Positions 1-64,000 of a stretch of DNA of 64,000 nt are shown piece by piece (position 1 is the stretch's first letter; each line of letters opens with the position of its first letter). Position numbers and translations under genes: made by a program. Origin of the DNA: Ignavibacteriota bacterium (GTDB lineage: Bacteria > Bacteroidota > Ignavibacteria > UBA10030 > BY39). Below the pieces are notes generated by a model that searched no databases, was not told the origin of the DNA, and saw only the letters and a list, made by a program, of their open reading frames with translations. Location of the stretch: contig QOQV01000004.1 of assembly GCA_003327435.1 (NCBI GenBank), positions 130,467 to 194,466 on the forward strand, read 5' to 3'.

Positions 1-466
1 AACCGGCAAAGAATTTTAAAGCCAGTGGTAGCATTATAAAATAGGCAAACAACACACCTGCGATAAAACAAAATGTCGAGAATATTACTATACTTGAAAT
101 ATATTTTCTTTCTCTTGGTAACAGTCCAGGTGCAATAAATTTCCAGAGTTGATAGAAAAAATTTGGTAAGCTGAATAAAACACCACCGATAATTGTTATT
201 TCCATATATAACAGAATTTGACCGAAGGGCTTCAAGTTTTGTAGGCGAATTTGAGGACCAGATGGGTTTTCAATATTGATTTTGTTCACTGGCGAAATCA
301 GTATTTGATTTACAATGAAATCAATGAAAATCCAGCATATAACAGCGCCTATTATAATACCAATTAATATTTTTATAATTCTCCATCTGAGCTCTTCGAG
401 ATGATCCAAGAAAGTCATCTCTTTTTCTTCTATCTCTGCTGGAGTATTTTTATTTTCTCTCATCAT
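1..466 (-). CDS. tatC: Sec-independent protein translocase TatC (C-terminus lies beyond the window start)
   Basis: Minus-strand translation from ATG at 466 gives [34 protein letters not shown], followed by multiple TM segments. The HLEELR(W)R motif is the TatC signature. The start overlaps the glyA stop (TGATG). Confidence 0.8.
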   Translation of the reverse strand, partial: MMRENKNTPAEIEEKEMTFLDHLEELRWRIIKILIGIIIGAVICWIFIDFIVNQILISPVNKINIENPSGPQIRLQNLKPFGQILLYMEITIIGGVLFSLPNFFYQLWKFIAPGLLPRERKYISSIVIFSTFCFIAGVLFAYFIMLPLALKFFAG

Positions 467-1770
467 CAACTAAGATTTTGCAATTCAGGATAAAGCGGAA
501 ATTTTTTGCAAAGTTCTATAACGCTCTGTTCTACTTCCTTATAAATTTTTTCGTTACCGATATTTGATAATACTTTGTTTATCATCTCAGCAATCAACTC
601 CATTTCTGGTTCTTTCATACCACGGGTTGTAACTGCTGGTGTACCGATTCTTATTCCGCTTGTTATCAAAGGACTTTTATCATCGAATGGGACAGCATTT
701 TTATTGACAGTAATTCCTGCCTGGTCGAGTGCTTCCTGAGCATCTTTACCTGTGAGGTTTTTATTTCTTAAATCAATTAGCATCAAGTGATTATCCGTTC
801 CGTTGGAAATTATATAATAACCCAACGAAATTAATTTATTTGCAAGTGTCTGCGCATTTTTGATTACCTGTCGTGCATAAGTTTCGAATTCGGGTTGTAG
901 ATTTTCAAGAAACCCAACGGCTTTTGCAGCAATTACATGCATTAGTGGCCCGCCTTGAATACCAGGAATTACCATTGAATCAATTAATTCAGACATCATT
1001 TTTCTTCTACCTGATTTTGGAGCGGTAATACCAAAGGGATTTTCATAATCTTTTCCAATAAGAATCAATCCACCACGAGGTCCTCTTAATGTTTTATGAG
1101 TAGTTGAAGTCACAACATGGCAATATGGTAGTGGATCGTTCAAAAGTTTTTTAGCAATTAGTCCGGCAGGATGAGCAATATCAGCAAACAGGAAAGCTCC
1201 AACTTTATCAGCAATTTCCCTGAAAGCTTTATAATCAATATTTCGTGAATAAGCACTTGCACCAACGGTAATCATTTTAGGTTTCTCTTTAAGGACAATT
1301 GTTTCAACTTCATCGTAATCGATATAGCCGGTTTCTTTTTTTACACCGTATGGCACGAAATTATATAGCTGACCTGAGAAGTTAACAGGTGAGCCGTGTG
1401 TGAGGTGGCCACCGTGTGAGAGATTCATACCTACTACTTTATCGCCAGGTTTTAAGAATGAAAAATACACAGCCATATTTGCTTGAGAACCAGAATGAGG
1501 TTGAACATTTGCGTATTCAGCGCCAAAAAGTTTTTTAACTCTTTCGCGCGCGAGATTCTCTGCAATATCAACGAAATCACAACCGCCATAGTATCGCTTT
1601 CCAGGATAACCTTCAGCATATTTATTTGTCATAACCGAACCCATTGCTTGCATAACTGCTAAACTCACAAAGTTTTCGGATGCTATTAACTCGAGTTTAG
1701 TATTTTGTCGGTTAATTTCTTTTCTTAGTGCGTCGAATATTTCCGGGTCAGATTTTAATAAACTATTCAT
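466..1770 (-). CDS. glyA: serine hydroxymethyltransferase
   Basis: 434 aa. PLP-lysine motif [12 protein letters not shown], and GGHLTHG are present. Full-length SHMT architecture. Confidence 0.95.
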
Positions 1771-1783
1771 AATTACCTCAATT

Positions 1784-2224
1784 TTAAATACCTGTTAACT
1801 GATGAATTTTTTGAATTCTTTTTGAGTGCCTACCACCTTCAAATTCTGTCTCAAGAAATATTTTTGTAATTTCTTTAGCTTTATCAATTGTTATTATTCT
1901 TGCACCAAGGCAAAGAATATTTGCATCATTATGCAGGCGCGAATATTTTGCAGATTCCTGAGATTCGCATACAGCTGCACGCACGCCCATAATTTTATTT
2001 GCCGCAATCGACATACCTATGCCTGTTCCGCAAATCAAAATTCCATATTTAAAATCTTTTGATGAAATTACTTTTGCCACTTCTACTGCATAATCGGGAT
2101 AATCTACGGATTCACTACTATTTGTACCAAAATCTTTATAATCGAACCCGAGTTCGTTTAAATACTTCTTGAGTTCTTCTTTCATGTTATAACCTGCATG
2201 GTCACTTGCAATTGCAACCTTCAT
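1784..2224 (-). CDS. rpiB: ribose-5-phosphate isomerase B (RpiB/LacAB family)
   Basis: [11 protein letters not shown]...[14 protein letters not shown] is the RpiB signature. Start moved to the internal ATG at 2224, which is preceded by GGAG; the ORF-track start at 2269 overlaps the upstream gene. Confidence 0.85.
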
Positions 2225-2228
2225 AAAA

Positions 2229-3470
2229 TCACTCCTCTTCTGGACGAACGAACCAGAGCTCCGTCCCAATTAATCCAATTGTTAGTTTGTAAATTTTATC
2301 TCTTTGAACTTTTTTATCACCTCTTACGCTATACTCAAATCCAAGTGCAAGTCGTGTATCTCCGAAAATCGGGAAGTCAGTTCCAATTGTAAAGCCCAAC
2401 TCATCAATATCAACTGAATTTACACGCAAATAGGATTGATTATAGAACATACCAGCACGATAACCAAATCTTTGCAGTTGTGAAACTTTTCCAGTATATG
2501 GTATAATTTCCAAGCCAAAACTATAACGCAAATTATTCTTGAATTTTCCATCCATATCTACAATTGGCTGTGTGCTGCTCCAGTTTTGAAAATAAATATC
2601 CGATGTTAACAGGTAACGCTTATTGTAAACATAAGAGATTCCAAATCCCAATGCAGCTGGAATTTGAAGTTTGCTTTTTCCCATCAACAGAGTATCCTGT
2701 GTAACCAATCTTTGATTAAAATAGAAATCGAAATAACGATTAACTTCTGCATTCAAGTTAAATTGATTTGAATAAATAAAACCAAAATTTATTTGATGAG
2801 CTTCTTTTAAGCCAATTAGTTTCCCTAAACCTGAATAAATCAGACCAAAAGTTCCATTGAGATTATAAAGTTTTGTTACTCGATAAATTTCTGTTTTAGA
2901 GGCACCTGCATTTTGCGTTATCTGATGATATATGTTACCAAAAATGTAGTTTAATTTTAGACCCAATGAGAGCTCATTAATCAAATTGAAAGATGCTGAC
3001 AAATAAGCATTTGATAAACCACCATCACCTTTGTATTCGAGTTCATTTGAGAAATTTTCTATTACAACATTTTTTTTGATAGTGTAATCTACAGAACTAT
3101 AAGGAATTAATCCAAGATTTGTTGTAATACCTTTTGATGTGGAAAGTGGAATGGTTAAATCGAAACCGAAAAATTTGAAACTACTCAAAAAATTATTTGC
3201 TTTTGTATCCTGGATATGCATCCCATTATAATAAGCATCTGCGGAAAAAACAGTTTTTCCAATTAAATTTAATCCAGCAGGGTTTAAGCGATTTGAATAA
3301 TATATTGAAGAAAGTGAAATGCCTGTAGCAGCTCTACCAGAGCTTATTACGTTCTGCGGTATTAAAATATTTCCAATCCCAAACTTCGAGTATGGTGAAT
3401 CTGCTGCAAATAAATTATTGCAACTTACAATAAATAATAGTATAAAAATTTTATTTCTTATAATTTTCAT
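2229..3470 (-). CDS. outer-membrane beta-barrel protein (FadL/PorV-like fold suspected), unknown function
   Basis: Signal peptide MKIIRNKIFILLFIVSCNNLFAAD. Alternating amphipathic beta-strand pattern, rich in aromatic, Gly and Asn residues. Sits in an operon with the lipoprotein gene. Confidence 0.5.
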   Translation of the reverse strand: MKIIRNKIFILLFIVSCNNLFAADSPYSKFGIGNILIPQNVISSGRAATGISLSSIYYSNRLNPAGLNLIGKTVFSADAYYNGMHIQDTKANNFLSSFKFFGFDLTIPLSTSKGITTNLGLIPYSSVDYTIKKNVVIENFSNELEYKGDGGLSNAYLSASFNLINELSLGLKLNYIFGNIYHQITQNAGASKTEIYRVTKLYNLNGTFGLIYSGLGKLIGLKEAHQINFGFIYSNQFNLNAEVNRYFDFYFNQRLVTQDTLLMGKSKLQIPAALGFGISYVYNKRYLLTSDIYFQNWSSTQPIVDMDGKFKNNLRYSFGLEIIPYTGKVSQLQRFGYRAGMFYNQSYLRVNSVDIDELGFTIGTDFPIFGDTRLALGFEYSVRGDKKVQRDKIYKLTIGLIGTELWFVRPEEE

Positions 3471-4615
3471 GGTAACCTCAAATATTTAATCTGAAGGCGA
3501 GGTGGTTTTGAAGAATAGCTATTGAATATTGCTATCCTATCAATTTCCGTAAACTCATTGTATGCGCGTAATGCAATACCATAGTTGGGTTTACGAGCAA
3601 TCCATTTTTGAACGATTTGCTGGATATTTATAATTATTGAATCACCTGAAAGTGTATTATCTGCAGCAAGTGAACCTAACTTCGGAATTGAATCCTCCGA
3701 GATAATTTCCTGAACCTGAATTTTTTTAAGTGAGAAAGGACTGAATCTTGAGAAATTAGTATCAACATATAAAATTAGATTTGCCTGCAGTAAACTTGAA
3801 GCTCTCGGAATTGAATCTATGGAAAAATTGCAAACTCCTCTTTTAATCAAACCACCCTGAAGAATCAATATATTATTAGGATACGACTGAACACTTCCGC
3901 TAAAGACAGTCGCATCTTGCTTTACTTTCAGTATAAGTGTTTTGGAGCTGGTATCTTCAGGAAGCTGGTATGTAATGACCAATTCAGGTTCATCATACGA
4001 GAATAGATCCCCGGATTTAAATCCAACTACATAGTTATTGTTTGGTTTTGGTATGAAAATGATTCCAAAATTTTCTAAACCCTGTAACCAGTTTTTAACT
4101 AATGCAGAGTTAATTACAAATTTTACTGGGAGAGTGTCTTTTGAATACACATTTAAATCATAATCAGCAACGGGTACAGGATCGTAACTATCAGAATTCA
4201 AGCTATCGATTGTAAAAGAATAATCGTTCCAGGACTTAAGCATTTTATGAATTGAGAAGGAAAGAACCCCGGAGGTATCAGGCATTGAGTAAATTTGTCG
4301 CATCTTTATCTCAGTGCTGATGATAGAATTTAAAAACACAGAATCGACAGCCGTTGTAGTAAACTGAATTAATGTTTTAGCTTCGATAACATTGTTCCCA
4401 TCCACATATTTACCAACCATTATGGTAGATGAATTATTGCTCGTGGTTAAATTATACCCTCTGGATGATAATGAATTCAGATTTATTGTGTAGCTAATAA
4501 AATTCTCGTTATTTGAAAGCAGGTCTTCACCTACAGAGTTGGGTTCTTTCGAGCAATTACTCAGCAGAAATGTCATCAACAATATCGGAAAAATGTTTTT
4601 AATTTTTTTCATCAT
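3467..4615 (-). CDS. lipoprotein, unknown function
   Basis: Lipobox-type signal MMKKIKNIFPILLMTFLLSNC|S. 382 aa, no recognisable catalytic motif. There is a 4-bp overlap (ATGA) with the downstream OMP gene. Confidence 0.55.
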   Translation of the reverse strand: MMKKIKNIFPILLMTFLLSNCSKEPNSVGEDLLSNNENFISYTINLNSLSSRGYNLTTSNNSSTIMVGKYVDGNNVIEAKTLIQFTTTAVDSVFLNSIISTEIKMRQIYSMPDTSGVLSFSIHKMLKSWNDYSFTIDSLNSDSYDPVPVADYDLNVYSKDTLPVKFVINSALVKNWLQGLENFGIIFIPKPNNNYVVGFKSGDLFSYDEPELVITYQLPEDTSSKTLILKVKQDATVFSGSVQSYPNNILILQGGLIKRGVCNFSIDSIPRASSLLQANLILYVDTNFSRFSPFSLKKIQVQEIISEDSIPKLGSLAADNTLSGDSIIINIQQIVQKWIARKPNYGIALRAYNEFTEIDRIAIFNSYSSKPPRLQIKYLRLP

Positions 4616-5198
4616 TATGTTTATCTGATTTAATTTTATTTTTTATGAATTGAATAGCATCGTACAAATCTTCTGCAATATAATCAATTTTTATATTACT
4701 TTTTTGAATTTCTTCAATTTGGAATTTTCCATATCCGGTTTTAACAAGAATCCCGACAGCACCTACAGCGTGAGCAGTTTGTACATCAATTATCCTGTCG
4801 CCAACTACAAAGGATTTTTTAAGGTTTATACCAAACTCCTTCTCCGCCTGTCGAAGCATACCAGAATTAGGCTTTCGACATTCGCATTCCATCCTGTAGG
4901 GTGGTTCACCGTATTCAGGGTGATGTGGGCAGAAATAAATTGCATCCAGGTGTGCACCCTCTTTATTTAAAAGTTCAACCAGGGTGTTATGAACGGCTGT
5001 TAGTTGATCTTCTTTAATAAAACCTCTTGCAATTCCAGATTGGTTTGTAATAACAAAAACTTTAAGTCCCATTTGATTGGCTTCTCTTATTGCCTCAGCT
5101 GAGCGGGGAATCAACTTAACTTCATCAGGTGAGGAAATAAATTCTAATTCTTCGTTTATCGTTCCATCCCTGTCGAGAAATATTCCAATGTCGTTCAT
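4599..5198 (-). CDS. gmhB: D-glycero-D-manno-heptose 1,7-bisphosphate phosphatase / HAD-IIIA histidinol-phosphatase-like
   Basis: HAD motif I FLDRDGT. Zn-binding CPHHP...CECRKP loop typical of GmhB. About 190 aa. Confidence 0.75.
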   Translation of the reverse strand: MNDIGIFLDRDGTINEELEFISSPDEVKLIPRSAEAIREANQMGLKVFVITNQSGIARGFIKEDQLTAVHNTLVELLNKEGAHLDAIYFCPHHPEYGEPPYRMECECRKPNSGMLRQAEKEFGINLKKSFVVGDRIIDVQTAHAVGAVGILVKTGYGKFQIEEIQKSNIKIDYIAEDLYDAIQFIKNKIKSDKHNDEKN

Positions 5199-5214
5199 CT
5201 TCAGGAAAAGAATT

Positions 5215-6684
5215 TTATTTAATCAAATTTTTATAAAGCTTCACATATTTTTTAGCGGAGTTTCGCCAGGAAAAATCCTGCTTCATTCCATTAATCATCA
5301 ATTTTTTCCATAAAGTTTTATCTTTAAAAATCTCCAGCGCTAATTTAACAGCATTCAATAGAGCATCTCTATTATATTCATAGAACTTAAAGCCAGTGCC
5401 GCTCTGCTCATCCCGATTAAATTGTACAATGCTATCGTCAAGGCCACCTGTTGCTCGAACGATTGGTACGGTGCCATACTTTAAACTGTAAAGTTGATTC
5501 AATCCACAGGGTTCGTATCTTGAAGGCATAAGGAACATATCGCTGCCCGCTTCAATCAAATGAGCAAGCTCTTCACTGAAGCCGATATAAATTCCAACTT
5601 TTTCTGGATATTGAGCTTCTAATCTTTCAAGAAAGTTTTGAAATTTCTGTTCACCCACACCTAAAACAACTAATTGTAACGGCATTTGCATTAACTCATC
5701 AGCTGCAGCTTCGATTAAATCAAATCCTTTCTGATCTGCAAGTCGGGATATTATACCTATGGTTGGGATATTTTCATCAAACGGTAAATTAAATCTTTTT
5801 AGCAATTCTTTTTTATTCAGAATTTTTTTTGTTAGATCCCGGCTATTATATTTTTTGGGAATATATTTATCCCGCGAAGGACTCCAGTTAGTATAATCAA
5901 CACCGTTCAGTATTCCATACAGATCTGATTTTCGATTTTTTAAAACACCCTCAAGACCATAACCATAATCAACAGATGAACAAATTTCTTCAGCGTATTT
6001 TTCACTCACAGTCGTGATTTTATCTGCGAAGATAATTCCTGCCTTCATGAAATTTATTCGATCATAAAATTCAAATCCATCAATCGAGAAAAATTCCCAT
6101 GAAAGTCCTATTTTATAATACTCACCTTTATCAAAAATTCCCTGATATGCAAGATTGTGTATTGTATAAATTGATTTTGTTTTATTATAAAAAGGATCTT
6201 CTGAATATAAGGTTTTGAGATATACAGGAATCAAACCTGTTTGCCAATCATTGCAATGTATAATATGTGGTTTTAAATTAATTTTTTTAGCAGCTTCCAG
6301 AATACCTCTTGAAAAGAAGATAAATCTTTCCATATTATCAGAGTAATCAGAATTCGACACCGGATCCACATAAAGTCCGGATCTGCCATAATAATGGTCG
6401 TTTACAACAAAATAAACTTTAAGATTCTCTTCTATCTGTAAACTTTTCAGTTTACCCTCGAGTAGTTTCTCGCCAATTTGTATTTGGAATTCCGAATTTG
6501 GTACATCCTGCAGGTTATACTTATTATCATCTATTACAGCATATTTTGGTGTAAAGATACTGACATTTATACCTTGCTTTTGTAACTCTTTGGGTAGTGC
6601 ATAAGACACATCAGCCAAACCACCTGTTTTTGAGAATGGAGATACTTCGCTTGATATAAAAAATAATTCTATTTTTTTGCTCAT
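5215..6684 (-). CDS. glgA: glycogen synthase (ADP-glucose type)
   Basis: N-terminal SPFSKTGGLADV (KTGGL motif). GT5/GT1 C-terminal domain. Start set at the internal ATG at 6684 (MSKKIELFF); the ORF track extends 23 codons further upstream. Confidence 0.85.
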   Translation of the reverse strand: MSKKIELFFISSEVSPFSKTGGLADVSYALPKELQKQGINVSIFTPKYAVIDDNKYNLQDVPNSEFQIQIGEKLLEGKLKSLQIEENLKVYFVVNDHYYGRSGLYVDPVSNSDYSDNMERFIFFSRGILEAAKKINLKPHIIHCNDWQTGLIPVYLKTLYSEDPFYNKTKSIYTIHNLAYQGIFDKGEYYKIGLSWEFFSIDGFEFYDRINFMKAGIIFADKITTVSEKYAEEICSSVDYGYGLEGVLKNRKSDLYGILNGVDYTNWSPSRDKYIPKKYNSRDLTKKILNKKELLKRFNLPFDENIPTIGIISRLADQKGFDLIEAAADELMQMPLQLVVLGVGEQKFQNFLERLEAQYPEKVGIYIGFSEELAHLIEAGSDMFLMPSRYEPCGLNQLYSLKYGTVPIVRATGGLDDSIVQFNRDEQSGTGFKFYEYNRDALLNAVKLALEIFKDKTLWKKLMINGMKQDFSWRNSAKKYVKLYKNLIK

Positions 6685-6835
6685 TTTTTTAGTTTCTCGT
6701 TTGTTTTCAACAATTTTTCTATTCAAGTTACAAATTTTGGAGGATAGATACAAATAACTTTTCTATATAATTATTGCTTTTTACCTATTCTTTTTTTAAA
6801 ATACACAATAATAAAATAATCATTTAAGGAGTAAT

Positions 6836-9664
6836 ATGTACATTAGAAAATTTTTCTTTATTATTGGTTTATCATTTCTTTTTTCTTTCCTGTTAGCTCA
6901 GGAATCAAAATACATTACAGTTGAAATTCAATTTAAAGAGAACCAATCACTTGAAACCTTATTGGAGTTTCTCCCTAAAGCTTATGTTCAACAGCAGGAC
7001 AATGAAAAAGCAATAATTAAAATCTTACCTCAAGAATTTTATGCAATTAGAGCAAGTACTTACCCATACAAGGTTCTTGAAATTCCTAAAAGCGAATTTT
7101 TAGAATATAAAGCAACAAAAGGAGCAGGTCTACCAAATCAGGTGATACAAACTTTAGTGAACAATGTTTCTCAGGATTCTTTGGCTTCTTATATATTAAC
7201 ATTGCAAAACTTTGGAACTCGTTATGAGTATTCACCCAAGCAGGATTCGGCAGGTGTATATATATATAATAAATTTGTTGAATGGGGTTTACAGGCAGAA
7301 TTTGACACATATGCTTTTGGCACCACAACTATTTACGATATTGATTTCGTAAGTCCATCAATTGGCTGGTTGGTGGGAACAGGTGGGATGATTGTAAAGA
7401 CAACTGATGCAGGTGAATCCTGGTTTTCACAACCGAGTGGGACAACTCTTGAATTATACGGTGTTGACTTTATAGATGAAAATACTGGATTTGCAGTTGG
7501 ACAAAGCGGTCTGATTTTGAAAACAACAAACGGTGGTAGCACCTGGGTCACACAAACAAGCGGAGTAACAAACTCTTTATATGATGTTAATTTTGTTGAT
7601 TCACAGCTCGGCTTAATTGTGGGCTCAAGTGGAAGAATTTTAAGAACAACCAACGGAGGAACAAACTGGAGTACTATTACTTCGGGAACAACTCAAACTT
7701 TGCGAGAGTTACAATTCGTGGATGCTTCAAATGCCTGGGCTGTTGGGACTTCTGCAACTATTCGTCGTAGTACAGACGGTGGATTAACCTGGACAGCACA
7801 ATCACCACCTGCTGGTGTAACAAACTACTTGCGAGCCGTATCGTTCATAAATAATCAAAATGGATGGATAGTTGGCGATGGAAAAGTAATTTTAAAAACT
7901 ACAAATGGTGGAATAAATTGGGTTCGCAAAAATGTGCCTGCTGGACTTGATTCAATTATTCGTGGGGTTTCATTTACCGATTTACAAAACGGATGGGCTG
8001 TTGATTATTCTGGAATAATTATTAAAACAACAGATGGTGGAGAAAACTGGTCAGTCACTTATTCCCATTCAGGTTGGAGCAGTAGATTTACAAATATAAA
8101 AGCTGCCAACATAAACAATGTATACGCCTGTGGTTCATATGGATATCTTTATAAAACCTCCAATGGTGGGAACGAATGGATTAATAAAACTTCCTCCCTA
8201 CCTTCTCAATATATTCACATATCAAACAACATTGTTGCAACAATACAGGGTTCTGTGCATCCCGAAAAAGAATGTGTAATTGTTGCCCATTATGATTCAT
8301 ATAGTCGTACCAATCCAACAGTTACAGCACCTGGAGCAAATGATAACGCTACTGGGACTGCAGCAGTGATGGAAGCTGCACGGGTATGTGCTGGAAAATT
8401 ATTTGAAAATACAATACGATTTGTAGCAGTTTCTGGAGAAGAGCTGGGAATGTTCGGAAGCGACCACTATGCATTTAAAGCAAGAGATGAAGGCAGAAAC
8501 ATTATCGGCGCTATTAATGGAGATATGATTGGATATCCAACAACGGCTGATACAGCACGCTTGGTAGTGGGAAGTTATCAGACCACCAACCGCCTTGTGG
8601 ATTCATCTTTTGTTTATAACCAACGCTACGGCATAGGATTAACATTGACTGCTATCGTAGATTTTACTGGAGCCAGTGATTATGGACCATTTGCACTCGC
8701 CGGCTATGATGCTCTTGATGTCGCTGAAGCTACTGCAGAAGAAATCTGGGGCGGTGCAGATCCATACTATCACACACCTCAAGACACTTACGATAAACTT
8801 AAACCAAGTTTAATCCGCAAAGGAGCTCAATTAATGCTTGCCTCTGTGGCGGAACTCGCTAAACCAGTTGTACTCGGAAGCATAAATGGCAAAATATATT
8901 ATGATTTAAACAGAGACAGTTCTACTGTTGGAGATTCTACACTTTCCGGATGGGTAGTAAAACTTTATAAAAACGGAATATTACAGGATCGTACTATAAG
9001 CGATGAAAATGGATATTACAATTTTAAAAATCTTCCACGCGATACTTATACTGTTGAAGAAAGTTTACATACTAACTGGTATCAATCGATACCCAGATAC
9101 GATCATCCGAATTTTACAAATACAATATACGGTGAAAACGCAGGTAAGAAAGCTTATGTTTTAGATTTAACAACAAATACAGATTTTAATTCAATAGATT
9201 TTGGAAATTATTCGAAAATACTATTGCAAACTTATCATTACAACAGCGGGTGGAATCTGGTTTCTATTCCAATAAAATTAGAGGATTATTCGCTGAATAA
9301 TGTATTTCCAAATTCAAATTCAAATGCCTTTAAATACGACGGTGGATATATTTCTACAACTACATTATCGAACCAGATAGGTTACTGGTTAAAATTTCAA
9401 AATCCATCTGATATCCAATTATATGGTGAAGAAATTAATACAGACACCATAGATGTAAAAGCTGGATGGAATCTGATAGGTTCTATTATCGAACCAATTC
9501 ATATTAGTTCGATTACTACAATTCCAGATGGAATAATCGGTTCTAATTTCTATGAATATCTAAACGGTTACAAAAAAGCAGATATAATAATGCCGGGTAA
9601 GGGTTACTGGATAAAAGCCAACTCAGACGGCAAACTAATACTGACAAAACAATATAAAAAGTGA
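6836..9664 (+). CDS. secreted M28-family aminopeptidase with an inserted 7-bladed BNR/Ycf48-like beta-propeller, a CnaB/SdrD-like domain and an unknown C-terminal domain
   Basis: Signal peptide present. Seven xTxDGGxxW repeats (TTDAGESW, TTNGGSTW, TTNGGTNW, STDGGLTW, TTNGGINW, TTDGGENW, TSNGGNEW). M28 motifs HYDSY, GANDNATG, SGEELGMFGS, GDMIGYP, SDYGPFA and YHTPQD. AGGAG ribosome-binding site upstream. Confidence 0.8.
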   Translation: MYIRKFFFIIGLSFLFSFLLAQESKYITVEIQFKENQSLETLLEFLPKAYVQQQDNEKAIIKILPQEFYAIRASTYPYKVLEIPKSEFLEYKATKGAGLPNQVIQTLVNNVSQDSLASYILTLQNFGTRYEYSPKQDSAGVYIYNKFVEWGLQAEFDTYAFGTTTIYDIDFVSPSIGWLVGTGGMIVKTTDAGESWFSQPSGTTLELYGVDFIDENTGFAVGQSGLILKTTNGGSTWVTQTSGVTNSLYDVNFVDSQLGLIVGSSGRILRTTNGGTNWSTITSGTTQTLRELQFVDASNAWAVGTSATIRRSTDGGLTWTAQSPPAGVTNYLRAVSFINNQNGWIVGDGKVILKTTNGGINWVRKNVPAGLDSIIRGVSFTDLQNGWAVDYSGIIIKTTDGGENWSVTYSHSGWSSRFTNIKAANINNVYACGSYGYLYKTSNGGNEWINKTSSLPSQYIHISNNIVATIQGSVHPEKECVIVAHYDSYSRTNPTVTAPGANDNATGTAAVMEAARVCAGKLFENTIRFVAVSGEELGMFGSDHYAFKARDEGRNIIGAINGDMIGYPTTADTARLVVGSYQTTNRLVDSSFVYNQRYGIGLTLTAIVDFTGASDYGPFALAGYDALDVAEATAEEIWGGADPYYHTPQDTYDKLKPSLIRKGAQLMLASVAELAKPVVLGSINGKIYYDLNRDSSTVGDSTLSGWVVKLYKNGILQDRTISDENGYYNFKNLPRDTYTVEESLHTNWYQSIPRYDHPNFTNTIYGENAGKKAYVLDLTTNTDFNSIDFGNYSKILLQTYHYNSGWNLVSIPIKLEDYSLNNVFPNSNSNAFKYDGGYISTTTLSNQIGYWLKFQNPSDIQLYGEEINTDTIDVKAGWNLIGSIIEPIHISSITTIPDGIIGSNFYEYLNGYKKADIIMPGKGYWIKANSDGKLILTKQYKK

Positions 9665-11799
9665 GAAATAGAAACAAAAACTTTATATCTTTTTTACTAT
9701 TAACTTTTCTATGTTATAATTCGTACTCACAAAGTGATCTGTTAAAGGATATAATACAATCTGTATCAATTGATAGCATCAGGAAAACTATCATTGATTT
9801 ACAGAATTTTCAAACACGATATGAATATTCACCCCAGCAAGATTCAGCTGGGGTTTATATTTTTAATCGACTTAATTCTGCTGGACTAAATGTTGAGTTT
9901 GAAGAATATGCAATTGGGCAAGCCGGTTTTTCCTGTTTTGATTTCCTAACTCCATCACATCTCTGGATAGGAGGAACTTCAGGAGCATTAGTATATAGCG
10001 TCGATTCAGGTGAAAATTGGGAATATCTGAATACACAAACAAGCAACGCAATTAATGATATAGAATTTTATAATAGATTTATTGGATGGATTGTTGGAAG
10101 TGGTGGACTTATTAAAAAAACATCAGATCGTGGAAACACCTGGGTTCAGCAAAATAGTGGTACTGCAATATCACTGTATGGAATCAGCTTTATAAGTAGC
10201 AGTATAGGATTAATTGTAGGTGGAAATGGTAAAATTTTAAGAACCACAAACGGAGGAACAAATTGGGAATCTATAATTTCAGGTACAAACGAAAATTTAT
10301 ACGATGTTCAATTTTTAAATCAAAATAATGCATGGGCTGTTGGTAACAATGGGAAGATTCTCTTTTCATCTAATTCCGGATTATCATGGGAATTTCAAAC
10401 ACCACCAGCAAATAGCATAAGTGAATACCGTAAGGTTTACTTTATAGATTCGTTAAAAGGTTGGATTATAGTAAGCGGAAACTTTATCTTAAAAACAACC
10501 GATGGTGGTAAGATATGGGAAAGAATAGAACTAAATGCAATCTATGGTAGCGATTATAGAGGAATTACATTTTCCGACTCATTAACTGGATTTTTAGTTG
10601 AAGCTTCAGGGAATATTTTAAAGACCACAAATGGTGGAGATTCCTGGTTTCACCAATATTTATATAAAGGATGGACCGTTCGATTGAACAACATTATATC
10701 TTTACCAAATAATAAACTGCTAATTTGCGGCTCAAACGGTTATCTGCTTCTTTCAAGCAATGGTGGTGAGACATGGTTCAATAGAACCCATACTTTACCA
10801 TCACAATTAATTCATAAAACGAACAATATTGTTGCACAATTGAGAGGAACTATTAAACCCGATAATGAATTTATTTTCGTTGCCCATTATGACTCATATA
10901 GTTATAACTATGAAACCTCAGCACCTGGAGCAGATGATAATGCTTCTGGAACTGCCGCTGTAATTGAAGCAGCCAGAATTCTAAAAAATTACGAATTCGA
11001 GTCAACTATTAATTTTCTCCTGGTATCGGGCGAGGAATTTGGTATGTTCGGCAGTACCTTCCACGCTTTTAACGCCAGAGCAAACAAGAGAAACATTCAA
11101 TGCGCTATCAATGCAGATATGATTGGCTATCCAATCGGTCACATACAACCCCGGTTAATTGTCGGCAGTTACAAAACATACAATTCAATGATCGATTCAA
11201 TTTTAACTTATAATCAAAAACACAATTTAAATATCTTTTTAGAACCAGTTATTGATAATTCAGGAGCAAGTGATTATGGACCATTTGCTTTAGCCGGATA
11301 TAATGCACTTCATATTGCAGAAGGCACACCAGAAGAAATCTGGGGTGGTGCAAATCCTTTCTATCATACTCCAATGGACCTTTATGAAAAATTAAGCCCA
11401 AATCTTTTATTAAAGGCAACACAATTGTTAACCTCTTCAATAGCAGAACTCGCAAAACCATTAAGAAAATTATATGTCGAAGAACCTTTAAGTATTATTG
11501 AGTATAAACTTTATCAAAATTATCCCAATCCTTTTAATTCTGAAACAAATATTTCATTCAACATTCCTGAGGAATCATATGTAATATTAAAAATATACGA
11601 TGTATTAGGTAGAGATTTATTCACATTAATAAATCAAAACTTAAAACCTGGAAAATACAGCACGCATTTAAATTTATACGAATTTCAAAGATATCTTACA
11701 CCTTTACCATCAAGTGGGGTTTATTTTTATAGATTAGAAGCAAAATCAGTATCCAATAAATTTTACAGTGAATCAAAGAAGTTTTTAATTTTAAAATAA
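9661..11799 (+). CDS. paralogous M28 aminopeptidase with a BNR/Ycf48-like propeller insert and a T9SS C-terminal sorting domain
   Basis: Same architecture as the upstream gene: 7 BNR-like repeats, then HYDSY, GADDNASG, SGEEFGMFGS, ADMIGYP, SDYGPFA, YHTPMD. C-terminus YQNYPNPFNSETNISFNIPEESYVILKIYDVLGRDL is a T9SS type-A sorting domain. GTG start overlaps the upstream stop by 4 bp. Confidence 0.8.
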   Translation: MRNRNKNFISFLLLTFLCYNSYSQSDLLKDIIQSVSIDSIRKTIIDLQNFQTRYEYSPQQDSAGVYIFNRLNSAGLNVEFEEYAIGQAGFSCFDFLTPSHLWIGGTSGALVYSVDSGENWEYLNTQTSNAINDIEFYNRFIGWIVGSGGLIKKTSDRGNTWVQQNSGTAISLYGISFISSSIGLIVGGNGKILRTTNGGTNWESIISGTNENLYDVQFLNQNNAWAVGNNGKILFSSNSGLSWEFQTPPANSISEYRKVYFIDSLKGWIIVSGNFILKTTDGGKIWERIELNAIYGSDYRGITFSDSLTGFLVEASGNILKTTNGGDSWFHQYLYKGWTVRLNNIISLPNNKLLICGSNGYLLLSSNGGETWFNRTHTLPSQLIHKTNNIVAQLRGTIKPDNEFIFVAHYDSYSYNYETSAPGADDNASGTAAVIEAARILKNYEFESTINFLLVSGEEFGMFGSTFHAFNARANKRNIQCAINADMIGYPIGHIQPRLIVGSYKTYNSMIDSILTYNQKHNLNIFLEPVIDNSGASDYGPFALAGYNALHIAEGTPEEIWGGANPFYHTPMDLYEKLSPNLLLKATQLLTSSIAELAKPLRKLYVEEPLSIIEYKLYQNYPNPFNSETNISFNIPEESYVILKIYDVLGRDLFTLINQNLKPGKYSTHLNLYEFQRYLTPLPSSGVYFYRLEAKSVSNKFYSESKKFLILK

Positions 11800-11855
11800 A
11801 AATTTTAAATTATAACAGCATCCCGGGCGGCATCCTAAATTTTTAGGAGGCAATT

Positions 11856-14800
11856 ATGAGAACATATTTACTTTTACTTCTTCTTGTCACTTCTCTGAAA
11901 GCACAAATATCCCAATTCCCCTACTTCCAGAATTTTGATAGTTCACATATAACACCACCAGCACTTCCAAATGGTTGGTTATCAAGTCAAAATCGAACCC
12001 CAGGTACCAATGATTTCACAACTACTACAGGCACATCATATTCTACACCAAACTGTGTGATTTCCACGAATGCAAAAATTAAACAATTTCTTATTTCTCC
12101 CGTTTTCAATTTTTCAAACAGGATTGTAGATTCCATCAAATTTTTTGAAAGGCGTTCTTCAACACACGACTCAGATGTTTTACTTGAAGCTTCAACCGAT
12201 GGTGGTACAATTTTTAATATACAAATAAGCGATACACTCAAATATCCAGGACATACAAATTATATTCAAAGAGCATTTGTACTTCCAGAAGCATTGAATA
12301 ACCAGAGTGTTATTTTTCGCTGGAATATTCTGGGAAATGGTTCGGGTACAACTGCTACTATTAGATTTGATAATATTACTATCTCAGCCAAATCAAATCA
12401 GGATATAGGAATCATCGAAGTAATTCAAGATCCTCTATATCCAGCAATGGGTGATTCAATTTTTCTATCAATATTAGTTAAAAACCTGGGGCATCAAACA
12501 ATAAATAATTTCAATCTGGCATTTTACATCGACACAAATTATGACTCAATACCACAAACTTCAGAATTTTTTATCAGAACTGAATTTGAAACAACATTAA
12601 ATCCAGGTGATACATTGTCAGAAAAAATTTTTATACCATGGTTAAACAATTCCGGTTTGCAATTTATTATCGTTGCTGAGCTGGCAGGAGACGATAATTT
12701 ATCAAATAACTTAAAAACGATAAAAATAAATTACGGAGTAAAAAAATATTCGATTGTAATAAACGAGATTATGTATCGTCCAGCTTCTCCTGAGCCAGAA
12801 TGGGTTGAACTGACTAATACGACCAACGACTCAATTGACATTCGTGACTGGAAAATTTCCGACTCAAAAGTTTCCTCAAGATATTTAATATCTGCAAATA
12901 ATTACTTTATTAAACCAAAAGAATTTATAATCATTACAAAGGACTCAACTACATTTCTTGAAATAAGGCAAAATGTAAAATGCAAAATTTTTAATGTACC
13001 AAATTTACCAGCTTTAAACAATGATAGTGATGCAGTTGTAATTTATGACAATCGGGGTGGAGTCATCGATAGTGTGTTTTACCGTTATTATTGGGGTGGC
13101 TCGAGCGGTGGAAAATCGCTTGAAAGAATTAGTACAGAAGCCCCCTCAACTTCTAAATCCAACTGGGGTTCATCAACTCATCCCGAGGGTTGCACCCCAG
13201 GTAAGAAAAATTCTATCTCACAAAAAGATTTTGATTTAAAAATCCATAACATAACATACGACCCCGCTTTTCCTATTATTGGGGAAACTCTTAAAATAAA
13301 CATACATTTAAAAAATATAGGAAAAGCCAAAATTGAAAGCTTTCACCTGCTGATTTATTACGATTTAAATTCAGATTCACTATGCACTAACGAAGAAATT
13401 ATTTCAGAATATTCCCTAAATATCCTATTACTACCAGATGTTACTACCAGTGTTATTACTTATTTCTTAATTGATTCAGTAAAGGAATACAACTTCATTT
13501 TTAAAGCAAATTATCCTGAAGATGAAGATACACTCAATAATATTTTTTATTCAAAATTAATTAGTGGTTATCCAAATGGAACGGTCGTGATAAACGAAAT
13601 AATGTATGCACCAGTAGGTGGTGAACCTGAATGGATAGAATTATACAACAATTCACAATATAAAATAAACCTTAAAGATTGGGAATTAAGTAACAAAAAT
13701 TCAAATAGTAAATACAAAATTACTTCATCAAATTTTCTTTTCGAACCATTTGATTATGTTGTCATCACAAAGGATACTTCTTTACTTTTTAATTATAGAA
13801 GTGGAAATTATAAAAGTATTGAATCAAACTCGTTGCCAACATATTTTATGAATAATTCCACAGATGCAATTGTACTATATGATAACAGAAATGTAAAGAT
13901 AGACAGCATGTTTTACGTATCGTCCTGGGGTGGTGTAAATGGTAAATCGCTTGAAAGAATTGAAGCGCATACCAACTCTCTCGATTCCACCAATTGGGGA
14001 TCTTCACTTGATTCATCCGGATGTACGCCAGGCAAACAAAATTATATCACTCCACTTGAATATGACCTAAAGCTTGTTAATGTATTTTCAGATTCAATTG
14101 AATATTTGAACGAAGCAAAGATTTTTATAACAGTGAAGAATGCTGGGAAAAATTTAGTAAACAATTTTGTCTTGAATTTATTTTTTGATTATAACAAGGA
14201 TTCAATTCCCCAAACAGAGGAGCTAATATATTCGCAAAACATTATCTGTAATTTGAACCATAAAGATACACTTAATATTGAATATAAATGGCAAAACACT
14301 GGTTTTGGCAAAAAACATATCATCACTGTTATTGAATACCCACAAGATATGAGAACAAAAGACAATATTAAAATTTTCATTCTTCATATGGGATATCCTA
14401 AAAATTGTCTGATAATAAACGAAATAATGTATCAACCATTTAGCGGTAAAAGTGAATATGTTGAACTGTTTAACCGAGTCAATTTTCCTGTAGAACTGTT
14501 CAACTGGAAACTTCACGATTATTCTGATGGAGATAAAATAAAAATCAACGAATTTAAACTTGAAAATACCAGCTTGATTTTAAATCCAGGAGAATATCTG
14601 ATTCTTGCAGCGGATTCAAGTATATTTCAGCAATTTACTTATTTACAGGATTCAATATACAAGGTCTTTGTATTTAATAAATCCAGTTTAAGTTTAAACA
14701 ACGAAGGTGATAAAATCATAATCAGGGATCTGGTTGAAAATTTGATTGATAGTTTATTCTTTACACCTAAGTGGCATAATCCAGAAATTGATGATGTAAC

Positions 14801-15251
14801 CGGAAGATCGCTTGAAAGGATCAATCCAAACATTGAAAGTAACGATTCAAGAAACTGGAGTACCTCAATAGACCATCTTGGTGGAACACCCGGTAAGCAA
14901 AATACTATTTATACTACAGTTCTATCGAAATCTGGTGAACTTAATTTTTCTCCAAATCCTTTTTCACCAGATGCAGACGGTTTTGAAGATCATTGCATTA
15001 TAAGTTTTAAATTACCTGCAACTGTGGCTCAGATAAATGTAAAAATCTTTGATTCAAAAGGTAGATTAATACGCACACTTGCTAATAATGAACCAGTTGC
15101 TTCTGAAGGTCAAATAATCTGGGATGGGATGAATGATGAAAAATCAAAAGTAAATATGGGGATTTACATTGTTTTACTCGAAGCTTTTGATGTTGATAAC
15201 CAAACAATTCACAAGCTTAAAGGAGTTGTTGTAGTTGGTGGCAGGCTATAA
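11856..15251 (+). CDS. large secreted surface protein with 3 lamin-tail-domain (LTD) repeats, CARDB-like domains and a gliding-motility/T9SS-type C-terminal domain
   Basis: 1131 aa with signal peptide. Three repeats of INEIMY.P....E(W/Y)(V/I)EL.N ... D(A/K)(V/I)(V/I)(L/I)(Y/R)D ... GKSLERI ... GCTPGK(K/Q)N. C-terminus FSPNPFSPDADGFEDHCIISFKLP...VKIFDSKGR. AGGAGG ribosome-binding site upstream. Confidence 0.7.
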   Translation: MRTYLLLLLLVTSLKAQISQFPYFQNFDSSHITPPALPNGWLSSQNRTPGTNDFTTTTGTSYSTPNCVISTNAKIKQFLISPVFNFSNRIVDSIKFFERRSSTHDSDVLLEASTDGGTIFNIQISDTLKYPGHTNYIQRAFVLPEALNNQSVIFRWNILGNGSGTTATIRFDNITISAKSNQDIGIIEVIQDPLYPAMGDSIFLSILVKNLGHQTINNFNLAFYIDTNYDSIPQTSEFFIRTEFETTLNPGDTLSEKIFIPWLNNSGLQFIIVAELAGDDNLSNNLKTIKINYGVKKYSIVINEIMYRPASPEPEWVELTNTTNDSIDIRDWKISDSKVSSRYLISANNYFIKPKEFIIITKDSTTFLEIRQNVKCKIFNVPNLPALNNDSDAVVIYDNRGGVIDSVFYRYYWGGSSGGKSLERISTEAPSTSKSNWGSSTHPEGCTPGKKNSISQKDFDLKIHNITYDPAFPIIGETLKINIHLKNIGKAKIESFHLLIYYDLNSDSLCTNEEIISEYSLNILLLPDVTTSVITYFLIDSVKEYNFIFKANYPEDEDTLNNIFYSKLISGYPNGTVVINEIMYAPVGGEPEWIELYNNSQYKINLKDWELSNKNSNSKYKITSSNFLFEPFDYVVITKDTSLLFNYRSGNYKSIESNSLPTYFMNNSTDAIVLYDNRNVKIDSMFYVSSWGGVNGKSLERIEAHTNSLDSTNWGSSLDSSGCTPGKQNYITPLEYDLKLVNVFSDSIEYLNEAKIFITVKNAGKNLVNNFVLNLFFDYNKDSIPQTEELIYSQNIICNLNHKDTLNIEYKWQNTGFGKKHIITVIEYPQDMRTKDNIKIFILHMGYPKNCLIINEIMYQPFSGKSEYVELFNRVNFPVELFNWKLHDYSDGDKIKINEFKLENTSLILNPGEYLILAADSSIFQQFTYLQDSIYKVFVFNKSSLSLNNEGDKIIIRDLVENLIDSLFFTPKWHNPEIDDVTGRSLERINPNIESNDSRNWSTSIDHLGGTPGKQNTIYTTVLSKSGELNFSPNPFSPDADGFEDHCIISFKLPATVAQINVKIFDSKGRLIRTLANNEPVASEGQIIWDGMNDEKSKVNMGIYIVLLEAFDVDNQTIHKLKGVVVVGGRL

Positions 15252-15253
15252 CC

Positions 15254-16294
15254 CTACTGATCGTCTTGATTGTAGCTTTTTAAAAGCCTGAGAACTTTTT
15301 GCATATCCACGGGAAGCTTAGAATCAAAGAACATTTTTTCTTTTGTAATTGGGTGAATAAAACCGATAGTTTTTGCATGTAATGCCTGTCGTTTCATAAT
15401 TCCCAATAATTCTTCCACAAACAATTTATCTTTTTTTACATTTTCTCCATAAGAAATCCTTCTTCCTCCATAAGTTGGGTCTCCAAATACAGGATGACCA
15501 ATATGATGCATATGAACTCGAATTTGATGAGTTCTTCCTGTTTTAAGTTTTAATTTTATCAGTGACAAAAAATCAAATTCCGTTATTACTTCATACTCTG
15601 TTACTGCATATTTACCGCTTTCACTAACAGCAACTTTTTTGCGATCTGATTTACTACGTGCCAGATTTGCTTCGATAATACCTTTTTTCTGTTTTCCAAA
15701 TCTTCCCCAGACGATTGCCCAATACTCTCTCTCAATTGTTCTATTCGCAAACTGTTTTGCCAGAAACGAGTGTGCAAAATCATCCTTTGCAACAACGATT
15801 AATCCTGAAGTATCCTTATCAAGCCGATGAACAATGCCTGCTCTTGCATTTAAGGGTTCATAGCCAACTCTATCCTTGATATCTGTATCCTCGTCTTGAT
15901 CTGCAACTTCATTAACATGAGCAAGTTTACCCTGGCAATGATAAAGTAGCGCGTTAACAAGTGTACCGGTGTAGTTACCATAAGCTGGGTGTGTTACCAT
16001 ACCAGCTGGTTTATTGACTACAATAATGTAATCATCTTCGTAAACAATGTTAAGTGGTATTTGTTCAGCCTTAACCGTTTGTGGTGGTGGTTTAGGTAAG
16101 CTAATATCAATTACATCTCCCGGATTAACTTTGTAACCTGGTTTTGTTATTTTACCGTTAACCAATACATAACCCGCTTCTATTGCTTCCTGAACTTTAC
16201 TTCTGGTAGTATTTTCGATATGATTGGTTAAAAAAACATCTATTCTTTCTCTGTTCTGTCCGGCAGGTACCAGAATCTGGAATTTTTGTGTCAT
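15254..16294 (-). CDS. rluD: 23S rRNA pseudouridine synthase, RluA family (RluD-like, with S4 domain)
   Basis: N-terminal S4 RNA-binding region, and catalytic HRLDKDTSG motif. Confidence 0.85.
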   Translation of the reverse strand: MTQKFQILVPAGQNRERIDVFLTNHIENTTRSKVQEAIEAGYVLVNGKITKPGYKVNPGDVIDISLPKPPPQTVKAEQIPLNIVYEDDYIIVVNKPAGMVTHPAYGNYTGTLVNALLYHCQGKLAHVNEVADQDEDTDIKDRVGYEPLNARAGIVHRLDKDTSGLIVVAKDDFAHSFLAKQFANRTIEREYWAIVWGRFGKQKKGIIEANLARSKSDRKKVAVSESGKYAVTEYEVITEFDFLSLIKLKLKTGRTHQIRVHMHHIGHPVFGDPTYGGRRISYGENVKKDKLFVEELLGIMKRQALHAKTIGFIHPITKEKMFFDSKLPVDMQKVLRLLKSYNQDDQ

Positions 16295-16310
16295 TCTATT
16301 TTTATGTGTG

Positions 16311-16868
16311 TTATATAGCGTTTTTTGATTCTGACTTTGTAGAGGGCTTGTGAAATATCAGGAGTAAAATAACACCTATAGTTACTGAAGCGTCAGCAAA
16401 GTTAAAAACTGGCCAGCGATCAATATGATACCCAAAAATATTCAGGTTAAAAAAATCCACATCAATAAAATCTACAACTCTTCCGTAAAAAATCTTATCA
16501 TAACCGAATATAACCCCATAAAAAATTCTATCTATCAAATTGCCGATTGCACCACCCAAAATCATTGCAAGTGATAAACGAAAACCAAGGTTTGAATTTT
16601 TTGATTTGTACAGGTAATATAGAATTAAAATACTCGCAACAATTGAAAGTATGCCAAAGAGATGTTTCCAACCTAAGTCAAATCCAAACGCCATTCCAGC
16701 ATTTTCAATGTAAGTGAGCCGTAGAAAATCTCCAATAATGCTGTAACTCGAGCCATACTGCATACCATTTACGGAAATTCCAATTGCAGGAAGTGAGAAA
16801 CCCTTTACCAATAACTTTGAGATCTGATCTAATATAACTATACCGAAAGTTACAAAAAGTATTCTCAA
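16311..16868 (-). CDS. lspA: lipoprotein signal peptidase II
   Basis: Four TM segments; conserved VFNFAD and NxGxAFG-like motifs; 185 aa. Confidence 0.85.
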   Translation of the reverse strand: MRILFVTFGIVILDQISKLLVKGFSLPAIGISVNGMQYGSSYSIIGDFLRLTYIENAGMAFGFDLGWKHLFGILSIVASILILYYLYKSKNSNLGFRLSLAMILGGAIGNLIDRIFYGVIFGYDKIFYGRVVDFIDVDFFNLNIFGYHIDRWPVFNFADASVTIGVILLLIFHKPSTKSESKNAI

Positions 16869-16871
16869 ATT

Positions 16872-17426
16872 TTATTCCGATATTGTTGGTTTATGTTTTG
16901 TTTGCTTTTCCTTGTCTTTACAAGAGACACACATCTGCGCATGAGGCACAGCTTCGAGTCGCCCCTTGTCAATAAGCTTACCACACACTATACATTTACC
17001 ATAATTACCAGATTCGATTCTGCGCAAAGCATCATCTAAATAATTCAGGAATTTTCCTTCTCTTGATGCAAATAGAAAGGTTTTTTCTCTTTCCATTGTA
17101 TCGGTGCCCTGTTCCATATGTAATGAATAAGAAGGATTTTCAGTGGAATATTCGCCCGTTGTTCGATCCATAATTGCATCACGTAATGTTTCAAGATCTT
17201 CAATTACTTCTTTGCGTTTCTCAAGAATTATTTGTTTAAAATATTCCAGTTCTTCTTTTGTATAAGAGGTTTTCTCTCCTGTTGTGTTGACTTTGCTCTT
17301 TTCTTTTGTAGCAACTTTAACAACTGGAGTTTGATGCCTTTTTTTATTGGATTTTTGGTTTGCAGTTTTCTTTATTTTACTTTTTACTACAGTTTTTTTT
17401 GTTTTCGATTTCTTTGTTTTTGCCAT
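16872..17426 (-). CDS. DksA/TraR-family C4 zinc-finger protein with a lysine-rich N-terminal tail
   Basis: C-terminus CIVCGKLIDKGRLEAVPHAQMCVSC is a DksA/TraR zinc finger. The N-terminal ~60 aa are a KKSKTKKTVVKSKIKK... basic low-complexity tail. Confidence 0.75.
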   Translation of the reverse strand: MAKTKKSKTKKTVVKSKIKKTANQKSNKKRHQTPVVKVATKEKSKVNTTGEKTSYTKEELEYFKQIILEKRKEVIEDLETLRDAIMDRTTGEYSTENPSYSLHMEQGTDTMEREKTFLFASREGKFLNYLDDALRRIESGNYGKCIVCGKLIDKGRLEAVPHAQMCVSCKDKEKQTKHKPTISE

Positions 17427-17427
17427 T

Positions 17428-20400
17428 TTAGTTCTCCTTTTGATGATAAAATCTTTCTATTCCTATTATGCACTTTTCACCATTAATATCCCATTCTTTT
17501 ATATTTTTACAATCAGGGATTTTAAATTCTATGGATTCGGCAAGTGTTTCAGTTGAAATGTATTTTCTTGTATTGCCTATAGCTAAATGCAATTTTTCAC
17601 TGCAATCATAAAATATTTTTATCCTGTCTGTAACATCAAAACCAAAGTCTCTACGCATATTCTGAACTCTGTTAACAAATTCTCTTGCATAACCTTCATC
17701 AATCAGTTCTTGAGTTAATTCTGTGTCAAGTGCCACTATTATCTCATTATCAGATTCAACCAACCAGCCTTTTATATCTTCATGAACAATTTCCACATCA
17801 TCCTTATTAATCTTAAATTCGTTACCATTAATACTTATATTTAATTCACCAGCCTGTTCAAGTTTGTTAATATCCTCAAGTTTTAGAGATTTAATAATAT
17901 TTGCAATTGGTTGCACAAATTTACCAAATTTTGGTCCTATCGATTTGAAGTTTGGTTTTAACCTCTTGTGAACGATATCAGAATCGCTGCTTACATATTC
18001 TATCTGTTTTACATTTATTTCGTCTAATATTACATCCCTCATTAATTCTATTGTAGATTTAAATTCTTCATTCCTGATTGGGATAATAATTCTTCTTAGA
18101 GGTTGGCGAACTTTTAAATTTGCTTTTGTTCTTATTGCCCTTACCAGATAAACTATCCTTTGAGCAATTGACATACGCTCTTCAAGTTTTTCATCAACAG
18201 CTGAGAGGTCAGGTTCCGGACTATAAGCAAGATGAACTGATTCAACATTTTCTAACTTTGTAACTGAATTCAAATTTCTAAAAATTTCCTCTGCTATAAA
18301 CGGCGCAAATGGTGCAAGCAATTTAGATATTGTAATCAAACATTGATAAAGTGTTTGATAAGCAGCCGTTTTATCTTTACCGAGTTCACTTTTCCAGAAT
18401 CTTCTACGATTTCGCCTTACATACCAGTTGGAAAGCTGATCAATTGTAAAATCAGAAATCATACGCGCAGCTTTTGTTACATCGTATTCATCCATTGCCT
18501 GATAATATTTCACTATAAGTGAATTCAAACTTGATATAATCCACCGATCTATCTCTGGTCTTTCGTTAAGAGGTATATCTGGTTCTGAATAATTAAAGTT
18601 ATCGATATTTGCATAAAGTGCAAAGAATGAATAAGTATTTATAAGAGTACCAAAAAATTTCCTCTGTACTTCCTGTAATCCCTCTTCATTGAAAAGGGTT
18701 GGTTTCCATGGAGGACTTGTGACCACAAGATACCAGCGAGTGGTATCAGCACCGTAGTTCTCAATAATCAGGAATGGATCAACGGTATTGCCACGCGATT
18801 TGGACATTTTCTGCCCTTCTTTATCAAGAATTAACTCATTAACCAGCAAATTTTTGAATGCAGGTTTATCAAATAAAAATGTACTGATTGCATGAAGCGA
18901 ATAAAACCAGCCACGGGTTTGATCAATACCTTCACATATAAAATCAGCAGGATGATGTGATAAGAAAATTTCCCTGTTTTCAAATGGATAGTGCCATTGA
19001 GCAAATGGCATTGCTCCAGAATCAAACCAGACATCTATCAATTCAGGTGTTCTGTACATCCTCTTTCCACATTTAGAACACTCGAATACTACTTTATCCA
19101 CAAAGGGTTTGTGTAAATCTATTTGTGACAAATTTATATTTTCTAATTTCTCTCTATTTGTCAGAATCTTACCTTGAGAAAGTTCTTCAATACTTCCGAC
19201 ACATTTTTGTTCGCCGCATTCACAAATCCATATTGGAAGTGGCGTTCCCCAGAATCTATCTCTTGATAAAGCCCAATCTTTATTTTCTTCAAGCCAGTTA
19301 CCAAACCTGCCTGTTCCGACTTCAGCTGGAACCCAGTTGATTTGCTTATTCAGTTCAATCATTCGTCGTGCATATTTAGTAGTGCTTATATACCAGGATT
19401 CCCTTGCATAATATAACAGAGGTGTTTTACACCTCCAGCAATGTGGATAACTATGTGTTATTGTTTCTTTCTTATACAAAATTCCTTTAAATTTTAAATC
19501 ATTTATAATTAAAGGATCAGCTTCTTTAACAAACTTACCAGCATAATCTCGAATTTCATCATTAAATTCTCCACTTCTGTTAACTGGATGTATAGTAGGT
19601 AATAAATATTTTCTACCAACCTGATAATCATCTTCACCATATGCTGGTGCAATGTGAACGATACCGGTACCGTCTTCAGTTGTTACAAAATCAGCTTCAA
19701 TAACATAATATGATTTTTCTTTTACAGGCACATAATTAAAAAGTGGTATATATTCTTTTCCAACAAGTTCTTTTCCTATGAAATTGTCCACCACAACATA
19801 TTCACCTTCCAGAACTGACAACCTTGGCTTTGCTAAAATTAGCTTCTCACCTTGATTTTCAACTTTTACATACTCAACATCTGGATGAACAGCAAGCGCA
19901 ACATTCGAAATCAGAGTCCATGGTGTGGTTGTCCAAACTAAGAAATATGTATTCTTCTCACCTTTAACTTTCATCTTCACATATATACTTGGATCTTTTA
20001 CATCCTCATAACCAAGTGAGACCTCGTGTGATGAAAGCGGAGTTTCACATCGTGGGCAATACGGTTGGATTTTATATCCCTTATAAATCATATCTTTTTC
20101 ATAAAACTGTTTTAATGCCCACCAGATCGATTCGATATAATAATTTTCAAATGTTATGTAGGGTTCATCTAAATTTACCCAATAACCCATTCGACTTGTC
20201 AATTCTTCCCAATCGGATTTATATTTCCATACTGATTTTTTACATTCAGCATTAAATGCTTCAACACCATATTTTATGATGTCCTCTTTATGTTTAAATC
20301 CAAGAGATTTTTCCACTTCAATTTCTACAGGAAGTCCATGAGTATCCCAGCCAGCTTTTCGATTCACCTGAAAACCACGCATAGTTTTATATCTGCAAAC

Positions 20401-20601
20401 AAGATCCTTAAGTGTTCTACTCATCACATGATGTATACCTGGCCTGCCATTTGCAGTTGGTGGACCTTCGTAGAATGTAAAACTTGGTTTACCTTCTCTT
20501 GAAGATATACTTTTTTCAAATATCTTATTATCCTGCCAGAATTTTAAGATTTGTTTTTCTAATTCCGAATAATTTATTTTATCAGTGAGTTCTTTGAACA
20601 T
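17428..20601 (-). CDS. ileS: isoleucine--tRNA ligase
   Basis: 1057 aa. Class I HIGH-region variant PPTANGRPGIHHV. KMSKS motif KMSKSRGN. C-terminal zinc-binding cysteines. Confidence 0.95.
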   Translation of the reverse strand: MFKELTDKINYSELEKQILKFWQDNKIFEKSISSREGKPSFTFYEGPPTANGRPGIHHVMSRTLKDLVCRYKTMRGFQVNRKAGWDTHGLPVEIEVEKSLGFKHKEDIIKYGVEAFNAECKKSVWKYKSDWEELTSRMGYWVNLDEPYITFENYYIESIWWALKQFYEKDMIYKGYKIQPYCPRCETPLSSHEVSLGYEDVKDPSIYVKMKVKGEKNTYFLVWTTTPWTLISNVALAVHPDVEYVKVENQGEKLILAKPRLSVLEGEYVVVDNFIGKELVGKEYIPLFNYVPVKEKSYYVIEADFVTTEDGTGIVHIAPAYGEDDYQVGRKYLLPTIHPVNRSGEFNDEIRDYAGKFVKEADPLIINDLKFKGILYKKETITHSYPHCWRCKTPLLYYARESWYISTTKYARRMIELNKQINWVPAEVGTGRFGNWLEENKDWALSRDRFWGTPLPIWICECGEQKCVGSIEELSQGKILTNREKLENINLSQIDLHKPFVDKVVFECSKCGKRMYRTPELIDVWFDSGAMPFAQWHYPFENREIFLSHHPADFICEGIDQTRGWFYSLHAISTFLFDKPAFKNLLVNELILDKEGQKMSKSRGNTVDPFLIIENYGADTTRWYLVVTSPPWKPTLFNEEGLQEVQRKFFGTLINTYSFFALYANIDNFNYSEPDIPLNERPEIDRWIISSLNSLIVKYYQAMDEYDVTKAARMISDFTIDQLSNWYVRRNRRRFWKSELGKDKTAAYQTLYQCLITISKLLAPFAPFIAEEIFRNLNSVTKLENVESVHLAYSPEPDLSAVDEKLEERMSIAQRIVYLVRAIRTKANLKVRQPLRRIIIPIRNEEFKSTIELMRDVILDEINVKQIEYVSSDSDIVHKRLKPNFKSIGPKFGKFVQPIANIIKSLKLEDINKLEQAGELNISINGNEFKINKDDVEIVHEDIKGWLVESDNEIIVALDTELTQELIDEGYAREFVNRVQNMRRDFGFDVTDRIKIFYDCSEKLHLAIGNTRKYISTETLAESIEFKIPDCKNIKEWDINGEKCIIGIERFYHQKEN

Positions 20602-20603
20602 AT

Positions 20604-21434
20604 TTAAATCTTTTTAATTACCTCTTTCATTATCTTTCTGAGTTTGGGTTCGGTTTTATTTGCGACAGCAATGATTTCTTCTACTGAAGCGGGTTTTAAT
20701 GCATCTGGGAAACATTCATCAGTTATAATAGAAAAGCCCAGAACTTTTAACCCCATATGGTTTGCTACGATATTTTCAGGTACGGTGGACATCCCAACTG
20801 CATCAGCACCTATGCTACGCAAGAATCTGTATTCAGCACGAGTTTCAAGATTTGGACCCGGTACTGCTACAAAAACACCCCTTTGTAGTTTTATTTTTAA
20901 ATTCAGTGCTACTTCTTCAGATAATTCTATTAACTTTTTTGAGTATGGTTCAGACATATCAGGAAATCGTGGACCGAGCGAATCATCATTCTTGCCGATT
21001 AAGGGATTATCACCTAAAAGGTTAATATGATCAGTTATGACCATAATATCACCACGCCTGAAATGAGGATTCATACCACCAGCAGCGTTTGATATCAGAA
21101 GTGTATCAACACCTAAGAACTTCATCACTCTCACCGGAAAAGTAATTTGCTGCATTGTATAACCCTCATAATAGTGGAATCGCCCCTGCATGGCTACAAC
21201 ATTTTTACCGCTTAATTTCCCAAATATAAGTTTGCCATGATGCGATTCAACAGTGGAAACAGGAAAATGAGGAATGTTTTCATAATCAAGAACGACTTCC
21301 TTAGCGATTTCTTTTGCAAGTCCACCAAGCCCTGTTCCAAGAATTATTCCAATTCTTGGTTGCATCTTTGTGTATCTACGGATAAAGTTGATTGCTTCTT
21401 TAATTTGAGCTCTTAATTCCATATTAATCTTCAT
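20604..21434 (-). CDS. purine nucleoside phosphorylase (PNP/MTAP family)
   Basis: [14 protein letters not shown] phosphate-binding loop. 276 aa; family-2 PNP-like pattern. Confidence 0.8.
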
Positions 21435-21966
21435 TATTTATATTTTTAACAATATCATCAATTTCCGAATTTTCTTTTTCTAAATCTTTTTCATTATTTT
21501 GTGTTAGAATAATTTCTTCATCAACTTCGAGTGCTTTAATAAGTTCAAGTTCTGAATTCAATAATAATTTCAGCCTGCCTGCCAGTGTATTCTTCTTTGC
21601 CTTTAGTATTTCAATTTCTTCTTTAAGTCGAGTATGTTCACTTCTGGCTTTATCTAAAATCTGAGCAGCTTTTAGTTCTGCATCCTGAATTATTAATTGT
21701 CCCTCTTTCTTAGCATTCTCTATAGATTTTGCACTCACATCCTGAGCTTGCATAAGTGTTGCCTGCAAAGTTTTTTCCATAGATTTATAATCCTGAAGTT
21801 GTGTTTGAACTTCAGTCAATTTGTGTTGTAACTCTTTATTACTCCGCTGGAGTTCATCCAATTCTTCTGCGATCATACTCAGGAATGTATCAACTTCAAC
21901 AGGATCATACCCACGCATAACTTTTTTAAACTCCTGTTTTTTCAGATCAATTGATGTAAGTTTCAT
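21424..21966 (-). CDS. divIVA: DivIVA-domain cell-division protein
   Basis: N-terminus [29 protein letters not shown] is the DivIVA signature, followed by coiled coil. Confidence 0.8.
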
Positions 21967-21980
21967 TTTTCCCCACCTTA

Positions 21981-22670
21981 TTAATTATTTTTATTAATTC
22001 TAGTTCCAAATATTGCACTACCGATGCGTAATATTGTTGCACCTTCCTGAATCGCCACAGGAAAATCGTTGGACATACCCATAGAGAGGTGTTCAAGATG
22101 ATATCCTTTGCATCTTATCTCGTCTCTCAATTCTCTAAGAAGCCGGAACTCATTTCTTGACTCTTCAGGGTCTTCCGAGAATTTTCCTATCGTCATCAAT
22201 CCGATAAGGTTTAGATTTTTTAGTTTCATTATTGCATCCACCGCATTCAATACATCATCTGGAGGGAAACCATATTTAGTGGTTTCACCTGAAGTATTTA
22301 CTTCCAGTAAAACATTTTGAATAACATTATGTCTCAAGCAAAATTCTGAAATTTCCCTGGCAATTTTAAGAGAATCTACAGAATGAATCAGGTCGACCTG
22401 TCCAGCTATATATTTAACCTTGTTTGATTGAAGGTGCCCGATAAAGTGCCAGTGTATTGGAAATTCATTTAATTCTTTTTTTTTCTCTAAAAATTCCTGA
22501 GCATAATTCTCAGCAAAATCTATCAGACCAGCTTGATATGCTTCATATATCATTTGACTGCTGAAGGTTTTTGCAACTGCAACTATCTTAATTTCTTCAG
22601 GATTCCTATCAATCTTTTCACAAACTTCTTTAATTTTTTGTTGTACTCTTTTGATATTTTCAGCAATCAT
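21981..22670 (-). CDS. yggS: YggS-family pyridoxal-phosphate homeostasis protein
   Basis: 229 aa alanine-racemase-N-like TIM barrel, with PLP lysine in IVAVAKTF. Confidence 0.8.
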   Translation of the reverse strand: MIAENIKRVQQKIKEVCEKIDRNPEEIKIVAVAKTFSSQMIYEAYQAGLIDFAENYAQEFLEKKKELNEFPIHWHFIGHLQSNKVKYIAGQVDLIHSVDSLKIAREISEFCLRHNVIQNVLLEVNTSGETTKYGFPPDDVLNAVDAIMKLKNLNLIGLMTIGKFSEDPEESRNEFRLLRELRDEIRCKGYHLEHLSMGMSNDFPVAIQEGATILRIGSAIFGTRINKNN

Positions 22671-22796
22671 ACATTAATTGGATATTAAATATAAGCCATT
22701 TTGCAAATAAAAACAAAAAGGTAAAATTTATTAATTATCCACAATAATTAGTAAAAATTTATAAACTTGAAAAAAAATCGTATATTTATAACTAAA

Positions 22797-23498
22797 ATGT
22801 ACACGAAATTAGAAGATATAAATCAAAACATACTTGATTGCAGAAAATGCAGTCGAATTTTAAACTGGATTAAAATTATTTCACAAACCAAAACCCGAAG
22901 GTATAAAGGCCAAACTTACTGGGCTAAACCCGTCCCAAGTTTTGGTGATCCAGAAGCAGAACTGCTGATTGTCGGTCTTGCCCCAGCAGCACACGGTGCT
23001 AATAGAACAGGTAGAATGTTTACTGGAGACCGTAGTGGGATGTGGCTATATAAAGCTCTATACAACTTTGGATTCTCAAACAAACCTGAATCAATCGGTG
23101 TTTCAGATGGTTTACAATTATCCAATTGCTGGATTACGGCTGCAATCCATTGTGCACCTCCATCCAATAAACCCAACAAAGAAGAAATTTTAAATTGTAA
23201 CGAATATCTCCTGAACGAAATATTGTTACTTGAAAATTTAAAAATTATTTTAGCTCTTGGCAAAATCGCATTTGATGCAACCTTATTTGCCATACAAGAA
23301 GCTAATTGGGTAAAAGAAACAAAGACCTATAAGTTCTCGCATGGTGCAATGTATAATTTAACCAATGGGAAATACCTGTTAGCATCATACCATCCAAGTC
23401 AACAAAACACATTTACCGGAAAACTTACACAAAAGATGTTTGATAAAATTTTTTCTACTATAACCGACATATTGAATAAGGAAGACAAGAATGGATAA
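22797..23498 (+). CDS. uracil-DNA glycosylase superfamily protein (family 4/5 type)
   Basis: GDPEAELLIVGLAPAAHGANRTGRMFTGDRSG motif. Start moved to ATG 22797; the ORF track begins at TTG 22767. Confidence 0.7.
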   Translation: MYTKLEDINQNILDCRKCSRILNWIKIISQTKTRRYKGQTYWAKPVPSFGDPEAELLIVGLAPAAHGANRTGRMFTGDRSGMWLYKALYNFGFSNKPESIGVSDGLQLSNCWITAAIHCAPPSNKPNKEEILNCNEYLLNEILLLENLKIILALGKIAFDATLFAIQEANWVKETKTYKFSHGAMYNLTNGKYLLASYHPSQQNTFTGKLTQKMFDKIFSTITDILNKEDKNG

Positions 23499-24258
23499 GG
23501 AATTTTTAAACAAAACTTTCATTATTACTGGTGCATCGAGCGGAATAGGAAAAGCAACTGTTGAACTTGCACTTCAGCGTGGTGCAAATGTCGCAGCCAC
23601 TGGGAGAAATATAGAGGAACTAAAAAAACTGCACCAGAAATACAACAATAAAAATCTCGAGATAATCGCAGCAAACATCACCATAGAAGCAGATAGAAAA
23701 ACGATTGTTGAAAAATGTATAAACAAATTCGGTGAAATTGATGTGCTTGTAAATGCAGCTGGGATTATTGGCAGTGGGTCTATTGAAAATACAACTCTTG
23801 AACAATGGGATTACATGATGGATGTTAATCTTAGATCCACATTTCGCTTAATTCAAATTGCTCTTCCATATTTAATTAAAAGAAAAGGTAACATTGTAAA
23901 TGTTTCGAGCATAACTGGAATCAGAGCATTTCCCAATGTTTTAGCATATTGTGTAAGTAAAGCGGGCATTGATCAGCTTACACATTGTGCTGCACTTGAA
24001 CTGGCTCCTAAAGGTGTAAGAATTAATTCAGTCAATCCGGGTGTTGTTGTAACAAACTTACACAAAGCGAGCGGAATGAGTGAAGAAACATATAATGCTT
24101 TCCTTGAGCATAGTAAAACGACGCATCCCTTAGGAAGAGTAGGAACAGCAGAAGAAGTTGCCGAGTTGATACTTTTTCTTGCTTCCGAAAAAGCAGCATG
24201 GATTACCGGTGTAAGTTATAGCATAGATGGTGGAAGAGCGCAAACCTGCTTGAGATAA
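23491..24258 (+). CDS. SDR-family oxidoreductase
   Basis: TGASSGIGKAT Rossmann motif; catalytic YCVSKAG (YxxxK). Confidence 0.85.
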   Translation: MDKEFLNKTFIITGASSGIGKATVELALQRGANVAATGRNIEELKKLHQKYNNKNLEIIAANITIEADRKTIVEKCINKFGEIDVLVNAAGIIGSGSIENTTLEQWDYMMDVNLRSTFRLIQIALPYLIKRKGNIVNVSSITGIRAFPNVLAYCVSKAGIDQLTHCAALELAPKGVRINSVNPGVVVTNLHKASGMSEETYNAFLEHSKTTHPLGRVGTAEEVAELILFLASEKAAWITGVSYSIDGGRAQTCLR

Positions 24259-24270
24259 ACTGGAGAAAAA

Positions 24271-25461
24271 ATGAAAAACAAAAAAATCGAAACTAAAATA
24301 ATTCATGGTGACAAATTATATCCTTATACTGGACCTGTAGTTTTCCCAATATATCAAACCAGCAATTTTAGATTTAAAAACTCTACCATTGCAACCCGAT
24401 ATGCTCAGGGAGATGAATCTGTCTATGTCTACTCGCGTATGCACAATCCAACAGTCAATCAGCTTGAGCAGAAATTTTCGGAAATTTACTGCAAAAAAGC
24501 CATTCTCTTTTGTTCAGGAATGGCAGCAATCAGTACAACAATATTTGCACTATGTAAATCTAACGAAGAAATATTAACAATCCCGAACCTATACGGTGGA
24601 ACATACCATTACTTTAATGAGGTACTACCAAATTTTAATATTAATATTAAAACATTTGATCCGAATTCTCTGGAAGATTTATTTTATTTAATTACCCCAC
24701 AAACACGAATCATTTACTTTGAAACTCCAACAAATCCAACTCTCGGTATTGTGGATATTCAAAAACTCGTTAAAATAACAAGAAAATTAGAGACAGAATA
24801 CAAAACAAGCATTTTCGTAATTCTGGATAATACATTCGCCACAATCATAAACCAGAATCCTTTTAAATTCGGTGTAGATATAGTTATTGAAAGTACAACG
24901 AAATACTTAGGTGGCCATTCCGATTTGCTTGGTGGGTTAGTAGTGAGTTCAAACAACATAATAAAAAAAATCAAAAATCTCAGGAAATATACTGGTAGTA
25001 TAATGGAGCCATTCACTTCATATTTACTTGATCGAAGCTTGAAAACATTTTTACTGAGAGTAAAACAACAGAACCAAAATGCATTTGCACTGGCAAAAAC
25101 TTTAGAGAAACACAAGAATATAAGACGAGTACTGTATCCAGGTTTAAAATCTCACCCTCATCACAAACTTGCAAGAAAACAAATGAGTGATTTCGGTGGT
25201 ATGTTAACAATTGAGGTCGTTGGTGGATTAAAAAATGCAATAAGATTTTGTGATAATTTAAAAGTAGCAGTTAACGCAATGTCGCTTGGAGGTGCCGAAA
25301 CTACCGTAAGTATCCCTGTACTTTCATCACATATTGGACTAACAAAAAGTGAATTGGCACAACAGGGTGTGACAGAAGGTATGGTCCGAATATCAACTGG
25401 TATTGAAAACAAAGATGATTTAATACAGGATTTTTATCAATCACTAAACAAATTGAAATAG
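24271..25461 (+). CDS. Cys/Met-metabolism PLP-dependent enzyme (cystathionine gamma-synthase / gamma-lyase family)
   Basis: 396 aa; PLP-lysine region ESTTKYLGGHSDLLGG; SGMAAIS motif. Confidence 0.75.
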   Translation: MKNKKIETKIIHGDKLYPYTGPVVFPIYQTSNFRFKNSTIATRYAQGDESVYVYSRMHNPTVNQLEQKFSEIYCKKAILFCSGMAAISTTIFALCKSNEEILTIPNLYGGTYHYFNEVLPNFNINIKTFDPNSLEDLFYLITPQTRIIYFETPTNPTLGIVDIQKLVKITRKLETEYKTSIFVILDNTFATIINQNPFKFGVDIVIESTTKYLGGHSDLLGGLVVSSNNIIKKIKNLRKYTGSIMEPFTSYLLDRSLKTFLLRVKQQNQNAFALAKTLEKHKNIRRVLYPGLKSHPHHKLARKQMSDFGGMLTIEVVGGLKNAIRFCDNLKVAVNAMSLGGAETTVSIPVLSSHIGLTKSELAQQGVTEGMVRISTGIENKDDLIQDFYQSLNKLK

Positions 25462-25465
25462 GTAA

Positions 25466-25798
25466 ATGTTAACAATAATTCTTCTTACAATCTCAAATAT
25501 TTTTATGACCTTTGCATGGTATGGACATCTAAAATACAAAAACCAATCATTAATTGTTGTAATATTGGCTTCATGGTTCATAGCATTATTCGAGTATATG
25601 TTTCAAGTACCAGCCAATAGAATTGGTTATGGAAAATTTACAGCTACACAACTTAAGATAATACAGGAGGTTATTTCAGTTACAATCTTTATTGTTTTTG
25701 CTCTCTTCTATTTAAAAGAAGTACCAAGATGGAATTATATTGTTTCGTTTCTTTTCATACTGGGAGCTGTCTATTTTGCTGTTGGTTTCAAACAATAA
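25466..25798 (+). CDS. small DMT-superfamily membrane protein (DUF486-like)
   Basis: 110 aa with four hydrophobic helices. Confidence 0.5.
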   Translation: MLTIILLTISNIFMTFAWYGHLKYKNQSLIVVILASWFIALFEYMFQVPANRIGYGKFTATQLKIIQEVISVTIFIVFALFYLKEVPRWNYIVSFLFILGAVYFAVGFKQ

Positions 25799-25804
25799 AA
25801 TTCA

Positions 25805-26473
25805 ATGCCAAAAAAGAAAAACATACCCAAAATCGAAGATGAGCAAATCATCAATTTAAAGCTTAAAGAACTCAAACTCGCTTCTGATAAAATCGAATCA
25901 AGAAAAGAAGATATCGCCCTTGTGAATCAAGCTTTACGGGGTAATCAGGCAGCTTACGAAAAATTAATGAAAAAATACAAATCAACAATTTCATTTGTAC
26001 TACTAAGAATAATTCAGGACAAAAATGAAGTTGAAGATATCGTACAGGAAGTCTTCATCAATACTTTTAAATCTTTGAAAACTTATAAAAAACAATACTC
26101 TTTTTTCTCATGGATATATAAGATTGCAATGAATAAAGGTATAGATTATCTTAGAAAAAAGAAGCTCCAAACATTCTCGATTGATAAACCTATAAAAACA
26201 AAAGATGGGGATTTGCATTTCGAATTACCTGATTCAACTTATGAACCTGATAAGCAGTTGATTGCAAGTGAACGCGCAGCATTGGTTCATTGGGCTATAG
26301 AGCAACTACCAGCCAAATATAAAAAAGTAATCATAATGAGACACCAGGAGGAAAAGGATTATGCAGAAATTGCTAAGGAACTAAAACTTCCCATCGGAAC
26401 TGTGAAGGTGCATATCTTCAGAGCTCGTGAATTATTGAATAAATATCTGAAAAACCGTATTCGCCATTACTGA
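25805..26473 (+). CDS. RNA polymerase sigma-70 factor, ECF-like
   Basis: Region 2 (IVQEVFINTFK...YSFFSWIYKIAMNKGIDYLRK) and region 4 (YAEIAKELKLPIGTVKVHIFRAR HTH). Confidence 0.7.
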   Translation: MPKKKNIPKIEDEQIINLKLKELKLASDKIESRKEDIALVNQALRGNQAAYEKLMKKYKSTISFVLLRIIQDKNEVEDIVQEVFINTFKSLKTYKKQYSFFSWIYKIAMNKGIDYLRKKKLQTFSIDKPIKTKDGDLHFELPDSTYEPDKQLIASERAALVHWAIEQLPAKYKKVIIMRHQEEKDYAEIAKELKLPIGTVKVHIFRARELLNKYLKNRIRHY

Positions 26474-26509
26474 AACTTAATTTGCCAATAATCGTAAACC
26501 TCAGATGAA

Positions 26510-27376
26510 ATGATGACTTACTTAAAAAAATATTGCTTTTTACTGCTGATTTTAGTGTATTTAGCATACTCAAATGATCCGCTTTCAGAGGAAAAAAGGT
26601 ATTCCAAATCTATTTCGCTACAAAACGAGAGAGAATTAAAGGTGAACATAGAAATTGGTTTTAGCAAACTCGTTATCGGAAGCGGTGAATTCGATAATGT
26701 CCTGAGTTACGATATAGTGCGAAAAGAAAAGGCTGATAATCCAGAAAAAGGGATCCGTTATAAAATTGTTGACGGAATCGGTTATCTCGAAATCAAAAGC
26801 GGGGAGAATAGTTCTATAAAGTTTGGTGATGTTAAATCTGATAAATGGATCTTAAATTTTACTGATAAAATTCCGATTTCATTTGATATTGAGATTGGCG
26901 CGGGAAAAGGAACATTAGATTTTACAAATCTAAAAGTAAAAGATTTAAACATATCTGCGGGAGCAGGAACAGTTAATTTAATGTTCAACAAACCAAACTC
27001 ACAAGTAATAGAAAACATAAACATAGAATCTGGCGTAAGCAAGTTTAGAGCTTATAATCTATCAAATGCAAATTTCAATTATTTAAAATTTAGTGGTGGA
27101 CTTGGAAGTTATGAATTAGATTTTAGTGGTCAACTACAAAAAGAAGTGGATGTAGATATTGAGATTGGATTGGGAGCAATTACTATTTCGATTCCTAGAT
27201 ACATAGGTGCCAAAGTTTCTAGAGAAGAGAACTGGTTTTCAAGCTTTGATATTGATGACGAATTTGAGGGCGACAAATCTGAATTTACAACACCAAATTA
27301 CTATGATGTAAATGGAAAGTTAAACTTAAGAATTAAATCCGGAATTGGATCAGTAAAAGTCAAAAGACTGAAGTAA
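26510..27376 (+). CDS. secreted repetitive beta-structure protein, DUF4097-like (putative adhesin / sigma-factor partner)
   Basis: Signal peptide. Repeated Gly-rich beta-strand units (GAGKGTLDF, SAGAGTVNLMF, SGGLGSYELDF, IGLGAITIS). Located directly downstream of the sigma factor. Confidence 0.45.
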   Translation: MMTYLKKYCFLLLILVYLAYSNDPLSEEKRYSKSISLQNERELKVNIEIGFSKLVIGSGEFDNVLSYDIVRKEKADNPEKGIRYKIVDGIGYLEIKSGENSSIKFGDVKSDKWILNFTDKIPISFDIEIGAGKGTLDFTNLKVKDLNISAGAGTVNLMFNKPNSQVIENINIESGVSKFRAYNLSNANFNYLKFSGGLGSYELDFSGQLQKEVDVDIEIGLGAITISIPRYIGAKVSREENWFSSFDIDDEFEGDKSEFTTPNYYDVNGKLNLRIKSGIGSVKVKRLK

Positions 27377-27395
27377 TAACTCCTCCTTGATGCAC

Positions 27396-27430
27396 GCCCG
27401 CTTCATATGAAAATGAAGCGGGCTTTTTAT
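27396..27430. terminator. bidirectional rho-independent terminator between convergent genes
   Basis: Stem GCCCGCTTCAT / ATGAAGCGGGC with loop ATGAAA, followed by TTTTTATTTTT. It lies between the 27376 (+) and 27433 (-) stop codons. Confidence 0.85.
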
Positions 27431-27432
27431 TT

Positions 27433-28335
27433 TTAAATTGCTATTCCAAGTCCTAGAACCGCAACAGGCTGTTTTGCCAGATTATATTCAGCATTTAAAT
27501 TAAATATTAACCACTTTAAGCTAACACCTGCAGTTAACCTGAAAGAATTATCACCATCAATTTTAAATTTTAAATCTCTTGAGATACTTGACGTTGGCGT
27601 CCAAGTGTATTTAAATTCCATTGAAGAAAATTCATAAGCTAAACCTCCATAGATAGTAGCAAACAAAAAGGTCTTGCTGACTTCCGTACCTATACTTAAT
27701 GCACTTGCATCCAGCACTGGTTTAATTTTAAAAGCTTGATACATTGCATGTGCTGACCAGTCAAAAGGTAAAACTGGTAACCACTGATCAATACTATGTT
27801 GAACACCCACTCCAATAAACGATATCTCTCCCCAATCACCCAATTTTACATATGGAAAATATCTTAAAATTGCTCTTGTCCCAAAAATATTTCCTATCGA
27901 AACCTGAGGAACTATAAACGGCACAACTTTCATATTCACACCATCTGGAAATTTAAAAGTGTCAGGATTTACTCCACCTGATATTGCTAATGCTCCATCT
28001 TTCCCTAAAATTGTTGCTGTTTTAATGGGAGTTGGATAAGGTGCAAGAGGATATGGTCGGAGTTCATTTAATTCCGTCATATCAGCATCAAACTCCTGTG
28101 CACTTGAAGGTATTAATGCAAATAAAAATCTTGCTCCAACATAAACATCCAACCCTGTTGAAACATCAGCTGAGTGAAATAATCCAGAATTTAAATTAGC
28201 TCCAAATGCATTAACAAAAGGTTTGATGTAACTCTTTCCATTAACCTCACCAAATTTTTGTAATCGTTCTTCAAGCGTTTGGGATTGCAATATGTTTACA
28301 GCAAAAAATAAAATAAATATTAACGCCTTTCTCAT
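27433..28335 (-). CDS. outer-membrane beta-barrel protein, unknown function
   Basis: Signal peptide MRKALIFILFFAVNILQSQT; ends with an aromatic residue. Start set at ATG 28335, which is preceded by AGGAG. Confidence 0.5.
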   Translation of the reverse strand: MRKALIFILFFAVNILQSQTLEERLQKFGEVNGKSYIKPFVNAFGANLNSGLFHSADVSTGLDVYVGARFLFALIPSSAQEFDADMTELNELRPYPLAPYPTPIKTATILGKDGALAISGGVNPDTFKFPDGVNMKVVPFIVPQVSIGNIFGTRAILRYFPYVKLGDWGEISFIGVGVQHSIDQWLPVLPFDWSAHAMYQAFKIKPVLDASALSIGTEVSKTFLFATIYGGLAYEFSSMEFKYTWTPTSSISRDLKFKIDGDNSFRLTAGVSLKWLIFNLNAEYNLAKQPVAVLGLGIAI

Positions 28336-28355
28336 ATTGAACTCCTGATTTATTT

Positions 28356-29114
28356 TCACATATTTAATAAATAATTGTTTATACTTTTGGGTGAATTGGT
28401 AATTATACCATCAACTTTTAAATTCAGCATAGTTTTTAAATGCAGTCGGTTATTTATGTTATAAACAAAAAAGTATAATTTTTCCTGGTGTACTTTTTTT
28501 ACTAATTCTTCTTTAAGATAATTTTTGCTCATAATAACAAAATCAGCATAATTTGATTTTGCTAATTTCACAACATTTTTCCCGAAATGAATCATTGGAC
28601 TGTAAAGTATGCCCGTAGAAATTCTCTCATCCAGTAACTTTACTTTTTTTACAATTGAATGATCAAATGATGAAATAAGAACAGAGTTTTGGAGAGAATA
28701 TTTTTGTACGAGACCAACACATTTTTGGACCATAATGTTTGGGTATCTGAGCTTTGGTTTAATTTCGATATTTATACCGGCTTTTTTTCTTACAAGTTTA
28801 AATACTTCTTCTAAGGTTGGAACTCTTTCAGAAGAAAATTTTGAATTAAACCAGGAACCAGCATCCAATTTTTTTATGTCTGCAAGATAAGCATCTTCCA
28901 CATTTCCATAACCATCTGTGGTGCGGTTTAATTTTGAATCATGAATAACAACAATTTCCTTGTCTCTTGTAAGTCGGACATCAAGTTCGATTGCATCTGC
29001 ACCTTCTTTTAAAGCTTTCTGGAATGCAGTTAGAGTATTCTCTGGTGCTAACTCCGAGGAGCCTCTATGAGCAATAATAACAGGTAGTTCAGTAAGTTTT
29101 CTCCAGGAAAACAA
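28356..29114 (-). CDS. ugpQ: glycerophosphodiester phosphodiesterase
   Basis: IIAHRGSSELAPENT ... ELDVRLTRDKEIVVIHD is the GDPD signature. Confidence 0.8.
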   Translation of the reverse strand: MFSWRKLTELPVIIAHRGSSELAPENTLTAFQKALKEGADAIELDVRLTRDKEIVVIHDSKLNRTTDGYGNVEDAYLADIKKLDAGSWFNSKFSSERVPTLEEVFKLVRKKAGINIEIKPKLRYPNIMVQKCVGLVQKYSLQNSVLISSFDHSIVKKVKLLDERISTGILYSPMIHFGKNVVKLAKSNYADFVIMSKNYLKEELVKKVHQEKLYFFVYNINNRLHLKTMLNLKVDGIITNSPKSINNYLLNM

Positions 29115-29116
29115 TT

Positions 29117-29758
29117 TTAACTCTCCAAAATTTTATTTATCCGTTCTGATACTTCATTTACAGAACCAGAGCCATCCACTACAAATAGTAGGTTTTGTTG
29201 CTGATAATATTTTTTAACAGGTTCAGTTGAATCACGATATACATTCATTCTATTCAAAATAGTTTCGGGTTTATCATCATCCCTTTTAATTAATTCACCA
29301 CCACAAGACGGGCACTTCATATCAACAACATTATCAATCATTTTATTTACAATTTTACCACAACTTTTACAACTATATCTGTTCTCAAGTCGTTTTACAA
29401 TTTGTTCTTCATCTACATCAATATAGATTACAAAATCAATTTTATTATTTAATTCCTCAAACAGCTTTCCTAAAGCAATCGCTTGAGCAACAGTTCTGGG
29501 AAACCCATCCAGTATAACACCTTTTTTAATTTCATCAGACTGAATTGTTTTTTTTATGATTTCTATCATTATATCATCGGAAACAAGTTTCCCTGCTTCC
29601 AGAATTGACTTAATCCTATTTCCAAGTTCAGTATTTTTTTGAACTTCGGCTCGAAGAATATCTCCAGTGGATATATGTTTTAGATTAAATCTTTCTACAA
29701 GCAATTTAGCCTGGGTACCTTTACCAACACCAGGTGGTCCAAATAATATTATATTCAT
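29117..29758 (-). CDS. adk: adenylate kinase (zinc-lid type)
   Basis: P-loop GPPGVGKGTQA; lid cysteines CKSCGK...CPSCGG. Confidence 0.9.
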   Translation of the reverse strand: MNIILFGPPGVGKGTQAKLLVERFNLKHISTGDILRAEVQKNTELGNRIKSILEAGKLVSDDIMIEIIKKTIQSDEIKKGVILDGFPRTVAQAIALGKLFEELNNKIDFVIYIDVDEEQIVKRLENRYSCKSCGKIVNKMIDNVVDMKCPSCGGELIKRDDDKPETILNRMNVYRDSTEPVKKYYQQQNLLFVVDGSGSVNEVSERINKILES

Positions 29759-29822
29759 AAACTTTTCTTTATTTGAACTAACATTAAATTAATTTCGTGA
29801 GTCAATATAGAAAATATTTTTA

Positions 29823-30911
29823 TCATTTTCCACTTTTAATTGCCAGTTGACCACAGGCAGCAGTTATATCTTCACCGGCACTGCTGCGAATAAAAACAGT
29901 AAGATTATTTTTTCTCAACTTTTGTGCAAATTTCTCCATTTCCTGCATTGTTGCAGGTTTAAGCTCAGGTTCAATTCCTGCAGGTTTTACAAATGTTATT
30001 GAATGAAAAGGAATCAAATTAATTTTACATGGAATTGACCGTGCAAGTTTGGTTAACATTTTTACATCATCGTCTTTATCGTTCAAATTTTTAAAGACAA
30101 TATATTCAAAAGTTACCCTCAATTTGGTTTTTTTATAATAATACTCAACCGCTTCAAGTAATTTACTGAGATTGTATCTTTTATTTATAGGTATTAATTT
30201 ATCTCTGATTTCATCTTTCATTGTATGAAGTGAGATTGCAAGTTTTATTTTTAGATTTTCCTCGGCAAGTTTAAAAATACCATCTATCCATCCTGCGGTT
30301 GAAAGCGTAATTCTTCTTGCTGCAATATTCATTCCGTCGATGAAAATTTTAATAGCTTTAATCACATTATCGTAATTCAGAAAAGGTTCTCCCATTCCCA
30401 TGAATACAATATTTGTAATTTTCCTTTCAGCAAACTTTTCAATTTGCATAGCCTGATCAATAATTTCCCCTGTACTCAGATTTCTTTTAAAACCCATTGT
30501 TCCAGTCGCACAAAAAACACAGTCAAGTGGACAACCTACCTGTGTGGATACACAAACTGTAAGTCGTTTTTGTTCTTCCAATTTCATACTCTCATTATCA
30601 TAAAAAGCTGTTTTTGGCGGAATTAACACACTCTCAATTTGATTTCCATCCTCGAGTTCAAATAAAAATTTTCTTGTGCCATCGAATTTAGATTGATAAC
30701 TGTTAATTATTTTTAAATCTGAAATGTGAGCATGTATTTTTAATTTCTCTCTGAATTCTTTTGATAATGTGGTCATAGAATCAATAGAATTAGCGCGCTT
30801 ATTATAAAGCCAGTCAAATAACTGATTACCTCTATAAGGTTTTTCCTCTAAAGAAACAGAAAAACTTTTTAATTCCTCCAGTGTCAAACCTTTAAGATTA
30901 ATTTTTTTCAT
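29823..30911 (-). CDS. rlmN: 23S rRNA / tRNA m2A methyltransferase, radical SAM
   Basis: CPLDCVFCATG radical-SAM cluster motif; C-terminal catalytic cysteine region. Start moved to ATG 30911, because the ORF-track start at 30956 lies inside the upstream terminator hairpin. Confidence 0.85.
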   Translation of the reverse strand: MKKINLKGLTLEELKSFSVSLEEKPYRGNQLFDWLYNKRANSIDSMTTLSKEFREKLKIHAHISDLKIINSYQSKFDGTRKFLFELEDGNQIESVLIPPKTAFYDNESMKLEEQKRLTVCVSTQVGCPLDCVFCATGTMGFKRNLSTGEIIDQAMQIEKFAERKITNIVFMGMGEPFLNYDNVIKAIKIFIDGMNIAARRITLSTAGWIDGIFKLAEENLKIKLAISLHTMKDEIRDKLIPINKRYNLSKLLEAVEYYYKKTKLRVTFEYIVFKNLNDKDDDVKMLTKLARSIPCKINLIPFHSITFVKPAGIEPELKPATMQEMEKFAQKLRKNNLTVFIRSSAGEDITAACGQLAIKSGK

Positions 30912-30941
30912 TAGGATGTTTGGTATTTTGTTGATAAAAAC

Positions 30942-30972
30942 AAAAGCCGATTCCATTGAAGAATCGGCTTTT
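30942..30972 (-). terminator. rho-independent terminator after the M16 peptidase pair
   Basis: AAAAGCCGATTC-cattgaa-GAATCGGCTTTT hairpin. On the minus strand it is followed by GTTTTTATC. Confidence 0.7.
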
Positions 30973-30985
30973 ATATCACTTAGCT

Positions 30986-32488
30986 CTACTTTTCGAATAA
31001 CTCATCAACTTTTACGAGTTTTGACTTTTCTTTATTAATTTTTAGTGGGAAGTTTTCTATGATTTTATCCTCATCAAGTATATTCTGAGAGACTGGAGAA
31101 GCATATTTTATTGGAGATGGTGCATTATTAAACATCGCATCCATTAGAGTAGCCGCATCATTCGCAACAACTGCAACTTTTATATTTTCAGCTGAGAGAT
31201 ATTTTTTAATTGCATTGTTAACATCTTCAACTTTTAAAGCTTTTAATTCTTTTTCAATACTGTCAATAAAGAATTCAGTGCCATAAAATTCGGAATCCAT
31301 TTGATATCCGAGTCGGCGACTCGTGGTTTGAACCCATAGTTTTGAATAATTAATTAAAAATTTGCGAGTCATTTCAAACTGTTCTGGAGTTAAACCATTT
31401 TCAACTAATTTTTTCAACTCATACATTGCGTTTCTGATAGCAAAGTGGGCATTCTCAGGTTGAACAGGTCTAATCCAGATACTGAAATATTGTTGCCTTC
31501 GAGGATTGTTAGGCAACTGAAATCTTGAGCCACCATCCTGAATAAAATGTTCAATATATGAATAATCACCGTAATTCAATCCTCTATCACCTCTTAACCT
31601 ATTCATTAACACGCCGTTGAAAGTACGATGCTCACCAAAATATGAATTTGCAACCATCAAAGCATAATAATCTTTATCCTTTCGAGTGATTGGTATTGGA
31701 AATCCCATCGATATTGCAGTACCCCGAGCTGGTTTTTCAACGAACAATATTTCCATATCCTTAATCTCTTTTGGCTGCGGTAAATTAACCGGTGCAATTT
31801 TACCTGATGGGAGTTGAGCAAAATCCGACTTTATTTTATCAAGAAGCGATTTTGGGTAACCACCGGCTATACCAACTTTGATATTATCTTTAGTGTAAAC
31901 CTTCTTATGATAATCCTTTACATCCTGTAGAGTTATTGCTTCAAGGCCTTGAACAGTTCCAATTTCAGTAGTTCTATAAGGATGTTCTTCATACATAAAT
32001 GCGTTCAATGCCTGTTTACCAAGGTTTTCATCATCAGTACCGCGTAAAGTGTTTTTAATATGATTTAGAAGCAAATCTTTACTTCTCTGGAAATCAGCTT
32101 CGTCAAATCTGGGATTGATAACAAGTTCAGATAGTATCTTATAAAACTCATCAAGATGGTCTTTGTGAACTTCGCCTATAAATACTGTAACTTCTTTATC
32201 AACCTGAGGATTAATTGAAGCAGCCCAGGGATATAATTTATCCAGAACTTGTTGATAGGTAAGTTCTTTTGTACCACCCTGTCCAATTGTGAGAGCAGTA
32301 AGAGCATTTAAACCTTCTTTACCTTGCGGATCATTTATCGAACCGGCATTTATCTGAATTCTAAATGTTATTAAAGGTGATTCACTTTGATAGAGCTCTG
32401 TAATTTCTGGCGATTTAGCACAGTGAATATTTGACATTATTATACCTGCAATAAATAAAGTTTGAATTAGATTTTTAATATTTTTCAT
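30986..32488 (-). CDS. M16-family peptidase, non-catalytic subunit type
   Basis: M16 fold-length protein (500 aa) with signal peptide that lacks the HxxEH motif. It overlaps the upstream active M16 gene. Confidence 0.65.
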   Translation of the reverse strand: MKNIKNLIQTLFIAGIIMSNIHCAKSPEITELYQSESPLITFRIQINAGSINDPQGKEGLNALTALTIGQGGTKELTYQQVLDKLYPWAASINPQVDKEVTVFIGEVHKDHLDEFYKILSELVINPRFDEADFQRSKDLLLNHIKNTLRGTDDENLGKQALNAFMYEEHPYRTTEIGTVQGLEAITLQDVKDYHKKVYTKDNIKVGIAGGYPKSLLDKIKSDFAQLPSGKIAPVNLPQPKEIKDMEILFVEKPARGTAISMGFPIPITRKDKDYYALMVANSYFGEHRTFNGVLMNRLRGDRGLNYGDYSYIEHFIQDGGSRFQLPNNPRRQQYFSIWIRPVQPENAHFAIRNAMYELKKLVENGLTPEQFEMTRKFLINYSKLWVQTTSRRLGYQMDSEFYGTEFFIDSIEKELKALKVEDVNNAIKKYLSAENIKVAVVANDAATLMDAMFNNAPSPIKYASPVSQNILDEDKIIENFPLKINKEKSKLVKVDELFEK

Positions 32489-33836
32489 TTCCTAAACCCT
32501 CCTGAACTAAGGTAACTACTGTTCTATTTTCGTTTGTAAAATATTTTTTAGCAATTTCCATGATATCCTCTGGAGTGATTTTCTCATAAAGTTCGTACAC
32601 TTTATTTATACTTTCCGGATCTCCAGTCAGTTGATAATAGTGACTTAGCTTACTTGCAACCACATCAGCATTGTTTAAACTCATTGCGAAGCTATATTTG
32701 AGATAGGATTTCACTGTAGCTAATTTTTCTTCTGACACAGGATTATTCTTAATATCTTCCAGTGCGGTGTAGATTTCTTTTTTTACTGTTTCAATATTTT
32801 GTGGATCTTTAATTCTTGTAAATATCGTGAAAAGTCCAGGATCCCGGCTATCACTCTGGCTACCTTCAATAAATTCTACCCATTGTTTTTCAATTACGAG
32901 TTTTGTGTATAAGGGTGAAGTTTGTGAAAAAACAAGTTGAGAAATTATATCCATGGTTAGCATATCTTTCTGCTCAGTGCTGAAAGCTGGTCCACGATAT
33001 CCAATTGCTACTATAGGAAGCGTTTTTGCTTTCCAGGTCAGATTAACAATTTTTTCCTTTTTCTGAGGTGGATCAAGCGGAACATTAAGTGTATAACTTC
33101 CCCGTTTCCAGCTTCCATAATATTTTTTTGCAAGTTCAATTAATTTTTCTTGATTAAAATCGCCAACCACAATAACAGCACAATTTTCTGGTCTATACCA
33201 TCTATCAAAGAATTTCAAACTATATTCATACTGATTTGGCATATCCAAGATATCTTTTAAAAATCCCATAGTAGTATGCTTGTATGTGTGCTTGTCATAG
33301 GCAGCTTCCCTTAATTTTTCATAAATCGTCATAAAGGGACTTGAGAAATTTTTGTTGTACTCGCCAAGAATAGCGCCAGCTTCTGTCTTAAAATCTTCCT
33401 CGGAATATTTTAGATTCATAAATCTATCCGATTCGATATCCATAATTGTTTCAAGCTCGGCTGAACTTGCCACTGTATGATAGGCAGTATAATCGTCAGT
33501 AGTGAACGCATTGTTGTCGGCACCTATCATTTTTAAAATGTCATTATACTTATCTTTATTATACTTTTCAGTACCGCGGAACATCATATGTTCAAAGAAA
33601 TGAGCAAAGCCAGATAAACCGGGTTCTATTTCATTTCTTGAGCCCGCACGGACAACAGTATAATATGCAACAATACCAGGACTTGGAAATGGGACAGAAA
33701 TAATTTTTAATCCATTATCCAGCGTTACCTGATTAATCTTGTAAGGAAAAATTTTGTTTTCACCTTTACCAAAAACTAAAAAAGGTAAAAGGAAAAACAG
33801 TAAAACCAAATTAAAACGAATCATAAAATCCTCCAA
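32475..33836 (-). CDS. M16-family zinc peptidase, catalytic subunit
   Basis: HFFEHMMFRGT contains the inverted zincin HxxEH motif. Signal peptide present. Confidence 0.8.
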   Translation of the reverse strand: MEDFMIRFNLVLLFFLLPFLVFGKGENKIFPYKINQVTLDNGLKIISVPFPSPGIVAYYTVVRAGSRNEIEPGLSGFAHFFEHMMFRGTEKYNKDKYNDILKMIGADNNAFTTDDYTAYHTVASSAELETIMDIESDRFMNLKYSEEDFKTEAGAILGEYNKNFSSPFMTIYEKLREAAYDKHTYKHTTMGFLKDILDMPNQYEYSLKFFDRWYRPENCAVIVVGDFNQEKLIELAKKYYGSWKRGSYTLNVPLDPPQKKEKIVNLTWKAKTLPIVAIGYRGPAFSTEQKDMLTMDIISQLVFSQTSPLYTKLVIEKQWVEFIEGSQSDSRDPGLFTIFTRIKDPQNIETVKKEIYTALEDIKNNPVSEEKLATVKSYLKYSFAMSLNNADVVASKLSHYYQLTGDPESINKVYELYEKITPEDIMEIAKKYFTNENRTVVTLVQEGLGNEKY

Positions 33837-33899
33837 TTTAAGTTTATTTTAAGGAACTAATTGTTTTTAAAGATATGAATTTTTTTGAGAATTTGCTAA

Positions 33900-36691
<2,792 letters not shown>

Positions 36692-36703
36692 AAAAAATTT
36701 TCT

Positions 36704-38926
36704 TTAATGATCTAAGACTTCTCTTACCGATTTAGCTAAATCTTCATACATATAAGGTTTATGCAAATATCCGTCAATCTCTTTCAAGAACTCATCATCA
36801 TTTAGAACTGTATCGCTATAACCGCTACATATTAGAACTTTTATAGCTGGGTTTAATTTTTTCATCTGATAAAAAACATCTTTTCCACTTACGCCGGGCA
36901 TATTTAAATCGAGAATGACCAGATCAAAGTAGTTAGTGCTCTGGAATTTCTCGATTGCCTGAAAACCATCCTGAGCGATTGTAACTTTATAGCCCAACTC
37001 TTTTAATATATCACCTGCAACAATATTAGCCCCGACATCATCGTCGACAATCAAAATATGTTCTCCACCACCAACGATTGCCTGACTTTCCGTGGTTTCT
37101 TCAGATTGTACAATTTTATCCACTCTTGGTAAATAAATACTAAATGCAGTTCCAATATTTAATTCACTCTCTACCGTAATATAGCCTTTATGACTTTTAA
37201 CAACTCCGTAAACTACTGATAATCCCAAACCTGTTCCTTTGGCTTGATCCTTTGTAGTAAAGAAGGGTTCAAATATCTTGTTTAAAAATTCTTTTGGAAT
37301 TCCTCTGCCGTTATCCACTATTTTAATATGTACATATTTATCTGGTGGAATATCTGAATATACAGCAGGAATTGACTCGTTTAGATCAACAGCCCTGGTA
37401 CTTACTGTTATAATTCCACCTTCAGGCATAGCATCCTGAGCATTTAAGAAAAGATTTAAAACTGCTTGCTCAATCTGTCCTTCATCCGCATTAACCAGCA
37501 AAACATTATTTTGTAAATTCTTTTTAATCTGTATTAACTTTGGAACACTCCTTTCAAACAAAGTGATTGTATCTTCAACAACTTTATTTATATTGGTTAA
37601 TTTGAAGTAAACATTGCTCTTTCGACTAAATGTTAGGAGTTGTCTTGTTACGGCGGCACCTCTTCTGGCGGAATCTTCTATTAAAGTGATATATTTATAA
37701 AATTTATCCTGCTCATTTATTTTTCGCTTCATCATAGATGCTGGTCCTAGTATAGAATTGAGTATATTATTAAAGTCATGAGCAACACCCCCAGCAAGGT
37801 TTCCGATGCTATCTATTTTCTGTGCCTGAATAATTTTCTCTTCCAGCATTTTCTGCTTGGTTACATCACGAGCAACAACCCTGATTAAAGTTGGCTTACC
37901 ATCAGAATTATAAACAAGTGATGTATTTATGCTTACAATAATTTTACTACCATCTTTTTTCTGAAATACTTCTTCAACACCTTTTAATTCAAGCTTTTGA
38001 TCAAAAATATATCTGACACGCTCTATTACCTCGTTATGTTTCTCAGAAGGATATAAAATAGTAACAGGTTTACCAACCAGTTCATATCTATCATAACCTA
38101 AATATTCCAATTCAGTTTGATTACAACTTACTATCAAACCGTCTCGATTAATACTATGATACATATCTGGTAAATTTTCATAAAGATCATGATATAATTT
38201 TTCTGATTGTTTTAGTTGCTCAAACAGATATGCATTATTAAGTGCAAGCCCAATCTGATTTCTAAATGTTGAGAGCAATTCAATTTGTTTCTTTTTAAAC
38301 TTATTAGGATTTCTGCTTGCAATCAGTATTACCCCCACAAACTGTTGATTTCTCTCAAGTGGCAAGGAAGCCCAATCCATAATATTAAATTGTTTTAATT
38401 GAGCAGTAACATATTGTTGCTTTTCAAAAAAGGCGGGTGTAAGTTCATGATCCATCTTTAAAACTTCAATCCATCTTTCATCCAGCATAATATTTTCGGA
38501 GAAAATATTTCTCTGTATTTTATACTGGTGCTTTAATTGCATTTTACCGTTTTCTAACATAAATATCCAACCATAATCTGCATTCAGTAACTCACAAACT
38601 TTTTCAAGTGCATTCTGTAACACCATATCCAATTCTACTGAATGACTTACTGCTTGAGAAACTGTATTTAAGCCCAATAATTGTTGATGCTGTTCATTTA
38701 TTTGCTGCCCATACTTAGCAATAAAGTAAACTATTATGAAACCAAACACACCGACAGTTAAGAGTGTAAAAAAATCCAGCCATCTGAGTTTTTCTCCTGT
38801 GAAAACATATATTGCAATTATTGTCATCATGAGAACAATCACAGCAGTTGAAGCAACCATCTGCGACTGTTCCACCAATCCCAGCGAAGAGCCAACCTTT
38901 TTAAATTTCTTTAAATATGATACCAT
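36704..38926 (-). CDS. hybrid sensor histidine kinase / response regulator (TM–GAF–PAS–HisKA–HATPase–REC)
   Basis: H-box GGVAHDFNNIL; G-boxes GTGLGLS; C-terminal receiver domain with DLVILDLNMPGVSG; N-terminal TM helices. Confidence 0.85.
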   Translation of the reverse strand: MVSYLKKFKKVGSSLGLVEQSQMVASTAVIVLMMTIIAIYVFTGEKLRWLDFFTLLTVGVFGFIIVYFIAKYGQQINEQHQQLLGLNTVSQAVSHSVELDMVLQNALEKVCELLNADYGWIFMLENGKMQLKHQYKIQRNIFSENIMLDERWIEVLKMDHELTPAFFEKQQYVTAQLKQFNIMDWASLPLERNQQFVGVILIASRNPNKFKKKQIELLSTFRNQIGLALNNAYLFEQLKQSEKLYHDLYENLPDMYHSINRDGLIVSCNQTELEYLGYDRYELVGKPVTILYPSEKHNEVIERVRYIFDQKLELKGVEEVFQKKDGSKIIVSINTSLVYNSDGKPTLIRVVARDVTKQKMLEEKIIQAQKIDSIGNLAGGVAHDFNNILNSILGPASMMKRKINEQDKFYKYITLIEDSARRGAAVTRQLLTFSRKSNVYFKLTNINKVVEDTITLFERSVPKLIQIKKNLQNNVLLVNADEGQIEQAVLNLFLNAQDAMPEGGIITVSTRAVDLNESIPAVYSDIPPDKYVHIKIVDNGRGIPKEFLNKIFEPFFTTKDQAKGTGLGLSVVYGVVKSHKGYITVESELNIGTAFSIYLPRVDKIVQSEETTESQAIVGGGEHILIVDDDVGANIVAGDILKELGYKVTIAQDGFQAIEKFQSTNYFDLVILDLNMPGVSGKDVFYQMKKLNPAIKVLICSGYSDTVLNDDEFLKEIDGYLHKPYMYEDLAKSVREVLDH

Positions 38927-38967
38927 ATTTGTTTTAAAATTTATGAAGATTTTAACTCAGTTACAAA

Positions 38968-39756
38968 TTAGAAATCAATTCTTATCAGCAAACCAGATGA
39001 GAGATTTTCTGGATCAAAATTGGGAATAATCCTAACAGTTTGAGTTTTACTGGACATAGTGGAGTGGAGATTGGAGAATCCGTTACCAACAAACACACCA
39101 ATCATGGCGCCTGCTAAAACATCGGACAAATAGTGAGAGTTTGAGTTAATCCTCTGCAATCCAACGATAGTAGCAAAAATGTATGCTGGCAAGCCAACGT
39201 TTATTCCATATAAACCGTCCAAACTTGCAGCAAGTGCAAAACTCGAAGATGTATGTCCGCTTGGGAATGAATGATTATCGTTTCGATTTGGTCTTTCACG
39301 AAATGTGGTCATTTTCAATGTTTGCGTTATCAATTGCGTCATCGCAATTGATTCCATAACCCTTTCAATTTTAAAAAAATACTCCTCAAATTTATCTTTA
39401 TGAATTATGCCTTCTAAAGTAATGAATCCAACACCGGCAAAATATCCCCAGCCAAGTGTTTTACCATAACTATCTGCAATATTGGATATATCATCAGATA
39501 AAAAAGGTTTATTCCTAAATTTCTGACTGATATCATTATCAAATCTACTCAAAGTTAACACCAGAATTGAATTGGAAATAAGCGTTAATGGTTTATTCTC
39601 CTTGAGAAATCCATACTCAAAACCCCTATAAAAATGAGATGGATAATTTTTTATCCATTTGTTAAATGTAAATTTACTTGTGTCTGTGTGCTGAGCAAAT
39701 AAATTTTGGGATATAATTAAGGATATGAAGAATATTTTTAAGAAAATTTTTTTCAT
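38968..39756 (-). CDS. PAP2-family phosphatase (secreted or membrane)
   Basis: SFPSGHTSSSF and SDVLAG motifs. Start moved to ATG 39756 (MKKIFLKIFFISLIISQNLFAQ signal peptide), because the ORF-track start at 39795 spans the clpC terminator. Confidence 0.7.
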   Translation of the reverse strand: MKKIFLKIFFISLIISQNLFAQHTDTSKFTFNKWIKNYPSHFYRGFEYGFLKENKPLTLISNSILVLTLSRFDNDISQKFRNKPFLSDDISNIADSYGKTLGWGYFAGVGFITLEGIIHKDKFEEYFFKIERVMESIAMTQLITQTLKMTTFRERPNRNDNHSFPSGHTSSSFALAASLDGLYGINVGLPAYIFATIVGLQRINSNSHYLSDVLAGAMIGVFVGNGFSNLHSTMSSKTQTVRIIPNFDPENLSSGLLIRIDF

Positions 39757-39766
39757 AAATAAAATA

Positions 39767-39790
39767 CCCCTTATTGAAATCAATAAGGGG
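39767..39790 (-). terminator. rho-independent terminator downstream of clpC
   Basis: CCCCTTATT-gaaatc-AATAAGGGG hairpin. On the minus strand it is followed by TATTTTATTTAT. Confidence 0.65.
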
Positions 39791-39811
39791 TGCAATTTAA
39801 AGAATTATTTT

Positions 39812-42304
39812 TTAATTTGTTTCACTTAAAGATTGGTCGATTTTCTTTTTCCTTTTTTCTTTATTACCCTCAACAAATTTTAGTGTATTGGTTTTCGGAT
39901 TTAATTTTATCTGTATTATACTTCCTTCAGAGAATTTATTTTTCAGAATCTCTTCTGCAATACCATCTTCAACATATTTTTGAAGAACGCGTTTCAGAGG
40001 TCTTGCACCATATGCTGGATCAAAACCTTTATCAATTAAGAACTCTCTGGCTTTTCTGGATAACTGAACTTTAATGTTCATTGACTCCATTCTTTTCATT
40101 AAATCAGCAAGTTGTATGTCAATGATTTTATCAATATGTTCTCGTTCAAGATTATGGAATATTATAATATCATCAACACGATTTAAGAATTCTGGGTTGA
40201 AAACACGTTTAAGTGCATCTTCGACGGTTTGTTTCATTGCAGTATATTTATCTTTCGGGGTTTCAGTACCAAACCCAAAGCCGCCGGTAGTTTTAATATC
40301 TCGCGTTCCTATATTGGAAGTCATTATCAAAATGGTATTTTTAAAGTCGACTCTTCTTCCTAAACTATCGGTAAGTATTCCATCATCAAGTACCTGTAAC
40401 AAAATATTGAACACATCCGGATGAGCTTTTTCAATTTCATCAAGCAATACAACGGAGTAGGGTTTTCTTCTAACCTTTTCAGTTAGTTGTCCACCTTCTT
40501 CGTAGCCAACATAACCAGGAGGAGCACCAACAAGCCGTGATACAGAGAATTTTTCCATATATTCGCTCATATCAATTCTAATCAAGGCATCTTCTGAATC
40601 AAAAAGGTAACGGGCAAGCACTTTTGCCATTTCGGTTTTGCCAACACCTGTTGGTCCCAAAAAGATGAAAGAGCCAATTGGTCGTTTCGGATCTTTTAAT
40701 CCAGCTCTGGTTCTGCGTATTGCTTTGCTTAGTTTTTCGATTGCTTCATCCTGCCCAATGACCTGCTTTTTAAGTTCCTCTTCCATTTTCAGGAGTTTCT
40801 GGGATTCAGATTCTGCAATTTTATTCACAGGAATTCCGGTCATCATTGCTACAACTTCAGCAATGTGTTCTTCAGTTACATCAAAAACCATTTCCTGAGA
40901 TTTTTGTTCCCATGCACGCTTAGCAGCTTCAAGATCATTGTTTAATTTCTTTTCAAGATCTCGTAACCTTGCTGCTTCTTCATAATTTTGATTTTTAATT
41001 ACCTGTAATTTGGATTGTTTAATTTTTTCTATTTCAGCTTCAAGGTCCAGAATCTCCTGTGGAACATGAATATTGGATAAATGCACTCTTGCACCTGCTT
41101 CATCAAGCACATCTATTGCTTTATCCGGTAAGTATCTATCTGTAATATATCTGTCACTTAATTTTACAGCACTTTCGATTGCCTTATCAGTATAGCGCAC
41201 ACCATGATGTTGTTCGTATTTATGTTTTATTTGTTGTAATATCTGAATTGTTTCTTCAACTGTTGTAGGATCTATCATAATTTTCTGGAATCTTCTATCC
41301 AGAGCACCATCTTTTTCGATGTACTGTCGATATTCATCAAGTGTTGTGGCTCCTATGCATTGTAGTTCACCTCTTGACAAAGCTGGTTTAAACATATTAG
41401 AAGCATCCAGAGAACCCGATGCGCCTCCAGCTCCTACAATGGTATGTAATTCATCAATAAACAAAATAACATCTTTTGCCTTTTCGAGTTCATTCATCAC
41501 TGCTTTCATTCTTTCTTCAAATTGGCCACGATATTTTGTACCTGCAACAAGGGCGCCCAGATCAAGTGTAACAACTCTTTTATCGTGCAAAACCCTTGAG
41601 ACCTTTTTCTGAACAATTCTTAAAGCAAGTCCTTCAGCTATTGCTGTTTTCCCAACTCCAGGTTCACCAATTAAAACTGGATTGTTCTTTTTCCTTCTAC
41701 TTAGTACCTGGGCAACTCTTTCTATTTCTTTTTCTCTTCCTACAATTGGATCTAATTTATCTTCCATTGCGAGTTTTGTTAGGTCTCTTCCGAAGTTATC
41801 AAGTACAGGAGTCTTGGATTTTTCCGGTTTTTTCTCAACGGAAATTGTAGGTGGTGCTGGTGAAGTTTTGCCATTAATCAGATTATCCAGTTCACTTCTG
41901 ACTGCCTCATAAGTAACATTGAATTGATGCAATATTTGTGCAGCGATGTTATCATCGTCCCGCATCAATGATAGCAGAAGATGTTCAGTTCCAATCACAT
42001 CCGATTTATAAAGTTTTGCTTCAAGGTATGTTATTTTTAAAACTTTTTCAGCTTGTTTGGTAAGTGGGATATTTCCCATCGTCAGAGTAACGCCTGAACT
42101 ACGTACAGTATCTTCGATAGCTTTTTTGAGCTTATCCAGATTTACGCCCAGGTTTTTGAGTATTTTTACTGCGATACCCTGACCTTCGCGTATAATGCCT
42201 AAAAGCAGGTGTTCTGTGCCAATATAGTCGTGACCTAATCGAAGAGCTTCCTCGCGGCTATATTTTATCACATCCTGCACTCTATTTGAGAAGTTTCCTT
42301 CCAT
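39812..42304 (-). CDS. clpC: ATP-dependent Clp protease ATP-binding subunit ClpC
   Basis: Two Clp_N repeats. Two AAA+ modules with GEPGVGKT and GPTGVGKT Walker A motifs. UVR/linker coiled coil. 830 aa. Confidence 0.9.
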
Positions 42305-42575
42305 AATGTTCTTTCCTATTAATAAATTTTTTTTATTCTCATTTAAAACAACATAATAAATAATATTGCTGTTCCTTAAAAATCGCTATTATTACGATAG
42401 TTTCAGCTACTTTTAATATAAAGAAATTGTGTTGATTTATCAAATAAGCATATTGTGATAAAATTTTTTACTTTTTCAATATGAAAAATAAGCCTGGTGA
42501 AAATATATTTAATGGAGAAGTGAAGAATTTTGTGAGGTAATTAAGTTAAATGTTTTGTTGCGTTCACGAAGTTTA

Positions 42576-42671
42576 GGTCAGATGCTTCGATATTGCTCAG
42601 AGTTTAATGTCAGATGCTTCGCTAATGCTCAGGAGTTAATGTCAGATGCTTCGCTGACGCTCAGCATCACC
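42576..42671. repeat. three tandem 32-bp repeats (GTCAGATGCTTCG..TGCTCAG...TTAAT)
   Basis: Units start at 42576, 42608 and 42640. The third unit merges into the first 192-bp unit. Confidence 0.85.
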
Positions 42672-43206
42672 TGCCGACTGTCTTTCTGAGTGAGTCCGTT
42701 GGTAAACGGACGAACGAAGAATCTGATTGAGAGTAATCAGATCCTTCACTGCGTTCAGGATGACAGTTCGACTTTGTCATTCTGAACGAGTCCGTCAGTA
42801 GACGGACGAGTGAAGAATCTGACTGAAGCACTGTCAGATGTTTCGCTGGCGCTCAGCATGACCTGCCGACTGTCTTTCTGAGTGAGTCCGTTGGTAAACG
42901 GACGAACGAAGAATCTGACAAAGTATAATCAGATCCTTCACTTCGTTCAGGATGACAGTTCGACTTTGTCATTCTGAACGAGTCCGTCAGTAGACGGACG
43001 AGTGAAGAATCTGACTGAAGCACTGTCAGATGTTTCGCTTCGCTCAACATGACAGTAAAACTGATTCGCTTCATGTTTTTCTCGCAAAGAACGCAAAGGA
43101 AATCAACAAATATGTCAGATGTTTCGCTGGCGCTCAACATGACAATTACGCTTGTAATTCCAAGTGAGTCTGGTGGTAGATGGGTGATGAGCGAAGAATC
43201 TGATAC
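42640..43206. repeat. nested tandem array: 192-bp unit x2 (42640-42831 and 42832-43023), then decayed partial copies starting at 43024 and 43113
   Basis: The two full units are near-identical. Each holds perfect 7-bp-stem hairpins GTCCGTT-ggta-AACGGAC and GTCCGTC-agta-GACGGAC, plus an inverted hairpin-less copy of the same ~45-bp module. GC content is far above the local background. Confidence 0.85.
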
Positions 43207-43234
43207 CAAATTCTTAATCAAATTCACCTACTAT

Positions 43235-44104
43235 TTACCCCTTAACACTTCCTAAAGTCAAACCTGAAACAAGCCATCGACTCAATACAAGGAAAAGAAT
43301 TACAACTGGAATCATCACAATAAAAGATGCTGCCCCGTAAAGTCCCCATTCTGTTGTCATATTTGCCTCAAACGATTTCAATCCAAGTGGTAAAGTCCAT
43401 AATTGTGTATCCTGCAAAACCTGTGCTGCAACTATGTATTCAGACCAGGCAGCCATAAAAGAGAAAAGACCTGTGATCACAAGAGCCGGTGCTGCAAGTG
43501 GTAAAATTATTTTATAAAATGCCTGAAACTGATTACATCCATCAATCTTTGCTGCTTCCTCCAAACTATACGGTATCGTATCATAATAACCTTTCATCGT
43601 CCAAACACAAAATGGTAATGCAGTTGCAGTATATATGATTATTATTCCAAGGTAAGAATTTATTAAACCCAAATAAATCAGCATAATGTATAACGGTAAA
43701 AGCAACATAGTTGCTGGAAACATTTGCGTGACCAGCAAGCTCAGAAGTCCAATTTTCTTTCCAATAAAATTAAAACGGGAAAAAGCATATCCAGCCATCG
43801 AAGCAAACACAACACCCGTAAGTGTTACCACAAAAGCTACAAACGCACTATTTGTAACCCATAATAAAAATGGTCTATTGGTAAATAATTCAATGTATGA
43901 TTTAAGTGTAGCATTTTCAGGAATGATCTCAAGTGATGTGGACAATAATCTGTCGGCTGGTCTTAACGAAATTGTAACAACCTGCAAAACAGGATATACT
44001 GCAATAATTGTAAAAATTATTAAAGTAAGATGTGTTATTAACTTTAAAATTAGTTTTTTAGTATTTAGTTTTTTGTTCATTTTAGTATGCCGATTCTGTT
44101 GCAC
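43235..44104 (-). CDS. carbohydrate ABC transporter permease (MalG-like)
   Basis: Six TM segments; EAA loop EEAAKIDGCNQFQAFYKIILP. Confidence 0.8.
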   Translation of the reverse strand: MQQNRHTKMNKKLNTKKLILKLITHLTLIIFTIIAVYPVLQVVTISLRPADRLLSTSLEIIPENATLKSYIELFTNRPFLLWVTNSAFVAFVVTLTGVVFASMAGYAFSRFNFIGKKIGLLSLLVTQMFPATMLLLPLYIMLIYLGLINSYLGIIIIYTATALPFCVWTMKGYYDTIPYSLEEAAKIDGCNQFQAFYKIILPLAAPALVITGLFSFMAAWSEYIVAAQVLQDTQLWTLPLGLKSFEANMTTEWGLYGAASFIVMIPVVILFLVLSRWLVSGLTLGSVKG

Positions 44105-44975
44105 GAGTTTTTTTCATAAAGAATAAACTGAAGAACAGGAGGATAATAAATATAACCATCGAAAGTGCAGCTGCATATCCATAACGATACAAATTAAATG
44201 CAGCTTTATAAACAAAAGAAATAAGTATGTGTGTTTGATCAGAAGGTTCACCACCATTTGACACAAGCCAGATAATATTCAAATTGTTAAAAGTCCAGAC
44301 AATACCAAGTGTAATAGCAGGAATCATCACAGGTTTGATGAGTGGTATAGTTATATGTCGTAAGCGATGAAGCCAATTAGCACCATCTATTTCAGCTGCT
44401 TCATATAATTCGTGTGGAATACTTTGTAAAGCACCAAGCGCAACCACCATCATAAAAGGGAATCCAAGCCAGACATTTGTTAAGATACAAGCAATAAAAG
44501 CTTCTGTTGGACTTTTCAACCATTCGATTGCAGGTAGTGATAAATATTTTGTAATAACCAGATTGATAGAGCCATATTCATAATTGAACATACCGCGCCA
44601 GGTCAAAGCTACTATATATTGTGGAATTGCCCAGGGTAAAATAAGTAGTGTTCGATAGATTGATTTGCCTCTAATTTGTTGATTCAGCAATAATGCTAAA
44701 AACACACCTATAACTACATGGAAAAAAACATTTACAAAAGTCCAGATAACCGTTTTTAAAAATACTGCATAAAAATTGGGCTCTGTTGGATCAGTAAAAA
44801 CTTTAATATATTGTGTTAGACCAATAATCTGCCAATCCTTTATATGGCGTAAATTCATATTGGAAAATGAAATCACAAGATTGTACAAAAAAGGATAAAA
44901 AACTACTGCAAGCAAAACCAAAAATGTAGGTCCGATAAATGCTGCTATAAAAATATTTTTATAAACCTTTTTCAT
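44082..44975 (-). CDS. carbohydrate ABC transporter permease (MalF-like)
   Basis: Six TM segments; EAA loop EAAEIDGANWLHRLRHITIP. Confidence 0.8.
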   Translation of the reverse strand: MKKVYKNIFIAAFIGPTFLVLLAVVFYPFLYNLVISFSNMNLRHIKDWQIIGLTQYIKVFTDPTEPNFYAVFLKTVIWTFVNVFFHVVIGVFLALLLNQQIRGKSIYRTLLILPWAIPQYIVALTWRGMFNYEYGSINLVITKYLSLPAIEWLKSPTEAFIACILTNVWLGFPFMMVVALGALQSIPHELYEAAEIDGANWLHRLRHITIPLIKPVMIPAITLGIVWTFNNLNIIWLVSNGGEPSDQTHILISFVYKAAFNLYRYGYAAALSMVIFIILLFFSLFFMKKTRATESAY

Positions 44976-44986
44976 TTTACAAATAT

Positions 44987-46219
44987 CTATTCGTTCATTT
45001 CTTTTATTTTTCTCAATGCAAGTTGTTGCATATCCTTTGCAGCTTGTGCTGGCGATTTTGCACCACCTAAAACCGCCTGATAACTTGGCCGCATAGCATC
45101 CCAGATTGCTCGAAGTTCAGGAACCACCGGCATAGGTTTACCTCTTTCGATTTGCAGTTGTGAATTTACCATTATCTCATCATTCTTTATAAAAGGATCT
45201 TCATAAAGTTCGATAAGTGTTGGCATTGTGTTTACTTTTTTTGTTACCTCAAGTTGTTGTTCTGGAGCAAGTAAGAATTTTAACAAATCGATTATGCGAG
45301 GTAGTTTCTCTTTTTTCACATTTGAATTAATTGAATAACCTTTTGAAGAAACCATAGGTGCGCACCACAGACCAGTTTTAGTAATCTTAGGCAATGGTGC
45401 AATTCCGATATCAATACCTGCTTTTTTATATCCTGCCCACGACCAATCTCCGTTTATGATCATACCTGCTTTACCATCTTTAAACAAAACATCTGCAATA
45501 TTATAATCGGCTTCACCTGGAACAATTTTATACTTGTCTCTCAAATCTTTAATAAAATTTAACGCATCAACATTTGCAGGTGTATCCAATGTTGGATTTC
45601 CCTCTTCATCCATTACCCATCCACCAAATCCACTTAAGAAAGGTATAAAGAAAAACGGTTCGGTATAATTCCATACAAGACCATATCTTTCAGGTTTACC
45701 ATCTCTGTTCTCGTCAACTGTAATTTTTTGACCTAACTCAATCAATTCTATATCTGTTTGGGGAGGAGTTTTTACTATGGATTTATTGTACACTAAAGTT
45801 AAATGATTTCCAAGTTTATCACCTATCTGATATAAATGTCCTTTGTAGTATACCAGAGCTTTTGGATTAAATCTCCCCAGAAATTCTTTTTCAAATAAAG
45901 TATCAAGTGGTAGAATAATATCCATAACCTGAAAAGGACCAACCTGATCGGATGGACCGTACACAAGATCCGGTCCCTGTCCCGCAATCGCTGCAATTAT
46001 AAAACCAGAACGCAATTCTTCTGTTTCTTTATAAAGTGCTTCGACTTTCACATCAGGATTTAAATGCATATACCTTTGAAGTTGAGCTTCAAGAATTTCT
46101 CTTTCATCCACACGCATCTGATGCCAGATAACAATTCTGGATAAATCTTCCTGTTTCCTACAACTGGTAAGATTTAAAATTGTTATAAATCCTATCAGAT
46201 ATGTTAAAGTTATTTTCAT
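44987..46219 (-). CDS. extracellular solute-binding lipoprotein (maltodextrin-binding-like, SBP family 1)
   Basis: Lipoprotein signal MKITLTYLIGFITILNLTSC; SBP_bac_1-like length and composition. Start at ATG 46219, overlapping the upstream stop (TGATG). Confidence 0.7.
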   Translation of the reverse strand: MKITLTYLIGFITILNLTSCRKQEDLSRIVIWHQMRVDEREILEAQLQRYMHLNPDVKVEALYKETEELRSGFIIAAIAGQGPDLVYGPSDQVGPFQVMDIILPLDTLFEKEFLGRFNPKALVYYKGHLYQIGDKLGNHLTLVYNKSIVKTPPQTDIELIELGQKITVDENRDGKPERYGLVWNYTEPFFFIPFLSGFGGWVMDEEGNPTLDTPANVDALNFIKDLRDKYKIVPGEADYNIADVLFKDGKAGMIINGDWSWAGYKKAGIDIGIAPLPKITKTGLWCAPMVSSKGYSINSNVKKEKLPRIIDLLKFLLAPEQQLEVTKKVNTMPTLIELYEDPFIKNDEIMVNSQLQIERGKPMPVVPELRAIWDAMRPSYQAVLGGAKSPAQAAKDMQQLALRKIKEMNE

Positions 46220-48147
46220 CAAATCGATACCACCAGGCATTGAAATGGTTTTAAATACACACTTAAATTTCCTTTTTCTAAATCATATGTTTTATCTTGT
46301 AGCAGATCCTTAACAGTTTGTTTTTTGGTTGATAAATCTATTTTTAATTTTTGTTTTTTATTTAAGCTGTTTGCAATAACGACTACTCTGTTCCTATTTT
46401 TTCTTTCAAAAACGATAATGTTTTCATCTGGAATATGATGGAAGATAAAACTTTTAGGTGAGGAATTTAGAATTAATTTTTCATATTTTTTTCTTAATAA
46501 AGAAACCTTTCTGATAAAATTGATGAATTCATTCTTACATTCCCAATTAAAAGCGTATTCACTGAAAAGCGGTAGCGTGTTGGATGGATAAAGGTACAAT
46601 TCTTCCGGTTTAAAATCTAAACCAGTGTTAATAGGAAATGTCTCACCTATTTCAAAACCATTATGGATAAAAGGAATTGCCGGAATGAAATTATTAATTA
46701 CCCATGTATATTTTGAAAATCCCACTGAATTATATCGTGCTGCTGCGCGTGGAGTATTATGACTTTCGGCTGTCGCAAAAAAGGGAATTGGATAACCCTC
46801 ATCTGAAAATGTATACAACATTTTTTTGAATTTCGAAGTATCATGTTCTACTGACCAGGCAAAACCAATTACAGCATTATACCCTTCCTGAAGTGATTTT
46901 TCAGATACGGAAAAATTTTCATCCCAGAACGCAAAATCAGGATTAATATCGCGAGCGGCTTTAATCATTTTTTGCTTCAATTCCATCGGAAGAGCATGTC
47001 CCATATCTATCATTACACCGTCGATACCGAAAGTTCTCTGGTAATGAGGAATGATTCCAATTATTTTTTCCCAAAGAGATTTATTGATATTCTCACTTCG
47101 TGCCAAACTGGAATCATACATCCTGACGGTGTTATATGCTATATAATTGAAATCTGGATGGTCATACAACTTTAAATAAGTTACATCTCCCCATGGTGGT
47201 TGAACATCATTCGGAGGCCAATCGGCAAACGCACCAGGAATTCTAACCCTTGTCCCATCATCAAGAACGCCAATCAATCTTGAACCTTCTTTGTGAATTG
47301 TTTCTTTTGCTGGAGGTTTAGTAAACATTTCACGATAAACTTTATGAGGTGGAATTAATGTATCAAAATTATTTTCGCTCACAGATAAAAATATTTTTTC
47401 TAATTCCTGTCTGGTAAAAATTGGTGGACCGTATTTGCTTTCATCATTTGAACCTATATGTCTATCTTCTATGTCTTCTCTGATCCAGTAGTACCACTCG
47501 GGATGTTCTTTTATCCAATCAGCGTCTTTAGCGCTTGTTCGAAATACAAATTCCACTACAATTTTTATATTTAACTTATGTGCAGCTTCTACAAAAGCTG
47601 AAAATTCAATATCAGCTCCAACACCTAAATTGGGTTCGCTCAAATTGGGATCCAGCTCATACGGATTTTTTATCGCATAAGGTGAACCAAGTGTTCCTTT
47701 GTTCCCGTCGCTTCCAATTGATGTAATTGGTAAAAGATGAATTGTATTTACACCCAATGATTTTATATAAGGTAACAGTGCTATTGCTTTCATAAAAGAA
47801 CCTGTCTCTCTAAAACCTTCTTCATTAACAGGCAAATCCAACTTTCCGTTTCTACTGTGGTTGAAAGCTGTACCAACTCTAACAAATAAATTATATACCA
47901 CTGCCCTCTTCGTCCATTCACCATTTTTGGAAGAATGTGCTCTTAACGGTTTAATTTGATTTATACATTTTACTGCATTTAAAAAGAACCTGTAGGGATG
48001 TACTTTAACAACCTTTTTAGAAGGATTTTTTGGTACACGACATAACCATATAGCTGGTATGCTATAATTAAACTTCTCGTTTCTTGTAAGAGTATATTTT
48101 TCCCGGAGTACTTCTTCAAGTAGCTTCAATTTTGAGAAATTTTTCAT
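46219..48147 (-). CDS. GH13 alpha-amylase-family enzyme, cytoplasmic
   Basis: GSPYAIKNPYELDP (region equivalent to GYD.SDY..IDP), EFVFRTS (region I-like), GIDGVMIDMGHALP (region II with nucleophile Asp). No signal peptide. Confidence 0.65.
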   Translation of the reverse strand: MKNFSKLKLLEEVLREKYTLTRNEKFNYSIPAIWLCRVPKNPSKKVVKVHPYRFFLNAVKCINQIKPLRAHSSKNGEWTKRAVVYNLFVRVGTAFNHSRNGKLDLPVNEEGFRETGSFMKAIALLPYIKSLGVNTIHLLPITSIGSDGNKGTLGSPYAIKNPYELDPNLSEPNLGVGADIEFSAFVEAAHKLNIKIVVEFVFRTSAKDADWIKEHPEWYYWIREDIEDRHIGSNDESKYGPPIFTRQELEKIFLSVSENNFDTLIPPHKVYREMFTKPPAKETIHKEGSRLIGVLDDGTRVRIPGAFADWPPNDVQPPWGDVTYLKLYDHPDFNYIAYNTVRMYDSSLARSENINKSLWEKIIGIIPHYQRTFGIDGVMIDMGHALPMELKQKMIKAARDINPDFAFWDENFSVSEKSLQEGYNAVIGFAWSVEHDTSKFKKMLYTFSDEGYPIPFFATAESHNTPRAAARYNSVGFSKYTWVINNFIPAIPFIHNGFEIGETFPINTGLDFKPEELYLYPSNTLPLFSEYAFNWECKNEFINFIRKVSLLRKKYEKLILNSSPKSFIFHHIPDENIIVFERKNRNRVVVIANSLNKKQKLKIDLSTKKQTVKDLLQDKTYDLEKGNLSVYLKPFQCLVVSI

Positions 48148-48204
48148 TTTCCTTCTTTTAAAAATTCCGTATAACTTATAAAATTATATTGAATGGTGCA
48201 AGTT

Positions 48205-51200
48205 TTAAAATGTTTTTAAGATATCATAAACATTTGGAAGATTTGGGTTCGTTTTACCACCACCAGACCATTCACTTTCTATACTATCAACATTTCGGAA
48301 ATCTCCTAATCCAGCACCACCATGATCATCCTGTGCACCAACAAGTACAATAAATCGCCAGTTTCTTTCTGGTTTTTCAATAATTTCAACCGGTAGACTG
48401 AAAGAAACTATGGAGTTTGAAATATCTCCCAACGGATTATTTACATCTGAATCAACTGGAACATATAATGCTATAATATCACCTTTTTCATTCTCAATAC
48501 GCAAACCACCACCAACATAAATTATTTTCTCAAAAGCTTCATCCTCAGCAAGAACATACTTTGAATTCATTCCAATTTCCCGTCTGCCCGACTCAACCTT
48601 TCCATCCTCATCAATCGCAATTGCAATATAAGTGAGTTGAAATCCATATTCTGGATGCCAGCCGGGATTGGTCAGTTTTCTGAACTTAAAATTGAAATAA
48701 ACATTCTCGCTATCATAATCAACCTTGAAATTCAGAACATCTAAAATTCCATCTACAAAATTTGGATTTAAAGGATATTTATAACCAGTGTAACCTGTAT
48801 CATCATAAGCAGGATCATTCACATCTATCAAATTTACTGCATGTATGTTCACCTTTTTAATTTCCTTATTATTCAACAATTTATAAGTGGGTGGTTTCAA
48901 AACAGCATAGTCGGCAGATATTCTGGGTACTGCAAATGGCGTGTTCATTAAAATATCTCTGAAATAAAGTTCTCTTTCACTAACTTTTACGATTGGTTTA
49001 GAAATCTCCGGTTTACAATCACAAATTATATCCATTGTGTCGATTAAACTAACTTTAATATAAGATGAATTTACAATAGTGTTTGAACAGGAAAATTCTT
49101 TTCCATTTGAATTTAATTCAACAGTTAAAGAAATAGGAGAATATATATTAACATCTGCAATCTCAATCAGAGGTAGGTTTTTATTCGAGTAGATAATCGT
49201 AAAATATTCATCTCCAAATTTAATTTTTGCTCTAACATTTCCTAAAGGTTCTGGAATGCGAGGATGCAGATGAATTCTTCTCTCATTTGAAAAATCAAAT
49301 TGGATATTCAGATAGTCCTGATAGAAATTTCTGATGAATTCAGCTAAACTCCATGCCTGTGAAAATGTTCCTGATAGAGCCGGTTCTTCATTCTGACTTT
49401 TTGGATGAGCATCCAGAAGTTCTGAAATTGTTCCAACAGCGCCGTGATTCAGAATTTGATGAACAAGATTTTTTGTTAGTGTATAAGCTTTTTCCTTACA
49501 ATCAAAATAGCAGAGCTCAGAAATTACCTCACCACTCAACCAGGTCCAGACAGTCCCCTGATGATAAGCAGCATCTTTTACATAAAAAGGTGGATTTTGA
49601 TGATACGGATGGAATTGCTCATCTTCTTGAGATAACGATGCTACACCATACTCAAATGTTAAATTTCTGATAACATTTGCCAAAATTTTAGTTCTCAGGT
49701 GATCATTCAATAAATTGGTGCAAAATATTTGATTCGGTCGATCCTTTAAATCAGGTGAATCATCAGCGTTAAGATGATCAAAAATAAATCCTTTCGATGA
49801 ATCCAAAAAGTACCTGGTGAAATTATTCTTTAATGAATCAGAAATCTTTAACCATTCTTCAGCAAGTTGATGTTTATTTAAAACTTTAGCAAATTCTGCA
49901 GAACAGATAAGTTGTTCATACCATAATGCCTGAACATCGTTGGCTCTGTTGCCCCGCGGTGTCCAGGGTCCATCAGGACCAACAGCATCCATCCATGTAT
50001 CAGCATCATCATGAGTGAGAAAATAAAACTTATCTGTACGATACTTCAAACTGCCCTCAATTGCTATTTTAAGATATGGAAATATTTCCTCAACAAAATT
50101 TTTATCGCCAGAATACTTATAATACTCGTAAGCTGCAATTACAAATCGCGGTGTTCCATCAGCAGTGTTATAAGATTTATGGGTGGTTGTTATAATGTTC
50201 GGAATTCTCCCATAATTTATACTACTTTCATCCTGCTCCTGAAATACTGCAAAAGAAGTTAATATTTTTCGAGCTTCAGAAAAATTTCCAGTAACAAGCG
50301 TAGCCCCGGGCAACGATATAAAAGAATCTCTTCCCCAATAGTTGTTGAACCAGGGAAGTCCTGCAAAAATACCTTTGGTCACCTGATTCATTATCAGTGC
50401 ATCCATAGAAAGTTTTGCCCACATAAGTGCACGGTTAAATTCTTCATTCTCAGTTTCCACAAATGTATCCTGAAGAACCTTTTCCATTCTATCTTTTCGC
50501 TTTTGAATCAGAATTTCAGAATTTTTCAAAACATAGTTTAACATCCTTACAGTGTGCTCTGGTGTATCACCAACACCAATTGCAATCCTGATATTATTTT
50601 CCAAAAATTTACATCCAGCAGGAGAGTAATTATTCGAAAAACTCTGCTCATCAAGCAAATTGAATTTCTTATTTGAAGCAATACCTAAATAAACGGGGTA
50701 ATTTTGCTTTTGAGTTCTTTCGGTATGATTTTTCCGAGCAATTAACAATACATTGTTACGTGCACTAATGATAAAATCTGATTTCTTTTTAAAATCGCTT
50801 ACAAGTGGAAAGAACGAAACTTTTTGAGTTTTAGGCAATTTAATATTCACAATAACAACTGGGAAACTATCTAACAATGTGAGGGTTTCTTCTACTCCAT
50901 TGTTGTAAATTCTCTTCAATTGATAAGGGAGAACAAGTGCTTTCTTTACAAAATTTCTTTTAAGAAGTGATTCGTCCAATTGAAATAGATAATCTTCAAG
51001 ATATTCTCTTCCAAAAACATTAAATCCCTGCCAGCTTGAGCGATGTTCAGAATTCGTTTCACTATAATAATAGGTATCTTCCTTGTTAGTAAATGCAAAT
51101 TCGCGGGATGAATTTATGACTTCAATAGCAATTTTATCAACCAGATATTGTTCTTGTGCATTGCTGTAAAAGTGGAGGAATGTAAAAATTAGAGGCAAAG

Positions 51201-51225
51201 TTTTTTTTAACTCTGAAAATTTCAT
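48205..51225 (-). CDS. secreted amylo-alpha-1,6-glucosidase-type (GDE_C / six-hairpin glucosidase) enzyme with an extra C-terminal beta-rich domain
   Basis: Signal peptide MKFSELKKTLPLIFTFLHFYSNAQ. GLPWFNNYWGRDSFISLPGATL is the archaeal-type GDE_C signature. 1006 aa. Confidence 0.7.
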   Translation of the reverse strand: MKFSELKKTLPLIFTFLHFYSNAQEQYLVDKIAIEVINSSREFAFTNKEDTYYYSETNSEHRSSWQGFNVFGREYLEDYLFQLDESLLKRNFVKKALVLPYQLKRIYNNGVEETLTLLDSFPVVIVNIKLPKTQKVSFFPLVSDFKKKSDFIISARNNVLLIARKNHTERTQKQNYPVYLGIASNKKFNLLDEQSFSNNYSPAGCKFLENNIRIAIGVGDTPEHTVRMLNYVLKNSEILIQKRKDRMEKVLQDTFVETENEEFNRALMWAKLSMDALIMNQVTKGIFAGLPWFNNYWGRDSFISLPGATLVTGNFSEARKILTSFAVFQEQDESSINYGRIPNIITTTHKSYNTADGTPRFVIAAYEYYKYSGDKNFVEEIFPYLKIAIEGSLKYRTDKFYFLTHDDADTWMDAVGPDGPWTPRGNRANDVQALWYEQLICSAEFAKVLNKHQLAEEWLKISDSLKNNFTRYFLDSSKGFIFDHLNADDSPDLKDRPNQIFCTNLLNDHLRTKILANVIRNLTFEYGVASLSQEDEQFHPYHQNPPFYVKDAAYHQGTVWTWLSGEVISELCYFDCKEKAYTLTKNLVHQILNHGAVGTISELLDAHPKSQNEEPALSGTFSQAWSLAEFIRNFYQDYLNIQFDFSNERRIHLHPRIPEPLGNVRAKIKFGDEYFTIIYSNKNLPLIEIADVNIYSPISLTVELNSNGKEFSCSNTIVNSSYIKVSLIDTMDIICDCKPEISKPIVKVSERELYFRDILMNTPFAVPRISADYAVLKPPTYKLLNNKEIKKVNIHAVNLIDVNDPAYDDTGYTGYKYPLNPNFVDGILDVLNFKVDYDSENVYFNFKFRKLTNPGWHPEYGFQLTYIAIAIDEDGKVESGRREIGMNSKYVLAEDEAFEKIIYVGGGLRIENEKGDIIALYVPVDSDVNNPLGDISNSIVSFSLPVEIIEKPERNWRFIVLVGAQDDHGGAGLGDFRNVDSIESEWSGGGKTNPNLPNVYDILKTF

Positions 51226-51329
51226 TTTTTATGAAAAATATATACTATTTTGGCTTATTAAACAAAAGCTTTTTGTAAATTACTTATTGTTTTATTACTT
51301 TTAAGCTAATAAATTGAAGGAGTTCCAAA

Positions 51330-52088
51330 ATGGAAACAAACGAAAATCTTGAAGTACCCACTGAGCAAACCTCATCCCTGCTCACAAGAATTACAAATGT
51401 CTTTGCATCCCCAGGTGAATTGTTTACAGAATTAAAAGAGTCAAAACCTCAAACCACTTCCTGGCTTATACCTTTGATAATTTCAATATTAATGGCATTT
51501 TTTGTAATTGCAGCAATACAATTAAATGAGTCATTAAAATTTCAAGTTAAAGAAATTCAGGCAGAGAAGATGCAGGAACTTGTTCAAGAAGGTAGAATGA
51601 CTCAAGAGCAGGCAGATATGGCAACAAGTAGAACAGGAAGTTCGCAATCTTTTATAATATTCGGTGGTATCTCAGCAACAATTATGACCATTGTATTATT
51701 CTTTTTGATAACACTTATTTTCTGGCTGGCAGCAAAATTCGGATTAAAGTTTACCGGTGGTTATACTAAAATTCTTGAACTCTATGGCTTAACCACACTA
51801 ATAACCTCGCTCGGTTCGATTGTTACTGTCCTGTTGATGTATGTATTTGATTCAATCAGAGTAACTCCCAGCGCTGCTATATTTGTGTACGAAAGTTTTG
51901 ACATCAAGAACAACTTCCATATTATTATGTCGCAATTAAATATTTTTACAATCTGGCAGATTGGAATATTGGGATACGGATTAGCTAAATTATCGAACAA
52001 ACCAACATCAGCAGGGTTAGTTTTAAGTTATGCTTTATGGTTAATCTGGGTTATTGCCTCCACATTTATGGGACTGGGATTCAGGTAA
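51330..52088 (+). CDS. Yip1-domain (DUF1282-like) 5-TM membrane protein
   Basis: Soluble N-terminus, TM1, an ~45-aa charged loop (KEIQAEKMQELVQEGRMTQEQADMATSR), then four further TM helices. Confidence 0.6.
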   Translation: METNENLEVPTEQTSSLLTRITNVFASPGELFTELKESKPQTTSWLIPLIISILMAFFVIAAIQLNESLKFQVKEIQAEKMQELVQEGRMTQEQADMATSRTGSSQSFIIFGGISATIMTIVLFFLITLIFWLAAKFGLKFTGGYTKILELYGLTTLITSLGSIVTVLLMYVFDSIRVTPSAAIFVYESFDIKNNFHIIMSQLNIFTIWQIGILGYGLAKLSNKPTSAGLVLSYALWLIWVIASTFMGLGFR

Positions 52089-52090
52089 AA

Positions 52091-52846
52091 ATGGATAAAG
52101 AAAAATATCTGAATTCCATAATTAAAAAATACCAACCCGAACAGCAACCGGAAAAGTCTGAAACATTTAAACAGGTTTGCTCTTTGATAAAAAGTTGGGC
52201 TGGTGAAACTCTTCAATCTATAAATTTAGTGGGTGCGCACAGCAAAGGCACCAACATTTCAACTTCTAACGATGTTGATCTCTTAATTATTTTAGATTCG
52301 AAAACCTGTTTCGATTTAAAACAACTATACGATAACCTTTTCAGCTTTCTCACAATAGAAAAGTATTCCCCTTTTGAAAAAGAAATTTCAATTGGCATTA
52401 TACATTCCAAAACCTCATTTGACTTGATTGTATCTATGAGATCCTCAGAGAATATACAATTCATAAAAATTTTTAACAGGAAAAAGAATCTTTGTATTAA
52501 TACAAGTATCACGAAACATATTGATCTAATCAAAGCATCGGGATTAGTTCAGCAAATTATTTTGACAAAGATCTGGCGCGATATCAACAAATTATATTTT
52601 CCAGGAATCTACTTAGAACTTAGCGTTTTAGATGTACTCCGCTATAGAAAAAATGATTCCCTTGAGAAAAGCTTTTTATCAATTTTAGATTTTCTCTCAG
52701 AAGATTTTATAGATACACAGATAACTGATCCAGCTAATTCCAGCAATGTTATTTCAGATATTTTATCGGATGAGGAAAAATTGGAAATAGCGAAAACTGC
52801 ATCAAGAACCCGGAAATTAGCAAATTGGGAAGAAATTGTCTGGTAG
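52091..52846 (+). CDS. Pol-beta-superfamily nucleotidyltransferase with a C-terminal helical domain (CD-NTase/SMODS/OAS-like candidate)
   Basis: NTase motif GAHSKGTNISTSNDVDLLIILD (G[S/H]x9-13 DxD), and a later acidic residue in SFDLIV. The C-terminal ~140 aa are helical. The ATG lies 2 bp after the Yip1 stop. Confidence 0.6.
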   Translation: MDKEKYLNSIIKKYQPEQQPEKSETFKQVCSLIKSWAGETLQSINLVGAHSKGTNISTSNDVDLLIILDSKTCFDLKQLYDNLFSFLTIEKYSPFEKEISIGIIHSKTSFDLIVSMRSSENIQFIKIFNRKKNLCINTSITKHIDLIKASGLVQQIILTKIWRDINKLYFPGIYLELSVLDVLRYRKNDSLEKSFLSILDFLSEDFIDTQITDPANSSNVISDILSDEEKLEIAKTASRTRKLANWEEIVW

Positions 52847-52851
52847 TTGAA

Positions 52852-53394
52852 CTACTTCCATTTTATTGTACAACCAATAGAAAAAGTTTCTGGTACTTTT
52901 ACATCTTTACCTGCCAATAAAGCATCAACTGCATCTCTGAGGTAGTTTTCTTTAACTTTATCCGGTTCTTTCCAGTTATCATCCATTTTTCCTCTATATC
53001 TCAATTTTCTATCTTTGTCGAAAACAAAAAACTCGGGTGTATGTGTAGCACCAAATGCATTCGCTACAGATTGATCTTCATCGCGTAGGTAAATAAAATT
53101 AAAATTTTTCTTTTTTGCGTTTTTTACCATCTCTTCGTAATTATCTTCTGGATAATTAATTGTTTCGTTCGAATTAATTGCAACAAGCTGAACCCCTCGA
53201 GTAGCATAATCCTTCTGAAAAGATATCATACGATTTTCGTACGCCTGTACATAAGGACAATGATTACAGGAAAACACTATAACCAGAATTGGTTTATCTT
53301 TAAAATCCTCACTCGAGTAGTATTTACCGTCAACACCCAAGAGGTTTTTAAACTCTGGCATTTGGTCAAATGTTTTTAGATCAACTTTTTTCAT
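52852..53394 (-). CDS. thioredoxin-fold redoxin (AhpC/TSA-like)
   Basis: CxxC motif in VFSCNHCPYV. 180 aa. Confidence 0.7.
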   Translation of the reverse strand: MKKVDLKTFDQMPEFKNLLGVDGKYYSSEDFKDKPILVIVFSCNHCPYVQAYENRMISFQKDYATRGVQLVAINSNETINYPEDNYEEMVKNAKKKNFNFIYLRDEDQSVANAFGATHTPEFFVFDKDRKLRYRGKMDDNWKEPDKVKENYLRDAVDALLAGKDVKVPETFSIGCTIKWK

Positions 53395-53406
53395 ATTTTC
53401 TCCTTT

Positions 53407-54003
53407 CTATCTTTTTGTCCAGTTATCAAATAGTAATTTTAATTCTTTCTGCTTTATTTTCGATTTATTATAATCTCCTTTTTTTAATCTCTGTCGGAGT
53501 GCTTCGTAAAGTGAAACTGCACACGCAACTGAAACATTTAAGCTTTGAATCATACCATACATTGGAATTTTAAAATTCAAATCAGCCAATGTAGCAGCTT
53601 CAGAACTCACGCCCGTGTGTTCGTTTCCAAAAACGAAAGCTACTTTTTCGGTAAGATTTAAATCATAAAGCGACACAGATTCATCTGTGAGGTGAGTAGC
53701 ATAAATTTTAAATCCTTCATTACGCAGGTAATCATAGCATTCGCTAATCGACGAAAATTTTTGTTTATCAACCCATTTGAGTGCACTTGCAGAACTTTTT
53801 TTACCAAGCTTGGGAAATTCTTCAGTATTATAAACTAAAAAAACTTCTTTCACACCCACGGCATCAGCAGAACGGAGTATCGCACTTACATTATGTGGAT
53901 CATGAATGTTTTCAAGCACAACCGTCAGGTCCGGCTGACGGTGTTCTAAAACATATTTTATCTTTTCAGCTCTTCTCTCAGTTACTATACTGTGTCTTTT
54001 CAA
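53407..54003 (-). CDS. SpoU/TrmH-family RNA 2'-O-methyltransferase
   Basis: SPOUT fold motifs NVSAILRSADAVGV, FVFGNEHTGVS and PMYGMIQSLNVSVA. Confidence 0.8.
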   Translation of the reverse strand: MKRHSIVTERRAEKIKYVLEHRQPDLTVVLENIHDPHNVSAILRSADAVGVKEVFLVYNTEEFPKLGKKSSASALKWVDKQKFSSISECYDYLRNEGFKIYATHLTDESVSLYDLNLTEKVAFVFGNEHTGVSSEAATLADLNFKIPMYGMIQSLNVSVACAVSLYEALRQRLKKGDYNKSKIKQKELKLLFDNWTKR

Positions 54004-54895
54004 CTTTAATCTCCTGTAGCTCTTCTTTTTTAATCTGTAAAATTACAATAGCAGTTAAAACCAGAATGGCTCCTATCAATTGTATAAAATTCAAAATGTC
54101 TCCAAGTAAAACAAAAGATGAGACAATTGCAACAATTGGTTCAAATGTTCCTGTTATAATTGCTCTCGAAGGAGTGATATATCGCAATCCATTGAAATAC
54201 AATGTATGTGGAATAAGAACAGAAATAATTGCAAAAATAATAAAAACATACCAGCTTTGCATTCCTGGATATTTATCAAAGTATATTGCTGGATTATTTA
54301 TGAATAACCAGAAGATTGTTCCTCCGATAAACGAATATACAAGTGCAGTCCAGACAGAATATCTTTTAAGAATTATTTTCAGATACACATTAGCAAAAGC
54401 CCAGCAAAAAGCTGAAGCAACACCAGATAGCAATCCTACACGACTGATATTTTGAAAAGAAAAATCTTTGCCTCCAACCACAAGGTAACATCCGAAAATG
54501 GATAAAACAGCTGCAGATAATTTTATTAAATTCAGCGATTCCGATTTTGAAAATGCCGCATAGATAAAAACCAATAACGGTGCCATATATTGCATTAAAA
54601 TTGCAGTTGCAACATTGGTTTGTTGTATGGTGAAGTAATAAGTAAAATTTGAACCTGCAATTCCTATAATTCCAAGTAGTAGAAACATAAACAAATCTTT
54701 TGTTTCGACTTTCAGATACTCTCGCTTAAATAACAAAAAGTATGTGAACATCATTATTGCGGAAAATGTGACTCTTGTTTGAGCGATTTCAAGTGGTTGA
54801 ATGTTTTGTGAAAAAAGTATTTTTGCAATTGTAGCAGCAATACCCCAGAAAACTGTTGCAATTAAAATTAAAATATAACCCTTAAGGGATTTCAT
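53978..54895 (-). CDS. EamA/DMT-family transporter
   Basis: Ten TM helices in two EamA repeats. Confidence 0.75.
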   Translation of the reverse strand: MKSLKGYILILIATVFWGIAATIAKILFSQNIQPLEIAQTRVTFSAIMMFTYFLLFKREYLKVETKDLFMFLLLGIIGIAGSNFTYYFTIQQTNVATAILMQYMAPLLVFIYAAFSKSESLNLIKLSAAVLSIFGCYLVVGGKDFSFQNISRVGLLSGVASAFCWAFANVYLKIILKRYSVWTALVYSFIGGTIFWLFINNPAIYFDKYPGMQSWYVFIIFAIISVLIPHTLYFNGLRYITPSRAIITGTFEPIVAIVSSFVLLGDILNFIQLIGAILVLTAIVILQIKKEELQEIKVEKTQYSN

Positions 54896-55437
54896 TCTTC
54901 AGGTGTTTCGGTTTGGGATTCCTCTGAAAGTTTTCGGAAATATAAAGATTGGTCTTCGTCTCCAATTCTTTCATAAAGCTCTGAAAGTCGCTTATATAAC
55001 GGTGATGGATTTTTAACATACATCAGACCTTTTTTTAAAAACTCTATTAAATAATCAGCAGGTGGGATGTTTAAATCGGGTTCGTAACAGTTACTTGCAG
55101 CTATATAAGGTTCAAGTTCTTCTGGTTTAATATGGGATGCTTTAAAAAAATATTCAAGTGCAAGTTCATAATTATCAAACATCGAATAGGTAACTTCAAA
55201 AACTTTGGCGAGCCAGAGATATACATCATAAGCCATATTCGGGAAAACCTGAACAAGTTTTTCACCAAACAGGCAGAGTTCATCAGGCGTTAGAGAATTG
55301 TTCCAGAATAAAATCTTATACAAATCAAGATCTTCAATTTTACTTTCGAGAGCTGCTTCAAAAGCATCAAAGAGCTCGTTAAAGTCAGACGAATTGCTGA
55401 ATTTTTCTTTTATTTGATCTTTGGTAAATTTTGGCAT
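54892..55437 (-). CDS. hypothetical acidic helical protein
   Basis: 181 aa, no recognisable motif. Has a 4-bp overlap with the EamA gene. Confidence 0.45.
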   Translation of the reverse strand: MPKFTKDQIKEKFSNSSDFNELFDAFEAALESKIEDLDLYKILFWNNSLTPDELCLFGEKLVQVFPNMAYDVYLWLAKVFEVTYSMFDNYELALEYFFKASHIKPEELEPYIAASNCYEPDLNIPPADYLIEFLKKGLMYVKNPSPLYKRLSELYERIGDEDQSLYFRKLSEESQTETPEE

Positions 55438-55543
55438 TTAGCTATATCAACTCTGCTTAAAAAGCACAAATTTCACAGCTTTAACTTCACCAAAATAATA
55501 AAGTTTAAATATAAAGTCAAGCAGGAGCAAAAATATCCTTAAT

Positions 55544-57046
55544 TTACCTCAAATTAAGGATTTTTATACCTATCTTACCGGCTCTGTAACGCATTACCAA
55601 ATAATATACACCGCTTGCGAGCTCATCTCCATTTAAAACCAAAAAATACTCGCCTGGCAAATGAACACCATCTCTAAGAAGCTTAACTCTCTGACCCAAT
55701 GTGTTGTAAAGCTCTAACATTATGTATTGTTCCTTCTTGATCTGATATCTTACGAGTGAAATCCTGTTAAATGGATTCGGATAATTCTGTAAGATGGTAT
55801 TCTTCTCGGGTAATTCGACAACATATTGATCTTTCTTCTGGACTTTTTCAGCATAATTCTGGAACAAAGTACAGAATTTATTATCCTGCAAGCAGTTAAA
55901 CGAGTAATCATCAAAATAATCCGTACCTTCAAGTGAATATTGCCAGATTAAAATTCCATTTATCTGACTGCTGAGAATTTTTTTAAACAGCAAATCATAA
56001 AATAAAAATTTCATCTGGCGATATCCAGCTTCACCAATATACAATGGTTTACCAATTTCCGTTGATAAATCGATATGTTCATCCAGCCAGGAATTTTCAT
56101 ATGATAAACTCAACTTCCAGCTCTCTGGATAGTGATGAACGCTCGCAACATCTATTAATTGCGAATTGATATTTTTATAAAAAGAAACTCCTGCAGTGCC
56201 ATCTAAAAACCATTCTGGAAACAATCCTGTACTTTTGTAGTATTCATCTGTTACATCAAATCCCTCTTCTCCTGTTGAAAGCAGGTGATTTGTATCGTGT
56301 TCTTTTAAAAAGGCAGCCATTTCTTCAATCCAGTTATAAACAATCTCTCCAGTTAAATCAGATGAGCGAGGTTCATTTGCAAGTTCCCACATCATAATCG
56401 CCGGTTCATCTTTATAAAGTTTTTGAGTATAAATGTTTTCACGATTCAATATGCTCACAATATAATATTTAAACCACCCTCTAATTGTTGTGTTAGTGTA
56501 AAAATCGTCGTGAGTTAAATTTTCTGTAATGAAATATCTATATTTACGATTTCCTGTTCCAGTGATCCACACCTGATTTTCAATTTGATTTACTTTAGCA
56601 ATTGAGGAATCACCAACAAGCCACTTTACATACTGATTCATTCCGCCATAATCTTCCCAGTTGTTAACAAGTGGAATGATTAATTTGATGTTATATTGAC
56701 TTGCTTTAGATATTACAAAATCGAGTGCACGCATACCGTTTTCATGAATCCTCCCAGGATAGGATTGTATTACAGCAGGATTTGTAGTATCATCAGAATC
56801 AAAAAATCCCCAGGTTCGAATTACATTTACATTCATTTGCTTTGCATTTTCAAAAACTTCAATCACCTTCTGAGTATCTCCATAAGCAGCAAGATTTTGA
56901 AGATAATAACAATTGATGCCAACCGGGTAAAAAGGTTTATTGTTCAGGACAAAGTTAATTCCCGAAGTTCGAACAAAAGAATTCTCCTGAGAAAAAATCG
57001 GTAAACACAGAATCAAAAGTATTTTTAAGCTGTGAATAATCTTCAT
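55544..57046 (-). CDS. GH5 endo-beta-mannanase-like glycoside hydrolase with a T9SS C-terminal sorting domain
   Basis: Signal peptide. WELANEPR catalytic-acid motif typical of GH5 mannanases. C-terminus QNYPNPFNRISLVRYQIKKEQYIMLELYNTLGQRV is a T9SS sorting domain. Confidence 0.75.
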   Translation of the reverse strand: MKIIHSLKILLILCLPIFSQENSFVRTSGINFVLNNKPFYPVGINCYYLQNLAAYGDTQKVIEVFENAKQMNVNVIRTWGFFDSDDTTNPAVIQSYPGRIHENGMRALDFVISKASQYNIKLIIPLVNNWEDYGGMNQYVKWLVGDSSIAKVNQIENQVWITGTGNRKYRYFITENLTHDDFYTNTTIRGWFKYYIVSILNRENIYTQKLYKDEPAIMMWELANEPRSSDLTGEIVYNWIEEMAAFLKEHDTNHLLSTGEEGFDVTDEYYKSTGLFPEWFLDGTAGVSFYKNINSQLIDVASVHHYPESWKLSLSYENSWLDEHIDLSTEIGKPLYIGEAGYRQMKFLFYDLLFKKILSSQINGILIWQYSLEGTDYFDDYSFNCLQDNKFCTLFQNYAEKVQKKDQYVVELPEKNTILQNYPNPFNRISLVRYQIKKEQYIMLELYNTLGQRVKLLRDGVHLPGEYFLVLNGDELASGVYYLVMRYRAGKIGIKILNLR

Positions 57047-57051
57047 AAAAT

Positions 57052-58128
57052 CTATGCTTTAAATAGCGAAACGCCCTCAAGAATTCTGGCTTCTTTACCA
57101 TCGTGAAGCGCAAACTGGATTTTTCCGTAACTCCCACCGCTCCACATTGAAGCGCAACCATATTCACCTTTTTTGTTTATTGCATAAAATTTTACATTGT
57201 GTTTAAATCTACCTTTTTCATCTTTTAATCTTTTTTCACGGCATCTTTCATTTACTCTTTTACAGGCAAGCAAGCAGGCTTCTTCCGGTGATTTACCCTG
57301 ACGCATCCATTCAACAATCATCACTGAGCTGCAATTGAGTAAATTTGCTTCACCTCTTCCAGTGGAACCTGCAGCACCAACTTCGTTATCCACATATAAA
57401 CCAGCTCCAATAATTGGACTATCTCCGACTCTTCCAGGAATTTTAAACTGAAGTCCGCTTGTTGTTGTAACAACCGAAAGATTTCCACTTAAATCCAACG
57501 CACTACAATGGATTGTTCCGTAATGCCGATAGTATGATTTGATTATCTCACCAATATCATCGTCTTCGATGTTATGTGGTGGTAGCCAGTCGTCTTCTTT
57601 GCTTAGATTTTCTTTCCATTTCAACCATGCTTCACGAGCTTTATCTGTGAGCAGGTTTTCTTCTTTGAAGCCGTGAGCTTTTGCAAATTTAAGTGCGCCC
57701 TCACCAACTATCAGCACATGGTCGGTTCGTTCCATAACGAGTCGAGCAACCTTCGAAGGATTTTTAATATTTCGGAGCGAAGCTACAGCACCGGCTCGAT
57801 ACGAAGGACCGTGCATAACAGCGGCATCCAGTTCAACAACACCTTCTTCATTTGGAAGCCCGCCATAGCCGACAGTCATATCTTCAGGATCGTCCTCGTT
57901 GATGTTCACACCAGCAATAACAGCATCGAGGGCATCGCTGCCTGATTTAATCATTTCCATAGCTTTTTCTACTGCCTTGAGTCCGTTGGCACTTGCGATT
58001 ACAATCGGTTTAATCTCAGACGATTCGAGTTTTTCAATGGGAAACTTTGCAAAGCTTTTACTCACAACAGCACCTGCGCTGGCAAGAGCAGTAGCTCTTA
58101 AAAAATCACGCCTTTTGAGTGATTTCAT
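57052..58128 (-). CDS. Ntn-hydrolase isoaspartyl peptidase / glycosylasparaginase, Tat-exported
   Basis: Twin-arginine signal MKSLKRRDFLRATALASAGAVVS; asparaginase_2 family pattern. 358 aa. Confidence 0.75.
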   Translation of the reverse strand: MKSLKRRDFLRATALASAGAVVSKSFAKFPIEKLESSEIKPIVIASANGLKAVEKAMEMIKSGSDALDAVIAGVNINEDDPEDMTVGYGGLPNEEGVVELDAAVMHGPSYRAGAVASLRNIKNPSKVARLVMERTDHVLIVGEGALKFAKAHGFKEENLLTDKAREAWLKWKENLSKEDDWLPPHNIEDDDIGEIIKSYYRHYGTIHCSALDLSGNLSVVTTTSGLQFKIPGRVGDSPIIGAGLYVDNEVGAAGSTGRGEANLLNCSSVMIVEWMRQGKSPEEACLLACKRVNERCREKRLKDEKGRFKHNVKFYAINKKGEYGCASMWSGGSYGKIQFALHDGKEARILEGVSLFKA

Positions 58129-58183
58129 AAAGGTTCCTCGTTAATTTTTTATTAATGTAGAAAGAAGATGATTAAATATCAAG

Positions 58184-58930
58184 TTATTTTGTAGTTTTAC
58201 CACCCATTTTTGTAAGGACGCTATCTATCGCTTCCCAGAGTTCTATTTTGTTTCCTTCAATATCAAGTATATGTACAAATTTGCCATATTCATACATCTC
58301 AATACTATCAAGCAAAGTAACACCATTTGCTTTTAATTTTTGCACAAGTAAATCCAAATTTTGAACTCTGTAGTTAACCATAAACTCCTTTTTTGATGGT
58401 AAAAGATAATCGCTTTTTTTATCAAACGGACTCCATCTAAGATAATTTACCTCATCAGGTCTATTTGCATTTCTAAATTCAAACACCGAACCATAAGCAT
58501 CGATTTCAAGACCCAAATTTTTTCCATACCATTCTTTCAAACTCTGTGGATCATCTGAAAGGAAAAATATTCCACCAATACCTGTTACACGTGCAATTGT
58601 ATCATTTTTTGAAGTTGAACCATCAGTTTGAGCCTGACTGGTAAAATAGAAACTTGAAAACATAATAGAAATTATTATGATAGATGTTCTAAAAATTTTT
58701 GGTAGATAGAACCAGACAATCGAGTGGTCATTTTCTACGAGTTCCTCGGCTGTTTTGCGATTGCCATATTCTTCAGCAAGTTTACTTACTTCTTCTTCAA
58801 AAACATCAGAGAGGCGTTTAAGAAAAATTAGAGGTAGAATATAATCCTTGTATTTTGGTGCATCGATTGGACCGCGAATTTTACAGGCAGCTTCCCAGAG
58901 CCAGTTTTCAAGTGTTTTAATGTCGAGCAT
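58184..58930 (-). CDS. chimeric ORF: type I R-M HsdM N-terminal fragment (~80 aa) fused in-frame to a secreted VOC/glyoxalase-fold protein
   Basis: N-terminus MLDIKTLENWLWEAACKIRGPIDAPKYKDYILPLIFLKRLSDVFEEE matches the HsdM_N domain. From residue ~80 the sequence switches to a signal-peptide-like KIFRTSIIIISIMFSSFYFTSQAQ and a VOC-fold domain. An internal ATG lies at 58663. Confidence 0.6.
   Translation of the reverse strand: MLDIKTLENWLWEAACKIRGPIDAPKYKDYILPLIFLKRLSDVFEEEVSKLAEEYGNRKTAEELVENDHSIVWFYLPKIFRTSIIIISIMFSSFYFTSQAQTDGSTSKNDTIARVTGIGGIFFLSDDPQSLKEWYGKNLGLEIDAYGSVFEFRNANRPDEVNYLRWSPFDKKSDYLLPSKKEFMVNYRVQNLDLLVQKLKANGVTLLDSIEMYEYGKFVHILDIEGNKIELWEAIDSVLTKMGGKTTK
58690..58930 (-). pseudogene. 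hsdM: remnant of type I restriction-modification methyltransferase hsdM (N-terminal ~80 codons only)
   Basis: Only the HsdM_N helical region is present. There is no SAM-binding or catalytic (NPPF) region, and no hsdS or hsdR nearby. Confidence 0.6.
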
Positions 58931-59424
58931 AAATATTTCTTTAATATTCTTAATTTGCTATTTTATAAACAATTTTTTTCCAACTTCCAAATTATGAATT
59001 ATCAACACAACCCGTATACTCAGGGAAAATTTTTATGCTATTTATAAAAACCACCAACAACTCCAACAATATAATCTATACTCATTTCCGCCGTTTAGAA
59101 ACCCCGCTGGCTTCGACTCGCTCAGTCAGTGGCTCTTTTATATTCCTGTACACCTTTGCAAGTTGTGTAAGCAATTCTGGATATCCGTTGATTAAAGTTG
59201 ACTTCTTTCTCCGTCTCCAACACTGAACCTGATTTTCTCTAAAAAAGCATCCTCAACTCTTTCATATTCTTCATAATATACCAACTTCACAGATAAACAA
59301 CATTTTGTATAATTTCCACCTTCACCTGCTTGATATGATAACAAACGCAATTCAAAATATTTTGTACTAACTGTTGATAACTTTAATCAGCACACTGCAA
59401 ATATTCATATATACTTTAAAAATC

Positions 59425-59721
59425 TCAATAAAATTGGGTTATATCAAAGTACAATATTTTTTTTGTACCATCAGCAAGTTTCACTTCCATTTTATCATAA
59501 GTTTTCTCATCCACTCTCAGCAGCGACTGACTTTCCAATACCCAGTCACTATTCTGCCTTCCAAATTTTTTTGAGATATATTCATATTCAGCATATATCC
59601 CTTCCCAACTATCACTTGCGTCAAGTATTATTATGGCTTCTTCAATTGATTCACCACTTTTTTCAATAAATTTAACCATATATATCCCCTTTTTATTTAA
59701 TGTTACATTAAAAAAATACAA
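59425..59721 (-). CDS. small hypothetical protein (about 84–98 aa)
   Basis: Protein-like composition (MVKFIEKSGESIEEAIIILDASDSWEGIYAEYEYISKKFGRQ...). Two in-frame ATGs. No known motif. Confidence 0.4.
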   Translation of the reverse strand: MYFFNVTLNKKGIYMVKFIEKSGESIEEAIIILDASDSWEGIYAEYEYISKKFGRQNSDWVLESQSLLRVDEKTYDKMEVKLADGTKKILYFDITQFY

Positions 59722-59753
59722 AAAGTATCAAATACTCTGTGATGCTTTTATAT

Positions 59754-60215
59754 CTAATCCTCTAACTCATAGATATTTTGTGTTTCTCTTATCTCAGTAT
59801 GCCTTATTTTCCCACCTAAATTATTTGTGTTAACAAGCGAAACGATCACTGCCAGGCAGAACAGCAAAATTAGATAATATAAAATTTTAACATCCTTTTT
59901 TCTATTTATCAATAACACAACAAGAGAAATCAAGCCAAGTGCTATTGATAACCATAATGATACTTCGGCGGATTCTTCATGATAATGAATAAAACTTTTT
60001 GCCTCAGGATCAATTTTCAGGAGAACCTCTTCAGCTCCCTCGCCAGTAAAGAAAGCTGGTAAAGTCAACAATCCAACAACCACAAATGCAACGAGTGATG
60101 CATTTATAATAGATTTGTTTTTAAAAATCAATCCCCCTACGAGCAATAAAAAAGAAAAGATAAAACCAAAAACTGGGAGATGATTTACGATTAAATGCGA
60201 ATGTGCATCGTTCAT
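59754..60215 (-). CDS. membrane protein (DUF2231-like), 4 TM
   Basis: Hydrophobic helices and an HYHEE motif. 153 aa. Confidence 0.5.
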   Translation of the reverse strand: MNDAHSHLIVNHLPVFGFIFSFLLLVGGLIFKNKSIINASLVAFVVVGLLTLPAFFTGEGAEEVLLKIDPEAKSFIHYHEESAEVSLWLSIALGLISLVVLLINRKKDVKILYYLILLFCLAVIVSLVNTNNLGGKIRHTEIRETQNIYELED

Positions 60216-60233
60216 ATAAACAATTTAAAAATT

Positions 60234-61010
60234 TTATTTGACATAACACTGAGTTGCTGCACCAATTATATTGATAAACGAGTCGGCTTTCAGGCAGGCA
60301 CCGCCAACAAGTGCACCATCTATATCGCTTTGAGAAAGAAGGTCGTATGCATTCTGTGGGTTTACACTGCCACCATATTGAATGGTTAATCGTTCTGCTG
60401 TATCCCAGGAATAAAGTCGTGAGATTATTTTACGGATGAACTGGTGTACTTCGTTTGCCTGTTCGGGTGTAGCGTTCTTTCCGGTTCCGATAGCCCAGAC
60501 GGGTTCGTAGGCAATTATTATTTTGTTAATTTGTTCCTGAGTTAAACCCGAAAGTACTCCTTTGATCTGTGTTTCAATAATATTTTTTGTAACTTTGGAT
60601 TCTCTCCCTTCGAGGGTCTCGCCGACACAAATAATTGGAATTAAATTATAAAGAATTGCCTGTTTAACTTTTAGATTGATGAACTCGTTTGTTTCGGAGA
60701 AATACTGTCGTCTTTCGGAGTGGCCCAGTATCACATATTCGCAACCAATGCTTTTTAGCATTCTTGCCGAAATCTCGCCTGTGTATGCACCATCATCCTT
60801 GTGGTACATATTCTGAGCACCAAGCTTTATTGTCGAACCTTTAATAAGTCCACTTGCAATTACAAGCGATGTGAAAGGTGGACAGATAATTACATCAACA
60901 TTGTTTTTTGATAAGCCATTTAATCTGTCTTTGATTTCATTCACGAGTGAAACGGTTTCGTGAATATCTTTATTCATTTTCCAGTTGCCGGCAATTATTT
61001 TTTTTCTCAT
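60234..61010 (-). CDS. tpiA: triose-phosphate isomerase
   Basis: AYEPVWAIGTG active-site motif; QYGGSV phosphate-binding loop. Confidence 0.95.
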   Translation of the reverse strand: MRKKIIAGNWKMNKDIHETVSLVNEIKDRLNGLSKNNVDVIICPPFTSLVIASGLIKGSTIKLGAQNMYHKDDGAYTGEISARMLKSIGCEYVILGHSERRQYFSETNEFINLKVKQAILYNLIPIICVGETLEGRESKVTKNIIETQIKGVLSGLTQEQINKIIIAYEPVWAIGTGKNATPEQANEVHQFIRKIISRLYSWDTAERLTIQYGGSVNPQNAYDLLSQSDIDGALVGGACLKADSFINIIGAATQCYVK

Positions 61011-61471
61011 TATTTCCTTTCTATTATTTCGATTTTTAATAATGCTTTGTATTTTTCCTGGTCTCGTGGAACATTATGAACGGGATATGGATCTAACTGC
61101 ATCAAAGTAATCAGGAAATATTTTGCAACTATGGACTGATGTTGCGCTGTATTTTCTTTATTCACATATCCTTTGATTTTCAGGTAATGATATTCTTGAG
61201 TCCCGATATCATTGAAATTTAATTTTAATCTTATTTGAGCTTCACCTTCCCAGACACAAACCACACCAATTGCACAGCGTGAGTCGGTAAGCAAACTATC
61301 GAATTTCACTGAGAGTTCGCCTGTAGATAAAGTTTTTTCTTCACCAAATTTAATTTCAAATTCCTGTCCCAGTGAAAATTTTCCATTTTCAATTAATGTA
61401 GATTTACAACCGAAGATAAAAAATGTTAGTATGATTAGAGACCATTTCATTTCAGTCAAATATAAATTCAT
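61010..61471 (-). CDS. small lipoprotein, unknown function
   Basis: Lipobox IILTFFIFGC|KS. The real start is probably ATG 61450. Confidence 0.5.
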   Translation of the reverse strand: MNLYLTEMKWSLIILTFFIFGCKSTLIENGKFSLGQEFEIKFGEEKTLSTGELSVKFDSLLTDSRCAIGVVCVWEGEAQIRLKLNFNDIGTQEYHYLKIKGYVNKENTAQHQSIVAKYFLITLMQLDPYPVHNVPRDQEKYKALLKIEIIERK

Positions 61472-61540
61472 TTGTTGAAATATTCAAATTTTTTGGATAT
61501 AAGTGGATAATTTGATAATTTTCAAATAAAATTTAGAGAA

Positions 61541-62476
61541 ATGAAGGAAAAGAAATATGTATTGGGAGTAGATGGCGGTGGTTCAAAAACCACAGCCATC
61601 CTGGTTGCACTTGACGGAAGTGTAATCGCTGATTTACATACAGAGGCAACAAATCCACAAAATCTCGGATATGATGTCTCGGCTTCGATACTGGTTGGAT
61701 TAATACGCGATATCTGCCAAAAAGCTAATTGCAGTATAGCTGAAATTAAATCCGTCGTGATGGGCATTGCAGGTATTGGGCGGCAAAGAGATGTTGATGC
61801 TCTTTTAAATTCAATAGAAACGAATGCACGCAAACAAAAACTACAACTACCTCAAATACGACTGGAAACTGATGCAAGAATTGCTCTTGAAGCAGCATTT
61901 GCCAGCGGACCGGGTATTGCTCTGATTGCAGGAACCGGCTCAATAGCTATTGCAAAAAACGAGGACGGAAAAATATTTCGACTTGGTGGCTGGGGACGAG
62001 TTTTAGGTGATGAAGGCAGCGGTTATTCAATTGCTCTAAATGCAATTAAAGCAGCTATAAAAGCATACGAAGGTCGTGGCGATAGAACAGCTCTGCTAAA
62101 TTTAGTTATCGAACACTTTGAATGTGAATCTTTAGAAGAATTAATTTATAAAATAAAACTGGAAAATGCCGACATTGCATCTTTTGCACCAAAAGTATTG
62201 AAAGCAGCAATGGAGTTTGATCATATTTCTCACAACATTCTTTTCAATCAGGCAAACGAACTTGCTGAACTCGTAAGAACTTTAGTCAACAAAATACATC
62301 CCAAGAAAAAAATTCCAGTCGCACTGATGGGCGGATTACTTGAAAACGAGAACATTTATTCTAAGATGGTCAAAGAGAGAGTTTCGCGTTCGCTACCTCA
62401 AATTGTTATACAAAAACCAAAATTTCCAACTGCTTTTGGCGCAGCAATATTGGGTTTAAATGCATTTAACTTTTAA
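61541..62476 (+). CDS. BadF/BadG/BcrA/BcrD-type ATPase (N-acetylglucosamine kinase-like)
   Basis: N-terminal LGVDGGGSKT phosphate-1 motif; ASKHA fold length. 311 aa. Confidence 0.75.
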   Translation: MKEKKYVLGVDGGGSKTTAILVALDGSVIADLHTEATNPQNLGYDVSASILVGLIRDICQKANCSIAEIKSVVMGIAGIGRQRDVDALLNSIETNARKQKLQLPQIRLETDARIALEAAFASGPGIALIAGTGSIAIAKNEDGKIFRLGGWGRVLGDEGSGYSIALNAIKAAIKAYEGRGDRTALLNLVIEHFECESLEELIYKIKLENADIASFAPKVLKAAMEFDHISHNILFNQANELAELVRTLVNKIHPKKKIPVALMGGLLENENIYSKMVKERVSRSLPQIVIQKPKFPTAFGAAILGLNAFNF

Positions 62477-62493
62477 TTTATTCACCTGTGATT

Positions 62494-64000
62494 ATGAAAA
62501 ATTTTATCATATTTGCAATTTCAATTTTTACTATAATTAATTTTTCGTGTGCACCACAAAGGGAATTTGTTACAAAACACGAAGAACCCATACCAGAAGA
62601 GAAATCGGATGTAACTGAAATCATAGAAACCAAAACAAACTGGATCGAGGACACTTTTGAGAGGCTAACACTCGAAGAAAAAATAGGCCAGATGATAATG
62701 CCAAGAGCATACGGATATTTTACAAATACAAACAGCGATGAATATCAAAGTATGTTGAGGTTGGTTAAGGAAAAAAAAGTTGGAGGTTTTTGTTTCTTTC
62801 AGGGAGATGTGTATGCTACAGCCGTAACGATTAACAAGTTACAGGTGGAGTCAAAAATTCCACTTTTAGTAGCAGCAGATTTTGAGAGAGGTGGACCGAT
62901 GCGAATTAGAAGAATGACACCATTTCCTGAAGCAATGGCTGTGGGAGCTTCCAGAAGAGCTGATTTAGCTTACAGGATGGGGGAGATCATTGCAAAAGAA
63001 TCCAGAGCAATTGGAGTTCACATCAACTTCGCACCAGTTGCCGATGTAAACAACAATCCAGCAAACCCAGTTATAAACACACGCTCTTATGGAGAATCTC
63101 CAGAGTTGGTTACAGAGCTTGCTTTAGCATATATGAAAGGAATGCAACAGAATGGTTTAATTGCTACAGCAAAACATTTTCCGGGTCATGGTGATACTGA
63201 TGTTGATTCACACTACGATTTACCAGTTTTAAATGTAACTCGTTCACGCCTCGATAGTATCGAACTTCGTCCATTTAGAAAACTCATTGAACAGGGATTA
63301 ATGGCAATTATGACCGCGCATATTTCAATCCCGGCGATAGATAAAAAAACTGTCCCTGCATCTCTTTCAAAAAATATTACCACAAAAATACTAAAAGAAG
63401 AGTTGGGTTTTGAAGGGTTAGTTTTTACAGATGCACTTGAGATGAGAGGAGTATCAAAGTTATATAGCACATCTGACGCTGTGATAGCCGCAGTTTTGGC
63501 AGGTGCTGATGTTTTGTTGCTTCCTGTTGATGAATCAAATGCTATCGATGCTCTGGTTAATGCAGTAAAAGCTGGTAAAATAAGTGAAGAGCGCATAAAT
63601 GAATCAGTCAAAAAAATTCTTGCATACAAACAATGGTTGAAGTTGGATGAAGAAAAATTTATAGATGTGAACAAAATTTCGGATATAGTGAGCAATCCTG
63701 AACACTGGCAGGTAGCAAAAGAAATTGCACAGGCATCTATAACTGTTGCGTTAAATCAATCAGCAATTCCATTACAAAATCTCAGAAATTCGCTTGTATT
63801 AATTATTACCGACACAGATGATTACAGAACCGACATCAATCGTTCTGGAAATCCAAATCCAAATGAGCGAGCCGGGGATTACCTGCTTTCACAGTTTAGA
63901 GCAAGGAGTTCAAATTTTAAAACTCTCAGAATATCACCTCAAACCACAGCTGGTGAATTAAACACAATCCTATCCCAGAGCAATAGTTATAAAAATATTC
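62494..64000 (+). CDS. GH3 beta-N-acetylhexosaminidase (NagZ-like), partial; continues past the window end
   Basis: ATG 62494 with signal peptide. KHFPGHGDTDVDSH GH3 motif. No stop codon before 64000. Confidence 0.8.
   Translation, partial: MKNFIIFAISIFTIINFSCAPQREFVTKHEEPIPEEKSDVTEIIETKTNWIEDTFERLTLEEKIGQMIMPRAYGYFTNTNSDEYQSMLRLVKEKKVGGFCFFQGDVYATAVTINKLQVESKIPLLVAADFERGGPMRIRRMTPFPEAMAVGASRRADLAYRMGEIIAKESRAIGVHINFAPVADVNNNPANPVINTRSYGESPELVTELALAYMKGMQQNGLIATAKHFPGHGDTDVDSHYDLPVLNVTRSRLDSIELRPFRKLIEQGLMAIMTAHISIPAIDKKTVPASLSKNITTKILKEELGFEGLVFTDALEMRGVSKLYSTSDAVIAAVLAGADVLLLPVDESNAIDALVNAVKAGKISEERINESVKKILAYKQWLKLDEEKFIDVNKISDIVSNPEHWQVAKEIAQASITVALNQSAIPLQNLRNSLVLIITDTDDYRTDINRSGNPNPNERAGDYLLSQFRARSSNFKTLRISPQTTAGELNTILSQSNSYKNI

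Follow-up and report, generated by a model that had tools for sequence, protein, structure and literature searches.

The repeat block at positions 42576-43206 of the window (the 64-kb stretch of DNA analysed here) is best explained, with a probability of about 0.75, as a lineage-specific, locally amplified, BIME-like cluster of a REP-type element. This reading was drawn from the anatomy of the block, the dispersal of its hairpin family in other genomes, the covariation of the stems, the inverted doublets in which copies occur and the absence of the array from sister genomes.

Architecture of the array

The block measures about 630 bp and consists of three 32-bp units, two 192-bp units and decayed copies. 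Tandem Repeats Finder returned a 32-bp period (3.0 copies) at 42570-42664, and a 96-bp period (4.3 copies) and a 192-bp period (2.2 copies; 94% matches, no indels) at 42640-43055. The hierarchy described in the first-pass annotation, three 32-bp units and a nearly identical 192-bp pair, was reproduced by this program and by a repeat search; the number of 192-bp units is the one read from this one assembly. The composition assigned to the 192-bp unit had to be revised. It had been taken as built from ~45-bp modules; the basic period is a 96-bp heterodimer of one short and one long module, and not a single module in head-to-tail repetition. The array holds 13 hairpin modules that alternate in orientation, the short ones (~31 nt) on the minus strand and the long ones (~49 nt) on the plus strand, separated by recurring spacers of 7-9 nt (CTGCCGAC, TCGACTT and TGAAGCAC). 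The inverted, hairpin-deleted copies of the module noted earlier correspond to the minus-strand short modules, and the perfect stem-loops are present as the tip hairpins of modules 4 and 6. The region described as two decayed copies resolves into a short module (43024-43056), a unique 56-nt spacer and then one short and one degenerate long module (43113-43204). Table 1 lists all features. The matches given there were obtained with R1, a covariance model made solely from foreign copies of the hairpin, which recovered 10 window modules (E<0.1) and had zero matches outside the array in the scan of the 64-kb window.

Table 1. Modules of the array and neighbouring features, with R1 scores and structural remarks
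Feature	Position	Strand	Remarks
ClpC-type AAA+ chaperone gene	39812..42304	-	Downstream of the array on the minus strand
Best sigma70-like match, TTGATA-17-TATATT	42415..42443	-	Between array and clpC start
Partial short module 1 (first 32-bp unit)	42576..42606	-	Weak R1 match 42585-42600; 3' arm GAAGCATCTGAC and CTGAGC retained, 5' GTCAT gone
Partial short module 2 (second 32-bp unit)	42608..42638	-	R1 match 42613-42634, E 0.09
Short module 3, GTGATGCTGA-GC-GTCA-GC-GAAGCATCTGACA	42640..42670	-	R1 32.5 bits, E 9e-8; fold
Two 192-bp units	42640-42831 and 42832-43023		Each two short(-)/long(+) heterodimers; 95% identity, 9 differing sites
Long module 4	42679..42727	+	R1 E 0.06; second G.A step, 7-bp tip hairpin GTCCGTT/AACGGAC, inner step GU/AC
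Short module 5, GTCATCCTGA-AC-GCA-GT-GAAGGATCTGA	42737..42767	-	R1 42.6 bits, E 6e-11
Long module 6	42775..42823	+	R1 31 bits, E 2.5e-7; fold -22.5 kcal/mol, z -3.8; inner step AC/GU, tip hairpin TCCGTC/GACGGA
Short module 7	42832..42862	-	R1 33 bits, E 6e-8
Spurious 124-aa ORF read through repeats	42853..43227	-	No Pfam family
Long module 8, copy of module 4	42871..42919	+	R1 E 0.004
Short module 9, copy of module 5	42929..42959	-	R1 44.8 bits, E 1.3e-11
Long module 10, copy of module 6	42967..43015	+	R1 31 bits
Short module 11	43024..43056	-	R1 42.2 bits, E 8e-11; compensated stem change GTTGA...GAAAC, GCGAAGC minihairpin tip
Unique spacer breaking up the array, 56 nt	43057..43112	none
Short module 12, compensated GTTGA...GAAAC	43113..43143	-	R1 40.7 bits, E 2.4e-10
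Degenerate long module 13	43153..43204	+	74% identity to long-module reference
Permease, last gene of sugar ABC-transporter operon	43235..44080	-	Stop codon 29 nt from the array

The array is more than a chance accumulation: with at most one mismatch allowed, the window has 20 occurrences of the core GAAGNATCTGA, 13 of them within the array, and shuffles have 5.5 +/- 2.4. The GC enrichment reported earlier (~50% against ~35%) stands, at the slightly lower level of 0.46, with a peak of 0.485, against 0.342 for the whole window. The array is not a CRISPR, as had been concluded before, since the repeats alternate in orientation, the spacers are only 7-9 nt long and are themselves repeated, and no cas genes were present among the neighbours. 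The 124-aa ORF had been called spurious and our results agree; this "hypothetical protein" should stay unannotated.

The heterodimer was probably amplified at its present site, through replication slippage or unequal recombination. Such an expansion would account for the 96-bp heterodimer, the duplicated 192-bp unit with its nine differences, the 32-bp partial units and the copy number that varies among strains. The number of 32-bp units does vary, the second being absent in strains L002 and L003. Short-read assemblies of the window lineage break here because of the array, with contigs that end inside it coming from either side.

Structure and covariation of the hairpin

The unit is a ~30-nt imperfect hairpin with an invariant tandem G.A/A.G mismatch and a 2-nt bulge. 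All modules fit the arrangement (T)GTCA-UNCU-GA-NN-[GNA loop or extra hairpin]-N'N'-GA-AGN'A-UC-UGAC, in which the stem spans nine positions, two of them the invariant G.A/A.G. The short form is closed by a GNA or GNNA loop, and the long form by a second G.A step and an extra hairpin. Among the window copies the N/N' pair is U/A, G/C or C/G and the inner step is GU/AC, AC/GU or GC/GC, and in modules 11 and 12 a C>U change is paired with a compensatory G>A.

Copies from other genomes behaved in the same way. In the 130 matches listed from an exact-pattern genome scan, the free N/N' positions form a Watson-Crick pair in 124. A set of 48 foreign copies was 98.8% paired in this structure, with a covariation score that no shuffle reached. 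Outside the pattern selection, 75 of 102 secondary copies could be parsed and 61 of these 75 keep TYCT-GA..GA-AGRA, with covarying variants. Among the matches listed, 45 of the 53 seven-nucleotide tips have a GNA triloop; other tips have a loop of 4 nt or carry an inserted hairpin. In the 130 matches listed, GTCAT is preceded by T 105 times, by C 12 times, by A 7 times and by G 6 times; the window modules read TGTCAT or TGTCTT, a tag that can pair with the 3' CTGAC. The GTC-AT...AT-C arrangement was found in every window module that keeps the arm; the AT stem-end positions of the foreign set were fixed by the search pattern, and the independent observations are those from the window and the secondary copies. 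The tail is CTGA(C) and the base that follows it is unbiased.

Single short modules are thermodynamically ordinary (z about -0.5 to -2). The hairpin would form on one strand as single-stranded DNA, or as RNA; the two strands differ little in thermodynamic stability, which favours neither form. The presence of covarying stems could also suggest tandem structured small RNA genes or self-cleaving ribozymes in which each unit is a functional RNA, and the CUGA...GA...GAAG core is superficially hammerhead-like. However, the alternating orientation would leave half of the units antisense, and individual units lack promoter or terminator signals. A cmscan of positions 42000-43700 against Rfam 15 (E<=10) gave four chance-level matches, none within the array. 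The family has no strand bias and includes in-frame intragenic copies, and the array is absent from sister genomes. This explanation, whose small-RNA form was offered in the first-pass annotation, is scarcely tenable. A hammerhead in particular was rejected: the CUGA-NN-GA spacing is wrong, the element is a single unbranched hairpin instead of a three-way junction, and there is no Rfam match.

The annotation had favoured a locally amplified selfish element of the MITE/REP type. The second half of this label held and the first did not; the element is REP/BIME-like rather than MITE-like because neither terminal inverted repeats nor target duplications were seen. A MITE, which derives from an insertion sequence by deletion and is mobilised by a DDE transposase through its terminal inverted repeats, would likewise be short, non-coding, repeated and palindromic. 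The unit is merely ~30 nt, though, its arms are not simple inverted repeats, and no recurrent transposase was present in the 120 loci listed, all of which makes this origin highly improbable. Every copy, whatever its phylum, retains the G.A mismatches and the 2-nt bulge, an indication that structure and not sequence is recognised.

The locus and its array-free relatives

The placement of the array between clpC and a maltodextrin locus was borne out: it is flanked by a ClpC-type AAA+ gene and by an ABC sugar-transport operon, upstream of which lies an amylase. The permease that ends the operon is a 281-aa product; the exact sequence of the mechanically called 289-aa ORF is not on record. The comparison of orthologous clpC-transporter spacers that had been suggested was informative. 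Sister genomes, in which the permease is 97% identical, keep the permease-clpC synteny with a spacer of 366 bp that contains no module, and no copy lies in ~77 kb of sister-genome sequence. The short(-)/long(+) heterodimer between operon and clpC occurs in the window lineage and not at this place in the sister genomes. The ~160 nt proximal to clpC are conserved in the array-less genomes, and the AT-rich spacer has diverged so strongly from them that the insertion boundaries are not definable.

About 270 nt separate the array from the start codon of clpC, which lies downstream, and the sites of the array are repeated and nearly identical, features expected of protein-binding sites that control clpC in cis, as had been suggested. 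Yet the sister genomes conserve the clpC-proximal region and have no array, the best promoter-like match falls in the interval that separates the array from clpC, and the hairpin adjoins unrelated genes in ~20 phyla among the matches listed. A regulatory array for clpC is therefore very improbable.

A different possibility is an exapted RNA element, in which the hairpins stacked in the transporter mRNA stop 3' exonucleases or limit transcription beyond the operon into clpC. REPs reportedly act in this manner in the E. coli malEFG operon. On the strand that is transcribed, 29 nt separate the end of the permease reading frame from the array, the region 42100-43500 contains no canonical intrinsic terminator, and the minus-strand RNA folds with -245.6 kcal/mol (z -13.2). 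Moreover, tail-to-tail doublets provide any transcript with one copy in the G.A sense. On the other hand, the sister genomes have the same operon-clpC order without a module and family members are unbiased in orientation relative to neighbouring genes. We consider this role unlikely, and it would be a by-product of the element, whose origin it would not explain. As a BIME-like cluster the array would be non-essential in situ and, at most, an incidental folded 3' barrier or insulator against read-through from the transporter operon. The existence of close relatives without it indicates that the array is dispensable, and its local importance is small.

The hairpin family and its relation to known systems

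The search for copies elsewhere, which the first-pass annotation had put forward as a check, recovered the same ~30-nt hairpin, nearly unchanged and with covarying stems, at no fewer than 120 loci. About 20 bacterial phyla are represented among the matches listed, including Ignavibacteriota, Bacteroidota, Armatimonadota, Chloroflexota, Planctomycetota, Nitrospirota and Bacillota. This dispersal was seen in other genomes; within the source genome the scan covered the 64-kb window. R1 gave 227 matches in the 120 loci listed, with two or more in 69 of them. About 80% of the matches listed are intergenic and, in the loci listed, there is no strand bias relative to neighbouring genes (25 same-strand against 29 opposite). 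Where neighbouring copies in these loci are at most 150 nt apart, 47 pairs are tail-to-tail ("+ -") doublets, 11 are head-to-head and 12 are direct. Large alternating arrays of short/long heterodimers were found on three unrelated contigs (L143, L140 and L147), and genes for NtrC-type regulators hold in-frame intragenic copies. Peptides encoded by the array had been regarded as junk of the kind seen in FCB-group genomes. They are junk, but the hairpin family extends far beyond that group, and its copies are widely responsible for spurious ORFs (peptides such as VILSEAKNL/DL and HPERSEGS) and for broken contigs in metagenome-assembled genomes.

The hairpin may be spread by a putative structure-specific enzyme acting in trans. 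No mobilising enzyme or cognate Y1 transposase was found in the sampled loci (8 kb per genome). Two Y1_Tnp genes were located near hairpins in 137 such loci; both carry GTAG-type hairpins of their own, and neither of the two was taken as a cognate RAYT. In one of these loci (L122) canonical GTAGGGTGCGT-N4-ACGCACCCT REPs stand on both sides of the Y1 transposase gene, and the present hairpin only adjoins them. An all-versus-all BLAST of the ORFs in the 120 loci listed yielded only generic families as recurrent neighbours; the top clusters cover 11 and 10 loci, and one of them is the NtrC-type regulator with the intragenic hairpin. Phages and plasmids were ruled out as dedicated vehicles because matches were few: 3 in 2.9 million viral contigs, one phage record and 11 in 72,556 plasmids.

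The array shares with the BIMEs and REPINs of E. coli the regular alternation of REP copies of two length classes with short conserved spacers, an architecture seen also in the arrays on the three unrelated contigs, and intergenic tandem amplification, often at the 3' ends of operons. Conserved hairpin irregularities, inverted doublets and strain-variable presence and copy number are further likenesses. BIMEs are characterised besides by the binding of IHF, gyrase or Pol I and by an influence on mRNA stability. In contrast to those species-specific elements, the present hairpin is conserved in sequence across phyla. It also differs from the GTAG-tagged REPs mobilised by RAYT/TnpA_REP, since its flank consensus is TT-GTCAT with no GTAG; no RAYT gene in the 8-kb loci has the present hairpins as cognate flanking repeat. 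The resemblance to MITEs such as Correia/NEMIS, ERIC and RUP stops at being small, non-coding, repeated and foldable; these elements are 100-400 bp long and have terminal inverted repeats, target duplications and a parent IS, none of which was seen here.

A literature search by sequence string and spurious peptides found no description of the hairpin family, and its sole meaningful match was the Bpu consensus. Bpu elements are the short interspersed elements of Cycas and Ginkgo mitochondria (Chaw et al. 2008), with the consensus AAGGTTATCCCTTTCCTGAGCGTAGCGAAGGGAAGG, a 36-nt unit, AAGG terminal direct repeats and a Bpu10I site, as quoted in PMC8297867. This consensus contains the 18-nt core TCCTGAGCGTAGCGAAGG, including CCTGAGC, and both families are dispersed in high copy and share the CTGA-GC-GNA-GC-GAAG hairpin with tandem G.A and GNA triloop. 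The flanks differ, being CCCTT...GGGAAGG with AAGG direct repeats in Bpu and TGTCAT...ATCTGAC here, and the host of Bpu is a plant organelle.

As a rule a REP is confined to one species or genus and co-evolves with a RAYT, whereas here a hairpin with fixed non-canonical pairs is common to many phyla and no cognate transposase was found in the sampled loci. Near-identity across phyla, unusual for a normally lineage-specific class, might reflect a host function. A more far-reaching proposal is that the hairpin, with its tandem G.A, GNA tip and TGTC...CTGAC clamp, is the recognition structure of a widespread trans-acting, non-RAYT enzyme or host factor, with the Bpu core as a branch, and represents an undescribed pan-bacterial (and organellar) structured mobile repeat. 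We regard this as tentative and rather doubtful; if true, it would explain how one ~30-nt sequence persists in ~20 phyla when other REPs are lineage-specific.

The closest known elements are the CGTC/TGTC-tagged REPs (Di Nocera, De Gregorio and Rocco 2013), compared here by their general description and encoded peptides. According to PMC3733652, they include Neisseria dRS3 and Rickettsia RPE-4/RPE-6, have Chlorobi and Bacteroidetes among their hosts, are without a dedicated RAYT/tyrosine transposase, and have fully paired stems of 8-9 bp, loops of 4-5 nt and a CCA tail. CGTC-1 back-translates to CGTC-ATTCCCGC-GAAA-GCGGGAAT-CCA, and inverted dimers encode peptides such as SFPRKRES...DSRFRGND and VIPAKAGI...IPAFAGMT. 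Measured against this description, the present hairpin departs in its stem, with the invariant G.A/A.G and a covarying 2-bp step, in its tip, a GNA triloop or inserted hairpin, and in its tail, where CTGAC pairs with the tag across the 2-nt bulge in place of CCA. The likenesses to the same description are a terminal (C/T)GTC tag (of the 130 listed, 105 have T and 12 have C), A,T at both the start and the close of the stem, and a short 3' tail, unpaired and with C as its first base. Both families are multi-copy, mostly intergenic and often dimeric, have no cognate Y1 transposase found, and occur in clusters and as in-frame intragenic copies; the forward-then-reverse inverted dimers of the CGTC-tagged REPs correspond to the 47 "+ -" doublets. 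What mobilises or maintains CGTC REPs becomes approachable in this way, as relating hairpin copy number to gene content across genomes could nominate the partner.

Organisation of the array and its presence in relatives

Tandem Repeats Finder detected a 32-bp period repeated three times at 42570-42664 and nested periods of 96 bp (4.3 copies) and 192 bp (2.2 copies; 94% matches, no indels) at 42640-43055, and a repeat search paired 42640-42831 with 42832-43023 as 192-nt copies sharing 95% identity (9 differences). These results reproduced the layout of three 32-bp and two 192-bp units described by the first-pass annotation at 42576-43206. Modules of about 45 bp had been proposed within the 192-bp unit; what actually repeats is a 96-bp heterodimer of one short and one long module, two of which make up the 192-bp unit. 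When all units are co-oriented, the array consists of a single hairpin present 13 times in alternating orientations, with spacers of 7-9 nt that recur between the copies. The 32-bp units correspond to short modules truncated by loss of the 5' arm. The GC content is 0.46 in the array (maximum 0.485) and 0.342 in the window. Both flanking genes are on the minus strand. On the transcribed strand the array therefore follows the 3' end of the operon, and about 270 nt of AT-rich DNA separate it from clpC.

Features of the array and its flanks (window coordinates)
Feature	Coordinates	Strand	Remark
Short modules, ~31 nt	starts 42576, 42608, 42640, 42737, 42832, 42929, 43024, 43113	-	
Long modules, ~49 nt	starts 42679, 42775, 42871, 42967, 43153	+	
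ORF	42853..43227	-	no Pfam match
ClpC-type AAA+ gene	39812..42304	-	
Sugar ABC-transporter operon	last stop codon 43235	-	binding protein, two permeases; amylase upstream

The closest named permease homologues belong to MAGs labelled Bacteroidota, Ignavibacteriales or Ignavibacteriae, which places the host in the FCB group. Three contigs with a 97%-identical permease keep the permease-clpC synteny with a spacer of 366 bp, compared to 930 bp in the window. This comparison of clpC-ABC-transporter intergenic regions, which had been suggested earlier, showed that the three contigs conserve the clpC-proximal ~160 nt and lack the array. At E<=1, R1, a covariance model of the hairpin built from foreign copies only, found no hairpin in ~77 kb from these contigs and more distant relatives. 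The array is thus accessory. Its copy number also varies, as L002 and L003, strains of the same lineage with identical ClpC, carry two 32-bp units instead of three. The short-read contigs of the lineage all end within the array, from both sides (L001:1-110, L002/L003:1-80, L004:11742-12035 and the end of L005), and independently confirm its outer ~110 and ~290 nt, not the number of 192-bp units. More distant relatives (L152-L156) differ from the window (42304-44080) in the gene order downstream of the maltodextrin-type ABC operon: at that place L152-L154 encode a 7TMR-HD protein along with a Xer-like integrase, and L155 encodes an amylase. Since gene order there is not conserved, the permease-clpC junction itself would be a recent arrangement.

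The array had alternatively been read as a cis-regulatory array for clpC, the gene that follows it on the transcribed strand. This is unlikely because the clpC-adjacent array is absent in sister genomes. Both strands of the array are predicted to fold much more stably than shuffled sequences (z -13.2 and -11.7), and the stretch from the operon to clpC has no predicted intrinsic terminator. On these predictions the array may play a secondary role in situ; the sister genomes, having the same locus without the array, manage without it.

A conserved hairpin in many phyla

The modules share the plan (T)GUCA-UNCU-GA-NN-tip-N'N'-GA-AGN'A-UC-UGAC, in which an outer 4-bp clamp carrying a 2-nt bulge is followed by a 4-bp stem, a fixed tandem G.A/A.G, a 2-bp step and a tip. 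In the short form the tip is a small loop, and in the long form it comprises a second G.A step and a 7-bp hairpin. Among the window copies N/N' covaries (U/A, G/C or C/G), as does the inner step (GU/AC, AC/GU or GC/GC), and in modules 11 and 12 a C>U change is compensated by G>A. The complementary strand has C.U/U.C in place of the G.A pairs and is slightly less stable than the G.A strand (RNA -8.1 against -9.9 and -19.2 against -22.5 kcal/mol).

All 13 convincing occurrences of the core GAAGNATCTGA in the 64-kb window lie in the array. R1 recovered 10 modules at E<0.1 (E<1e-6 for eight), and with filters off it had no further match in the window beyond the array's modules. Scanning one genome per species for an exact pattern (GTCATNCTGA-N7-37-GAAGNATCTGAC, 20 fixed bases) showed the hairpin dispersed over at least 120 loci; those listed are labelled Ignavibacteriota, Bacteroidota, Chlorobiaceae, Armatimonadota, Chloroflexota, Planctomycetota, Nitrospirota, Bacillota, Verrucomicrobiota, Acidobacteriota, Omnitrophota and Cyanobacteria, among others. 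The sole stem position that the pattern leaves free, N/N', is Watson-Crick in 124 of the 130 matches listed (CG 60, UA 57, GC 7), 25% being expected by chance. Of the matches listed, 53 have a 7-nt tip, which reads GC-GNA-GC in 45, and the longer tips are hairpins in their own right. Aligning 48 foreign copies gave a structure that is 98.8% paired, with a covariation score above that of every shuffle; seven of the ten pairs were set by the search pattern and are hence uninformative. R1 identified 227 copies in the 120 listed loci, of which 102 fail the search pattern. Among the 75 of these that could be parsed, 61 keep TYCT-GA..GA-AGRA and the remainder are covarying variants (CCCT/AGGG, TGCT/AGCA, TTCC/GGAA). 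As copies outside the search pattern keep the structure, its conservation across phyla is real and not an artefact of copy retrieval. One contig binned as Nanoarchaeota (L012, JAHIPG010000372.1) has a well-formed hairpin and a second R1 match, and is either an archaeal copy or a mis-binned bacterial contig.

Genomic distribution and possible mode of spread

By a simple ORF heuristic, about 80% of the listed matches fall between genes. In the listed loci, hairpins between co-directional genes lie on the gene strand in 25 cases and on the opposite strand in 29; 16 are between convergent and 10 between divergent genes. Neighbouring copies no more than 150 nt apart form 47 tail-to-tail inverted doublets, 11 head-to-head and 12 direct pairs in these loci, mostly with spacers of 0-20 nt. 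Three loci (L032, L038, L088) have tandem runs of partial modules like the window's 32-bp units. A metagenome scan found the long-module subtype in 17 unrelated contigs, where the tip stems covary (GTCCA/TGGAC, GTCCCGC/GCGGGAC, GTCCGGC/GCCGGAC), and three of these contigs carry large alternating short/long arrays, L143 with ~20 cores across ~1.7 kb (periods of 103 and 122 bp), L140 with 10 and L147 with 11. Adjoining the hairpin array of L143 is an unrelated 21-bp tandem repeat, GACTGCGAAGCCACCTGACCC (1932-2307, 17.9 copies), in a gene-free tract of ~2 kb. Nested modules occur in L018, L019, L040, L046 and L103 (e.g. L019:207-267), the tip containing an inverted short module, GTCATCCTGAGCC-CTTCGCTAGCGCTCAGGAT-AAACTCCGCGAAGGATCTGAC, as would result from insertion of one element into the loop of another.

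In L093:3845-3929 and L119:2485-2538 the hairpins are in frame within NtrC-type sigma54 response regulators, in the AAA_lid_14/HTH_8 linker, and resemble the intragenic Rickettsia RPEs. Long same-strand ORFs contain the hairpin in the Bacteroidales loci L037, L038, L054 and L066. The ORF reported earlier in the array is present and is one of the family's spurious ORFs, as is L122:1334-1813 (minus strand); their recurring peptides (…CHSERSEESD…, VILSEAKNL/DL, HPERSEGS) are likely annotated as hypothetical proteins in many MAGs.

The covarying dispersed hairpin, doublets, alternating arrays and the polymorphism of this locus in both presence and copy number support the reading preferred by the first-pass annotation, a REP-like element amplified locally. 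The REP-like part of its MITE/REP-like label stands and the MITE part is unlikely, as is the proposed alternative of a tandem array of structured small RNAs. A CRISPR array, already dismissed, is rejected here too. The REP-like hairpin would be recognised as a structure on one strand and spread by a putative trans-acting enzyme, and the local array may have grown from a single heterodimer by slippage or unequal recombination. No recurring protein was found beside the hairpins among the 120 listed loci. The array itself is ordinary; the part that deserves follow-up is the pan-phylum conservation of a hairpin with no known partner enzyme.

Relation to known repeat systems

The intergenic placement, doublets, alternating arrays and intragenic copies of the family are the behaviour of REPs, REPINs and BIMEs, and the array is organised like an E. 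coli BIME. Of 137 loci, L122 and L075 contain a Y1 (IS200-like) transposase gene. The first is a Planctomycetota REPtron (900-1800) with a Y1_Tnp/RAYT gene (1112..1663) between canonical GTAG REPs, GTAGGGTGCGT-N4-ACGCACCCT. Two direct family copies with a 19-nt tail, AATTGAAGGGATACAGCAA, are located at ~1031-1075 and 1741-1790; both repeat classes flank the gene and thus co-reside at one site. In L075 different hairpins border the gene, and the family comes no closer than 2.7 kb. At L122 the family copies simply adjoin the gene's own GTAG REPs. The family is not counted in the GTAG/RAYT system.

The Bpu SINE of Cycas/Ginkgo mitochondria, whose consensus is quoted in PMC8297867 as AAGGTTATCCCTTTCCTGAGCGTAGCGAAGGGAAGG, shares an 18-nt core with the family, TCCTGAGCGTAGCGAAGG (CTGA-GC-GNA-GC-GAAG). 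This core has the tandem G.A and GNA triloop of window 42737-42767 and of loci L025 and L120, but its flanks differ from the family's. No link between Bpu elements and bacterial repeats was found in the literature.

Literature searches by sequence string and spurious peptides found no published description of the family. Among published classes, the family most resembles the CGTC-tagged REPs (Di Nocera et al. 2013, PMC3733652), which have a CGTC (often TGTC) tag, a stem starting with A,T, a loop of 4-5 nt and a CCA tail, are frequently dimeric, occur in hosts including Chlorobi and Bacteroidetes, and are described there as having no dedicated transposase. The CGTC-1 peptides of that study (VIPAKAGI, SFPRKRES, DSRFRGND, WIPAFAGMT) back-translate to CGTC-ATTCCCGC-GAAA-GCGGGAAT-CCA, and the family's unit is TGTC-ATTCTGAGC-GAA-GCGAAGAAT-CTGA. 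The tag (T 105, C 12 of the 130 matches listed), AT stem ends, dimer arrangement and the absence of a cognate RAYT from the loci covered are shared, whereas the obligatory tandem G.A stem, the GNA or inserted-hairpin tip and the CTGAC tail are not. One of the Chlorobi/Bacteroidetes families of that study may be this one. On these likenesses and differences the family is filed as a new variant within the CGTC-tagged superfamily.
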